A stretch of 64,000 nucleotides of DNA from Cyanophora paradoxa CCMP329 (lineage: Eukaryota > Plantae > Glaucophyta). The notes beneath the pieces are model-generated. The model saw nothing but the letters and a program-made list of their open reading frames with translations, had not been told where the DNA came from and did no database searches. A program made the translations under genes and the position numbers. Shown here one piece after another: positions 1 to 64,000 of this stretch (its first letter is position 1; the number at the start of each line of letters is the position of its first letter). The stretch is taken from positions 124,001 through 188,000 of the forward strand of contig QPMI01000610.1 in assembly GCA_004431415.1 (NCBI GenBank). The letters run 5' to 3'.

Positions 1-3000
1 TGCAGGAGGCCATGACGAGCTCGGTGAGGGAGCCGTTGCGGGCGAGCATGCCGGCGAGGGCCTGCGCGCCGCTGTCCAGCAGGTGGTTCCGCCCCATCGT
101 CAGCTTCTTCACCCCCCGGCTCTCCTTCAGCGCGTCGCAGATCGCGAAGATGCCTGCGCGCCGCCGCGTCGGAAATCGACCCGGCCGCGCTGGAGGCGCT
201 CCGGGGCGCACCGCCCTCGCCGAGGTGGCAGTAGTCGAGGTCGAGGGCCGTCAGCTGCGCCCCGTCAGGGCGGGAGGGGCAGAGGGCGCGGGGGAGAGGG
301 CGGGGCGGGGCGCCTGGCGGGAGGAGCGGACGCCCTCGGAGACGCCGTGCGCGTCGGCTGGGGAGCAGCCGAGGCCGGCGAGCGGGAGGGAGCCGGCGCG
401 GTCCATCAGGAGCGCCCACGCCGGCGCCAGGCTCATGTGCTCGACCGCCCGCGCCATGTCCCGGCTCTTGCGGTCGAACCAGCGCCCCGCCTCGCCGCCC
501 CGCGCCGCCGCGTGCGCCTTCTCGACGAAGACCGCCGCGAGCCGCCGGTGCCACGCCCCGTCCCGCTCCGCCCACCCGGGCACCTGCTTCTCCTGCGCCG
601 CCGCCCGCCCGCCCGCCCGGCTCGGCTCGGGGCGCGGACGCGAGCGAAGAGCTCCAAAAGCGCACGGGGCGGAGGTGCTCGCAGTGGGCGGCCACGGCGA
701 AGTCGGGGCAGGCGGCCGGGCACTGGCAGAGGTACCGCCCCCGCACCGCCTGCCACGCGAGTGGGCGAGTGGGGCGGGGCGGGGCGGGCGGAAGGGGCGC
801 ACGCGGGCGACGGCGGCGTGGCGGAGGGCGTAGTAGTCGCCGTCGGGCCCCGGGGCGCGGCGGTGGCAGAGGGCGGCGACGCCGGCGTGCCAGGCGGTCG
901 CCCACGCGGCGGCGGCCTGGGGCCCCGCGGCGGCGGCGGCGTCGCGCTCGGCGATGCCGGCGCGAGAGAGGGCGAGGACGGAGAGGATGGCGGCGGCGGC
1001 CTCGCGCCCGACGGCCGCCTCGACGCGCTCGAGCAGCGCCTGCACGGCCGCCTGCACCGTCCCGGGGCAGCGCCCGGCGTCCCCGCCCGAGAAGCGCACG
1101 AGGGCCTGGGCGAGGGCGAGGAAGAGCGGGAGGCCGCCGTCGGGGCGCCGGGCGAGCCCCGCGGCGTCCCCGGCCCACGGGTCGGCGCGGCGGGGGCCCC
1201 AGGGCAGGCCCGAGGCGGCGGCGGCGGCGAGAAGCGCCCCCGCCTCGCCCTCGGCGCGGCGCTCGAGCTGGACGAGGGCGGCGCGCTTGGCCTGCGCGGC
1301 GCGGAGCAGCGCCCCGCGGGAGGCGTCGACGGCGACGAGGAAGTGGACGTGGCTCGGGGCCCCCTCGATGGGGAGCCAGTCGAGGGAGTCGCCGGCGCCG
1401 AGCTCATCGGCGCCGTCCACGACGACGAGCACGGGCGCCCCGTGCGGGAGCTCCTGGCAGAGCCGCGCCGCCGCCTCCGCCAGCTCCTCCGCCTCGTTCG
1501 CCGGCGGCACGTCCGTCTCCGGCAGGCCCAGAATCGCCGCCAGCTGCAGGCAGACCCGCCTGCGCCGGCGCAGGTCAGCGCGAGAGGGCGCGGGGGGTGC
1601 GCGGCGGGGCGCACCGGAGGGCGTGGGGGACGGAGGGCGCGCGCGCGCAGGCCTCGGGGAAGTAGGCCGCCACCGCGCCCCAGCCCGAGCTACGGGGGGT
1701 ACCAGCGTCAGGGGATGAGGTGGGGGTGAGGACCACGGGTACGCGTACCCGGGCTGCCAGGCGTCGACGCAGAGGCGAGCGAGGAGGGAGGTCTTGCCGG
1801 CGCCGGCCTCGCCGGCCAGCAGGGTGCAGCGCGCCTGCGCCGCCCGCTGCCAGACCGACTGGACCGTCGCCGCGCCGCCGGAGGGGACGTAGTGGCGCGC
1901 GGCGGCGGCCGCCCAGCGCCGCATTTCCCGCTCGTCCCGCACCACGTCGTCGTCCGGGTCCTGCGCCCCGCGGCCGCTCAGCTGGGCGCCGGGCGGGCGG
2001 GCGGGGCGGGGCGGGGCGGGCCTGGACGCCGGCGCGGCCGGAGCCGTACTCGGCGAGCGCGGCGCGGCTGAGGGAGTCGAAGAGGGGGCCGGCGAGCTGC
2101 TGGAAGCCGCCGCGGCCGGCGGCGTCGTAGCGGAGGGTCGTTGGGGCGAAGCGCTGGGCGAGGCGGGCGGCGAGGGGCGCCCCGTCGGCGCCGCTGGCGA
2201 GGGCGGCAAAGGCGCGCAGGCGCTGCGCGGGGCCGGCGAGGGCGCCGTACTCGCACTCGAGGGAGAGGGGCCCCGCGGGGCGCGGCAGGCGGTGCGGCAG
2301 GAGCGCCGGCGGGTCGGGGCCCAGCTGCCCCTCGCCCCAGGAGCGGACCACCGCCATGAACCACGGCCGTGCCCGGTCGATCTCCGCCGCCACCAGCGAC
2401 CCCGGCAGCTCCCGCGTGCCCTTCCTCAGGTCTGCGCCCCCCCGCGTCGGCGGCGGCGGCGGCGGCGGCTGGCAGCGAGTGGCGCGGGGGGCGGACCAAC
2501 GGGCTCGAAGCAGATGCGGTGCACTCTGCCCCAGCGGTTCAGGCGCGGGAAGATCGCCTGCTCCAGCTGCTCCCGCTCGCCGCCCTGCGCGCGCGCGCGC
2601 TCAGCGGCCCGCGCCGGCCGGAGATTCAAACGAGATGCCGGCGCACGGCGTCGGACGAAGAAGCTATGTAGACCCGCACGACGGCCCACCCGCGATCACT
2701 GCCCCGACCGGCAGACGACCCCTGCGCGTGCTCCAGGGCCAACGTCACAGCCTGCTCCATCCCCATCTGCGGACGGTCGGCGCGCGCGGCGGCGAGGGAG
2801 CGCTCCTGGCGACGCTTGCCTCTCCCTGAGGCTGCGGAGGCGGAGCCGCATACTGGACGGCGGGCGGGCTTGCGATCTGGACGTTGACTTGCGTCGGACT
2901 TACGATGCTCTCAACGAACCGCTCGCGCTGAGGTTGCACGGCTGGATCGGGTCTGCTGCTGACAGCAGCTGTCTGCTTTGCTGAGCTGGAGCAGCAGCCC

Positions 3001-3002
3001 AT
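1..3002 (-). CDS. DUF4062 + NACHT/STAND NTPase (TEP1/NWD1-like), multi-exon; 3' end runs off the window
   Basis: Starts MGCCSSS at 3002. Spliced exons give VRVYIASSSD...EREQLEQAIFPRL...DLRKG...AEIDRARPWF (DUF4062-like), Walker A TLLAGEAGAGKTSLLARL and Walker B LVVVDGADEL followed by LDWLP. Confidence 0.75.
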
Positions 3003-3258
3003 GCCGGAGCACTCAAGCGAGTTCCCTCAAACGGCCAGCGTGCTGCTGCTGGCGAAAGGATGCGGAAATTGAGACTAGCACGTACAGCGCAGGCGCTGTC
3101 GTCGACTCGCTAGATCCTGCAGCCCGGCCGCAGTTTTTGAGCGCAGCGCGCGCGTACCCCCACGCCAAATTTGATTCTCGATAGCCGCTCCACGCGCTGC
3201 TACATCCGCAAAAGACGTTATGCATAGTTTCCGCAGGCCAGGCTCGCCTCCGGCGGCG

Positions 3259-4460
3259 ATGTCACCGCGGTGTCCCGCGCCCGCGTTGTCCATGTCGTGA
3301 CCCGCAGACCGATATCACGCTGACCCGCCTCGACCTCGCCAACAACGAGCTCTACGACGAAGATGCACAGCTTCCGCCGCCAGCTTCCGCCGGCGCGGCG
3401 CTGCGCACATGCATGCGGCGCCGCGGCCGGCGGGCAGGCCTCCAGGAGCTGGCGGACGTCTGCCGAACTGGCGCTGCGCACGCTGCGCCTCTCGAGCTCG
3501 AAGAACAGCGTCGGGCCCGACCGCTCCGGTGCGCATGGCCTCGCGCCGCCCCGCCCCGCCCCGCAACGGCGCCGCGCCGCTGAGGCGGGGCCAGGCCCGC
3601 CGCCGGAGCCGGCGTTCGGGGCGTTCCTGGCGCGGAACCGGAGCCTGCAGGAGCTGCTCCTCGCCGACTGCGGCCTCGGGCCCAAGCGCCCGCCCCGGCC
3701 GCCCCGCCCCGCCCGGCGCGGCTGACGGGGGCAGGGTGCGGGGCGCTGCTGGAGGCGCTGGGGCAGAACGGCGGCCTGCGGAGGCTCGACCTCGCCTCCA
3801 ACGGCCTCACCGACGACGGCCCGCCCCGCCCGCGTCCGCGCACCCTCCCGCCCTCCGGCGCCGACGGGGCGCGCAGTGGCGGGCGCGGCGGCGGCGGCGC
3901 TGCGGCGGAACGCGACCCTCACGCACCTCAACCTCGAGGGCAACCCCGCCCCCGCCCGTCCGCCCCGCCCTGGCCCCCGCCGGGGGCGGGGCGGGTCGAG
4001 CGGGGGGCGGGGGCAGTGTTCGCGGCGGTGGCGGGGGCGGCGGGGGAGGCGGCGGCGCTGCAGGAGCTGGCGCTGGACGCGCGGGTGGTGTCGGCGCAGG
4101 GGGCGCGGGAGCTGGCGGGCGCCCTCGCGCGCTCCCGCTCCCTCCGCTCCCTCCGCCTCCGCGGCGCCCAGCTCCGCGACGACGAGGGCCGCGCCCTCGC
4201 CAAGGCCCGCCCCCGGCCCGCCCGGGCCGCCCGCCGCGGGGCTGAGGCGGGGCGCAGGGCGTGGCGGAGTCGGCGGCGCTCGAAGAGCTCGACCTCCTCG
4301 GGGGGAACCTCTCCCCGCACGGTCCGCCCCCGCCCCGCCCCGCCCGCCCCGCCGCGGCGGACGCTGAGGGGCGGGGCCAGCGCACGTGGCGCTGCTGGAG
4401 GCGCTGCACCTGAGCCCGCGCGTCGCCGCCAAGTTCTTCTTCGAGTGCGACTTCTACTGA
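3259..4460 (+). CDS. Leucine-rich repeat protein (ribonuclease-inhibitor/NLRC3-like LRRs), multi-exon
   Basis: Exonic repeats LTRLDLANNEL, NRSLQELLLADCGLGP, LRRLDLASNGLTDDG, NATLTHLNLEGN, LRSLRLRGAQLRDDEG and LEELDLLGGN. Ends FFECDFY* at 4460. Start codon uncertain. Confidence 0.75.
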
Positions 4461-4869
4461 GGCCGGCCCCGCCCCCGCGCCCCCCTCCCCCTCTAGATTT
4501 ACACCCCTGTATGCCTCGCTGTCCATAATTGGTATTAATATTGAATTGATTGCCTCAATGCCTCGCGCTTGCGTGATTGGTATTAATATTGAAATTCGAA
4601 GGTAGGGCTTCTGCACACGCAACGCCGAATTGAACGCTGCTATGTTCTTGATCATGAAGTTGCTTGCAGTACACAGACTTTCATGTTTGGAAGATGATCA
4701 TGACATCAAATTCGCAATTGTTTGAAAGATGATCATGACACAATTCACCAAAAACATTCACATCAAAATAAGCAATTTGTCTAGTAGACTTTTAGTTCGA
4801 AAGATGATATCAAACTCAAAATATCATTTTATAAATATTAAAAGAAGCCCAGTACTAGTACTAGTACAT

Positions 4870-7529
4870 TTAGAACCAGGAGCTTTTCTTTTTCTGCTCG
4901 GCCTCAAGCTGCTCGAGCTGCTTCTGAAGTTTAAGGTAATCTGCATGTTGCTTCTCAAGCTTCTGGTTCTGCTGCTCGAGCTTTTGCAATTCGATCTTTT
5001 GCTTCTCGAGCTTCTGCTGATCACGTTTTTTCTGTTCGATTTGCTGCTGCTCAAGCTGCTCGAGCTGCTTTTGAAGTTTTTGGAACTCTGTCTGTTGCTT
5101 CTCGAGCTTCTGCTGCTCGAGCTTTTGCCATTCAAGCTTTTGCTTCTCGAGCTTCTGCTGTTCAAGCTTCTGCTGCTCGATTCTCTGCTGCTCAAGCTGC
5201 TCGAGCTGCTGCTGAAGTTCTCGGAGCTCAGATTTTTGTTGCTCAAGCTTCTGCTGCTCAAGCGTTTGCCATTTCAACTTCTCTTCCTCGAGCTTCTGCC
5301 GTTCAAGCTGCTGAAAATCGATTTTCTGCAACTCAGAAGCTTGCAGCTGCTTCTGAAGCTCGAGTTTCTGGCTGTGGATCGAGAAGAAGCAAATCGCGAT
5401 GACCAGCGCAATACCCGATGCCGACCAGAGCGCTGTTTCCCTTCGCTTGCGCTGCCTCCGTCTCTGTTGCTGCTGCTCACGCTCCTGCTGCTCACGCTCG
5501 ACCTGTGCAGCAGTCTCCATTTCTCGCAGCAGTCTCTGGTTGTGCCTCTGCGTCTTTCTGCATACATGCACGCGTATGAATTTTCTGAGAATGGAGAAAG
5601 ATAGATTCGAATACATTAAAAGCACTGACAGATCGCTGGCCTCGATGATGTCGTGGTAGCTTTCGGAGAACAAAAGGTCGCGTACAAGGCCGAGGTCCGA
5701 GTGCGCCGGGTCGTCCACTGTACATGTGCATGCCCTCCTAACGATCAGCACGAAGGAGAATAACGTATTCAGGACGCTGGGTAGATCTAGAGCGCACCGA
5801 AGCAGGATCCCCAGTTGTACCTGCGGTAGAGACGGCCTTCTTCCGAGGCTTCCGTGGAGGTCACGATCGAGTAAGGCTGCACGGGGCCAAAAGCTCCCTG
5901 CGCAGGTAGATTTAGTTCCAAGTTCGTACTAATGCGCATGCAGGCCCTCATGATCAGTTGGTCGACGTCATGATTTTCTAGCTATATCTAGCTAGCTAGC
6001 TTAAGCCATGGTCATGATCATGATTATGATCATTCAAAAAGCGGGAAAAGCGGGCGAACCCTGACGCCCCTGTTGATGTTGCAGGTGAAAGTTTCGATGT
6101 TGTTCTCGCCAAGACTCTCCCGCACCTTGCATGTTATGATGCATCCATATGCATAAGCACATGTGCACGTGCACGCATATGCATGCGCACATGCAGTAAA
6201 GGGAACAACGAGCACGTGCACCTGGGTTGAGAATTGCGTGGCCTCGTTCGTGGTCATGGCGTCCGACTTGGCGATGACGACAACCAGGTTCGTGAGTTCG
6301 CCGAGCCGCCGCAGGACTTGCACGTCGAATTCGGCGAGACGGCTGCCGAGCTCGAGTTGGATTTGCAATTGCGATCAAGGAACAGACCTAGATCTAGATC
6401 TAGATCTAGATTGCAGATGCATATGCAGACATGTACAGGGATGCAGAATTACAAAAGATAGGGCTCACCTGTGTGGCGCGATGAAATAGATAACGACGTG
6501 AACCCGAGGATCGGGGTCCCTCACTTCGCTGTACAGCCGCATTTTCTGCATCTCCGAATATCTCACATAGCAGCCGTTGACGTAATCCTCCACGCCCTGG
6601 AGCCTGTTGAGACATTAATAAATATTCGCTCTTCAGGCGCACGGCATCCAGATTAACGGACCAGCTCATGCCGTTCAGCGACGTGTAGCCGGGGAAGTCG
6701 ATGAAGGTCATGTCCAGGTTCGAGCCGGGCAGGGGCGGCACCGGAATCTCCCGCCGCTCCCTCGTCGGCTCCCGCAGGTCGAACCTGCGCGCGAATTTTG
6801 ATTTGATCAGAATCAGAGCGCAAGCGCAAGTTAACTGGCTGACCTTCTCGCGATGTCCTCGAGATCATTCTTTTGCAGGCCGTACTGGTGGAGGAGAGAG
6901 AAGATCGCCGTCGTCTTTCCTGTTCGCAAGCATGATCATGATCATGAGCTCGAGGGTGCGCGCGCGCGACTGCTGCAGCTTCATACGACGCGCGCGTACC
7001 GAGGCCCTCCGCGCCTAATCATGTGCATTCGCATGATCATGATCACGTGCACGTTCATGTCATGATCAGAGCGCGCGCGCGAGCGATCGGGGGCGCGTGG
7101 GAGGGGTCCAGAACGGACCAACGACTCCGACGTTGAGTTTGCGACGTTTGCCATCCTCCGGAACGCGCAGGGCGTCCTTGGGCGCGCGAGTCGGATCTTG
7201 GGGTTCAAGATCCTCCATAGGCGGGATGGTCGACATGTCCATCATGCTGCTGGTCGGGCTCGTGGGTTCAGCTCTTCCTGTTCCAGAAGGGCCAGCGCGG
7301 TCGACGAAGACGTAGACGGCAGCTGCAATCAAGGCGCCGGCGAACGCGAGCTGTCAGCTGGCAGCCGCGCGTTCGAGGCTGGGCGCATGCGCACGCGCGC
7401 GCAGTCTAAATGGCTAGGGAACGTACTTTCGATGGCGCCCGCGTGCTGAGAACCTGAACCAGCAGTGGCTCCAGCTGTCGCCTTTGGACCGTCGCTGTCC
7501 GGATCCACGTCGCCGTCAACGTGCGCCAT
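4870..7529 (-). CDS. Septin GTPase with C-terminal transmembrane helix and pentapeptide-repeat coiled coil
   Basis: Spliced motifs: G1 NVGVVGAEGLGKTT, G3 FIDFPGY, DPRVHVVIYFIAPH, G4 VVIAKSDAMT, septin-unique element RRYNWG...DPAHSDLGLVRDLLF. These are followed by hydrophobic ALWSASGIALVIAICFFSI and (Q/K)KLEQ repeats. Confidence 0.85.
4905..5365 (-). repeat. Coding 15-bp (5-aa, KLEQQ-like) tandem repeat in the septin C-terminus
   Basis: Recurrent CTGCTCGAGCTT/CTCAAGCTT units on the + strand; translation QKLEQQKLEKQKLEWQKLEQQ... Confidence 0.85.
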
Positions 7530-8094
7530 CGCCGGTGATGAGCGAACGAACTGGTGAGCGATAAAAAGCCTTCACTCTGGCCGACACTGCCTGGCCGCTT
7601 GGCAGCGCTCAGCTGCAGCCAAGCGCTATAGCGCTAGCTGTCACCTGACTGCCTGACACGTACCCCAGGTTTGAGCGAGTCGCGTACGCGTACCCCCCTG
7701 CTCAGACATCATCTGAGACATGACCACTGCATGCGCATGTCACAGTGTCATGATCATGAGCACCCCCATTCCAGAGCCCTACCTGCCCGCAGCTACAGAG
7801 GCGGCGTTCAGCAGTTCTAAGTTAGCGAACTTCACACTAGCCTGGTACGAAGCACTCTGAAATTAAACCTAGCCGAGGGCGATCTAGACAGCTGCAGATC
7901 GGCGGGAGGAACTACGCGAAGCGGAAGGGAGCGGAAGGGCGGGAGAGGAAGTACGTGCAGCCGCAGGCGGGAGTCAAAGAGAGGTCGGAGGCAGAGGGGG
8001 GTGCGGCTGCAGCTGCGCTGGGGAAGGGGGTTGATGGAGGCCGGCGGCTGGCCGGGGCTGAGGCCTAACTACGTATACAGAGCCGCGGCGGGGG

Positions 8095-11000
8095 CTATAT
8101 TTGCTTGACGGTGAGGTCGAGGCGGATGTTCATCGCCGCGAGCTCGTGCGCCAGGTACACCAGCACGTACCTGCCCCCGAAACGGTTCAGACCGCGGGAG
8201 AGAAGTGGGCGGGGGCGGGGGCGGGCGGGGCGCACGGGACGTTGACGGTGGTGATGGAGCGGTTGCCGGCGTCGCCGCAGGCGCGGCAGACGTAGGCGCC
8301 GCCCATGGGCCCCCCCTTTAGGCCCGGCGGCACGAGCGTCTCGGCGACGACGGCCGTCTCCTTGAGGGTGGTGCCCATGGCGGCGGCGACGGCGGCGGCC
8401 TCGGCGACCTCGGCGGCGCGCCCGTGGGCCGACTCGTAGCGGCGGTGGACGGCGACGAGGCTCCCGCACTTGCCGCAGACTTGCGCGCGGTGGTCGTCCG
8501 AGCAGCGCATGAGGCGGTCGTAGAGGAGGTAGGAGCAGCCGTGCGCCAGCAGCGAGTCGCGCTCCATCTCGCCCAGGCGGATGCCGCCCCCGACCTTGCG
8601 CCCCTTGACCGGCTGCCTGTGCAGCTGGTTCACCGGGCCCGTCGACCGGACCTGCGCGCCCGCAAACACAAGCTCAGCTCGGCCGTCAAACGTGTTTGAG
8701 ATAGAGCCAGACGGGCCTGGTACTTGTCGGAGACCATGTGGCGGAGGCGCTGGTAGTAGACGACGCCGATGAAGATGTCGGCGTGGAACTCCGTCCCCGC
8801 GATCCCGCTGTACATCGCCTCGTTCCCAAGCCGCTGGTACCCCGCCGCCGCCAGCTGCGCGGGAGGGGCGGCGTCAGCGTCAGAAGGAAGGCAACAGACG
8901 TGTGCTTTTCACGCCCCGGCGGCCCGGGGCTCAATTTGGCAGTCCGCTAGATCATCAGCAAGTGACGGAAAACGGAAAAGCGGGAAGAGAACGGCGCGGG
9001 GATCAGAAGGAAGGCAACATGGGTTGGTGTTTCATGCCCGTAGGCTCAAAAATCGCAATATCCATAGTCTCGTCAGATCGCGCAGCTCTAGATCAAAGAA
9101 ACGTGAAAAACAAAGATCAAATCATAACGTGGATCAGAGGAAGGCAACTGGTTTTATGTTTCACGCCCGTAGGCTCAAAAGCGCATATCCATGTTATCGT
9201 CATTTCACGTTTAGCTTTAGAGAACGGATCGGCGCGGGGATCAGAAGGAAGGCAACATGGGTTGGTGTTTCACGCCCGTAGGCTCAATAATCGCAATATC
9301 CATAGTCTCGTCAGATCGCGCGGCTCTCAAAAAAACATGAAAGAAAATAAGATCAAACGGCGCGGGGATCAGAAGGAAGGCAACATGGGTTGGTGTTTCA
9401 CGCCCGTAGGCTCAATAATCGCAATATCCATAGTCTCGTCAGATCGCGCGGCTCTAGATCAAAGAAACGTGAAAAACAAAGATCAAATCATAACGTGGAT
9501 CAGAGGAAGGCAACTGGTTTTATGTTTCACGCCCGTAGGCTCAAAAGCGCATATCCATGTTATCGTCATTTCACGTTTAGCTTTAGAGAACGGCTCGGCG
9601 CGGGGATCAGAAGGAAGGCAACATGGGTTGGTGTTTCACGCCCGTAGGCTCAATAATCGCAATATCCATAGTCTCGTCAGATCGCGCGGCTCTAGATCAA
9701 AGAAACGTGAAAAACAAAGATCAAATTATAACGTGGATCAGAGGAAGGCAACTGGTTTTATGTTTCACGCCCGTAGGCTCAAAAGCGCATATCCATGTTA
9801 TCGTCATTTCACGTTTAGCTTTAGAGAACGGCTCGGCGCGGGGATCAGAAGGAAGGCAACATGGGTTGGTGTTTCACGCCCGTAGGCTCAATAATCGCAA
9901 TATCCATAGTCTCGTCAGATCGCGCGGCTCTCAAAAAAACATGAAAGAAAATAAGATCAAACGGCGCGGGGATCAGAAGGAAGGCAACATGGGTTGGTGT
10001 TTCACGCCCGTAGGCTCAAAAATCGCAATATCCATAGTCTCGTCAGATCGCGCAAAAAAAGACCGAGGCGCTATCCCCGAGCCCGCCCATCTAGACCCTC
10101 GAAAACGAAAAGCTAGTGCTAGCCGCCCCGCTAAAAGCGTCGCCAAGAGGGAGGCCTGGCACCTGCTCGGCGAAGTAGTCGACAGCGCGCTGCTTCTCGT
10201 CGAAGCGGAAGGGGGTGCCGTCCTGCCAGAGCCCGTGCAGCGCGCCGGCCTTGCCCGCCATCGACTCGATGAGCATCCCGATCGTCATGCGCGACGGGAA
10301 GGCGTGCGGGTTGATGATGACCTGCGCGGCGAGCGCTTAGCTGGGTGGGCGCCCAGAGGCGGGAGGCCCCGCCGCGCGAGGGAGGGGTCGCCGCCGCACG
10401 TCGGGGCGGATGCCGGACTCGGAGAAGGGCATGTTCTCGTCGGGCCAGAGCTGGCTCATCACGCCCTTCTGCCCGTGCCGCGACGAGAACTTGTCCCCCA
10501 CGATCGGGTTCCGGTTGAAGCGCAGCTTGACGCCCACCTTCTGCACCTCGTTCTCGTTCGTCCCTGCGGCCCCGCCGCCGTCCGTCAGGGCGCGCGAGGG
10601 GCCACGCGAGGCGGGGGAACGCGGAGGGGGCACCGAGGACCCGGACTTCCTCGACGAAGGCCGGCTCGTTGTACTTGTACTCGACGATCTTCGCCCGCTG
10701 TGGGGGCGCGCGACCGCGCGTGAGGCCCGCCCGGCGCGCCCAGCGGCGCGGCGGGCGGTGCGGGCGGACCTGGGTCGTGTCGTCGTAGTACGCGTAGAAG
10801 GGGTCGCCCTTCCGGATCGGCTGGCCGACGAAGCTGCGCGGCGGCGACTGAGTAAGCTTCCGTGGAGAGCAAAGGCTGGCGGGCGGGGCGGGGCGCACGG
10901 GAGGCCGTCGGCGTCGATCTTGTCGGGGGCGAGGAGCTTGTTGGGGTCCTTGGGGTCGCGCCCCGTGAAGTGGTGCGTGATCGGCATGCCCCGGATCTGC

Positions 11001-12838
11001 GCCCCCGTCGGCCTCTCCCCGGAGAGAGAAGCGGCAGCGCAGGGGCGGGCGCACGCGGAACTCCTCGAGGTCGATCTCCTGGTGGGTGTAGACGGTGGCG
11101 TGCCCGAAGCCACGGTCGTACGAGGACTTGTTCAGGATCATCGCGTCCTCCATGTCGTACCCCGTGTACGAGATCACCGCCACCACCGCGTTCGTGCCCG
11201 AGGGGTACGAGTCCATATCCAGGCCCGTGTACGTCTGCGTTCGCACGAGCGGGCTTTGCGGCGTGTTGAGGCGGTAGAGCTTGTTGTCCGTCCGGTGCGG
11301 GTACGCGTAGAGCGGCGTCCCCATCGTCTGCTTGCCCATCTGCCCGCCCCTGGCGCCTCAGCCGCGCCGAGGGCGGGCGGAGGGGCGGGGGGGCGGGGGG
11401 GCGGACCTGGCACTGGTACATGTTGCGCGGGCTCTGGTTGTAGTCGGAGAAGGGCGTCAGGTTGGCGATCACCGAGAGGATGTTCGTCGGCTTGATCTGC
11501 GCCCGCCCCGGCGTCAGTGCGCGGCGTCCCGCGAGGCGAGGCTGCAGACGCGGCGGCGGGGCGCGCACCTCGACGTGCGTGTCCTTGCTAGGCCTGACTT
11601 CGTGCGGTTGGCACGCTATGCTCATGTACAGCTGCGCCCGGCATCAGCGGAGGGCGCTCGGAGGAGAGGGGGAGCTCCGAGAGCGCGCGCGCGCCTGCTC
11701 GAGGGGCCCTATCAGCTCCGTCTTGCCCGACGCGAGGTGCTTGACGGGCCGCATCATCCGCGACGGCGTCGTGAAGAGGTACAGCCCGGGGTACGGCGCC
11801 TTCTTCTCGGGGGGGAGGAACGCGACCTCCAGTGTCGCCGGTACCCCCTTGTGCTCCTCCACCTGCGCGCCGGCACGTCAGCGAAGCCGGGGGCCGGGCC
11901 GGGCCGGGGCGGCCGGGCGTGCCTTCATCTTCCTAAGGGCGGCGACGAGGCCGGCGGCGCGGCCGGGCGGCAGGTTGCCGATCACGCGGCCGTCCAGCAC
12001 GACGGAGAGCCAGCGCATGGGGGCCCGGTGCTTGGGGGGCGGCGCCGACGGCTCGGCGTCGGGCATCTCCTCGTCCTCGGCCTCCTGGCCCTCCGTCCGT
12101 CGCTTCTTCTTCGGCTTGCGCTTCTTGGGCGCCTCCTGCTCGGCCTCGGAGCCCGAGCCGCCGGCCGCGTACTCGCCGTACTCCGCGGGGCCGCCGCCGC
12201 AGTCGAGGGGCATGGAGGCGGGGAAGACGCCGAGGTCGGCGAGGACCTTCTCCAGCTCCGCCGGGTCGAAGTTCTCCGGCGCGTTCGTCACGAGGCAGTG
12301 CGACGCCAGGTGGTTGAGCAGCCCGCACGGCGCCCCGTCCGGCGTGTGCACCGGGCACAGGAAGCCTGCCGGCGGGAAGAGGGGAGGTCTCAGCGCGCGG
12401 GGTGCAGACTCCGCTGGGGGCGCCCGCACCCCAGCTCTCGGGCAGCAGCTTGCGCACGGCCGTCGTTTTCATCTGCGCGGCGCCGCGTGAGGGAGGGCAT
12501 CCGGGGGCCGGGCTGGGGGCACCGCACCGTGGCGAAGAAGGCGCCCCTGTGGACGCAGCGGAAGTGGGAGAGGTAGCGGGACATGTTCAGCTTGTCCGCC
12601 AGGATCGTGTACCCGGACACCTGCATCAGGTCCATCCCCGTCCGCGTATTCAGGTTGCCCGTGCTGAGCATCTGATGCGGCGGGCCGGGGTCAGCGCCGC
12701 CGGGCCGCAGCCGATCGGTTCGGGGCGGCTCGGGCGGGGGCGGACCGTCTCCATGCGGGAGCCGATGTCCAGGGGGACCTTGTCCATGCACTTCTTCACC
12801 AGCGCGACTGCGGGGGCGGCTCGGGCGGGCCCACGCGA

Positions 12839-12870
<32 letters not shown>

Positions 12871-14798
12871 AGGCGGCGGAGGCGGAGGCGCGGGCGGCAC
12901 CGTCGAGGGTCTTGTTGCCGACGCGGGACTCCTTGAGGAGGACGGCCTTGAGGCCCTGCTGCCACTCCATGAGCTTCTCCTGCGCCCCCGCCCGCCGGAG
13001 CAGCATCGTCAGCCGGGCGCGGGCGGGGCCGGGAGGGCGAGGCCGGGCGCAGGGGCGGGCGGGCCTTGAAGTAGGCGAGGTAGACGTGGCCGCCGAGGAG
13101 GATCTCGTGGTTGCAGAGGGCGTCGCTGTTGTCCTCGCAGATGTCGCCCTTGACCAGCGCGTACAGCTTGCGCACCATGTGCAGCAGCAGCGCCGCCTTG
13201 TCCGCGTCCCGCTCCAGGTGCACGAAGACGTACTGCTTGAGGAAGAGGGTCCCCACCGTCTCGTCCGGCGTCGTCGACGGCACCTCCATCACCGGCCGGA
13301 AGGTCCGCCCCAGGAACGCCCGCACTGCGCGGGGGCGCGCGTCAGGGCTCGCGAGCGGTCGGGCGGGGAAGAGGAGAGGAGGCGGGCCTTCGGAGCGGGA
13401 GTAGACGCCGTAGCGCTTCGAGTCGCGCAGGAGCAGCTCCACGCGCTGCGTCAGCAGCGTGTCCTGCGCCGCCCGCTCGCTCAGAGGGCAAGGGGCCCGG
13501 GGCGGCCGGGGCGTGGCGGGGCGCGCCTGGAGGCCCGAGGCGCCGACGAGGCGCTCGTAGATCTCGCGGTCGGACGTGTCCACGAAGGCCTGCCGGGCGA
13601 GGCCGCGCGTTGGCGCCGGGCTCCCGGGAGCTCGGGCGGGGGCGGCGCCACGGCACCTTGTAGAAGAGGAGGGCGGGGACGAAGAACTCGGCGCGGCGGA
13701 TGGAGACGCGCAGGTTCGCGCTCCCGTCCGTCAGGTAGTGCAGGTAGAGCGTGCTGCGCCCCGCGTCGAGCCGGGCCGGCGGGGCGGGGCGCGGGGGGCG
13801 CACGCGGAGGTCTCGTCGGGGCGGACGCAGCGGATCTGGCAGCCGTACTTCGTGTACTCGGGCCCGCGCTTGCAGAAGGCCGAGCGGATGAGCGCCATCA
13901 CGTAGTTCCTCCGCGGCACCTGCGCCCCCGCCGCCGCGGCGTCAGCGCCGGCGCGGGCGAGGAGGGGGCGTCGAGCGGGGCCACGCCTGGAGCATGCGGA
14001 TGATGCGCTCGAGCCCGTTGACGATGAAGTAGCCGCCCAGCTCGTAGGCCTCCTCCTTCATCGCCGCCAGCTCGTCCGGCGTCTTGTGCCTCAGGTGGCA
14101 GCCCGCGCTCTGCAAGTGCGCCGGGCCCGCCTGCGTCAGCCAGCGCGGGCGCCGCAGGGATCGACGCGAGTGCGCGCGCGTACCCGAACCATGACAGGCA
14201 CGTGGCCCAAGGACCTCTTTATTTTGGTCACCTCCTCCTCCCGGTTCATGCGTACGCAGAGCGTGACCTCCAGCTTGCCCTTGTACGAGAGTCCGCGCTC
14301 GCGGCACTGCGCGCGCGTCCCGCGTGAGCAGCTAGCTTTCGGGGCGCAGCCGCGCGGCGCGCGGCTCCGCCGCTCGCGAAGTATGCACCTCGCGCGGAAG
14401 CAGCCGGTCGTCGGTGCTGAAGTTCTTCTTGTCGAGCTTCGTGGGGCGATCGATGTACACATCTTCGAACCAGTCTGAGCATCGGCACGCGATGTAGATC
14501 AAGGATCGCGCCAGGGCTGCCACGGGGCCGGACAGCGCTCGCGAGCGGGGAGGTGCGCGAGCGATCCGCGGGGCGCTGTGGAAAGGATACATTCGATGGT
14601 GGTTGTAGAATCCGGGAACTCGACCGTGGTGGACCGCAGATCGTCCACGGCCTTCGCCAGCCCCTCGTCGAAGAAGAAGTTGAAGCTGTCAATGTGCGGC
14701 GAGATGAGCGGCAGTACCTCCGTGAAACGCGAGGTCCAAACGCTCTCCCCCGGCTTTCGCCGGAGCATGCGGACGTCCCCGGCCTCCGCGGCCGACAT
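8095..14798 (-). CDS. RPA2: DNA-directed RNA polymerase I second-largest subunit (RPA2/RPA135/POLR1B), many exons
   Basis: Motifs [142 protein letters not shown] and [11 protein letters not shown]. The Pol I-type signatures distinguish it from RPB2/RPC2. Confidence 0.95.
8876..8962 (-). ncRNA. Intronic box C/D snoRNA, predicted guide for 18S rRNA 2'-O-methylation at the yeast A420 / human A468 equivalent (snR52/SNORD83-like target)
   Basis: Minus strand: box C TGATGA (8957-8952), D' TTGA (8934-8931), GC hairpin, C' GTGAAA, guide CTGTTGCCTTCCTT and box D CTGA (8883-8880). The guide pairs with conserved 18S AAGGAAGGCAGCAG (one G:U). The D+5 rule hits the A in CCAAGG[A]AGG. Confidence 0.8.
9000..10050 (-). 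ncRNA. Tandem array of nine further box C/D snoRNA-like units (107-131 bp; order on + strand A-B-C-A-B-A-B-C-A')
   Basis: Box D (TCAG on +) at 9003, 9134, 9241, 9369, 9500, 9607, 9738, 9845 and 9973. Each unit has box C variant TGACGA, D' TTGA, a GCC-TACG-GGC hairpin, C' RTGAAA and guide GTTGCCTTCCT(T), separated by U-rich spacers. Confidence 0.7.
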
Positions 14799-15132
14799 CG
14801 TTTTTGTTGCAAACTGTGCCTAGGGGTACCGGGCGGAGCGCGCCTGGATCAAATTCGATCGGACTGGACTACTACTGCGCGCTGTGATGTCACGATCGAT
14901 ATCATGCGCATGCGACAGATCATGCACGGCGCCCGAGGCATGGCAACTGATGCCACGCGCACGGCATCCCAGCCTGGCGGCGCTAACGCTATAGCTAACG
15001 ACGACGCAGGAAAAGGGTTGAAAAATCATCGAACAGAAACGGTGCGGAATACAGTATGCTGTAGGGATCTGGTAAAAGGGCCCGCCGTGCCCCAGCGGCG
15101 GAGCTAGCTAGCAAGGGCGCGGAAGTAGGGGC

Positions 15133-17517
15133 CTACTTGATGAAGTGCTTCTTGATGAAGCTGATGAGGGCCTGCGTGCGGGGCGGGGCGGGGCGGGCGG
15201 GGTCAGAGGCGGCCTGGGGGGCGGGGGCGCGGGCGGTCTCTCGCGGGACGCACGACGGCGTCCTCGAAGTTGGACTCGTAGCCGAAGGAGGCGCGGACGG
15301 CCCCCGTGGGCCGCTTCACCGGCTCCATCGCCGAGAGCGAGCAGCTCTCCCCCGCCTGCGGCGCCCCGCCGTCAGCGGGGCCGGGCGGGGGGGCGGGCGG
15401 GGGCGGGCGGGCGGGCCTTGGCGCGGGTCATGATCTCCTCGTCGGTGAGGCCGAGGTAGAGCTGGCAGGCACCGGGGTTGCAGAAGCAGCCCGACTGCCC
15501 GCCCCGGCCCCGGCCCCGCGTCGGCCACCGCGAGCCGGGCGAGGGGCGGGGAGGGGCGGGGCGGGGCGGACGCGGAGGGAGATGTTGTCCATGCCGGCGA
15601 GGCGCTCGACCTCGAGATGGGAGTAGTAGCGGCCGTCCGGCAGCAGCACGTTGAACGTCACCACCGACCCCTGCGTCTTCATGAACGCCTCCAGCCCGCC
15701 GCTCCGGTTCTGCCACGTCGTGTACACGATCGCCCCCGGCGCCGCCGTCCCGTTCTTGCTGCTGTGCCGCAGCGCCTCCAGCTGCTGCACCGTCCACATC
15801 GCCAGCACCGCCGTGTGCCTGCCCCCGGGCGTGAGGCGGGGCGGAGGAGGGGCGGGCGGGGCGGCCTGTGCCGGCGCACGACTGGACGCGGTCCATGCCG
15901 AGCTTGACCATGCGGTCGAAGCCGTTCTTAAGGTACATGATCGAGAGGAAGCTGAGGCGAGTGCGAGCGAGGTCCGGTGAGCGGGGGTTCGACGGGCGAG
16001 GACGCGGGGTTGGGCGCACTTGGTGGTCCCGTCCTCGAAGCGCTCGGAGAGGGACTGGCGGAAGACCTGGAAGCGCGAGCCGGCCAGCGCCCCGTTGATC
16101 GTGCCGCCGCCCCAGTACCCCTTCTTCAGCAGGCCCCCCAGCTCCGTCCGCACCACCAGCGCGCCCACGCCAGTGGGGTACCCGAAGACCTATTCCGACG
16201 GGCCTCGGGAGGGGGCACGCGGCGCGGCGGGGGGTAGACGCGGGGCGGCACCTTGTAGAATGAGACCGCGACGAAGTCCGAGGGGTACTTGGTCAGGTCC
16301 AGCAGGCTGGGGCGCGATGAGAGGGGTACGGGGTCGACCGGGCAGGGGCCGGGTGGGAGGTACCTGGTCGCCGTGTACTTGGCCGCGTCCAGGAGGACGA
16401 ACCAGCGCCTGGGAAGGGGCGGGGTGCGTCGGTAGGGGGGCGGGGAGCGAAGGGCCCTAGGGGCCAGGGGAGCGTACCCTCTCCAGGGGGGGATGCCGTA
16501 CTTCCGGACCCGGTTAATGATCTCCAGGTCGAACTTGGCGCCATTGAAGTTGCTCTCGCCTGCGCGGGCGCGCCGGCTCGGCCTCAAACCGCGCGGGCCA
16601 GGGGCGGGGGGCCGGGCCGGGCCGGGCCGGACCGGGGAAGGCGAAGAGGTGGTAGGTGGTGGAGGTCGGGTCGTTCACGTTGATGCCCATGTTGAGCCGC
16701 TCGACGATCTCCACGTAGGTCAGCGCCGTGAAGTTCGATCCCTTCTCCAGCGCCAGCGTGGCGGCCGCGGTCGAGGAGGGCAGCCGGAGAGGCGCGCGCG
16801 CGGGGAAAGGAGCCGAAAGGGGCGCGGGGCCGGGGAAAAGGATATTCTCTTATGCCGATGACGCTGTTGTGGTTCTCCATCGTGTAGACGAACATGCCGC
16901 CGGGGCCCCAGGGGAAGGCTGCGCGAAAACCAGACGCTGAGGCGAGGACCACTCCGATCTGCGCGGGGAGCGGCGGCGCACCCTCGCCGACGGTCTTGAG
17001 GGCGCCGGTGGCGCCCATGGTGAAGATGACGGAGTAGATGGAGGGGTTGGTGCGGAAGAACTCGAGCACGGAGGTGCGCGAGGCCTGCAGGCGGTCCTCC
17101 GTGCAGTAGCCCGACGAGGACTGCGAGTGCGGGTTGCCGAAGACGTGCTTCTGCATGTCCATCATCACGGCCGGCAGCTCTGACTCCGGGTAGAGCGCCG
17201 AGCCGGCGTGGTCCAGGTAGACCGAGTCTGCCCGCACGCCGCTCAGAGCGCCGCGCGGCCGGGGCGTGGAAGGCGCGCGCACTCGAGTCGGCAAGGCGCT
17301 TGAAGTCGTTCTTTCGGATGAGTTCGAGCTCGCCGTTGTAGCCGTACATACTGCTGTAGTTGAGCAGCTCGGGCGGGAAGTACGCGGCCGTGGGCTGCTT
17401 CAGGTTCGCTCCCTGAGCAATCTTGTCGAATACCAAAAAGTAAAGAAGAACAGCCGCCAGGCCCAGGATGAACAGCATCGTTATCCCGACTATCGTCCAT
17501 TTCAAAGCCGACGACAT
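15133..17517 (-). CDS. Molybdenum-cofactor-sulfurase-like (MOCOS/ABA3 NifS-type PLP domain only) with N-terminal hydrophobic anchor
   Basis: Motifs VYLDHAGSALY, FGNPHSQS, VIFTMGATGALK, ENHNSVIGIRE, ESNFNGAKF, VLLDAAK, SFYKVFGYPTGVGAL, YWGGGT, FEDGT, RSGCFCNPGAC and GAVRASFGY. Stop at 15133. A further 5' exon is likely (acceptor-like site near 17575). Confidence 0.8.
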
Positions 17518-18375
17518 TGATGCCGTCGGCGCCCGCGTTGCTGCTGGGATGTCTCGTCCCCTCTTTACATCGACCTGTGCCGCCGGCCGCGTTCCGGGGT
17601 CAGCGAAGGCTCCCAGCACGCTGCGCCGCAGCCGCCAACCAGCGCACCACGACTGCGCCGGGGAGCTTGTAGGCCGCGCTACTGTTCGGCCACCCCGACA
17701 TCAGCGCGCCGTCGCCACCCGACATCAGCGCGCCGTCGCCACCCGACGTCGGCAAAACCGACCACGCTTACGCCGAGCAACCGACTCGTCAAGGGGCGCT
17801 TCCTCGGAACCGCACGCGAAGTGCAGGCTGCGCGTAACCGACCCGTCCGCTGCGAGAACCCGGTGACCTGCGGCTCCTTCTCTGAAGACTGTGATTTCGT
17901 ACCCCTTGACCAATCTTCACCGGTTCTTCAGGCTTCAGTCAGACTTCAGCTTCGCGGCTTGTATACATCCTTCGTTTTCAAAGCGCTCATCATGCTCGCC
18001 GCCCGGCCGGTGCGCTCTCTCTGCCCTCTAGTAACTGCCGCTGATAACGTTCGCAGCCTGACGCGGCCGCGCCGGACGAGGATCACATACGGAGCAAGGC
18101 ATCCGTGCCTTCTGCGAGCCCTGTGCCCAGGGCGAGCCCTCGCGTCACTGTTGAGGTAAGGCCGGTGTCGATTGGAGCCGCGCGGGGCGCGGCGTACGCA
18201 TACGGCACATTTGTCCACTGCACGATCGATCCATGCCTAACATTTGATCGCGCGCAGGAGCTCGAGAGCTGCTCCACGTACGTTGTGGATGCCAGCGGTG
18301 GGTCCGGCTGGTGAGCTGCGAGGCCGGCCTTGCGCTGCGCGCCGGGGGCACCGAATCGTTATATACGGAGTTGAG

Positions 18376-20352
18376 ATGGTACCGGTGCTCGCCCCGCGCA
18401 GCTTCAAGGACGTGGAGTCGGCGTGGAGCAAGGCGGAGGCGGAGGGCGCCGGCCAGATCTGCCTCGTCATCCGCGGCCAGATCACGGTGAAGGACACCAT
18501 CAAGCTCAACTGCTCCGACAAGGCGCGCTCCCGCTCCGCGGCGCGCCGCCGCCGACCGCCGCGCTGACGCCGGGCCGCAGGAGATCTTCATCTTCGGACA
18601 GGGGCGAGCCGTGCTGCAGCTGCGCTCCTTCCCCTGGTTCCTCCTCTCAGTGCAGGGCAGCCACGCGAACGTCACGCTGCGGGACCTGAAGCTCGACGGA
18701 GGGATACAGTTCACCGGCCGCAACTCCCACTTCACGGTCGACGCGTGCGACGTCGGCGTGCCGGACACCTGTACCCTCTACGGCATCTGGACCAGCTCGG
18801 CGCTAGACTGCGCCAACTCGAACCTGACGGTGTCCCGCAGCGTCGTCCACGGGTACAGCGCCGGGGGACCCAGCTCCCGTACCTCCCTCACCGCCGGCGT
18901 ACCCCCGCAGCTTCGCGCATGGCGTCAGCTTCGGAGCCCCCGGCGGCTCTGTGCGTGTCGAGAACAGCGAGATCCACGGATGTCAGCAGGGCATCCGCGT
19001 GGGGGGGTACGACGCCTTCTCGGCCGAGGTCTGGTAGCCCCACCCCCGGCATCCCTCCCCTCTTCCGACGAGCGCCGCCGCAGATCGTGGGGTGCCAGAT
19101 CCACGACTGTACCCAGGGGGGAGTCGTCTTCTACAAGGCGCGCGCGCCCTCGCTCCTGTAGTACCCCCTCGCCCGCGCTGACCGTCCCGCGCCCCTCGCG
19201 CAGCCGGTGACGGCGCGCGTCTTCGGGTGCGCCCTGTGGGACGCCCCCGTCCAGTTCTACGGGACCAGGCGCGCGCCCCTCCCGCTCCCCCGTCCGCTTC
19301 CCCGCCCGGCCCCGCGCGGCTGACCTTGAATCCGCGCGCCGTGCGCAGCTGGCCGCCGCAGCCGTCGGAGGCGTTCGTGTCGCTGGCGGGGAACGTGATC
19401 GGGGAGAAGGGCGCCGGGCGCCCGGCCTTCGTGCCCCCGCTCGCCGCCGGCCCGCCCCCGGAGCGCCCCGCGGAGCGCTCGTACAGCTGCTCGGCCCCCG
19501 AGGGCGGCTGCGGCGACCTCGTCCAGGAGGCCCGGCGGGCCAGGGAGGTGCGCCCGCGCCCGCGCCCGCACCCAGCCCGCGCGCCCCCGCCCGCCGTCCG
19601 GCCCGGCTGAGGCGCGCGCGCTGCAGGAGGCGGAGGCGGGGCGGGCGGAGGCGGAGCGGGGGCGGGAGGAGGCGGAGGCGGCGCGCGTCGAGGCCGAGCG
19701 CGGCCGCCGCTGCGCCGAGGCGGCGCGGGCCGAGGCCGACGAGCGGCGCGCGGCCGCCGAGCGGGGCCGGGCGGCGGCCGAGCGGGCGCGGTCGGAGGCG
19801 GAGGTGCGGGCGGAGGCGGCGGAGCAGCGGGCGGCGGCGGCGGAGCACCGGGCCGTGCAGGAGCAGCGGCGGCGCGAGGAGGCGCAGAAGCGCGCCGAGG
19901 AGGCCGAGCGCGGCCGCGCCGACGCGGCGCAGGCGGCCGAGGCGGCGCGGGGCGAGCTGCGCGAGGCGGAGGCGCGGGCGGCGCGGGCGGAGGAGCGGGC
20001 GGGGCGGGCGGAGGCGGAGGCGGCGGGGCTGCTGGGGCGCCTGGAGCAGACTCTGCGGCTGGACGAGGCGCACCTGCGCTCCCTCCCCGCCGCCGAGCTC
20101 GACGCGCTCCGCCCGCGCCTCCTCGAGGCGATCGAGCGCGTCGCAGAGCTGCGCGCCACCGCCCGCGCCCTCTCCTTCGACTGCGTCGTCTGCCTCGACT
20201 CGAAGCCCCGCGAGCAGCGGCGCGCGCTCCAGCCGTGCGGGCACTCCCTCTGCCTCGAGTGCGCCGAGACGCTCCACGCGCAGCAGCGGCCGTGCCCCTC
20301 CCGCTGCAACAACGGCGCGCCCATCGCTGGCATCCTCCGCGTCTTCGAGTGA
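18376..20352 (+). CDS. Putative RING E3 ligase: N-terminal right-handed beta-helix-like region, coiled coil, C-terminal C3HC4 RING
   Basis: Beta-helix-like NVTLRDLKLDGGIQF...NLTVSRSVVHG...IVGCQIHDC, an E/A/R-rich coiled coil, then CVVC...QPCGHSLCLEC...CPSRC...LRVFE*. Confidence 0.65.
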
Positions 20353-21033
20353 TCGCTCTCGGCCGTCTGCGAGATTGTCCCGGCCCTCGGGGGCGCCCGG
20401 GGCCTCGATCCAGGGCGCAGCTTTTTTTATCAGTGGCTTGTAATTTTGTGCTGCTTGCTTTCCTCCGCTTTTTAAGCTAGGCCGGGCTGCCACAGCCCGC
20501 CGTGCTGCCGCCGTGTCGTGCTCAGTTCCCCCGCCTCGTGCCGAGACTACCAGCCGGCCGGCGCTGGGCCGCCCTTTTTCTTGTTGGCCCAGTGGCTTCC
20601 AAGTTTCGCATTTGGTAGAGCGGCTCCTTTCAAAGGTTTTTGCTTTCAGGGCCTCGGCTCAGCGGCTCTGGGGTTCGAAGCTTCCCGAGGTTCCAGTCCG
20701 AACTTCCGGAAGTTCGCCGACACATGCATAGCTCGACCCGCACTGTACAGGTGCTTTCAATTGATTTTGTAGCTGAGTTGTCGCCTTAGCTATAGCTTGA
20801 TAGGGACGTCCGAGGAGCCTGAACTCGAAGCTTAAGAATGCTGTTTGCAATTATTGAATTGGGCAGCACTTTGGGACGAGTCTCCGAGGCCTCCGATGGC
20901 TCGAAGCCCCGGGCCCACGGCCACAGCGTGCGCACTCATAATTCAAGCTTGAATAACGAGTGAGTTTAAAAATTCGATCGCGAAGTTTCTCTGAGCTAGG
21001 CTGGCGCAGCCCCGCCGCTGGGCCGGCGCCGGG

Positions 21034-21203
21034 CTAGGCGTGCGCGTACTCGGGGGCTAGGTGCGGGTGGAGGGCGTGCACTTGGCCGGCGGCGAAGGCG
21101 GCCTCGCCGTGCATGGCGTCCACCCCGTGCGCCGCCGCGTACACCAGGCTCCCGTCTGTGCTCGCCCCCGCGTAAGCGCCGGGGCGGACCGGCGAGAGGG
21201 GGA

Positions 21204-21234
<31 letters not shown>

Positions 21235-22998
21235 CGCGGGGCGAGGGCCGCACCGGGGCGTAGGTGTACCCTATGGATGCGGGTATCTCGCCCGGGGCGT
21301 GCTGCGCGGCCCCGCGGCCGCCGCTGCAGCAGCAGCTGCGGCGGCGGCGGCGTGGTGCTGGGCGGCGGCGTGCGGGTAGGCGATGTGGGCCTGGAGGGCG
21401 GCGTCCTGCATGGCCGAGGCGGTGGCGAATGCCTGCTGCTGGGCGAGGAAGGCGGCGGCGTGCTGCGGGGCGGGGACCTGGGGCGGCGCCAGCGGGGCGC
21501 CCCGGGGCAGCAGCCGCTCGAGCTCGGGGGCGAGGACACCGACGGGGTAGTGCCACTTGGAGGAGGGCCGCAGCGCCTCGGGCCCCGCGGGGGCGGCGTC
21601 CAGCGCCTCGTCCGTGGTCGCCAGCATCGCCTCCACGCTCACGTTCAGCGGCGGCCCGTACGGCATGTCCGTCGCCGCCGGCGGCCGCCCCGCCAGCGAG
21701 ATCCGCAGCAGGTCCATCGGCGTGCGCGGCAGCGCCGGGGGGCCCTTCGGCAGCGGCTGCCGCGCCTTCGGGCCCCGCTGCGCCGCCATGGGCCTGCCCC
21801 ACGGGCTCGGCTCCTCGCTCGCCGGCGGACGCGAGGGGCCCGCCGCCGACGGCGCGTGCGCCGCCCGGGCGCGGCCGGCGCCCCCGGCGGCGGCGGGGCC
21901 GGCTCCGAGGCCCGCACCCGCTTCCGGTTGCCTTGCGCTGCACGGCGCGTCGGGCGTCGGCGGGGCGGGCTGCGGCGGGGGCGGGGGCGGGGGCGGGGCG
22001 GACCGGAGGGTGCGGGCGGGGCGCCGGAGGCTGCGGTGCCGGGCGGGGCGCCGGCGACGAGCATGCCGCAGTAGCGTACCCCCGCGATGTTCACGACGAC
22101 GTTGTACCCGAAGTCGAACGGGGACCCGATGACGCCCTCGAAGCGCGTGCCCGCCTTGGGCGCTCCCTCTCCTGCGGTCCCGGCGTCAAAACGCCGCGGC
22201 GGGGCTGCCACCGAGGGCGGGGTACCGCACCGCGGGGCCAGGGGAGCATGTAGAGGGGCCCTCCGGAGGCCGAGGAGGAGCCAGCGGGGGCGGGGCCACC
22301 GGGAGCGGCGCCGGGGGCGGGGGGGCGGTGGGGGGCGGGGGTGGCGGACGACTCGGGGGGGTAGAGGGGGGCGTCGAGGGGCCCGTCGACGCCGAAGGGG
22401 TGGGAGGGGACGTTGTCCCCCGGGGTGACGGGCCCGCGCGGCTTGGGCCTCTTCTTCTTCTTCTTCTGCTCCTCGGCGGCGATGCGCTTGTGGGGGATGC
22501 CCAGCGCGGCGAGGGCGGGGAGGAGGAACTCGGCGACGAAAGCCTCGCGCTCGTTGCCCTGCACGACGATGGCGCCCCCGTTGTAGAGGACGCAGGCGAT
22601 GCCCATGTAGCGGCGGTCCCCCGCCCGCGACTCGGAGACGCGGTACTTGCGCGCCGAGAAGGTCACCGTGCGCGAGGCGCTGCCCACCGAGAAGCCCAGC
22701 GCCCGCAGCTGCTCCGAGAGCTGCTCCACCTTGTCCTGGCTCGGGAGCCCCTGCAGCCGCACCGTGATCGGCTGCCGGTCCGCCTGCGCCGCATCCCCGG
22801 GGGCGCCGGCCGCCGCGGCGCCGCCTTCGGCCTCCGAGGCGTCGGTCTCCATGGGGACGGGCGGCGGGTGCGCGAAGGCGTGCGCCACGGCCGCCGCCGC
22901 CGTCGACGGGTCGATCCCCGCGAACGCGCTCAGCGGCGTCGGCGCCGGCTGCTGCGGCTGCGGCTGCGGCTGCTGCTGCTGCGGTAGCGGCGGCGGTA

Positions 22999-23029
<31 letters not shown>

Positions 23030-24795
23030 GGGCTGCCTCCCAAGGACGACGCCCGGACGGCCGCCCTGTTCCGCTGCGGCGTCCGCAGACGCTTCCACCG
23101 CCTTCGCCTGGGTCCGGCGCGTGAGCTCGCGCAGGGCCGGGGGGTCGCGGGGGCGCACCGAGGGGCGGCGGGAGCCGGGGGCCGGCCGCGCGGCCTCCGC
23201 GCCTGCTGCTCCGGCGTCGAGCTTGCGGCTGCGGCGGGAGGCGGGCTGAGTCGGCGGCGCGCGCGGGGACGGAAGGGCGGGCGCGGCGCACAGGCGGGGA
23301 CCGCTATGGGCTCGGAGGCGATTCCCAGGACCTCGGCTGCGGGGCGGGGCGCGGGCGGTCGGACACGGCGCAGGGGCGGGAGCGGGGCGGGGCGGGGCGG
23401 GGCGGGGGCGGCGGACAGCAGTCGAGGATGGTGATGGCGTCGAGGGGCATGACGCCCGCCTCCTGGCTGTTGCCCCCCACGATGGCCACCGTCGCCGAGT
23501 TCAGCGCCGCCGCCGCGTGCGCGAACCGCGGCGGCGTCAGCGGCTCCGCCTCCCCGGCACGCCCCCGCCCAGCCGCCTCCACACCCGCGTCTCTGCCCCG
23601 CCCCCGCTCGGCGGGGCGGCGGGGCCGGGGCGCGGGCGCGGGGCGGGGCCGCACGGGTGTCGAGGGCGTAGATGTCGCCCAGCGTCTCGTCGCCTCCGCC
23701 GCCGACGACGAGCATGTAGCGCCCGCCCAGCGCGGCCGCCGCGTGCGCCGCCCGAGCCGGCGGCACCTCCCCCGTGCACGGCACCTCCCGCCACTCCATC
23801 TCGTCTGCCGGCGCCCGCTGAGCGAGGGCGGGGCGGGGCGCGGGCGGGGCGGGGCGGCGCACCGACGTCGAGGCAGAAGACGTCGTTGCACCACTCGGCG
23901 CCCGTGTCCCCCCCGAAGGTGTAGATGGAGCTCTCCCCAATCAGCACCGCCGAGAGCGCGTCCCGCGGCCGCGGCTCGGGGCCAGTCGTCTGCCCCCTCG
24001 ACCACGTCTTCGACTCTGCCGTCCGCGCCCACCGTCGGCCCCGCGGCCCGCGCGGAGGCGCGCCGAACGGGCGGGGTCGCGCACCCGTGTCGTAGACGTG
24101 AACGAGGTCCTGACACTTCGCCTCGCCCGCCTGGCCGCCGATGATGTAGATCTTCTTGCGCACCCCCACCGCCGCGTGGCCCTCCCGCTCCGTCGGCGGC
24201 GTCCCCTTTCCTTTCGATCGCTGCCACTTCATAGAGTCTGCGAGCCGCGAGCGCAGAGAGCACGCAATTGATGCTTAGCTAAGGAGCGCTTGCCGCCGAG
24301 AACGCCGCGCCCCACGCACCGAGGTTCAGCACATACATCTCGTTCGTGACCCGCTTGTCGCTGTCTTCGAGCTGGTTTGTACCGCCCCAGACAAACATGT
24401 CCTTTCCCACGAGCGTCGCCGTGTGGCTGTCCCGCGGCGTCGGCGGCGTCCCGGTCGGCTTCACGGTTCTCCACTTCTTTTCAGCTGGGGGGCGGGAAAA
24501 GGAAAGCCGGGCTCAGAATGCAGTTTCGAACGACAAAACAAATCGGGGATCGCGAGAGACGCACGGAAAGAGTAAACATCGACATCGTTGGTGCTGCCGC
24601 TGGAGAAGCCCCCGAACAGGAACAGCATCTCCGAGTTGTACACCAGCGTGTGTCCCCATCGAGGAGCCGGAACCTTGTCCTCCACCGGCGCGCGGCTGAT
24701 CCGAAGGCCTGCAGGTACAAAAACCGCGCGTCGGCGCGAAATCGGCACTGCGCGCCCAGCGGCATTCGGATGGACGCACCTGGAACTATCGACAT
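21034..24795 (-). CDS. Kelch-repeat beta-propeller protein with long C-terminal extension
   Basis: About six kelch repeats (PAPRWGHT..LFLFGG, PTPRDSHT..FVWGG, PTEREGHA..YIIGG, PRPRDALS..YTFGG, PPARAAHA..VVGG, PPRFAHA..IVGG). Downstream exons include FEGVIGSPFDFGYNVVVNIAGVRYCGML. Joining the two halves into one gene is inferred. Confidence 0.7.
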
Positions 24796-25004
24796 AGTGT
24801 TAGCTAGCTACAGTCGTCCGTCGCGATTCGCATGCTCTTCCGGCCGCGCGAAACCTGCGGTCGAGCCTCGTGCACCGACCGGCGGCCCGTCGCTTTTCGC
24901 CCTCAGGTGCGCTTCAATTCGGCTTTTCTGAACCCCGGCAAGCTGCCACGGCTTCCAGCAAGGTTCCCAAACCGGGGATCAACTACGGCCTGGGTACTGT
25001 CACG

Positions 25005-26146
25005 ATGGCTTTCGCGTCGGTGGCTCTCCAGCCCACGGGACGGGCCGTACACGTGCCGGCTCCGTTCGGCGGCCTCTTGAGGTGCGTATGAGCTGGCGAC
25101 GACCTCGAGGCCGCCTGATCGTTGATCTCGCCCTTTTCTCCTCGCAGCCGCGCAGCCCGCCGCGGCGCCGACATTGGCCGTCGCCGGAATGTCCAATCTG
25201 TACGCTCCGACCGCAGCGCCCTGGCGGCCCGCGGCCGGGCGGTGTTTCTCGGCCAGCCGCTTCGAATGTGGTCGACGTCGCCGCAGTTCCCGCCAGCTGC
25301 GGCCCCCCAGAGCGCACGCTGCAGTTCTGAATCTAACGATGCCGGTGCGTCAGCGTCGCTTCTGCCTTGCGAGTCCCGTCGCCGTCGACGTCGACCGGTC
25401 GAACGGCGCAGGGGAGAGTGCCCCGGAGTCGAAGAAGAGCTACTACTGGCGCCAGGGATACAACACCCCCTCTCTGATTCTCTACACGAAGAGCGGCTGC
25501 TGCCTCTGCGAAGGTGCCCCGTCGCCGCCGCTCGCCCCGCCGCGGCAGCCACCAATCGGCCTGGGCGACGGCAGCGCTGCTGGACAAGATCCTGGACCTG
25601 TACGCGGATTCGCTGGGCCTGGGCAAGCTGGATTTCGTCCTTGACGTGCGCGACATCGAGATGAAGCCCGAGTGGTTCGAGAAGTACCAGTACGAGGTCC
25701 GACGCGCCGCGCCCGCCGCCGCCCGCCGCCGCCGCCCGCCCGCCGCCGCCGCCGTCGAGCGCGCCGCCGAGCGCGCCGCAGATCCCCGTGCTCGTCAAGG
25801 CGTTCCCGCAGTCCGGCGACGACACGAAGAAGACCCTCCCCGGTGCGCGCCGGCGCCGGACCGGCCCGCCCGCCCGCCCGCCCGCCCGCCGGCGCCCGAC
25901 CCTCCCGCAGGCCCTCGCCGCGCCTCTCCACCGCGCAGCTGCACGCGTTCCTCGAGAAGTACTTCGAGGCGAGCCGAAGCCGCGTGCCCGCGCCCGCGCC
26001 GCCGCCCTGCGCGTCTCACGGGGCGGCGCGGGCGGCAGGTCCTGCAGCCCTCCCCGGAGCCCGAGTTCCAGCTGGAGGAGTACGTGAGCCCCATCGAGGC
26101 GGAGCTCATCGCCAAGTCCGCCAAGCCCGCCGAGCCCGAAGCTTGA
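25005..26146 (+). CDS. Glutaredoxin-like DUF836 protein, probable plastid transit peptide
   Basis: LILYTKSGCCLCE, LDVRDIEMKPEWFEKYQYEIPVL and PRLSTAQL. The N-terminus begins MAFASVALQP. Confidence 0.8.
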
Positions 26147-26680
26147 GCTCGCACCGGCGCCCCCCGCTTTCCTGCAGCGCCAGGCTGCACGCAGCCGCCC
26201 CCTTTCGCCCCTCCCCGGGCCCGGCGGCTCAATGCCCCCAGGAGCCGCCCGCCCTGTACCATCGCCAGCAACCGAGTCAGAGAGTCAGGTAGACGACAGG
26301 CGTCCGACGCTAGGGTTCTCTCCTGTACAGTACCCACCCAACGCTTTTCGTGTGATTCGATCCACTACGGTATTCCGGTCATCCTTTTTTGATCCCCCTC
26401 GCTTCGTTTTATGTATCGTGATCATGAGCTCTATAACCTCATCAAGGCTTAGCGTAGCAGTGCACAGTGCACTCATCGGCAAATGAACTGTGTACTTGAT
26501 CTCTCTGTGCCGCAGTGCGGAACGCGGCACGTGGCACGCGGATAAACCGACACAGCAAGCGCAATCCGGATCCGGAGGGATGGGTGCCCGGTCGGCCAGT
26601 GGCCGGGGGTTGCGGAGGGGGGAGGCGGCGGGGCTGGGGGGCCGGGGGATGGGGTGGGAGAAAGGAAGGAAGGGAGGGGC

Positions 26681-28609
26681 CTACTGCCCGGCGCCGGTGG
26701 CGGGCGGGGACGGCGCCGGCGCGTCGCCTGCGGGTGCCTCGGGCTCGGAGGGCGGGGCGCCCCCCGAGCCCGCCCCGCTGCTCCCGCCTTCCGACTCGCT
26801 GCTGCTGCCCGCCTCGCCCCCCTCCTCCTCCTCGCTCCCCCCCTCCCCCTCCTCCCCCTCCTCCTCCTCGCCCTCCTCCTCCTCGCCCTCCCCCTCCTCC
26901 CCGTCCTCCTCCTCCTCCTCCTCGTCGTCGCTCTCCGCCCCGCCGGCGGGCCCGGCGCGGGGCGCCACGGGCGTGAGCTCCGCGTCGTCGGGCTCTGCCG
27001 CCGCGCCGCCGCTCAGAAACGCGTCTCGCTCCCGAATCTCGCTCCCGGTCTCGCTCACCGGCGGCGAGGACGGCGGTGTTGTAGGAGCCGCAGTGGGCGC
27101 AGCGGTGGAGCTCGTAGTGGAAGGGCGCGACGCACTGGCGCTCGCAGTCGCAGCACGTCACCCGCTGCTTCATCCGCGCGTGGTCCGGGTGCACCGGGTT
27201 CTGCCGGTACACCTGCCCCGCCCCGGCCCTCAGGCCCGGCCGCACGGCGGGGGGCGGGTGCGGACCTCGTCGAGGACCTCCCAGCGCTGCCGCATATCCC
27301 CCACGCTCTTCTTGCACAGCGGGCACCTGCCCTCGCCTCGTCGACATCCCGCCCCGGCACCTGGGGTTCAGGAGGGGGGAGGGTACCGGTAGTGGCCCGC
27401 CCGCATGAACTCCGCGTAGCACGTTTGGTGCTGCGGGGGTGTAGAGGTCAGCGAGCTCGAAGGGGGGTACGGCGTCACGGGTCGCTGGACGGTCTGAGCG
27501 GGCGCCGCACCATCGCGTGGCCGCTGCGCAGAGTGGAGGGCGGAAATCAGGGTGGGGGGTACAGCGTCTAGTGGGGGGGGGGCGCACCACTTCGCGATCG
27601 AGAGCTGGATGCGGGAGGTGAACCTGGGGGATACGTGAGGCTCGAAGGGCGCAGCCCAGCGGGGGTGCGGAATGCGCAGACATGAACTCGAAGCAGATGG
27701 GGCACTCGGACTTGCTCATGTCGCTCACGCACTTGTGGCCATTCCTGCGGGGCCCTGAGCACGGGGGCGGAAACGGGCGGCGGGCCGCAGCGCGCACTTC
27801 AGTGCGATGCCGATGCAGGCCGCGCTGCACGTGCGCGGGTGACGGGCGTCAGGGGCGCGGGGCAGCGTGCCAGACGGCGAGCGCGGCGCCAGAGCACCAT
27901 CGGTTGCAGTGGAAAAAGTCGATCCCCCTGCGCGCGCCGAGTCAGAGGCGAGTCAGAAGCCGAGTCAGCGAGAGTGTGCCCGCGCACAGGCCATGGCCGA
28001 CTCTGCAGATTGTGCAGTCGGGACAGTGGTAGATCGGCTTGTTTGGATCGCTGGAGTAGCTGCGGGGCGCGCCGTGAGCGGCGGGGCGCCGGGAAGACCC
28101 CAGGGAGAGCCGGCGCACAGGCGGCAGGGTTCGCAGAAGTAGGAAGCGAAGCCGTGCCCCTGGGAAGCCTCGCAGTCCGCGTTCGAGCACGCCCCCGCGA
28201 CCGGCTGCGAGCGGCGGGCGGTCGCCTCAGCGGCGGAGCGCTGCCACTGCGCCACGCGCTCACCTGCCGCGTGTTGCAGCGCGCGCACTCCACCAGGGTG
28301 ACCTGAGGCGAGGCGAGGCGAGGATCAACGAGGATCGGAGCGGCCGATGGTGTCCGCCCATCGCAGGTCGAGGGCGCGCACGGTCTTGCGATCTATTTTA
28401 TGGCTCTCGGCCTCGTCATGACACCTGAAAGCGTCGTCAATGGGGCCCGCGCACGCGGGCGATCAAAAGGACCGCGGGCCCCAAGCGCACCAGTGGCACG
28501 AGTAAACGCGTCCGCAGCACGGTGCGACGAGACGAACCGCTCGCTGATAATGTGAGCAGCCGAGCGGCGGCGCTGGCGCGGGCGTGTCCGGCGGCGCGGG
28601 TTCGGCCAT
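26681..28609 (-). CDS. CHY/CTCHY zinc finger + RING + zinc-ribbon E3 ligase (RCHY1/Pirh2/MIEL1-like) with acidic tail
   Basis: GCSHYQRAVRLVAPCCGRVYSC, CARCNTRQ, FASYFCEPCRL, IYHCPDCTICRVG, HKCVSDMSKSECPICFEF, CPLCKKS and CCDCERQCVAPFHYELHRCAHCGSYNT. Confidence 0.88.
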
Positions 28610-28800
28610 GAGTTGCTAGGCTCCTCGCAATCTACGCGGATTCTACTGTAGGGCGCTACAGATCGCACAAGCTGCCGCTTGAGGGGGCCTCGAGCTGCGT
28701 CTCGGGGTCTGCGTACCCCCGCAAGCAAGGCCTTAGGCCTAAGGCCGAAGAATACACGTGCACTAAGGCCTTGCAGGCTCAGCGCTTGTACTCGGGACAA

Positions 28801-31545
28801 ATGTCGGCACCGGAGACGCTGCCACTGCTCGGCAGCGCTAACGAGTGCGCGGGGGGGCCGTGCGCTCGGGCGCGGAGTTCGTGCTGACGCCGCGCGTCCC
28901 TCGCTGCAGGGCCGCGTTGACGTCAAAGTGGGGGAATTTGCGGTTCGTACCGGCCACACACGTATCGAACGCCGTATGCTCGCCTAGGCCAGCGTGCCCG
29001 GCGTCGGGCGCGCGCCCTCTTGACTTGGCCAGGGCGCAACCTCAAGCGCTCTCTAGCGCAGCGCTCCACAAAACGGCAACCGCCTTCTAACGCAGCTGTA
29101 CGCGTGCCTCAGGAAAGCGGCGAAAACGGCGACTGCGGTGCAGCGGATCATGACCAAGAAGAAGAGCCGCGGCCTGAACGTGCAAGTCTTGGGCGGGCTC
29201 GAGCCGCTCCTCTCTGTCCCCACAGTCGATGCCGGATACGAGCCTGGCTCGGCGGAGGCGCTGCAGAACCTCGCGTCGGGTCTGGGCGACGTGCGAATTC
29301 AGTGCTGCGACTACAGTGATTCGATGCTGGAGGAAAAGACGGTGGAGCCGAGCAAGCTGCGGGAATTCCTCGCGCAAGCGCGGCCGAAGAACTCGCGCGT
29401 TCGCTGGATTCAGGTCAAATTTGATCCGGTTTGCAGCTTCCTCCCTGTGGCTGAAGCCTCGCGCAGGTCGAGGGTGCCGACCCTTCTGCCATGCAGCAGC
29501 TCGGTCCGACCGCTCGATCTCCGCCGCCCGCGCTCCGCTCCGCGCGGGGCGCCTGAGGGGGACGCGGGGCGCAGCGCGGGCATTCCAGATGAGCGAGCTC
29601 ACGCTGGACGACGCCTTCAGCGAGGGCCAGCTCGCCAAGGCGCGCCCGCACGCCCGCGCCGCCCTCCGCCGCCGGCGCTCCTCGCTCAGCCTCTCAGCCT
29701 CGCGCAGGTCGACTTCTTCTCCGGGGCGAACGGCGAGGGCAGCGTGCGCGCCCGCCCCCCGGGGGCCCCGCCCCGCCCGCCCAGCTTTCGCCGCAGGCCT
29801 TCTTCTTCATCGCGATGATGCCGCCCGTGAAGGGGCGGCCCCAGTCCGCCACGCCCAAGTCCGCGCTCCCCTCCCCCACCCCCGGCCCCCGCTGGGCCCC
29901 TCCGCTTTCCTTTCTGACGGCCGGGGGTACCGGCAGCCCCGCGAGTTCCGCGACCCCGACGCCGGAGCCGAGCGTCTCTGGGGGGTACGCCGTCGACTCC
30001 TCCTCTCCCTTCGGGCTCGAGCAGGTGCCGACCCCGTACCCCCCGACCGGCCGCGCCCTGGATCCGAGGGTCGGATGCAGATCAGCGTCTACTGCACGCG
30101 TGACGCGGTGATATCCTTCCGCCGGGATTCGAACCACGCGGCGCCGGGATTGGGCGCGCCGCGCTACCGGCCCGTGCGCTAACGCGGTTGCCTGCACCCC
30201 CGCCGCCTTGCCCACGGGGGCCGCCGGCGCAGATGTTCGCTGGCGTTGTGAAGCGGCTCCGGAACCCCCTCTCCAAGCTCCGGTCCGCACCGCGCCCCGC
30301 CCCTCCCCCGCAAGTCATCCTCATCCCCTCTGCCGCGCCCACCGACGCCCGCGCAGCACGAACGACGTGCGCCCCGGCGGCCTCCTCCCCCCCCCCCCCC
30401 CCCCCCAACCTCCACCCCCCTCCGACTCCCCCGCAGGCCTCGTTCCTGTCGTACGCCCTGCTGGACGCGCTGGTGGACGCCTACTTCCCCGTGCTGGAGG
30501 CCTACCAGGAGCACGTCGAGTCCCTCGACGACGAGGCCCGCCCCTGTACCCCGCCCCGCCCCCGAGACGTACCCCCGCTTCAACCCGTCCGCAGGTGATG
30601 CGGCGGCCATCGGTGGAGACCATCCTGCGCATCCATGCCCTGCAGGCGCCCCGGGGTCCTCCGTACCCCCGCCCAGGCCCCGCTGATCCCGTACCCCGCA
30701 GCGCGAGCTCCTGCGCCTCCGCCGGGCCGTCCTCCCCCTCCGGTGCGGCCGGCGCTCGGCGCTGCTGTACCCCTCCTTCTTTTTCCCGCCCGTCCCTGAA
30801 GGCGTACCCCCGCAGGGATTTGGTGGGGGAGCTGCGAACGACCCCGCACGAGTGCGTGTCGCAGTGCACGCGGGTGCGCCGCACCCCCCACCCCGTCATG
30901 CCGTTCCCCACACTGATCTCCTCCCCCCCGTCCCCAGGACTACCTTCGGCGGGTACAGGACCACGTGAAGCAGATCCTGGAGCTCGTCGAGAACTTCCGC
31001 GTGCGGATTCGAGCCGGCGCCCCGCGAGCCCCGAGCCTCGAGCTCAACCCCTCACCGTCGCTCAGGACTTTGGCGAGTCCGCCCGCGGCGTCTGCAATGA
31101 CGTCATGGCCCAACGCCTGAACGAGATCGTTAAGGTACCCCCCCATCCCCCACCCCGTCTCGCCCCGCCGGCCCGCCCGCGCCTCCGCCGGCTCACTCCC
31201 CCCCTCGTCCGCCCCGCCCCGCAGACGCTCACGATCGTCTCGGTGCGCCCCTCGCCTCGCTCGCGTGCTCGCGTGTACCCCCCGACCTTGCTCCGGGCAG
31301 GTGATCTTCACGCCGCTGACGTTCCTGGCGGGGGTGTACGGCATGAACCTCGAGTTCATCCCCGAGCTCCACTGGCCCATCTCCTACCCCGCGTGCGCCT
31401 TCTAGGACTGCAGCGGACCCCAGGGCGCACCCCGCCGCCCTCACGCCTCGCCCCGCGCGCGCGCGCCCCGCCCAGGTTCTGGACCGTCTGCCTCGCGATC
31501 TCGGGGGCCCTGCTCCTCTCGTTCCGCCGCCGCGGCTGGATGTGA
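28801..31545 (+). CDS. CorA-family Mg2+/Co2+ transporter (bacterial-type CorA)
   Basis: [70 protein letters not shown] and FRRRGWM*. The GMN signature is present. Start [10 protein letters not shown] inferred. Confidence 0.88.
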
Positions 31546-32152
31546 GGCCTGCAGCTAGCCGTGCGCCGCGCGCCCCTGGCCCCACGCCCCCAACCTGCAC
31601 CAAATACAGACCGCAATTGCAAATGGCGCAGTCCAAATTGCGCGCTCCTCTAACGAACCGAACAATAATCGCAAACCGATAGCTGTCGACGTCGAACCGG
31701 GGTCGCGAGCCGTATACGTACGTAAACAGCAGACCGGGAGTTCGAAGGGCCCTCTAGATCTCCCGCCTCGAATTCAATTGTGCATGTGCACGTGGGTGGC
31801 CATGGGGGTATATATTGCCAGTGGGGGGTGGCGTATTGCCGGCATAGTTAGCTGGATCGGAGCTGGGGGCTGGTATCATTGGGGTACAGCTAGCTCTGTC
31901 TGCAGCTGGGGGATATCGATATCTGTCTGGGGTCTGTATCCTACTACAACACTCTCCCGCCTCAAATTGAAGGTGGACAATTCAAGTAAAAAACGGTCCG
32001 GGCCAGAACTCGCAATACAAGTATCATAGTATACTGTTATTCTGTTACCGTTATTTCTACCTTCACTGCAAAGTATAACTTAATAAGTAAAATAGGACGT
32101 TTTGAAGTTCGAGCCACCAATAGATCCTGCGCCATCCACCTTTCATGCAGTG

Positions 32153-35100
32153 CTAGCCCTGGCTGTGGCCTCCCCAGGGCCAGAGGCTGACGAACGCCTC
32201 GCCCGGGGGCCGCCCCGCCTCGCCGGCGGCCTTCGGGAGGGGCACCGGCACCGGCATCTCGAGGCCCGTCTCCAGCGCGATGCGGGCCGCCGCGGCGTGC
32301 GCCTCGGCGGCGGCCGCGGCGGCGGGCTCGGCGAGGGCGAGGCGGAGGCAGGCGAGGGCCTCGAAGGGGCGCAGGCCGCTGCGCGCGAAGCCGGCGCGGG
32401 CGGCGCGCAGGGCGGCGAGGCGGGCGGCGGGGCGGAGGCGCGGGGCGCCGGCGGCGACGAGGGTGCAGAAGGGGCGATCCCGGGATGCGCCCCCGGCTGC
32501 GCCGCATCAGCGCGAGCGCCTCCGCCACGAGCGCCTCGGGCTCCTCGTCCTCCCTGAGCGCGGCGGCCGGCCGCGGCTCGGACAGGGATTCGCGGGCAGA
32601 GCCGGCGCCGGGGGCCGCCGGGGAAAGCTGCAGGGACCCGGGGCCGGAGAGGAGCAGCGCCGACGCCGAGCCGGCGCTCTCCCGATCGCCCAGCGCGAGC
32701 GGCGGGGGTCCTTTGCGATCGAGCTCGGCGCGCGCGTTGATGACCTCGGCCGCGACCCGCGAGCGGCGGGGGCGCCAGCAGCGCAGGGCCCGCAGAACGC
32801 CGCCGCCGCCGCCGCCGCCGCCGGTCGTGGCTGCGGAGTGCCGGGGGTGCTGGCGGGCGAGGAACGCCTGGTACTGCACGTAGTCCACCACGCTCCAGAG
32901 GAGAACTGCGCGGGCGGGCGGCGTGCCGCGCCGTCAGGCCCCGGCGGCCCCGGGGGCCCGCCCCCTCGGGAGGGGGAAGGGGGGGCGGGGGCGGGCGGAC
33001 AGATGTGGTGCCAGCTCTGCCCCTCGACGCGCCAGAGGGCGAGGGTGCTGCGGGCGAAGCGCCACATGGCGTCCTCGTCGCCCCCGCGCAGCGCCAGCAC
33101 CGCCCGCCCGAACCCCGAGACCTGCTGCGCCCACGAGCGGCCCTCCACCGCCGCCGCCCCCTCCTCCACCTGCCCGCCCCGAGGCCGAGCTCAGCGGGCG
33201 AGGCCGCTGGGCCGGTGCGGGCGGGCGCGGGCGGCCTCGCACGAGCTTCATGGTGGTGAGGACGGAGGCGGCGGTGGCCGCGTCCCCGCGCCAGAGCGCG
33301 ACCGTCGCGCACATCACCGCCGCCAGCGTCACGACTGTGCCGCCGGCGTCAGGGCCCGGGGTGCGGTGCAGGGGAGGGGGGCCCGGGAGCTCGAGGCGGG
33401 GGCGGGGGCGCCTCGGAGAGAGCGGACCGTACTCGGTGGCGCCGGCGGCCATGCGCGAGGCGAAGACAAGCGCCTCCTCCGCCGCCCGGTGCGCCTCCCC
33501 GAGCCGCCCCTGCGGCGGATTGGAGGGAGGGCGCGGGCCGGGGCCGGGGCCGGGGCCGGGGCCGGGGGCGGGGGCGGACGGTGAGGAGGCGGGTGAAGGC
33601 GAGGTCGAGGGAGAAGAGGCCGGCCGTCGGGTCCCCCATCCGCCCCAGCAGCGACACCTGCGCCCCGTGAGCCCAGGCTCGATCTGAAGCGGGGGGCGGG
33701 GGGCTCCGCCGCGCACCCCGCGGGCGTAGGCGGCGACGGAGGCGTCCCACTTGCCGACCTGGGCGAGGCGCGCCCCCAGGCACGTCATGTCCGCCGCCAG
33801 CGCCTGCCCCCACCGCCCCCTCCCCGTCAGCCCCGCCCCGCCGCGCCGCGCTCCGCTTCTGAGGGGCGGACGGCGTTGTGGTGGAGGGTGTCGGCGAGGG
33901 CGTGCACGGACGCCTGCGCCGCGTCCGCGCGCTCCTCCGACCCGATCCCCAGCACTGGCCCCCGCCTATCAGTGTGGGGCGGGGCGGGGATGGTGGGGCG
34001 GGGCGGGGCGCGCTGGTGAGGAGGAGGGGGACGGCGGAGAGGGCGCGGACGTCGTGGTAGGTGAAGACCTGCACGCGGGCCAGGCCCGGATCAGGCGCGG
34101 CGCGCGCTGCGGTGTTTGGGCCTTGGCGGGGCGCGGGGCGGACCTCCTGGGGGGCGGCGAGGGCGCGCTGGACGCCCTGCACGGCAGCCGCAACGGCGAC
34201 GACGGGGCCCGGCAGCTCCCCGGGGCGCGACTCGCCCGTCAGCGCGCTCCGCCAGATCACGTACAGGCTCATCACCGCCGCCCGGTGCTCCCGCCCCGCC
34301 TCGCTCTCCGCCCCCGCCCCCGCCCCCGCCCGCCACTTTGCGCGGCGCAGGGCCGTGGCGGAGCGGAGGAGGGTGAGGGCGAGGCGGAGGTTGTTGAGGA
34401 GGGTGGGCGGCCGCGTGCGCAGCGGCGTGCCGAGCGTCTCCAGCGCGATCATCTGAGGCCGCGGACGAGCTCATCTGAGCCCGCTGGGCGGGGGCGGGCG
34501 AGGGGCCGGCACGCACGGCGACGTCGCGGGCGGCGCGGCGGCGCCCCGAGACGAAGTCGACGTGGGCCCAGTTGGCGAGCGCCAGGGCCCGCGCAACCCG
34601 CCAGCGGGCGGCCTGCGGAGAGGGAGCCCCGCGCCGCCCGACGGGGACTGGGGCGCCCCCGACCCGGGGGCCCGTAGTAGAGCCAGGCGGGGGCGGCGGG
34701 GCCCTCGCCCGCCTCAAGGCACTGCTCGTCGATGGCGGCGACGATGCGGGCGCTGGTGCGGCGGCTCTCGTGGAGGGCGCCGCCGGCGCGGGCGGCCTCG
34801 GCGGCGCGCTCGAGGGCGGGGAGGGCGCGCTGGAGGTCCCCCGCGGCGTCCCAGTGGAGGGCCACCGCGGCCGGCTCCGGGTGCTCCGAGGCGCCCTCCA
34901 GCCAGGCGGCCGCCCGCGCGTGCACGTCGCGCCGCTGCGCCAGCGGGATCGAGTGGTACAGCGCCTCCCGCTGCGCCACGCTCACATGGAGGCCGCGCGC
35001 GGGGCGGAGGGGAGTGGGGGGGCCCCGGCGCCACCTGCATGGCGTGGACGAAGCTGTGCGGGGCGCGGGCCTCGCGCTCCTCGGACTCCGACTCCGGCCC

Positions 35101-38100
35101 GGACTCGCGATCGCGATCGTTCTGGGCCGCGTCGCGGTCGGGAATCGAGACCAGCGAGGAGACCGCCTGCGGGGGGAGGCGCTCCCGTCCCGCGCCTGCA
35201 GGCGGGCGATCGGCGCGGGCGAAGGCGCGGGGCGCGGGGCGCGGGCGCGGGCGCGGGGCGCGGGGCGCGGGGCGCGGGGGCGGACGAGGATGCGCTCGCG
35301 GCGGAGGGCGTCGAAGGCGGCGAGGACGGCGGCGAGGGGCGGGCCCGCCGGGTCGCACGCGTGCGCCGCCTCCGCCGTGAAGCCGGCCCCCAGCACCGCC
35401 GCCACCTTCGCCACCGACCGCACCTCCGCCGGCAGCGCGTCCGCCCGCGCCAGGATGATGCGCTCGATCTGCCCCCGCCGGCCCCGCTCGACGGCGCCGG
35501 TCGCGCGCGGGGCGGGCGGAGGGCCTCTGACCGTGTCGGGGATGTCGGAGGAGGACCCCACTTTGGGCTGGGCGCCCCCGGCAGCCTGCAGCGGCGTACG
35601 CGTCGGAGGCGCGCACAAAGACGGAGCGGGAGGCGGGAGCGGGGCGGGGCGGGGCGGGCGGCGACCTGCTGGCGGAAGAGCTCGACGAGGCTCAGCGGCA
35701 CGCCCTCCGCGCGCTCCACGATGGCGTCCAGCACCGCCTCCGGCCACTCCGCGCCGCCCCGAGCCGCCCCGCCAGCCCCTGCCTCGCGCTCGCGATCGGC
35801 CTGCGGCGCGCGCGGCTGGGCGGGGGCGCGCGCGGGCACGCACGGCGAGGAGGGCGGCGGCGGCGTCGCGCGAGAGGGCCCCAGGCGCAGCAGCGAGGCG
35901 CCGGCCGCCGGCCGCAGCCGCGGCAGCCGCGCCGACGCCGGCCGCGGCCACGCCACATCCCCCGCCCCGGCGCCGCCGGCCGCGAGAATCTCGCCGGCAG
36001 CGTCCGAGGCTTGGCCCGTGATGATGAGGAACTCGCGGGGCGGCGAGGCCATCGGCCGCTGCAGCGCCGGTCGTGAGGGCCTGCGGGGGCGGGGCGGGGC
36101 GGGGCGGGGCGGGGCGCACGGAGGAGAGGACGAGGAGGAGGCGGGGGCAGGCGTCGCGGAGGCAGCGGAGGGCAAACCAGGAGGCCGAGTCGGCCCAGTG
36201 CACGTCCTCCACGAACAGCGCCGTCGGCGGCGCCGGCGCGCTCGCGCCCGGCACCTCCGCCCCGTCCGACTCTGCCACCGGTGCCTCCAGCAGACTGCCG
36301 GCCGGTGCGGGCGGCTCGGACAACGCGGGGCGGAAACGCGCGCGAGTTCGGGGGCGGACCGGGCGAGGGCGTCGGCGATGCGGGCGACGCGGCTGAGGCC
36401 AACGAGTGCGAATGCGGCCGCGGCCTGCGAGCGGCGGCGGGGCCCGGGCCGCGACCCGCTCGAGGCCGGCGACGCCCACTCGAAGCCGTCCTCCCACGCG
36501 GCCGACCGGGAGCAGAGGAGCCGGCGGGGGTGTGCGGGTGGAGGGCGGAGACGAGGAGCGCCGCGTCCCGGGGCCCCGCGAGGCGGCGGCGGCAGAGCTC
36601 CGCCTCCAGCCCCGCGCCGCCGCCCGAGGCGGCCCCGGCAGGAGCGAGGCGAGGAGGCCCTGGAGGGCGGCGAGGGGCCGCCCCGCCGCGCCGGCGGGGG
36701 CGGCGGCGGCGAGGACGCGGACGCGCGGGCGGCGCAGAGGCGCTGCAGCTCGCGCATGAGGCGCGTCTTGCCGTAGCCGGCGTCGCCCTCCACCGCCAGC
36801 GTCCGCCCCCGGCCCTCCGCCACCAGCGCCTCGATCGCCTCGCGCCCCGCCGCCAGCTCCGCCTCCCTGCGCGCCCCCGCTCGTGCTCGCTCGTCGGACC
36901 GGCCGGGCGCGGCCGCGGGAGGCGCGGCGCACCGCCCCACGAGGGCCGCGAAGCGCGTGTTGCGCATGCTGCGCGCGGTGGGCGGGGGGAGCGGGGCGCG
37001 CGGGGACTCCGGGCCGGGGCGGGGGCGGGGCGAGGGAGGGCCGGCGGGAGGAGGCGGCGCTGGATCCGGAGGGCGCCGACGCCGCCTCCTCGTCGTCCCC
37101 CCCTCGTCGGCCGCGCAGGGGCGCGGGCGGCGGACGGGGACGGGCTGCTCGAAGCCCTTCGCCGCGATGTCGGGCAGCGCCTCGAAGCGCAGGCCGCTCC
37201 GGCCCCGCGCCCGCACCGCCGCCGCCACCGCCTCCGTGCAGAGCACCTCCTGCCGCGCCGGCGCGCCGCCGCCGCCGGGGCCGGGGCCGGGGCCGGGGGC
37301 GCGGGCGGGGGCCCCGAGCTCGAAGCTGGCGGGGGAAGCGGCGCCGATGGCGGCGCGGGCGGCGGAGAGGAGGCGGGAGGCGAGGGTGACGGCCTCGGAG
37401 ATGAGGGCCCACTCCTTCCTGCAGGGCGCCCCGAGCGGCCCGACGAACGCCCGCCCGCTCGCGATCTGCGAGCGGCGCATGCGCAGCGTTCGGCCGGCGA
37501 GGGCGGGCGGAGCGGGGGGGAGCGGGGGGAGGGGCGCACGGCGGCGGCGAAGGGGGCGCCGTCCTCCTCGAACCAGGCGCGCAGGTCGAGGGCGGCGCGC
37601 ACGGCGCGCGCCGCGTCGTCCTCGTGCGCCCTCACGCCGAACGCGACCAGCGCCACGCAGCCCTTGTCGTCTGCCGCCCGGGAGCGCGCGCCGTGAGCCG
37701 CCCCCGCCCGCGCAAGCACTGCTGTCTCGAGGGCGAGGGGCGAACCGACGACGATCTTGTTCACGTAGCCGCCGTGCGCCGACGCGGCGCCGTGCACGGT
37801 CCGCACGATCTGGCGAGGCGGGCGTCAGCGTTGAGCAGAGGCGGGGGCGGGGGGCCGGGGGGGCGCGCGAGGGCGAGGCGGGCGGGGTCGGGCTCCTCGA
37901 GGTCGTCGAGCTCGGGGAAGGCGCAGAAGAGCGCGAAGATGCCTCGCATGTCCCCCTCGAAGAGCCCGCCCCCCGGCGAGCCCCCTGCACACGCGCCTCG
38001 GCGCGAGGCCGGCCCCCGAGCCCGCGGGGCCGGCGGGGCGCACCGGCGGCGATGGCGCGGAGCTCGCGGGAGAAGGTGCCGAGGAGGGCGGCCGCCGAGG

Positions 38101-39195
38101 CCTCCCCTCGCGCTCCGGCGCCCCGCACCCGCAGCGCGCCCGTGGCCCGCCTCCCCGCCCGCTGCTCCGCCGGCAGGCCCGCCCGCCCCGCCCCGGGCGG
38201 CTGGCGAGGAGGAAGAGGGAGGGGAGTGTGGGAGGGGCGCGGCGGCGGGCCCGAGCTGGAGGAGGCGGGCGGCGGAGGCGGAGAGGACGACGTCGTCGCC
38301 GCGGCTCGCCCGCTGCGCCTCGCACGCCTCCAGCAGCGCCCGCCCCCCGAAGAGCACGCTCGCCGCCTGCGGCCCCGCCTGCAGCAGGTGCATCTCCAGC
38401 CGCCCGACCCCTGCGCGCGCCGCCCCGGCCCCCCGTGGGCCCCGGCCCGAGGCGGAGCGGAGCGGGGCAGCGGCTGGGCGCACCGAGGCCGGTGTGGGCG
38501 GCGAGGGAGATGCCATGGGCGGAGAAGGGGATGGCGCGGATGTCGAGGGCGGCGTGGAGGGCGCAGGCGGCGGCGTCAGCGAGGCTCCGGCCCGCCCCGA
38601 CGTCCTCCGGGATGAAGGCCATGATCGAGTCCCCTGCCGGCGCGCCGCCTCGGGCCCGGCGTGCGGGGGGCGCGGGGGGGCGCGAGGCCGAGATCTAGGA
38701 GAAGGAGAAGGAGGAGGCGCGCACCGCCGAAAAAGAGGACGCTGGCGCCGCGCCTGTGGAGGCACGCGACCAGCAGGCGGAAGTACCCGTTCAGCACGGA
38801 CGTCAGCTGCCGCCCCCGCGCCCCGCCCGCGTCAGCCGCGTCGCTTGGGGCGCAATCCAGATGGTACGCGGTAAGGCCCGTGCTGGGAGCTCACGCGTTC
38901 GGCGGCTTCGCTGCCAGATCTGGAGAGCTTGCTCAGCTCGACGCCCAGCTTGGAGAAACCCGTCACTGCGGGGCCCGCCGATGCGCGTGGGTCGCGATCG
39001 GAGCGCGCGCGCGCGCGGTCGGGCCGCCGCGCGCATGCGCATGGGCGGACGGGGCGGACCGTCGACGAAGATGGCGGCGCCGTGGAACTCCTTGAGGACG
39101 CCGCCGGCCTCCAGCACGCCGGCCCGCAGCGCGCCCATCTGCTCGCACGCCTCCGCCAGGAGCAGCCGAGGCACGTACAGGAGCAGGTCGTTCAT
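32153..39195 (-). CDS. Soluble adenylyl cyclase (ADCY10)-like protein: tandem class III cyclase domains + STAND AAA ATPase + helical/TPR tail
   Basis: LLLYVPRL, FVDVTGFSKL, LNGYFRLL, FFGGDSIMAF, GGYVNKIVV-DDKG, HEDDAARAVRAAL, SGRAFVGPLGAPCRKEW, LVGREAEL, Walker A EGDAGYGKTRL, Walker B FVEDVHWADSASW and GVPLSLVEL. Confidence 0.82.
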
Positions 39196-40306
39196 GGCGA
39201 AGGCGGGGCGGCCCCGCGCGCTGCAGCTAGCGCCGCGGCTCGTACTGTGCGTCACGCGCACGGTGCTGTCGCGATCAGCTTCGCAGCTGCAGGCATGCTA
39301 GCGATCGTCCGGTCCTCAGCTGCAGCGTTGGCTGATGCATATGCTAGCTATAGCGCTGAAATCTAAGTACGATGGAAGATGGAAGCTGACGGGCGGGCCG
39401 CCGCCTGGGCCTGCGCTGACATGTCCATCGCCAGGCATATGCATGGGCATGGCGCGCGGCTAGCTACAGCCACAGCAGACGCCTCCCGCCATGGCGAGCG
39501 CCCCGCGCGCAGGTGCGCGGCGCGTGCGCGTGCGCGTCCAGCGCCAATCCCTCCGGTCCGACGGTCGCTCACGTCCGCACCGGCGCACTCCAGTCCTAGA
39601 CCTCCAGGGCACTCAGAGGCTCTGATCCGCGCTCCGACAGCAGGCGCGCTCGGCAGATCGATCGACGCACGCGCCGCGGCGCGCGCAACTTCAGGCTGGA
39701 CGTCGACCGCATGCGCACCGATCGGAAGTGCCGCGCGCGTTCGCGCAACGTGGGTTACGTGGCACGCCGCACGCGCGGGCCGCCGCGGCGCCGGGCCTGG
39801 GCCCTGGGGCCGGGGGAGCCGGGGCCGCGCCGCTCCGACTCCCAATGGCAAGTTGCCAAGTTGGCAACTGGCAACTTGAACGGTAAAGTTGAACCTGAAC
39901 TTGGTCCTGAAGGAACTTCGGAATTACCGTACCCCGGGCAGTTTGATTTATATATCCGGCGCGCCGCGCGGCGGCGCGGCCCGCGCGGGGCGCCGGGGGC
40001 CGGAGCCCGGCCGCGCGGCGGGGACCCGGAATCATCCACGTCATAGGTGTGACGTCACCGAACTCACTCCGACAACCGAACGTTAACGTTAAGGTTCAAC
40101 GGTTGACTCGGCGCCGGCGGCGGAGACTCGGAGGCAGCGAGAGAGTCGGCGGCGACTCGGCGCCGCGGCCCGGCCCGGCGGCCGCCGGGCGCTGATCGTG
40201 CCAGCGGCGTGACACAGTGATGGCGACGTGATCATGAGGCTGATCCATGACATGAGCTCGAGCTCGAGCTCGCGAGTCGACGTCGCTGACCGTCGGACCG
40301 TCGGAC

Positions 40307-40606
40307 TGTCGCGTGCGGGATTAGTGGTAAAGCACGCGGGGAGGCTCCCGGTCGAGCGTGGCTCGACGGGGCTCAGTGGATCACGAGGGATCGCTGTCGC
40401 TTCTGTAGTATTGCAAGTAACACTGTATCCCTAATGAATGAGGTGTACCCGGACAGGCCCGGCGTACCCGTATTAGCTATAATAAGAGCTGGCCGAGGCG
40501 TACTGACGCCGACGTCGGCCCTAGCAGCACGTAGGCTGCACTAGCAACTAGCAGCACGAAGGCTGCGCTATCTAGCTCCGCATGCACGATAATCATGCAT
40601 GCGACA
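40307..40606 (-). repeat. 3' LTR (300 bp)
   Basis: Direct repeat of 45463-45762, with TG...CA ends and terminal inverted TGTCGC/GCGACA. Confidence 0.95.
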
Positions 40607-40618
40607 ACTCCTCCACTC
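40607..40618 (-). other. Polypurine tract of the LTR element
   Basis: Minus strand GAGTGGAGGAGT immediately precedes the 3' LTR. Confidence 0.65.
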
Positions 40619-43435
40619 GGAAGGCCACGTCCTCGTGGGCTAAGTACCACGGAAATCTCTAAAAGCAAGCATATTTACAAGGTTTCGCGGCAGGACACTG
40701 CCGGGAATAAAAGACTTGAAGCCATATTTACAGAATCCGCGAATTTCGCGCACGCCGGCGGCTCGACTGCCGGGAATTGAAAATAGACGAGTGGCCGGCT
40801 ACTGCCGGGAATTGAAGAAGACCGCTGGTCGGTAGCTATAGGGCTATTCACATCGCTAAATCATCGAATCTCTAAATCAAAGCCAAGATCTAGATCTGAT
40901 TATATAAATCATTTACCAAATTCTAAATGTAAAACTGAGTCAAGGGGGCGGCAATGGGCCGCAAATAATCGTCCGTCTCCGGCCCAGCGGGCCAAGGTCA
41001 AGCTTCAAGGCTTCGAGCCGGCGGCTCAAGGGGATGAGGAATTGGTATGTACATTGGATGTCTTTCCACAGCGGGCTCTCGCCCAGATGCCATGCAAGCA
41101 CCGCGAGAGCACGCCGCAGATGCGAACGCGAAAGAGCAGCGCGAGGCGACGTGGCGCGCAGGCAGCGCACGGCCCCCTCCGGTGTGCCCCCCAACCGCGA
41201 CGCGGTCGAGTGACCCAAGTGCGAGCTGCGCTGAGCTCCACCCAGGCGAGCACCCCTTAGGCTCTCGCAGTGGTGAAGTACAGGTAATCGGATCGGCGGG
41301 GATTCAACCGTGCCGACGAGGATAGAGCCGGCTCTAGGACCGGGTACCGCTCACAAGAGTGCATTCCGGGTTGGCCGCACGCGGCGCCGGGCACCCCTGC
41401 CCGACCCCGTGACTTCGGTCGATACCAAGGGAGAAGAGCCAGCTTCAGGCGTCCCCGACGTGGATTCTCATGCATGAGAGTCGTTGAGCTCTCGTCGTCG
41501 CGCACGGACCTTGAGCCGGCCGACCGCCCATTCGCTGGGACTTCGATTCAGGATAGGGCCCAGGGGTCGTTTAGCCCCGTCGCGCCGTTCTCGTCAGGAA
41601 CGCGCCAAGATCGGGGTCGTCGAGCCCCGTCGCTCACTATGGGCGGAGGGCAAGTCTGCCCGTCGCGTCGCTCGACGTCGAGTCGAAGCGCGCCGCCTGG
41701 ATGCCAACTGAACGGGCGTCCCCAGGACTTCATTCGCTCACGATGGGCGGGGCGATAATGCCCGTCACACGCTCGGCTCAGGGCCGCAGCGCGCCGCCTG
41801 GATGCCAACTCGGCGGGCGTTACCAGGACTCAGTGACTTGAATTCAATTGCAATGAATTCATAAACGCCAAGCTCGCAATGGAGCCGTCGCTGCGCCAGG
41901 CTCGGGGCCAGTGCCAGCGGCCTGACCGTCTCGCGGAGCGCGCCGCGGGCCAGGACTTTGCTTCGGGCTCGAGCTTTCGAGGGCACCATGGCCTCAGGCT
42001 CGCCCTTCTTTGGAGCTCGGAGGCTCACAAATTTTGCAGGGGCTCGAGAGGCCGCCTGTCAAGCTCACGACGCGCGGCCAAGCGCTGGGCCAGGCGTCTC
42101 GCGATCGCCTCGGGCGTCGCGATCGAGCTTTCTTTGAGAGTGCATCCCGAGCTCGGGGCCCGCGGATCACGTCTCGTATCGCGAGGGCATCTGGGCCGCT
42201 CGCCTGGAGCGCTTCAGCTCCAGCGCGCGATGGGGCCAAGGGCCGCATCTTTCAGCGCACTCGTCGTCATGATCAGCTCCCTAGCGCAGGCTGAGAGCCT
42301 CGCTGGGGCTCGACGGAGCAGCGTGCAGCGGGCACGGGCCTTGGGCCGCGGCCTCTTGCTTTCAGCACGTGCGAAGGCAGCTTCCTGCCGCAGACTCTCG
42401 GGCCTTGCGGAATCCGGAGCTCCTTGCGATTTCAATTCAATGATTTGCATGAGACGGGGCCATGAGGCTCCTCGCCCATCGTCAGCTCTCTTGTGCGGGC
42501 CGCGACTTGCGAGCCTCGTTGGAGCTTTTATTGCAGCGTGAGGCGGGCTGCAGGCCCAGCCCCCCTCAGCTCACGTTTGAGCTCGAGCTTGGCTCGCCGA
42601 AGCTCGCAATCGATATCGGCAGCGCTAGCCTGGCATGGGGGCCGTCGGCCTCGCATTCACGCTTGGCTGCAGCTCGCCCGACTGGGCCCGGGGTGTGCAA
42701 GAACGCCCGCCCGCTACGGCTCGGAGGCCGATCACGGCGTTCATCAGGGGGTCCGCTAGAGGGACTCCTCCTCTCGGAAGACTGACACCCGCGGCAGCAG
42801 CCGAGCCGCCCGGTGGGGTGTGTACCGGCGTGCCTCATGATCAGGGCGTCGGGCCGCCTCTTCAGCGAGCTCTAGGGCTCGCTTCGCGACTCGGCGAGAG
42901 AGGATGGACTCCTCCTCTCGGAAGACTTGTGCCCTCCCAGAGGGGTACGCGATGCTCGGTTTCGCGCTGAGGGCGAACCGGATGCCAATATTTACAAATA
43001 TTTACAAATTTACAAGGGGCTCATCATGATCACGTGCTCACACACAGCTGGCTGCGCGAGATGTGCACCAGGGCCCACTCACAATATTAATCGCGAGAGG
43101 AAGGAAGGACTCCTCCTCTCGGAAAGCGCTGTACCCGTCGCTAGGGTACGGCCGGCCCAGGTCAGGCCTCGGGAGGCGCGAGCTCAATTGCAAGCTTAAG
43201 GCTCGTCAGCTCACTCCTCTTCTCGGAAAACGTCGTCCCCGACGTCAAGAGTTTATGTACAAATGTACAAATGTACAGCCCGCTCATGGCAGGTATACTG
43301 GCCGCTATATTACAGCGACACGCCGGCACTTTCGCAGAAGGCCGGGGGCTGGCAAAGAATTGCGCGGTGCTTCGCGAAAATTTTGCAGGGCCTTGCTCTG
43401 GCGGCTGCCCAGGCCGGCCAGGCCCAACGAGAATT

Positions 43436-44030
43436 TTACTCGGCCTCGGGGGCAGGCGCCGGCAGGGCCAGAGGGGCCTTGCCCTTGGCACGAGTCGGCG
43501 GGTCGGGGCAGGCACTGTGGTGGTGCCCAGCTTCGCCGCAGCGACCGCAGACCTCGTTTGCCACTTCATCCTCATACTCGTCGTTGTATGAGTCGTCGTA
43601 CGATTCGTCGTACGCATCAGCTGGGGCACCCGCCCGGTCATTCCGCACCCAAGGGTGGCGGGGGGCGTGGGGGGGGCGCTTCGGGCAAAGGAAAGCCCAG
43701 TGAAGGCGCTTCGAGGCTGGAACACTGGGGTCGCCAGCACAGTTCCAGCACTCAGCCGGAGGGTACTGAGGGTACCCGAGCTCAGCCATGCGCTGCATCA
43801 CAGCAGCCAGGGCATCTGGCGAGCTAGACTGCACGGCCCAAGAGGACCCATGTGCAGAAACGAGGGACCGGGCCTCGCGCTCAGCTGCAGGAGGGGGGTC
43901 ACGCCCAGCCTCAGCAGGAGCCGCGGCTGCAGCTGCAGGCTTCACAGCCTTAATTGGCGTGGCATCCGTGTCGCCGGCATACGGCGGAGCCTTGAAGCCG
44001 GCCGGCCCTTGGAGCGCTTTGCCGAGGGCT
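43436..44030 (-). CDS. Nucleocapsid-like ORF with CCHC zinc knuckle (C-terminal part of Gag, different frame from the upstream ORF)
   Basis: VCGRCGEAGHHHSACP (CX2CX4HX4C) plus an expanded CWNC...HWAFLC knuckle. The frame is open from about 44030 with no ATG at its start. Confidence 0.7.
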
Positions 44031-44982
44031 CAGTCTCCTGGGACGGCTCCTGCAGCAGGCGCACGGTCCGGCGACCGTGGCGGTCGCACTGCTCCTCGAA
44101 AATCCGCTCAGCACGCAGGGGAGTGAGCTCAGCCCCAAAACGCGCGAACTCGCCGCGAAGTTCCTGCAGAATGTACGTCATCGTATTCTCATTCTGGCGA
44201 GCGCCGATCGAAGCGCGAACTTCGTAGTTGTCATACTGCGGGTCGAGCCCGGTCTGACGGCGCGAGAGAGCGTTCCCAATCACAGTGATCAAGTGCTCAG
44301 CGTATGATTTGCCCGCGGGGCGCGTGTGGCGCACGTGCGGGGCGATCCAGTTCACCCACGTCAGCGGGTCTTCGCCCGTGTACGCAGCGGTGATCGCGGC
44401 CTCAGCGACGTGGGGCAGGCCCTTCGTCACGCGCGCAATGATGTACTTCGCAACGCCCGGAGCGCGCTGGAAGCTATTGCGGCCCTCAGCGATCTCGGCC
44501 TCGAGACGCGTGATTGCATTCTCGAGTTGCAGGATCTCGGCCTCGGTCTCAGGGAGCCGGGCCTCGATAGGCAAGGCAGTCAGCACGGCCAGCCGCGCGC
44601 GCTTGCTGGCAAGGTATTCTTTAGTCTCTTCCAGCTGGTCACGCATGCGCTGCATCTGGGAGCGCAGCGAGCCCTTGCAGAGCTGCGAGACCATGAAGCC
44701 GCCAAGAGCTTCAACCTTGGTCCAGTTGTCTCCCTCGGGCTCATACGCATACTTATGCGCCTGAGTGGAGACGAAAGTGCTAATCTGCTGGCGCCACTCA
44801 TCGACTTCGTCGATGGTAGGGTTCGCAGACAGCGGAGTGATGGAGGGCAAGCCCTTCGCATCAACTGCGGGCGCCGCAGCAGTCATCTGCTGAACGGACA
44901 CGCCACTCACAGGCGCGGTCGAGTTGAGTGCGATCATGCGATCACGCTCACTCGCCGGCAGCTCAACTGGAAGCCGCGACAT
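43942..44982 (-). CDS. gag: Gag-like protein, 346 aa, intronless
   Basis: First long ORF downstream of the 5' LTR/PBS, with a natural-looking helical, coiled-coil-containing sequence, directly upstream of the zinc-knuckle ORF. Gag identity is inferred from position. Confidence 0.6.
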   Translation of the reverse strand: MSRLPVELPASERDRMIALNSTAPVSGVSVQQMTAAAPAVDAKGLPSITPLSANPTIDEVDEWRQQISTFVSTQAHKYAYEPEGDNWTKVEALGGFMVSQLCKGSLRSQMQRMRDQLEETKEYLASKRARLAVLTALPIEARLPETEAEILQLENAITRLEAEIAEGRNSFQRAPGVAKYIIARVTKGLPHVAEAAITAAYTGEDPLTWVNWIAPHVRHTRPAGKSYAEHLITVIGNALSRRQTGLDPQYDNYEVRASIGARQNENTMTYILQELRGEFARFGAELTPLRAERIFEEQCDRHGRRTVRLLQEPSQETEPSAKRSKGRPASRLRRMPATRMPRQLRL

Positions 44983-45446
44983 GGCAGGCTCTCACAGTGG
45001 CAAGTACAAGGCAGATCAAATTTGAGCTCGAAGCTCTTTGAGGCCGAGTCGCCGCGTAAAACGCGGGATTTCGACGGCACAGACGACGATATGTTGCTAG
45101 CGCAACACACCGGAGCACAATCCAGGCTCGCAGGCCAGGGATCGGCGATGGCACAAAGTTGCCCTCGAGGGGAACTTCGGCGGCTCGACGCGCACGAGGG
45201 CGGTCGGCTCTAGCGCGGCGCGCGGCCGGCTCTTCAGCACGCAGGGCAAGAGTTCCGGTAAAGAACTCAAGCCAGCCAGTCTCCGGGGTCACCGGAGCGC
45301 AGGCTCTCACTTTTCGGCACCCGGGGTAACCGGTTGCGTACTGTGAGCAGACGGCTGGGAATGTCACTACGATGCTACGGTGCGCGTGCGCGGCGCGCGC
45401 GAAGGCGGGATCGCGAGCGACCCGACCTGACCCTTAAAGATTCAGC

Positions 45447-45462
45447 TCCGAGCAGTGGCGCC
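45447..45462 (-). other. Candidate primer-binding site
   Basis: GGCGCCACTGCTCGGA directly follows the 5' LTR. It resembles the complement of a tRNA 3' end (...GGCGCCA) lacking the first T; the tRNA is not identified. Confidence 0.45.
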
Positions 45463-45762
45463 TGTCGCGTGCGGGATTAGTGGTAAAGCACGCGGGGAGG
45501 CTCCCGGTCGAGCGTGGCTCGACGGGGCTCAGTGGATCACGAGGGATCGCTGTCGCTTCTGTAGTATTGCAAGTAACACTGTATCCCTAATGAATGAGGT
45601 GTACCCGGACAGGCCCGGCGTACCCGTATTAGCTATAATAAGAGCTGGCCGAGGCGTACTGACGCCGACGTCGGCCCTAGCAGCACGTAGGCTGCACTAG
45701 CAACTAGCAGCACGAAGGCTGCGCTATCTAGCTCCGCATGCACGATAATCATGCATGCGACA
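45463..45762 (-). repeat. 5' LTR (300 bp)
   Basis: Direct repeat of 40307-40606. Confidence 0.95.
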
Positions 45763-46221
45763 CGGACGTGACATGGATATGTCCCCATGATATCGATGTC
45801 CGACGCCGTGACGCGACGGTACCGGTGGGGGTCCATCGATATCATTGTACTGGTATCACCGTACCGGATCGGATGGCAGAGTGCAGGCGGTGCCATGGCC
45901 ACTGTTGCCACCGCGGCCGGACTGTACATGTGGGCCTGTGTGGCAGGCATGCGCACCGCTACCGGCCCCCTTTAACTTTAGGGCCCCTTAAAGGCTCGCG
46001 ATCGCAAGTTGCAATTGGGCCCTTACGCATGCGGAGGGAGCTCGAGGGCCCGCGCCGTCCGGGCCCGCCCCGCGGCCGGCCGGAGCCTGGCCGGCGCCCG
46101 GAGGTCCGACGAATTCGAAAGGCCGCTGGAGCCAACGTATGCCGGTACCGGTACCGGTACCACAATTCAATGCAAGGCGGAGCGCTAGCTGGCTAGCTAG
46201 CGCTCCCGATCCAGATCTAGT

Positions 46222-49200
46222 CTATCTCTTGGAGCGGGGGCCCGTGCCGGGGGGCGTGGCGCCCGCGGACGCAGAGCCCCCCTGCGAGCGCGAGGCGTCG
46301 CTCCCCGGGGCGGCGGCGCCCCCGACGGCCGAGCCGAGCCCGGCGGCGCCGGCGAGGGGCGGGGCGCCGGGGCCCTTGGCGGCCTTCCAGGCGCCGGGGC
46401 GGCGGTCGGGGTCGGGGCCGGCGGAGCGGGCGAGGTCGGCGATGAGGGCGGAGAGGCCGCCGATCTGGCGGCGGTGCGCCGCCGCCATCGCGTCCATACG
46501 CTCCTGCACGTTCGCGATCCGGTCCGTCTGCGCCCCGGCCCGCGCCCCCGTCAGCCGAGGAGGGGCCGGCCGCGGGGGCCGGGGCGGGGCGGGGCGGGGC
46601 GGGGTGGGGGCGGGCCTGGAGGAGGGCGAGGGACTCAAGGGTGCGCTTCATGCGGTGCACCTGGTCCCCCTGCTCCGCCAGCGCCCGCTCCAGGCCCACC
46701 TGCATGCACACCAGCGCTGATCATGAGCGCCAGCGGCGGGGGCGGGGGCGGGCGGGGGCGCCTTGAGGCCGATGAGGTTGAGCTCGACGTCGCCCACCAT
46801 GCGCGTGAGCGCCGCCGTCCCCTCGCTCCTGCCCCGAGTCGACGTCAGCGGGGGTGGACCTCGATGCGGGCGCGGGGGGCGCAGGGGCACCGGGCGACGT
46901 CGGCGGAGGAGGGGAGCGCCCCGGACCCGGGCCCGGGCGCGGATCCGGGAGCCCCCGCCGGCGCCGCGTCGCCGCCGGCGGGGGGCGCCGCGGGGGCGGG
47001 GCGGCGGGGCCGGGGCCGGCGCTGGTGAGCTGGGCGTAGCCGGCGGGGTCGAGGCAGCGGAGCAGCCGCGCCTCGTGCGAGTCCGCCTCCTGAGGCGATG
47101 AACGTCAGCTGAACATGCACACAGAATATGCTTTCAGAGTCTGGATCTGGAGGGCCGCCGGACCTGGAGCCTGGCCTCGATCTCGGCGGTGGCCCCCCCG
47201 GCCGCCTCCTCCGCCCCGGCGGCCCCGAGCAGGAACGAGCCGCGCGACTGCAGCATCGACGCCGAGCGGGAGCCGAGCCTGCGCCCCGCCTCCTCGCGAT
47301 CGGGCCCGCCCGCGATCGCCGCCTCGGCGGCGTGCGCGTGCGGCGGGGCCGGGTGCGCGAGGTCCCCGCCGGAGACCATCTTGACGGCGCTGGAGACGCC
47401 GGCGGCGAGGCTGTGGCTCATGCGGCGCGAGAGGCGGCGCAGCGAGCCGAGCACGGAGGGGCGGCGGCCCTCGCCGCCCTCCCCCGCCTCCTCGTCCCAC
47501 GCGTGCGCCTCCGACGCCGGGTGCACCTGCGCCCCGGCCCGCCGCTCAGCGCTCTCGAGCCGCGGGTTCAGCGAGCCGGGGGCCGGGGGCCACAGCGGCG
47601 GGGGGCGGACCTTGGCGGCGTTGAAGCCCTTGGGGGCGGGCGCGGGGCCGCGCGGGGCGCGGCCGGGGCCCTCCCTCCCGAGGCCCTTGAAGGCCCGCAG
47701 CGCCTTCCCCACCCCCTGCGCCGCCCCGAACCGCTGCGAGCCCGAGCTTGCAATTAAGCCCGAGAGCGACCTCGAGACCTCGAGCTCAAGGCGGGCGGGC
47801 CTTCTTGGAGAGGCGGCGGGCGAGGGCGGCGGCGCAGGCGGCGAGGACGGCCCGCTCCGTTGCCAGCATCTCCTCCGCCGCCTGCGGGGCGAGCCGGGAG
47901 GAGTCAGGGGCCAGGCGGCCGCGAGGGCGGCTGTTGCCAGGGTCGGCGGGGCCCGCGGCCGGAGCGGACGTGGGCGATGCGCGGCTCGCGCTGCATGAGC
48001 TCGGAGACGGATTGGTTCCACTGCCCGACGCGCATCCCCTGCGCCCGCCGGTACGACTCCGTGAAGATGGCACTGCGCGCGCGGGGTCATCGTTTTGCAG
48101 ACTTTCGCGGCAATTTGCAGATTTTCGCAGCAATTCGCAAAAAAATGGCATTTTTAAAAAAGACGAAAAGCCTGCGTCTAGATCTAGAACCCCGGCCCCG
48201 CGATGGCGGCGGCGAGCACACATGAAGAGGTTGATGAGGACGAGGGTGGCGGCGGTGACGAAGGCGGCGAGCAGCAGCGGGCCGGCCACGCTTCCCGCCT
48301 GCGCATGCGGGCCCCGTCAGAGCATGCCTAGACCTGGGACCGTGCCGGCGGGGCGGGGCGGGCCTGCTGGAGGGCCTCCATGTCCTGCGTGAAGTCCCCG
48401 AACGTGATCCGGAACATCGTCTGCCCGCCCGGGCCCGGCGCCCCGTCAGCTGCGGGCCGAGGGCGGGGCGGGCGGGGCGCACGAGGAGGGACCACTCGAG
48501 GGTGCGGAAGATGTACACCGACGAGCCTGCGGGGGTCGATTGCAGGCCCAGGGGGCGGGGCGGGCGGGGTGGGGGGGGCGGGGCGGACCGAAGGCGACGT
48601 GCATGGCGAGGGAGAAGGCGACGATGACGATCCCGTACACCGCCGAGAAGGTCAGCACCGGCGGCGACACGAACGTCTGCGCCGAGGATCAGGCGGGGGC
48701 GCGAGGCCGGCGCGGGGGCTGGGCCGGGGACGGGGGGCGGGGCGCGCGTTGAAGATGGCCTGGACGATGGGGCCGACGACGGGGAAGAGGCGGATGAAGA
48801 TGAGGGTCTTGAGCCAGGCGAGCACGAGGACGACGGCGATGAGGTCCGCGAAGGCCCCGTACACGTCCGCCGCGTACGAGAGGTCCACGTACGTCTCGTC
48901 CTGCCGCAGCGTGAGAAGAGGGGAGCGGGGGCGGGGGTGGGGGCGGGCCTGGGGCCGCCAGTCGATGGCGTAGACGAGGTACTCGAAGACGCAGCGGTAA
49001 ACGATCACCGCCAGCCTGCGCCCCGCGGCCGCTCCCTCGCTCGCTCCCTGGGGGCGGGGGGGCGGGGCGGGGCGGGGCGGGGGCGCGCATGACGGCGTGC
49101 ATGAAGCAGGCGTAGTAGTTGGAGGGGTTGGCGAGGTACGCGAGCCGCAGCCGCCGCGCCGCCAGCACCTCCAGCGCCACGTACTGCCCGTGCCCCCGGG

Positions 49201-52200
49201 GCCGCGTTAGAAGCTCATCGATCGCGGCGGCAACACGGCGTGGCGGGTGCGGGGCGGGGGCCGGGGGCGCGCACGTAGAGGGCGACGAGGGCGACGGTGA
49301 GGGCGAGGATCGCGTCTGCCCCGCGTCCGGGGTGTGAGTCGCTCGGAAATGTTGAATTTCCCGGAAGCTGGGGGCGCGGGGCGGACAGAGGGCGTCGAAG
49401 GCGGAGTAGGCGCGGCGGAGGCGCATCGTCGTGAACTGCAGCGACGGCCTGCGCCATTCGGCAGCGAAATCACTTCGGCTCTAGGTCGTGGGCGAGGAGG
49501 GGACCGGGCCGGGGCTGCGGGCGCACCGGATGGCGCCGGTGGAGGGCATGTAGAAGGCGAGGCGGGCCACACCCGCCAGCCCTTCGAAAGCGGATGGCGC
49601 CCGATGTCAGAAGCAAGGAGAGAAGAAAGTATGCGAGACAGGCGCGGGCGGGGCGCGGGGCGGGCGGACCGACGTTGGCGTTGTAGAGGTTGAACTCGGC
49701 GAGGACCGCGTACGTCTGCCAGTCCACCCACCGCTGCCCGAGGCGCGCGGCGGGGATCCGGAGTCAGCGCTCGAGACTGCGGATCCGGAGGCAGTCTTGA
49801 TCTTGGGCGGGGCGGGCGCACGTTGGCGCGGAGGTCGGCGAGGAGGGCGCGGGCGGCGGCGAGGTCCGTCGGGAGGTCCGCCACGAAGCCCCCGCCCCCG
49901 AGCCGCCCCGGCACCACCCCCCTTTCGAATTTCCCCGCCGCGAGAATAAATTTGGGGCGGCGCAGATGATGGAAAATGGGACGCGGGCGGACGGGATGTG
50001 GGCGGCGCCGAGGGGCGGGGCGGTCCCCGGGCTGTACTCGAAGGCGGGGCCCGCCCCGAACGGCCGCCGATCCTCCGTCTGCCCCGCCCCCGCCCCCGGA
50101 ATCAGAGTCGAGTCTAGATCTTCGCAGAAGGGTCTCGGGCTCGGGGCGCGCACGGAAGGACCCCACTCGCCGTAGCACTTGCCGAGGGTCCCCTCCGCCC
50201 CCAGGAACTCCCCCGGGACCTGCCCGCGCGGCGTCAAATCAAAGACAAAATTACAGGGGCAGGCCAGGGGGCGCGCCGCGCAGGAGTCGTCGCGGATGCG
50301 GAGCTGGCGGAGGCGGACGCGCCCGAGCAGCCGGTGCTGGTAGTACACGAAGCCCCTGCGCATGCGCATGCGCCGCCCGAAGGCGCATCCGGAACTCGAA
50401 GTCATGATCGATGTTTTAGACGAGAGGCGGGGGACGAAATTTATTCGGGTCATTTCTATGCGCGTGCTGCAAATCCAATCTCTGATGAGAGGGTATTTAG
50501 AGATGGGACGAGGTTTCGCACCGGTCTTCAGGGGAGAGGAGGGAGCCCGGGTACCAGCTCTCGACGAACATCGACTCCAGGAAGGGCCCTTGCAGGTACT
50601 GGCGGCGGCGAAATTAATTCAACAAAGAGAAGGGGCATCATCTTTAATTTATTTAGTCGAGGGCGCGCGTATACGTACCCCCCAGAGGTCCTCGATGGTG
50701 ACGACGGAATCCCACGAGACGCGGGCCCCTCCCCGCTCCGACCCCTCGAACTCGGGCGCCCCCGTCAGCAGGTCTGCGCGCGGGGGCTTAACATTTAATC
50801 TTGAGAATTAACGATTCTTAAATTTGACTTCCGAGTTCCATCGCAGGCAGGGCGGAGAAGGCCGGGCGCGCACCGCGGACGCTCTCCGCAAAGTAGAACG
50901 CGTCCTCCCGGTTCTGCGCATGCCGCCGAGTCGTCCGGAAAATTACACTTCGAATTCGAAGCGCGGGGCGGAACGGGACGGGACGGGCGGGCCTGGGTGA
51001 AGCCGACGGAGGCGGTGACGGTGAGGAGGACGGTCCACGCGAGGTACAGCGCCGACGTCTTCCACACCTGCCCGCCCCGGCCCCGCGCGCCGGCCCTTAT
51101 TCAGCAGACGTCCGCTTCGGTTGCGGGCGGGGCGCACGGTGCGGAGGGCGAACTTGCGGCGGAGCCTCCAGACGGCCTCCACGGCGATGACCGGCTGCAG
51201 CAGCCGCTGGCCCGCCCCGGGGCCCGCCCCCGCCCGCCCCTTCTCCTCCTGCCCCCGCAGCCCGAAACCGTGAGATCTCTAGAGGGCCGTGAAAAAGTCC
51301 GCTTGATTGCAATATCGATTCCGAACCCGCGCGTGCTCCGCGGCGGCTGCAGCAGCGGCGGCGGCCGCTGCCACCGCGTTCCCGCCGTGGAGCGAATTCT
51401 CCGCTTGCACCTGGCACGATCGCGAAGAGCAAGCTTAAGTGAGTAAAATGAGAGCTTCGATCACAATTATGTAATTATCAGGATGCGCGGATCTTGTGCG
51501 GCTAAGCGGGGCGGGCGGGCGGGCCGGGCGGGCGCGGGTGCCTGGGCGGCCTCGGCGGCGGCCTTGGACTGGGCGCGCCGCATGCGCTCCACCGTGTCCA
51601 CCACCAGCGCCCTGCCCATGCCGCCCCGCGTGAGGCCGGGGGATCGGCGGGGCGGGGGCTGGGGCGGGCCAGTCGTAGGGGGTGAAGCCGGCGGCGTCGG
51701 GCACGAGGGCGCCCCGCCCCCCGCCCTGCTTGCACAGGAACTCCACCACCTCCACGTGCCGGTCTAACGAGAATCAGAAGAGGAGGCGGGAGGAGGGAGG
51801 GGGAGGGGGGGGCACAGAGGACGGCCCAGGCGAGGGCGGAGCGGCCGCTCTCGGCGTCGGCGACGCCCGCGTCCGCGCGCCCCTTCTCCACCAGCAGCCG
51901 GCACGCCTCCACCTGGCCCTCCTGCGAGGAAATTAGGCGGAAATGTGGGACCGTCTAAACTCTGCGATTCTGCGCGCCTGGGCGGCGCGGATGAGGGGCG
52001 TGCGCCCCTTCGAGTCCCGAGCGTCCACCCCCGCCCCCAGCTCCGGGGAGCTGAGAAATCGAAAGAAGTAATTAGATTCGGCAGGATTATAATTAAAATC
52101 AGAGGCGCATTAAATTTGGGCTGGAAGAGAGGCCGCTCGAGCTCACCGCAGGAGGCGCTCGATGACGGCGACGTGGCCCCGCCCCGCCGCCGCGTGCAGC

Positions 52201-54816
52201 TGCGAGCGAATTCGCCGAGTCGAATTAAATTCAATTCAAAGCGTCCGCCGGGGCGGGGCGGGGCGGGGCGGGGCGGACGGCGGTGGCGCCGGTGTCGTCT
52301 GCGTAGCCGACGTCGACGTTGTTCTGCAGCAGGAGGCCCACCGCCCGCGTCCGCCCTAGCTCTGCCGCCTGCCCGCGCGAGCGTCAATTTCGCAACGACC
52401 CGGTTTTCCCCGTCCAACTCTACATCCAATTCGAAGGGGCGCGCCTTGAGGAGGACGCGCTCGTAGAAGTGCTCGACGGTGCCGAGGTCCTCGACGGCGT
52501 CGGGCGAGGCCAGGCCCTCCGCCTCCACCGCCCCCTCCACCAGCGCCACCACCTGCCCGGGCCCCCGCTCAGCTCGGCTTGGCCTAGGAGGGGCCTGGGG
52601 CGGGGCGCTCAAGCTTGGCGCGCCTCCCAGGAGACGTCGACGCCGCGCTCGACGAGGAGCCCCGCGCAGACGAGCACCCCGCGCTCCACCGCCAGCTTCA
52701 GCAGCGTCTGCCCCGCCCCCTTCAGGCGCCGGTTTAATTTGCGGTCGGGGCGGGGGGCCGGGCCTGGAAGACGGGGCTCTTGAAGTCGGCGGCGGCGTCG
52801 TGGCGGAGCAGGACGACCGCCACCCCGTGGTGCCCGTTCTGCGGCCCGCTCTGAGCTCCGCCTTCAGTAGTAATGGTCTTGGGCTGGGGCACCTGGGTGG
52901 CGAGGGCGAGCGGGGTGGCCCCGTCGGCGTCGCGCGCGTTGATGTCCGCCCGGTACTGCTCGATCAGCACCCGCACCAGCCCGTCTGCAGCGGCGCGCTC
53001 AGCTTGTGGAGCGGTCGGGCTCGCAGAATATCGTGAGAGACAAAGCGGGGCGCGGGGGCGGGGCGCGCCGTGGCCGAACTCGGCGGCCTCGTGGAGGGCG
53101 GAGCGGAGGCGGTCGTCCCGCGCGTTCACCTCGCACCCCCGCTGCACGCACATCGCCACGATCTGCCGTCGATCGAGACGCCCCCGTCAGATCTAGAGTT
53201 TATGGAACCACGGGGGGCACGAGCTCGAGCTGCGCCCGGGTGGGAGCTCGAGGGACCTGGTCGGCGGCGAAGCGGGCGGCGAGGATGAGGAGCTCGACGA
53301 GGAGGTGCTCGTTCAGCGCCACCCCGTTCTGCGCCCCGGCATCCCGCCCCGTCAGACCTGGCGGCACGCCTCCGGGGCGGGGCGGGGCGCGGGCGGCCCG
53401 CGGCGCGCCTCGTCGAGGAGGCCGAAGAACTCCACGTCATTCTCCCCCACCGCTGCCCACCGAACCCGGGGTGAGAGGGAGCACGGGTGGTGGCCCGGGG
53501 CGGAAAGGCGGCCGGCGCGAGGCCGCGCGCGGTGCTTGACACGGGCGCGATTCATTTAGATGGCCAAGTTCAGTTTAGTCCTCTGCGGACGTGTGGGGGC
53601 GGACCGTCGCGGATGAGGGCCTTGGGCTTGGCCTCCTGCAGCGAGAGCCTCGCCCCCTGCGCCCGTGGCCTCAGGGCGCGCCGGGCCGGGGCCGGGGCCG
53701 GGGCCGGGGGCGGGGGCGGGCGGGCCCGCTTGGAGAGGAGGGCGACGACGCGGGCGCGGCGGTGCTTGAGGGCGTGGAAGAGCGCCGTCTCCCCCTCCTC
53801 CGTCGCCACCTGCGCGCGATCGCGAGACGCCCGCCGTCAACGTTGGGCCTTCAGTTACGAGGCCGTCGAGGCCGGCGGGGCCGACGCGGCAAGAGGGCCT
53901 CGACGCGTTACAAAATCGATATTGTGTTTGTTTTATGAAATGCAGGAGCTGTTGTTCAAACGCGTGGCGCCGAGGCGGGCGGGGTGGGGGGGCGGGCCTG
54001 GACGTCGGCGCCGGCGTCGATGAGGGCCGTCGTCGTCGCGTCCATGCGCCGCTTGCACGCCGTGATCAGCGCCGTCTCCCCGCTGGCCCCGCCTCAGAGC
54101 ACGCGGCGCGACAAATCCAGGGGGGGTGGAGGCGGCGAAGGCCCGGGATAGTAATCCGGCAGGGCGGGGCGGACCGCTTGTTCTGAAAGTTGATGTTGGC
54201 GCCGCGCTCGAGGAGGAACTGCACAATCTCCACGTGCCCCGCCTGCGCGCAGGGGCCGCCTGAGGAGGCGCCGGGGGGCGCGGGGCGGGGGCGGGAGGGG
54301 CCGGGGGCGGGCCCCGGCGGCGGAGAAGAGGGCGGTGTTGCCGGCGGCGTCCGTCGCGTCCACCGCCGTGCTCCGGCTCTCCAAAATGTTCTGCCCCGCC
54401 CCTCAGCGACCGGGGATGATGAAGATGGAGGAGGAGGGAGGAGACGCGCCTTGACGGTCTCCAGGTCGCCGCGCCCCGCTGCGGGAAGTGCAAGCTCGAG
54501 GGGAGGCGGGCGGGGCGGGCTTTGATTCCGAGTTGGGACGCACCGGAGTTCCAGAGGTCGAGCTTCTCTTCCAGGGTCGCCCGCAGCGCCGCGCTCGCGT
54601 ACTCCAGCGGCGTCTTCGCGTTCGAGTCTGCGCGGGCGGAATTCGACGCTTGAGCCCGAGCGCGGCTCGAGCGGCGCGTGGAGGGCGGGGCGGGGCGGGG
54701 CGGGGCGGGGGCGGGCCCTTGGCGGCCATGTCGGCGCCGGCCTCTAGGAGGGCCAGCGCGATCTCCACGTGGTCGTGCTTGCACGCCTCCTGCGCGCGCG
54801 CCCGAGTGGGGCGAGG

Positions 54817-54852
<36 letters not shown>

Positions 54853-56261
54853 GGGGCGGAGCGGCGGGGGCGGACGTGCAAAGGAGTGACGCCCCACTTA
54901 TCCGGCACGTTCTTGTCGGCCCCCTGCTTCAGCATCCACGTCATCATCCCCGCGTGCCCGTCTGCGTGTGCAGCGCCGCACGATGAAAGTTAGCTATAGG
55001 ACGATGATGATGAGGGGGCCGCAGCGGGCGGCGCGCGGGGGCGCGCACATTCGGCGGCGAGGTGGATCGGGGCGCGGGCGTCCCAGTCCTGCGCCCCGGG
55101 GGCGGGCGCGCGGTCACGATCGGCTCTTGCGGAAAGGGGAGAAGATCCGGAGGGGGGAAGGCGGCGGGGGGTACCTGGATGTCCAGGCTGACGCGGCCGC
55201 TCTCGACGAGGTGCTTTAGCGTGTCCACGTTACCCGCCCTCGCCGCGTGGAACTGACGGGGGGTACGCGATCACGGGGGTACGGGCACGTGGGCCAGGGG
55301 TACCGCACCATCTCCCACGAGACGTGCCGCAGGGACCGTTCGATGAGCTTCGAGCGCAGCTCCTCGCTCGCCACGTCCTGCGGGGGTACAGTCGGTTCGG
55401 GATCGGTGGGGTACAGCCTGACTTGCAGCCGGGCACCAGGGGGGTACGGTTCTGCGAGTCGCGAATGTTGAGGTCCGCGCCCACGTCGACGAGGATCATC
55501 GCGAGCTCGGGGAAGTTGTTCATGCACCTGCGCGCGCGGACCCCTTCAGAAGGGCAGCGCGGGCCGGGGGGAAGGGGAAGAAGCGGGGGGCGGGGGTAAG
55601 GGGCACACGCTTCGTGAAGTGCGGTTACGCCCCACTTGTCCTGCGCGGACCGGAGCCTCGGTTAGAGCTCGAGGGGGCGGGGGGAGGGGGGGGACGTGTT
55701 TGGGGGGTACGGCGGGCCTGGATGTTCTTCTCGGCGCCGCTCTGGAGGAGCAGCTCGAGGAGCGCCCTGTGGCCCTGCGCGGGTGCCGGCTCGAATCAGA
55801 GGCGGCCCGCGTCCGCGCCGACCTCGAACCCCCGGGGGCTGTTGAGGCGGGGGCCGGGGTGGGGGCGGGGGCCGCGGCGCGGTGGGGGGGGAGGGGGAGT
55901 GGGGGCTCACGTAGTTTGCGGCCATGTGGATGACCCGCCGGTCGTCCTGGCGCCCCGAGTGTAAGCTCGAGTCAAGCGCAGCTAAGCCCGGGCGGGAGGG
56001 GGCGGCCCCGGCCCGGGGCGGGGCGGGGCGGGGCGGGGCGGGGCGGGCGGGGGCACCCAGTCGGCGACATCGGGGTGGATGCCCTGCGTGAGTATCTTCT
56101 GCGTCTCCGCCAGGTCTCCCTTCTTCACCCTGCGCGCCCCGCCCCCGCCACGATCAGCTGCAGCTGCAGCGCTTCGCCGGCGCCGCCGCGCGCGAGGCCG
56201 GGGCGCCGGCGTGCGAGGGGGCTAGGGCTGCGTACGCGAGGAACAGGTCCCACGCCGACAT
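46222..56261 (-). CDS. Ankyrin-repeat-containing polycystin-2 (TRPP/PKD2)-type cation channel, many exons
   Basis: The 5' half encodes many ankyrin repeats (GVTPLHEACKHDHVEIALALLEAGAD, GNTALFSAA..GHVEIVQFLLERGANIN, GATPLALA, GRSALAWA). The 3' half has S1, TOP-domain motifs LLGRVRLRQLRIRDDSC and WVDWQTYAVLAEFNLYNANV, S4 LAWLKTLIFIRLF, S5, pore TMFRITFGDF, S6 GPLLLAAF..LINLF and a C-terminal coiled coil. Confidence 0.72.
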
Positions 56262-56539
56262 GGCTGCTGCTCGGGCGCGCCCCCGCCACCGTGCGCCTCC
56301 GCCGCCGCCGGCGGGGCCGAGCGGGCGGGCCCCACGTCGAGCGGCCGCGGCCGCGGTCGCCTCCCCCCGCGGGCCGCTAAGGCTGCCACGGCTCGCTGCG
56401 CCTCGATTCCCTGTTGTACTCGATCCTCTCCAACCACAATGTCTTTCGCTGCAACTTTGGAGCTAAGCCGACGGCCGCTAGGCGCGCCACGGGCGCGTAC
56501 GCAGGCCAACCAAGCTTAAGCGCTACCGCTGTCAAAAGG

Positions 56540-59500
56540 ATGCCGAGCGCTCTCGTATGCTTCGCCTGGGCTCTTCGGCCTCCCAGCGCCCGCCTGTGAT
56601 AGTTTGGACTCTTCGGAGCCGCCGGCGGCCCGCCGGGCCCTGTTCAGAGCCGCCGTGGATGCTGCTGCCCCCTCGAACCTCATCGGCGAAGCGGCGCGTG
56701 CATGTACCCCTTGCATGCGGCGCAGCAGCACCGGACCCTGAAGGTTGAGCTTGCAGGGTTGCTCATGCGCGTACGACGTCGACGTAGCTTGGACTGGTGA
56801 GGCCTGGTGAGGCCGAGGGCGCGCCCAACATGGGCGGCGGCCTCAGTGCTGAGAAGCATTCGGTCAGCCATACGTGCCAAAAACAGAGCGGGGCAGTAGC
56901 TGAGCGCGCCGCCCGCAGGTGCCGGAGGTAGGGGCTGCAGATGTGGCGCGCGTGCTGCTGCGGAGTACTCGGGTTGTCGTGCTCACAGGAGGCGGCCCGC
57001 GGGTGCGCCGAGCTCGAGCGGGAACTAGGGGACCAGCGGCTCGCAGATGCCGCGGGCCATGCTCGCGCAGTCTAACATCCATTTCAGGCAGCGGAGAAGG
57101 AAGCGCAGATCCGCTCGGTGGCTAGCATTGATGTGTTCCGGTCCGCCACTGCGTCCGCCCACCGCCCGGGCGTCAGCTAACCCGCGCACGCCGGCTCCAT
57201 GGCCAGGTCGGATCCCAGTGCAATATGGAAGGTAGCTAGCATGCGCAACCCCTGAAGCCTGGCCGGCTGCGCGGGCGCACTAAGCGGGGCGCGCGCACGC
57301 GCCGACAGGCCATCCGAGAGCACGTGAGGGGCGGGGCGAGGCCGGACCGGCGGGAGGCGCGGGCCGACCTCGCGGTACGCCCGCCGCGCGCGTCGCCCCG
57401 CTCCCGCCCGCGGCGGCGGCCCCGCGGCGGCTGAGGCGGCGGGGGCGGCGCGCAGGCGCTCGCCCAGCTCGAGCAGCTGAACCTCGTCCACGCCGTCGTC
57501 ACGCAGGCGCGCCCCGCCGCCGCCGCCCCGGCGCCGCCCCCCGCTGACCGCCGAGCAGAGCGTGGACGGATGCCACCTGGTCCGGCTGCCGCACCCCCGC
57601 CCCCTGGGCGGGCGGGGCTGACGGGGCGGGGGGCGGGGGCGCAGGAGGCGGGGAGCAAGCACGTGGTGGAGGTGGACGGGAGCTTCATGCGCGCCCGCTG
57701 CACCCAGTGCGACGCCACTGCCTCCGTCCGCGCCCCCGCCCCGCCCCGCCCCGCCCCGCCGGGCCGGGCCGAGGCGCCGGGGCGCTCCTCAGGTGCGGGA
57801 GCTGAACATCCTGAAGGGGCGCCTGCCGCCCCGCTGCGACTCCTGCGACGGCCTCCTCAGGCCCGACGTCGGTCCGCCCGCCCCTGGACGACCGTTCCGA
57901 TCTGATCTGAATTCAATCTGATCTGATCTGGCCCCCGGGGCAGCGCTGGCGGGGGAGTCGAAGCGGGCGGCGGAGCGGCAGCTGGCGCAGCGCGAGCTCG
58001 CCGGATGCGACTGCGTCCTTCTCGTGCGCTCAGATCTGATCTGATCCGAACCGATCCGGTCTGATCCGGGCAATGCGGCAGCTGGGGGTGGAGAACCCGT
58101 CGACGGAGCTGCCGTCGGTGGCGAAGGCGGCCGACGCCGTCGTCATCGAGATGGGCGCCCAGGTGACCCCGCCCGCCCCTCGCCGCCCCTCGCCGCCCCG
58201 CCGCCCCGCACCGACGGGGCCGGCAGCGGACGGACTTCACGGGGAAGATGGCGGACCTTTTCGCCCCGGGGGCCCCCGAGGCCCTCCTCCCCGAGGCGCG
58301 CCAAATCCGGTCCGATCCGACCCGATCCGGGCCGGTCTGAGCCTGGCGGCAGGTGCTGGCGGAGGTGCGGCGGCGGCTGTGGCACGAGTTCCGCATCTTC
58401 GCCGAGGGCGTCGACGCCGACGACGAGGCCGAGGGCGACGAGGGCGCCGGCGAGGGCCCCGAGGGCGACGCCGGGGGCCCCGAGGGCGGCGCCCGCTCCC
58501 GCTCCCACGGCCCCGCCCTCGACACCGCCGACGGCGAGACCGACTCCAAGGGCGCGTGGCCCCTTGCCGCGCTCGCCCCCTTCCCTGGGCTGAGCTCGCG
58601 GGGGCGCAGTGGAGGGCCTGCGGGCGCTGGAGTCCGGGCGCGTGGGGGAGAGCGTGATGGGGAGCGCCCGCTCGGGCCGCTTCAGCGCCCGCTCCTTCCA
58701 GCAGGCCGGCGCCTGGACCGACCGCAGCGCCCGCGCCGGCCCCGGCGGCGGCAGCGGCTTCATGAGCGCCCGGGGCGGGCCCAAGGCGAGCGCGCGGGGC
58801 GGGGGCGACGGGACAGGCGGCACCTCGCGGAGCATGGTCGCCGGGAGCGCCCGGGCCCGCCCGGCGGCGACTCGAGCCGCAGCTGGGCGGTGCGCTGCGC
58901 CGCGGGCCGCCGCCGCCGCCCACCCCGTGCGGCCCTCGTGCGGCCGCCGACGCCTCCCCCTCAGATGGTACCCGACTCGGCGCGCTCGGGCGTGTCGGAC
59001 GCGTCGATGACGGAGACGGCGCGGGCCGCAAAGCTCGCCGCCCTCAAGAAGAAGGCCTGGGGCGCCGGCGGCGGCCTCGGCGCCCCCGGCCCCGACGACG
59101 ACGCCGGCGGCTGGGGTGCCCCACCCGCCCACAGCCGAGCTCGCGCCCGCTCTGACCTTCCCCCTCGCCGCAGAGGACGGGGGGGAGGAATCCCCGGGGG
59201 AGGAGGCGACGGACCCCTCGGGCCCGGCGCCGGCGGCGGCCGCAGCTGCCGGCGGCGGCGCCGGCGGGGGAGGGGCGGGGAAGGGCGGGAAGAAGATGAC
59301 GAAGGCGGCGCTGAAGGCGCAGAGCGAGAGGGCGGTCTTCGGGGGCGCTGGCGGGGGCGCCCCCGCCCCGCCCCAGCGCAAGCGCTTCGAGCCGGGGCTG
59401 GGGGCGGTGCCCGAGGTGGGCCCCGACGGGGCCTGCGAGGAGCTGGCGCTCTACGAGGAGGCCGAGGAGCTTGCCAAGATCCCCAGCGCCCACTCCGCCT

Positions 59501-60439
59501 CCGCCGCCGCCTCCCGCAAGCGCTCCGCCGCCCTCGCCGCGCTGCGCTCCTCGCGTGTCGGCAGCCGCCCCGCCTCGCCCCCGTCGTCCCCCTCGCCCTC
59601 GGGCCCGGAGGCCGAGGCGCCCGCCTCGGGCCCCGCCTCCGCCCGCTCCCACGGCAGCTCGCAGCGCCACCAGCCGCCCTCCCTCCCCGGCCTCGTCGCC
59701 ACCATGGCCGTCCCCGCCTCCCCCACCCTCGCCCACGCGTACCCCCGCCCCGACCCCGGGGCGCCCCTTTCGGTCCTCTCCCTCCCCCAGACCTCCTCCA
59801 CCCTCTCCCTCCCCTCCCTCGCCGAGGAGCCCGACGGCGTCCAGCCCGGGGGAGCCCTCCCGCAGCCCTCGAGCCTCCCCTCGTCTCCTTCGCCCTCCCC
59901 CTCCCGCCGCCCCGCCGCCCCGCCCCGCCGCCCGCGCGGGCCCAGGCGAGCCTCCTGGGCCCAGGAAGGAGCCCTGGGAGCTCCCGGGGGCGCCGGCGCC
60001 GGCCCCGCCCGACCTCGAGCCGCCGCCGGCGCGCGCGCGCTCCGCCCCGGCGCCGGCGGTGCAGGCGCCGCTGCTGGGGCGGGCCTGGAGGGGTACGCGG
60101 GTCCTCGTGGGACGCCTTCCCGATCACGATCTCGGTGGAGCCGGCCTCGCGGGCGCCGTCGCGCCCCGCCTCCGCCTCCTCGCCCGCTCCCCCTCCGCCG
60201 CCTCCAGCCCGCCTCCTCCTCCACCTCGGGATCCTTGGGCCGGGGCCGGAGGAGGGGGACGAGGTGGAGGGGGAGCTGCGGCGGGCGGCCGCGCGGGAGC
60301 GCGAGGCCGAGGCGCTCGTCGCGCAGGAGACCGCCGCCGCCATCGCCGAGGCCCGCCGCCGCCTCGCCGAGTCCCGCGCCCGCCCCCGCCCCCCGCCCCG
60401 GCGCCCCGCCCCGGGGGACCGGCTTCCGGCCCCCCCTGA
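56540..60439 (+). CDS. Sirtuin (Sir2)-like domain, apparently degenerate, with long low-complexity C-terminus; boundaries uncertain
   Basis: VARVLLRSTRVVVLTG, ALAQLEQLNLVHAVVTQ-SVDGCHLEAGSKHVVEVDGSFMRARCTQC, PRCDSCDGLLRPDV and AVVIEMG match the Sir2 fold and its Zn module. Confidence 0.65.
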
Positions 60440-62898
60440 TGCCTCACATCGCTTTGATTTTCGCGCCCTTTCTCTCTCCTGGCGCCAGCTTCAGAGTTGC
60501 GCCGCACAATTTTGGTTGTCGAAACTTCCCGGTTATTGGGGAAGGGAAAATCACTTCCCCTGTCCCTCTCCTTTGGGCCCAACCCTACCCCAAATCGCGT
60601 TTCCCCGACCTCCTCAAAACCCGGGCCGCGCGGTACACCCTGAAAGCCCATCTCAAGGGGACTCCGAAACCATGTTGCCCGGTCCCGTCCGACCAAAGGG
60701 TGATCCAGGAACAGGCACCAACACCCGGGACAAAAACGGGTCCAGCGACGCACAGGGAGCAGATATACGGGCCAGACCAGTTCGAGGTCGTTGCACGCAT
60801 TATGCTCGACAATCCGTAATCTGAGAGCAAGGCCGGGCGAGAGCGCGGTAGCACAGGAGGACGCCGCGCGCCCTAGCCAATCACATTGGAGAGTCAGTTA
60901 ACTTACCCTGCAGAAAGTCTTTTTACGGACCCCCCTGCCACTTCCTCCCCCCACGCGGTTTGACGCAACAGCCAGCTAGGCCTGCACCTGGCAGCGCTTG
61001 CGCCGTGCAGCTAGCTCGGCTCGGTTCGACACAAGCCAGCCGCACTAGCTTGCGCCCACTAGCCGCACATGACAGTACGTACCCGCGTGCTCGCGCCGGC
61101 GACCGCGACCGAGGTTTGCCCTCGCCAGCTGCAGATGCATATGGCGGAGGAGCTCCAGGCCACAAGGCCAGCAGCGCACCTCCGCGCATATGCGGCATGC
61201 GCAGCACCGTACCAGCGCTAGCTCTAGCTGCGCGACGCCTATAGCTATAGCTATCTGGACAGGCGCCTACCGGTACCTGGCCTTCCTAGGCCTGCACATA
61301 TGCACGGTGCGCTCGTAACTGCGCACCGCCACTTGGTACCGCGCCGGCAAGCGCAGGAGCACACATGTACAATTGCAAGGTTTGCGAGCCATCCCCGGCC
61401 CCCCCGCGCCGCGCCCAACCTCTTCTAGCCTCCTCTTTCGAATTCGAATTCTAGAACTCCCCTCGAAAACAGCTCGCCTGGCGTCGGACGTCTAGCTATA
61501 GCGCTCGCCCGGCCACCGCCTTCAAGGCTTCTGGGGCTCTGCTTTTCTTCCATTTGAATGGACGCAACGATCCTTCAAGTTTGCTCCTTTTCCTGCTCTG
61601 ATCTCTGAACGGACGGGCCCGGGCTGCAGCTGGGAGGCCAGCGCCTGGAGGAGGGCCTCCCCTAGCGCCTGGAGGAGGGCCTCCCTGCCGGCTAGCTCGA
61701 CCCCCCCAGACCCAGATCCACGGCCGCGCCAAGCTCGACCGCCGCCCCGGCCCACCCCGGCCCCCGCCGCCTCGAATTCAGAACCTCCTCCCTCCTCCCG
61801 CCGCCCTCCGACGCCGGGGCGCGCCCCTGCACGCCGCCGGCCCCCGTCGGCCCCGCGCGGCTCGCCCCGCCGGGAGCCCTGGGGCGCCTGATCTCCCTGT
61901 CGGCCCCGACGAGCCCCATGCATGTGGCCCCACGCCGGCCCCGCTGCATCGATATCCGCTGGCGCCGCTCTCCAGTGAGGCGCCGCGGGCGCCGGCCCCC
62001 GCCCCCACCCGCGCCGGCCCTCGCCGGCGTCCCCTCCGCCGACCCAATGCGGGGCGTCGATATCGCAGCGGCGATCGGGCGGCGCTCCTCGGCCCCGACG
62101 CCCATCCTCGCGAGCCCCACCTCCGGCCCCCTCCTCGGCGTGAGTCTCCCTGGGCCTCGAGCCCCCGCTCCGGATCTAGAGCTGCAGGATCCTGGCCTCA
62201 ACCCCTCCCCCCTTGCCCCCCGCCCCGAATCGCCCCGAATTCGAAAGTGAATTTCCCTTCCCCGGACCCCGCAGCGGCGTGCACGAGCACGACCCCTTCC
62301 GAGCGCGCGCCGCAGCGGGCCCTTTTTAATTAGCAACCGGCAGCTGCAGCGACCCGTCTTATGCTTCTTGGCGAGGAGCTGCCTTAGGTATGTCACACTC
62401 CGCAAATCATGTCTTCGAATTCAACAATCAGCAGCTAAATACAGTTAGCTATAGGCTTATACTACCCGGAGTAACGCCGAGCAACGTTAACTCCCGGAGT
62501 CCCACGCGCACGCTGTGCTCTCGAACGCCGCGCGCGCGGAGCTTCCGGCTGACACTGCGGAGGGGGAGCGCGGTCGCCATGCCAAGAATGCCGATGCATA
62601 TGCACGAGGTTTGTATTGTCAACCGGGAGGTTTTCGAGCGCGCTGACTCCTGTCGACGTCGCTGCAGCTGCATGCAGCTGCGTATGCAGAGGGGCCGCTG
62701 CCGCCGGCCGCCGCCGCTGCCTATCGCGCGCGCGCTTTTTCTTCGCAGCTGCAGCGCGACGCATCGTGGTGCTGCATGCGCAGCTGCGCATGCAAGCGAA
62801 ATTTTGCCTCAATTTTTAATTAGCCGCAATTTTTGCGGGGGGGCGTGCACGGGGTACGGCACTGTTTGGTGGTGGGGGTACAGGTCTTCACCGGCAAG

Positions 62899-64000
62899 AT
62901 GAAGCGATCGGCACCGGACGGCGGGCGCGAAGACGGCGTCAAGCGCATTGCGGATCCGGAGGGGGCTGGGCCCAGCGACGCAAGCCCCTCCGCAGCTGCC
63001 GGCGAGTGGTCCCAGATCGCACCCGACGTGCTGGCTGCGGTCCTCGCCCTGCTGCCCGTGCACGAGCGGTGCCGCGCCAGCCGCGTCTGCAGGAGCTGGC
63101 GCGCGGCCGCGCTGCTCACGCAACACACCGCGACACTCAAGATCTGGTGCGGTCGATGTGGACGCGTACGTCGACGCGGCTCTCGCTCATTCGAATCCAA
63201 TCCCTCGCAGGGTCCTGCCTGAGGGCAGCGACCAGGCGACGCTCCCGCTGGCGCAGCGCGTCGTGCCGAGGCAGCGCGTCCCGCCGGGCTCCATCGCCGC
63301 CCAAATCGCCGCCGAAGACGCGAAGGAGGAGCCGACGACGGCGCCGCTCACCGCCGGCGAGGCGGCCGAGGCGCTGCGGGGGCCCATCCCGGCGCTCTCG
63401 ACGGAGCTGGAGCTCTTCTTCGCGGGCGCGGGCGCCTGGCGCGCCGAGGCGCTCGCCGCGGCGCTGCCGCCCGCCCTCCGCCGGCTGCGCGTCGTCGCGA
63501 AGCAGGCGAGCGACGCGACGCGCACGGGCCTCGTGCGCGAGCTGCGCATCGGGGAGCGCCCCTCGCTGCGCGAGCTCGCCGTCAAGGACTGGATCGTGCC
63601 CTCGGGCCCCCACCTCGTGCGACCGGCCCCGCGCGGTTTCACTCGGTTTGGCACTCGAACGCGGGGCCCGCGCAGCCGCTGCGCCACGGGGCGCTGGAGG
63701 TCGTGGGCGGGACGGCGGCGGACCCGACGGCGGCGCCGCTCCTCGAGGCCTTCCCCTCCCTGCGCCGCATCGACGGCCTCTTCGTCATGCGCGGCCGCGA
63801 CGGCGAGGTCAGGCCCCCCGCCGAGCCGCCGGGACGTCGGGCCGCTGAGGCGCGCGGACGGCAGAGCGTGGCGCAGCTGGCGGCGCTGGCCCGGGCCGGC
63901 GTCCGCTGCAACCGCCTCGACGTCCGCGGTGTGCCCGCCCCGCCGGCCATGCCGTTGGGGGCGCCCCCGCCGCGCCTCACCTGAGCGCCGCGCCGCGGCT
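62899..64000 (+). CDS. F-box-domain protein, 5' part (runs off the window)
   Basis: WSQIAPDVLAAVLALLPVHERCRASRVCRSWRAAA fits the F-box consensus; Leu-rich exons follow. Confidence 0.7.

Follow-up and report, generated by a model that had tools for sequence, protein, structure and literature searches.

The closest described counterparts of the locus analysed here are the box C/D snoRNAs snR52 of yeast, SNORD83A/B of human and Z13 (the monocot 'snoR120') of plants, which share with it the D-guide core UGCCUUCCUU directly upstream of box D. Yeast snR52 guides 18S-A420 (PMC9418376), SNORD83A has been assigned to human A468 (PMC5027482), and the monocot snoRNAs with this guide core have the predicted 18S target AAGGAmAGGCAGC (PMC5122169 supplement). 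With respect to gene organisation, clusters of homologous snoRNA isoforms arising from local duplication, many of them intronic, are a described arrangement in Chlamydomonas (PMC7671301). Such homologous clusters also occur in rice and Arabidopsis, and in plants and Chlamydomonas the clusters are either intronic or independent (PMC7671301; PMC2875012). For the polycistronic snoRNAs of plants, the described processing pathway consists of cuts in the spacers followed by trimming (PMC2875012). Our literature search found no snoRNA studies of glaucophytes or Cyanophora. Chen et al., in 2008 (Genetics 179:21), reportedly dealt with the intronic snoRNA gene clusters of Chlamydomonas reinhardtii.

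The locus lies in a stretch of 64,000 nt of the genome of Cyanophora paradoxa CCMP329 (contig QPMI01000610.1, positions 124,001 to 188,000), which is hereafter called the window and in which all coordinates are counted. Our analysis suggested that the array is likely to comprise ten box C/D snoRNA genes in an intronic polycistronic cluster, formed by lineage-specific tandem amplification of one snR52/SNORD83-type guide, and from the sequence we infer its processing, its assembly into RNPs and its role in methylation. The predicted target adenosine, the overall size and the box order agree with those of snR52, SNORD83 and Z13. The array differs from them in that its guide has U where theirs have C, giving a G-U pair, in that nine of its copies carry UGACGA as box C, and in that one intron holds ten copies of the gene as compared with a single copy.

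In the array, as in the clusters of plants and Chlamydomonas, several snoRNA genes share a single spliced intron and have the orientation of the host gene. Those clusters are processed from a polycistronic precursor, and the array would presumably be processed likewise. The host, a Pol I subunit gene, is unlike those of the clusters compared, and ten copies of a single guide stand at the high end, in comparison with the two to three copies of intronic clusters in Arabidopsis (PMC2875012). Since intronic clusters of homologous snoRNAs have already been described in Chlamydomonas and plants, the novelty implied by a preliminary description of this DNA did not hold up.

The same description had found the architecture reminiscent of the TIGR arrays of prokaryotes and phages, with which the locus shares a look only, namely tandem units in which conserved motifs flank a guide segment. 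TIGR systems have a distant link to Nop-domain proteins. Their units carry differing guides, whereas the ten D guides of the array are alike, except that type B is one U short; the array, in contrast to TIGR, also sits in a spliceosomal intron of a eukaryotic gene and has boxes of the snoRNA type. It is on this uniformity of the D guides that the comparison fails. Identical guides indicate gene amplification and provide no library of different guides, and the analogy was ruled out as superficial.

Host gene and layout of the array

The array occupies an intron of 1308 nt with GT..AG borders (10162 to 8855, minus strand). We found that spliced contigs from the RNA runs X15 and X17 joined 8854 straight to 10163, with exactly this intron removed, and that the same contigs also skipped both neighbouring introns, of 65 and 78 nt, as compared with which the array intron is about 20 times longer. 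The two flanking exons were each queried singly against PDB. For the upstream exon, phmmer placed RPA2/RPA135 at the top (7aoc, 7ob9 and 4c2m; E 4e-21 to 5e-19), in comparison with E values no better than 2e-09 for Pol III and Pol II subunits; for the downstream exon, RPA2 was again the best match (E about 1e-13). Because both exons match RPA2/RPA135 far better than the Pol II and Pol III subunits, the host gene is identified, from its sequence, as RPA2, encoding the second-largest subunit of RNA polymerase I. The minus-strand orientation of the units, the exon matches and the splicing of the intron in RNA contigs together bear out the earlier placement of the array in one RPA2 intron, on the sense strand.

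A script locating each box C to box D found ten head-to-tail units in the order AABABAABAT, with six of type A (73 nt), three of type B (69 nt) and one diverged terminal unit of type T (78 nt). All ten units claimed in the preliminary description were thus located on the minus strand, with complete anatomy in the claimed box order. The features, in the direction of transcription, are as follows.

10163 to 10321, minus strand: upstream RPA2 exon of 53 codons, ending ...VDYFAEQ (phmmer against PDB; borders from spliced contigs)
8855 to 10162, minus strand: host RPA2 intron, oversized (sequence; spliced contigs X15 and X17)
9973 to 10045, minus strand: unit 1, type A, 73 nt, edge variant (GAUUU precedes D') (script; Rfam snoU83B, 23.0 bits)
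9845 to 9917, minus strand: unit 2, type A (script; Rfam snoU83B, 25.4 bits, E 0.012, gathering 35)
9738 to 9806, minus strand: unit 3, type B, 69 nt, one U short in the D guide (script)
9607 to 9679, minus strand: unit 4, type A (script; Rfam)
9500 to 9568, minus strand: unit 5, type B (script)
9369 to 9441, minus strand: unit 6, type A (script; Rfam)
9241 to 9313, minus strand: unit 7, type A (script; Rfam)
9134 to 9202, minus strand: unit 8, type B (script)
9003 to 9075, minus strand: unit 9, type A, edge variant in C' (AUGAAA) and ahead of D' (GAUUU) (script)
8880 to 8957, minus strand: unit 10, type T, 78 nt, canonical UGAUGA box C, 7-bp hairpin (script; Rfam snoZ13_snr52, 22 bits, gathering 47)
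8873 to 8877, minus strand: branch-point-like CUGAC, with the A located 19 nt upstream of the 3' splice site (read from sequence)
8717 to 8854, minus strand: downstream RPA2 exon, ending ...KYQ (PDB matches; spliced contigs)

Tandem Repeats Finder gave periods of 128 (A), 238 (A-B) and 366 nt. In two independent DNA runs, the A unit, present as four identical copies, showed a depth of about four times that of the flank, and the A-B piece about twice, these depths being those of short-read contigs. Fourteen DNA runs from 13 studies contained the same share of array words. Because the depths fit the assembly and the 14 runs agree on the word share, the assembled copy number is not an assembly artefact. 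The two edge A copies (units 1 and 9; 10021 to 10045 and 9051 to 9075) have GAUUU before D', in comparison with GAUUA in the four interior A copies, and AUGAAA occurs as C' in unit 9 alone; such variants in the edge units are an edge effect typical of homogenisation by unequal crossing-over. Copies of one type are nearly identical, so that selection cannot be read within types. The spacers had all been called U-rich, which was the case for six of the nine (42-45% T in the A-to-A and B-to-A spacers) and not for the three A-to-B spacers (18-21% T); the A-to-T spacer has 38% T.

The array is richer in AT than its surroundings, in a window with a GC content of 56-81%. Another AT-richer stretch (4729 to 5751, 56% GC) contains a 141-nt tandem repeat and, on its minus strand, a 293-codon ORF that is rich in Q, E, K and L and coiled-coil-like. 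Through the array itself run two antisense ORFs on the plus strand, of 327 codons (8902 to 9885) and 366 codons (9623 to 10723). These are open only because the repeat is without stop codons, and they are artefacts which a gene caller could take for genes.

Of the branch-point-like motifs in the host intron, CUGAC at 8877 to 8873 appears, from the sequence, to be the best; the introns on either side carry CUGAG and CUAAG about as far from their own 3' splice sites. This motif overlaps the 3' strand (UGACG, 8876 to 8872) of the external stem of unit 10, which ends 25 nt from the 3' splice site. For intronic snoRNAs of vertebrates, a distance of roughly 50 nt to the branch site is preferred, and unit 10, whose external stem is overlapped by CUGAC, would lie much nearer than that. 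Given the overlap at 8872 to 8877, branch-site recognition and snoRNP assembly on unit 10 may compete. The next RPA2 intron (8652 to 8716, minus strand, 65 nt) has GC..AG and not GT..AG borders, once the reading frame KYQ|VRSTGPVNQ sets the joint, which the RNA contigs alone leave ambiguous by 4 nt.

Box C/D anatomy and divergence of the unit types

Each unit has, in order, box C, a variable D' guide, D', a hairpin, C', a variable linker, the D guide and box D. The D' box (UUGA) and box D (CUGA) are the same in all ten units, and the C' box is GUGAAA in nine units and AUGAAA in unit 9; C' and D' are degenerate, as is usual for these boxes, and are closed by a hairpin in every unit. The D guide GUUGCCUUCCU(U) is present in all ten units, with one U fewer in the three B units, while the D' guides, of 17-20 nt, are variable, with only three variants among the ten units. 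The guide-plus-box-D motif occurs seven times exactly, as compared with 0.00 occurrences expected from shuffles, the three B units being one T short of it. Types A and B share the internal hairpin GCC-UACG-GGC, and type T has GCCCCGG-GCCG-CCGGGGC, pairing being kept with a different sequence.

We found external stems of 5-6 bp, beginning 3-5 nt before box C and 2-4 nt after box D, in each of the three types. All are Watson-Crick paired, with three different sequences (GCGCG/CGCGC, AACGUG/CACGUU and CGUCA/UGACG). The chance of such a stem in a random flank pair is about 0.05 (5 bp), 0.012 (6 bp) and 0.05 for the respective types, so that each stem alone is weak evidence, and their occurrence together by chance is unlikely.

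Folding of the whole units was not informative (z-scores -0.3 to -1.7). An undistinctive folding energy is normal for C/D guide RNAs, in which the antisense elements have to remain unpaired. The spacers showed no significant structure (z -2.1 to +0.9) and no stem of the RNase III type. At gathering thresholds, Rfam gave no match in the whole window; its E-value mode returned only weak matches to snoU83B, U83 and Z13/snr52, the best being 25.4 bits for RF00593 snoU83B (type A; gathering 35) and 22 bits for RF00335 snoZ13_snr52 (unit 10; gathering 47). Because the scores lie below gathering for every unit, we file the units, by their guide, as putative functional equivalents of snR52/SNORD83 and not as members of a curated family. 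No further snoRNA candidates emerged when the window was screened strictly, with RUGAUGA, CUGA and a stem of 5 bp or longer all required.

Box C has the canonical hexamer in unit 10 only (UGAUGA, in the context CUGAUGA), in contrast to UGACGA, with a change of U5 to C, in the nine A and B units. The G-A dinucleotides of the kink-turn are intact in the UGACGA units, and type A has no purine before the UGA of box C. The U that is altered to C normally makes the U-U pair of stem II. The papers searched show UGACGA in one role only, that of a degenerate C' box (PMC11971394). A non-canonical box C in nine of ten units, with no precedent in that literature except as C', would fit a scenario in which unit 10, with its canonical box, possibly joined by a few more, is the working snoRNA, and in which the nine A and B units are a snoRNA-derived satellite of amplified pseudogene copies, transcribed along with the intron and then degraded. 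The near-identity of copies within a type, which indicates recent amplification or homogenisation, also accords with such a satellite, an explanation that we regard as unlikely.

The comparison between types speaks against it. We defined the conserved class as boxes C, D', C' and D plus the 12-nt D guide (32 positions), and the rest as the flanks, the D' guide and the linker. Identity between A and B was 31/32 in the boxes and D guide as compared with 30/49 in the rest (Fisher p 1e-4); the corresponding values were 31/32 and 27/50 for A and T (p 1e-5), and 30/32 and 22/47 for B and T (p 8e-6). Outside the boxes and the D guide, the three types are about 50-60% identical. The A and B units have thus diverged elsewhere (22-30 of 47-50 positions identical among the three types, versus 30-31 of 32), yet all four boxes and the D guide persist in both, as do the hairpin and an external stem with compensated pairing. 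This agrees with the earlier observation that strongly differing types retain the boxes, the hairpin and the D guide. This concentration of conservation in the boxes and the D guide would be hard to explain without selection on the A and B lineages. Since both A and B, though diverged, retain UGACGA, it appears to be tolerated as box C.

Predicted 18S target and guide register

The D guide is complementary to the conserved 18S segment AAGGAAGGCAGC, which is near-universal in eukaryotes. Pairing was made against the longer conserved eukaryotic 18S stretch AAGGAAGGCAGCAGGCG. The duplex so formed comprises 17 bp with two G-U pairs in type T, the longest of the three, 13 bp with one G-U pair in type A, and 11 bp in type B. 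By the D+5 rule, types A and T point to the first A of GGAAGG (AAGGAmAGG), and the predicted target is the snR52/SNORD83 site, equivalent to yeast Am420 and human Am468. This assignment, already proposed in the preliminary description, is upheld by the pairing, by the D+5 rule, by the Rfam snoU83B consensus, whose guide core and box D are identical to those of the array, and by the published assignments of snR52, SNORD83A and the monocot snoRNAs. For the D' guides, no targets were found within the window beyond the array's own complement. The D' guides are unlike the snR52 guide for 25S U2921, judging by a comparison with the yeast 25S A-loop sequence.

In the three type B units (9738 to 9806, 9500 to 9568 and 9134 to 9202, minus strand), one U fewer before box D moves the D+5 position to the neighbouring adenosine. 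This shift, which the preliminary description did not mention, may be a second methylation register or a defect. The shorter pairing of A and B (13 and 11 bp, as compared with 17 bp in T) and the loss of one guide nucleotide in B would also suit a satellite in which those units do not work. A bolder proposal is that the array encodes two guide registers, A and T on the A420 equivalent and B on the adjacent A, so that tandem duplication together with a 1-nt deletion would have created adjacent AmAm sites in a universally conserved 18S segment, and that the tenfold amplification within RPA2 would tie guide dosage to the expression of the polymerase gene; we consider it improbable that this is the case. 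We prefer the reading of the array as ten snoRNA genes amplified from one snR52/SNORD83-type guide.

That the array is an ordinary intronic satellite or transposon remnant, whose likeness to snoRNAs is accidental, is scarcely credible: the tandem layout, an AT content above that of the surroundings and the absence of Rfam matches at gathering would fit it, but an exact 12-nt methylation-guide match in the right register beside CUGA, ten times over as compared with 0.00 expected, boxes that all follow one another in the right order at the right spacing, compensated stems in each of three unit types and an orientation sense to the host gene all stand against it.

RNA evidence, origin and biological meaning

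RNA contigs inside the intron had a depth of 2-8x, as compared with 47-53x for the mRNA, and they span the spacers. They derive from libraries that are probably of the mRNA type, the array units are repeated, and RNA ends are not visible in contigs. Such contigs are no less compatible with a few per cent of unspliced precursor than with any other source, and precursor and product are not separable in them. Abundant small RNAs are not evident among them, as would be expected of a satellite whose transcripts are degraded; on the other hand, the RNA libraries used probably miss snoRNAs altogether.

The array is transcribed within the RPA2 pre-mRNA, which couples it to RPA2 only in the trivial sense of co-transcription; any further coupling of guide output to Pol I expression, as put forward in the preliminary description, is hypothetical. 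Each unit would then bring box C and box D together into a kink-turn, aided by the external stem of 5-6 bp, and would bind Snu13, Nop56, Nop58 and fibrillarin. Exonucleases acting on the excised intron would free the outermost units only; the interior units would presumably require endonucleases to cut the spacers, which are unstructured, and exonucleases then to trim back as far as the assembled snoRNPs. The mature D guide, paired with 18S AAGGAAGGCAGC, is predicted to direct 2'-O-methylation of the adenosine equivalent to A420/A468.

With regard to origin, the array probably arose by local tandem duplication, through unequal crossing-over of the A monomer and of the A-B dimer. Unit 10, which is more diverged and lies beside the 3' splice site, is probably the founder and closest to the ancestral single copy. 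Among 80 metagenomic RPA2 loci (68-83% identity on the exon), none contained the guide motif, and 75 of 77 had no intron at the site of the array. One locus with a nearby intron of 230 nt showed no Rfam snoRNA in it. Because the guide is absent from the 80 loci and there is almost no intron at the site, the pairing of RPA2 with this snoRNA is lineage-specific, an accident of gene position at the time of amplification and not an ancient partnership.

The array reveals no new kind of RNA system, its layout being known from plants and green algae. Two modest points of interest are UGACGA in place of the canonical box C and the displacement of the type B guide register by one nucleotide. The array accounts for an intron of 1.3 kb next to introns of 65-78 nt, and its reading as snoRNA genes removes a spurious antisense ORF of 327 codons. 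It also leads to the prediction that the 18S adenosine equivalent to A420, and possibly its neighbour too, would be methylated. Taken together, these results provide a clear added example of intronic snoRNA gene amplification, in the glaucophyte lineage.
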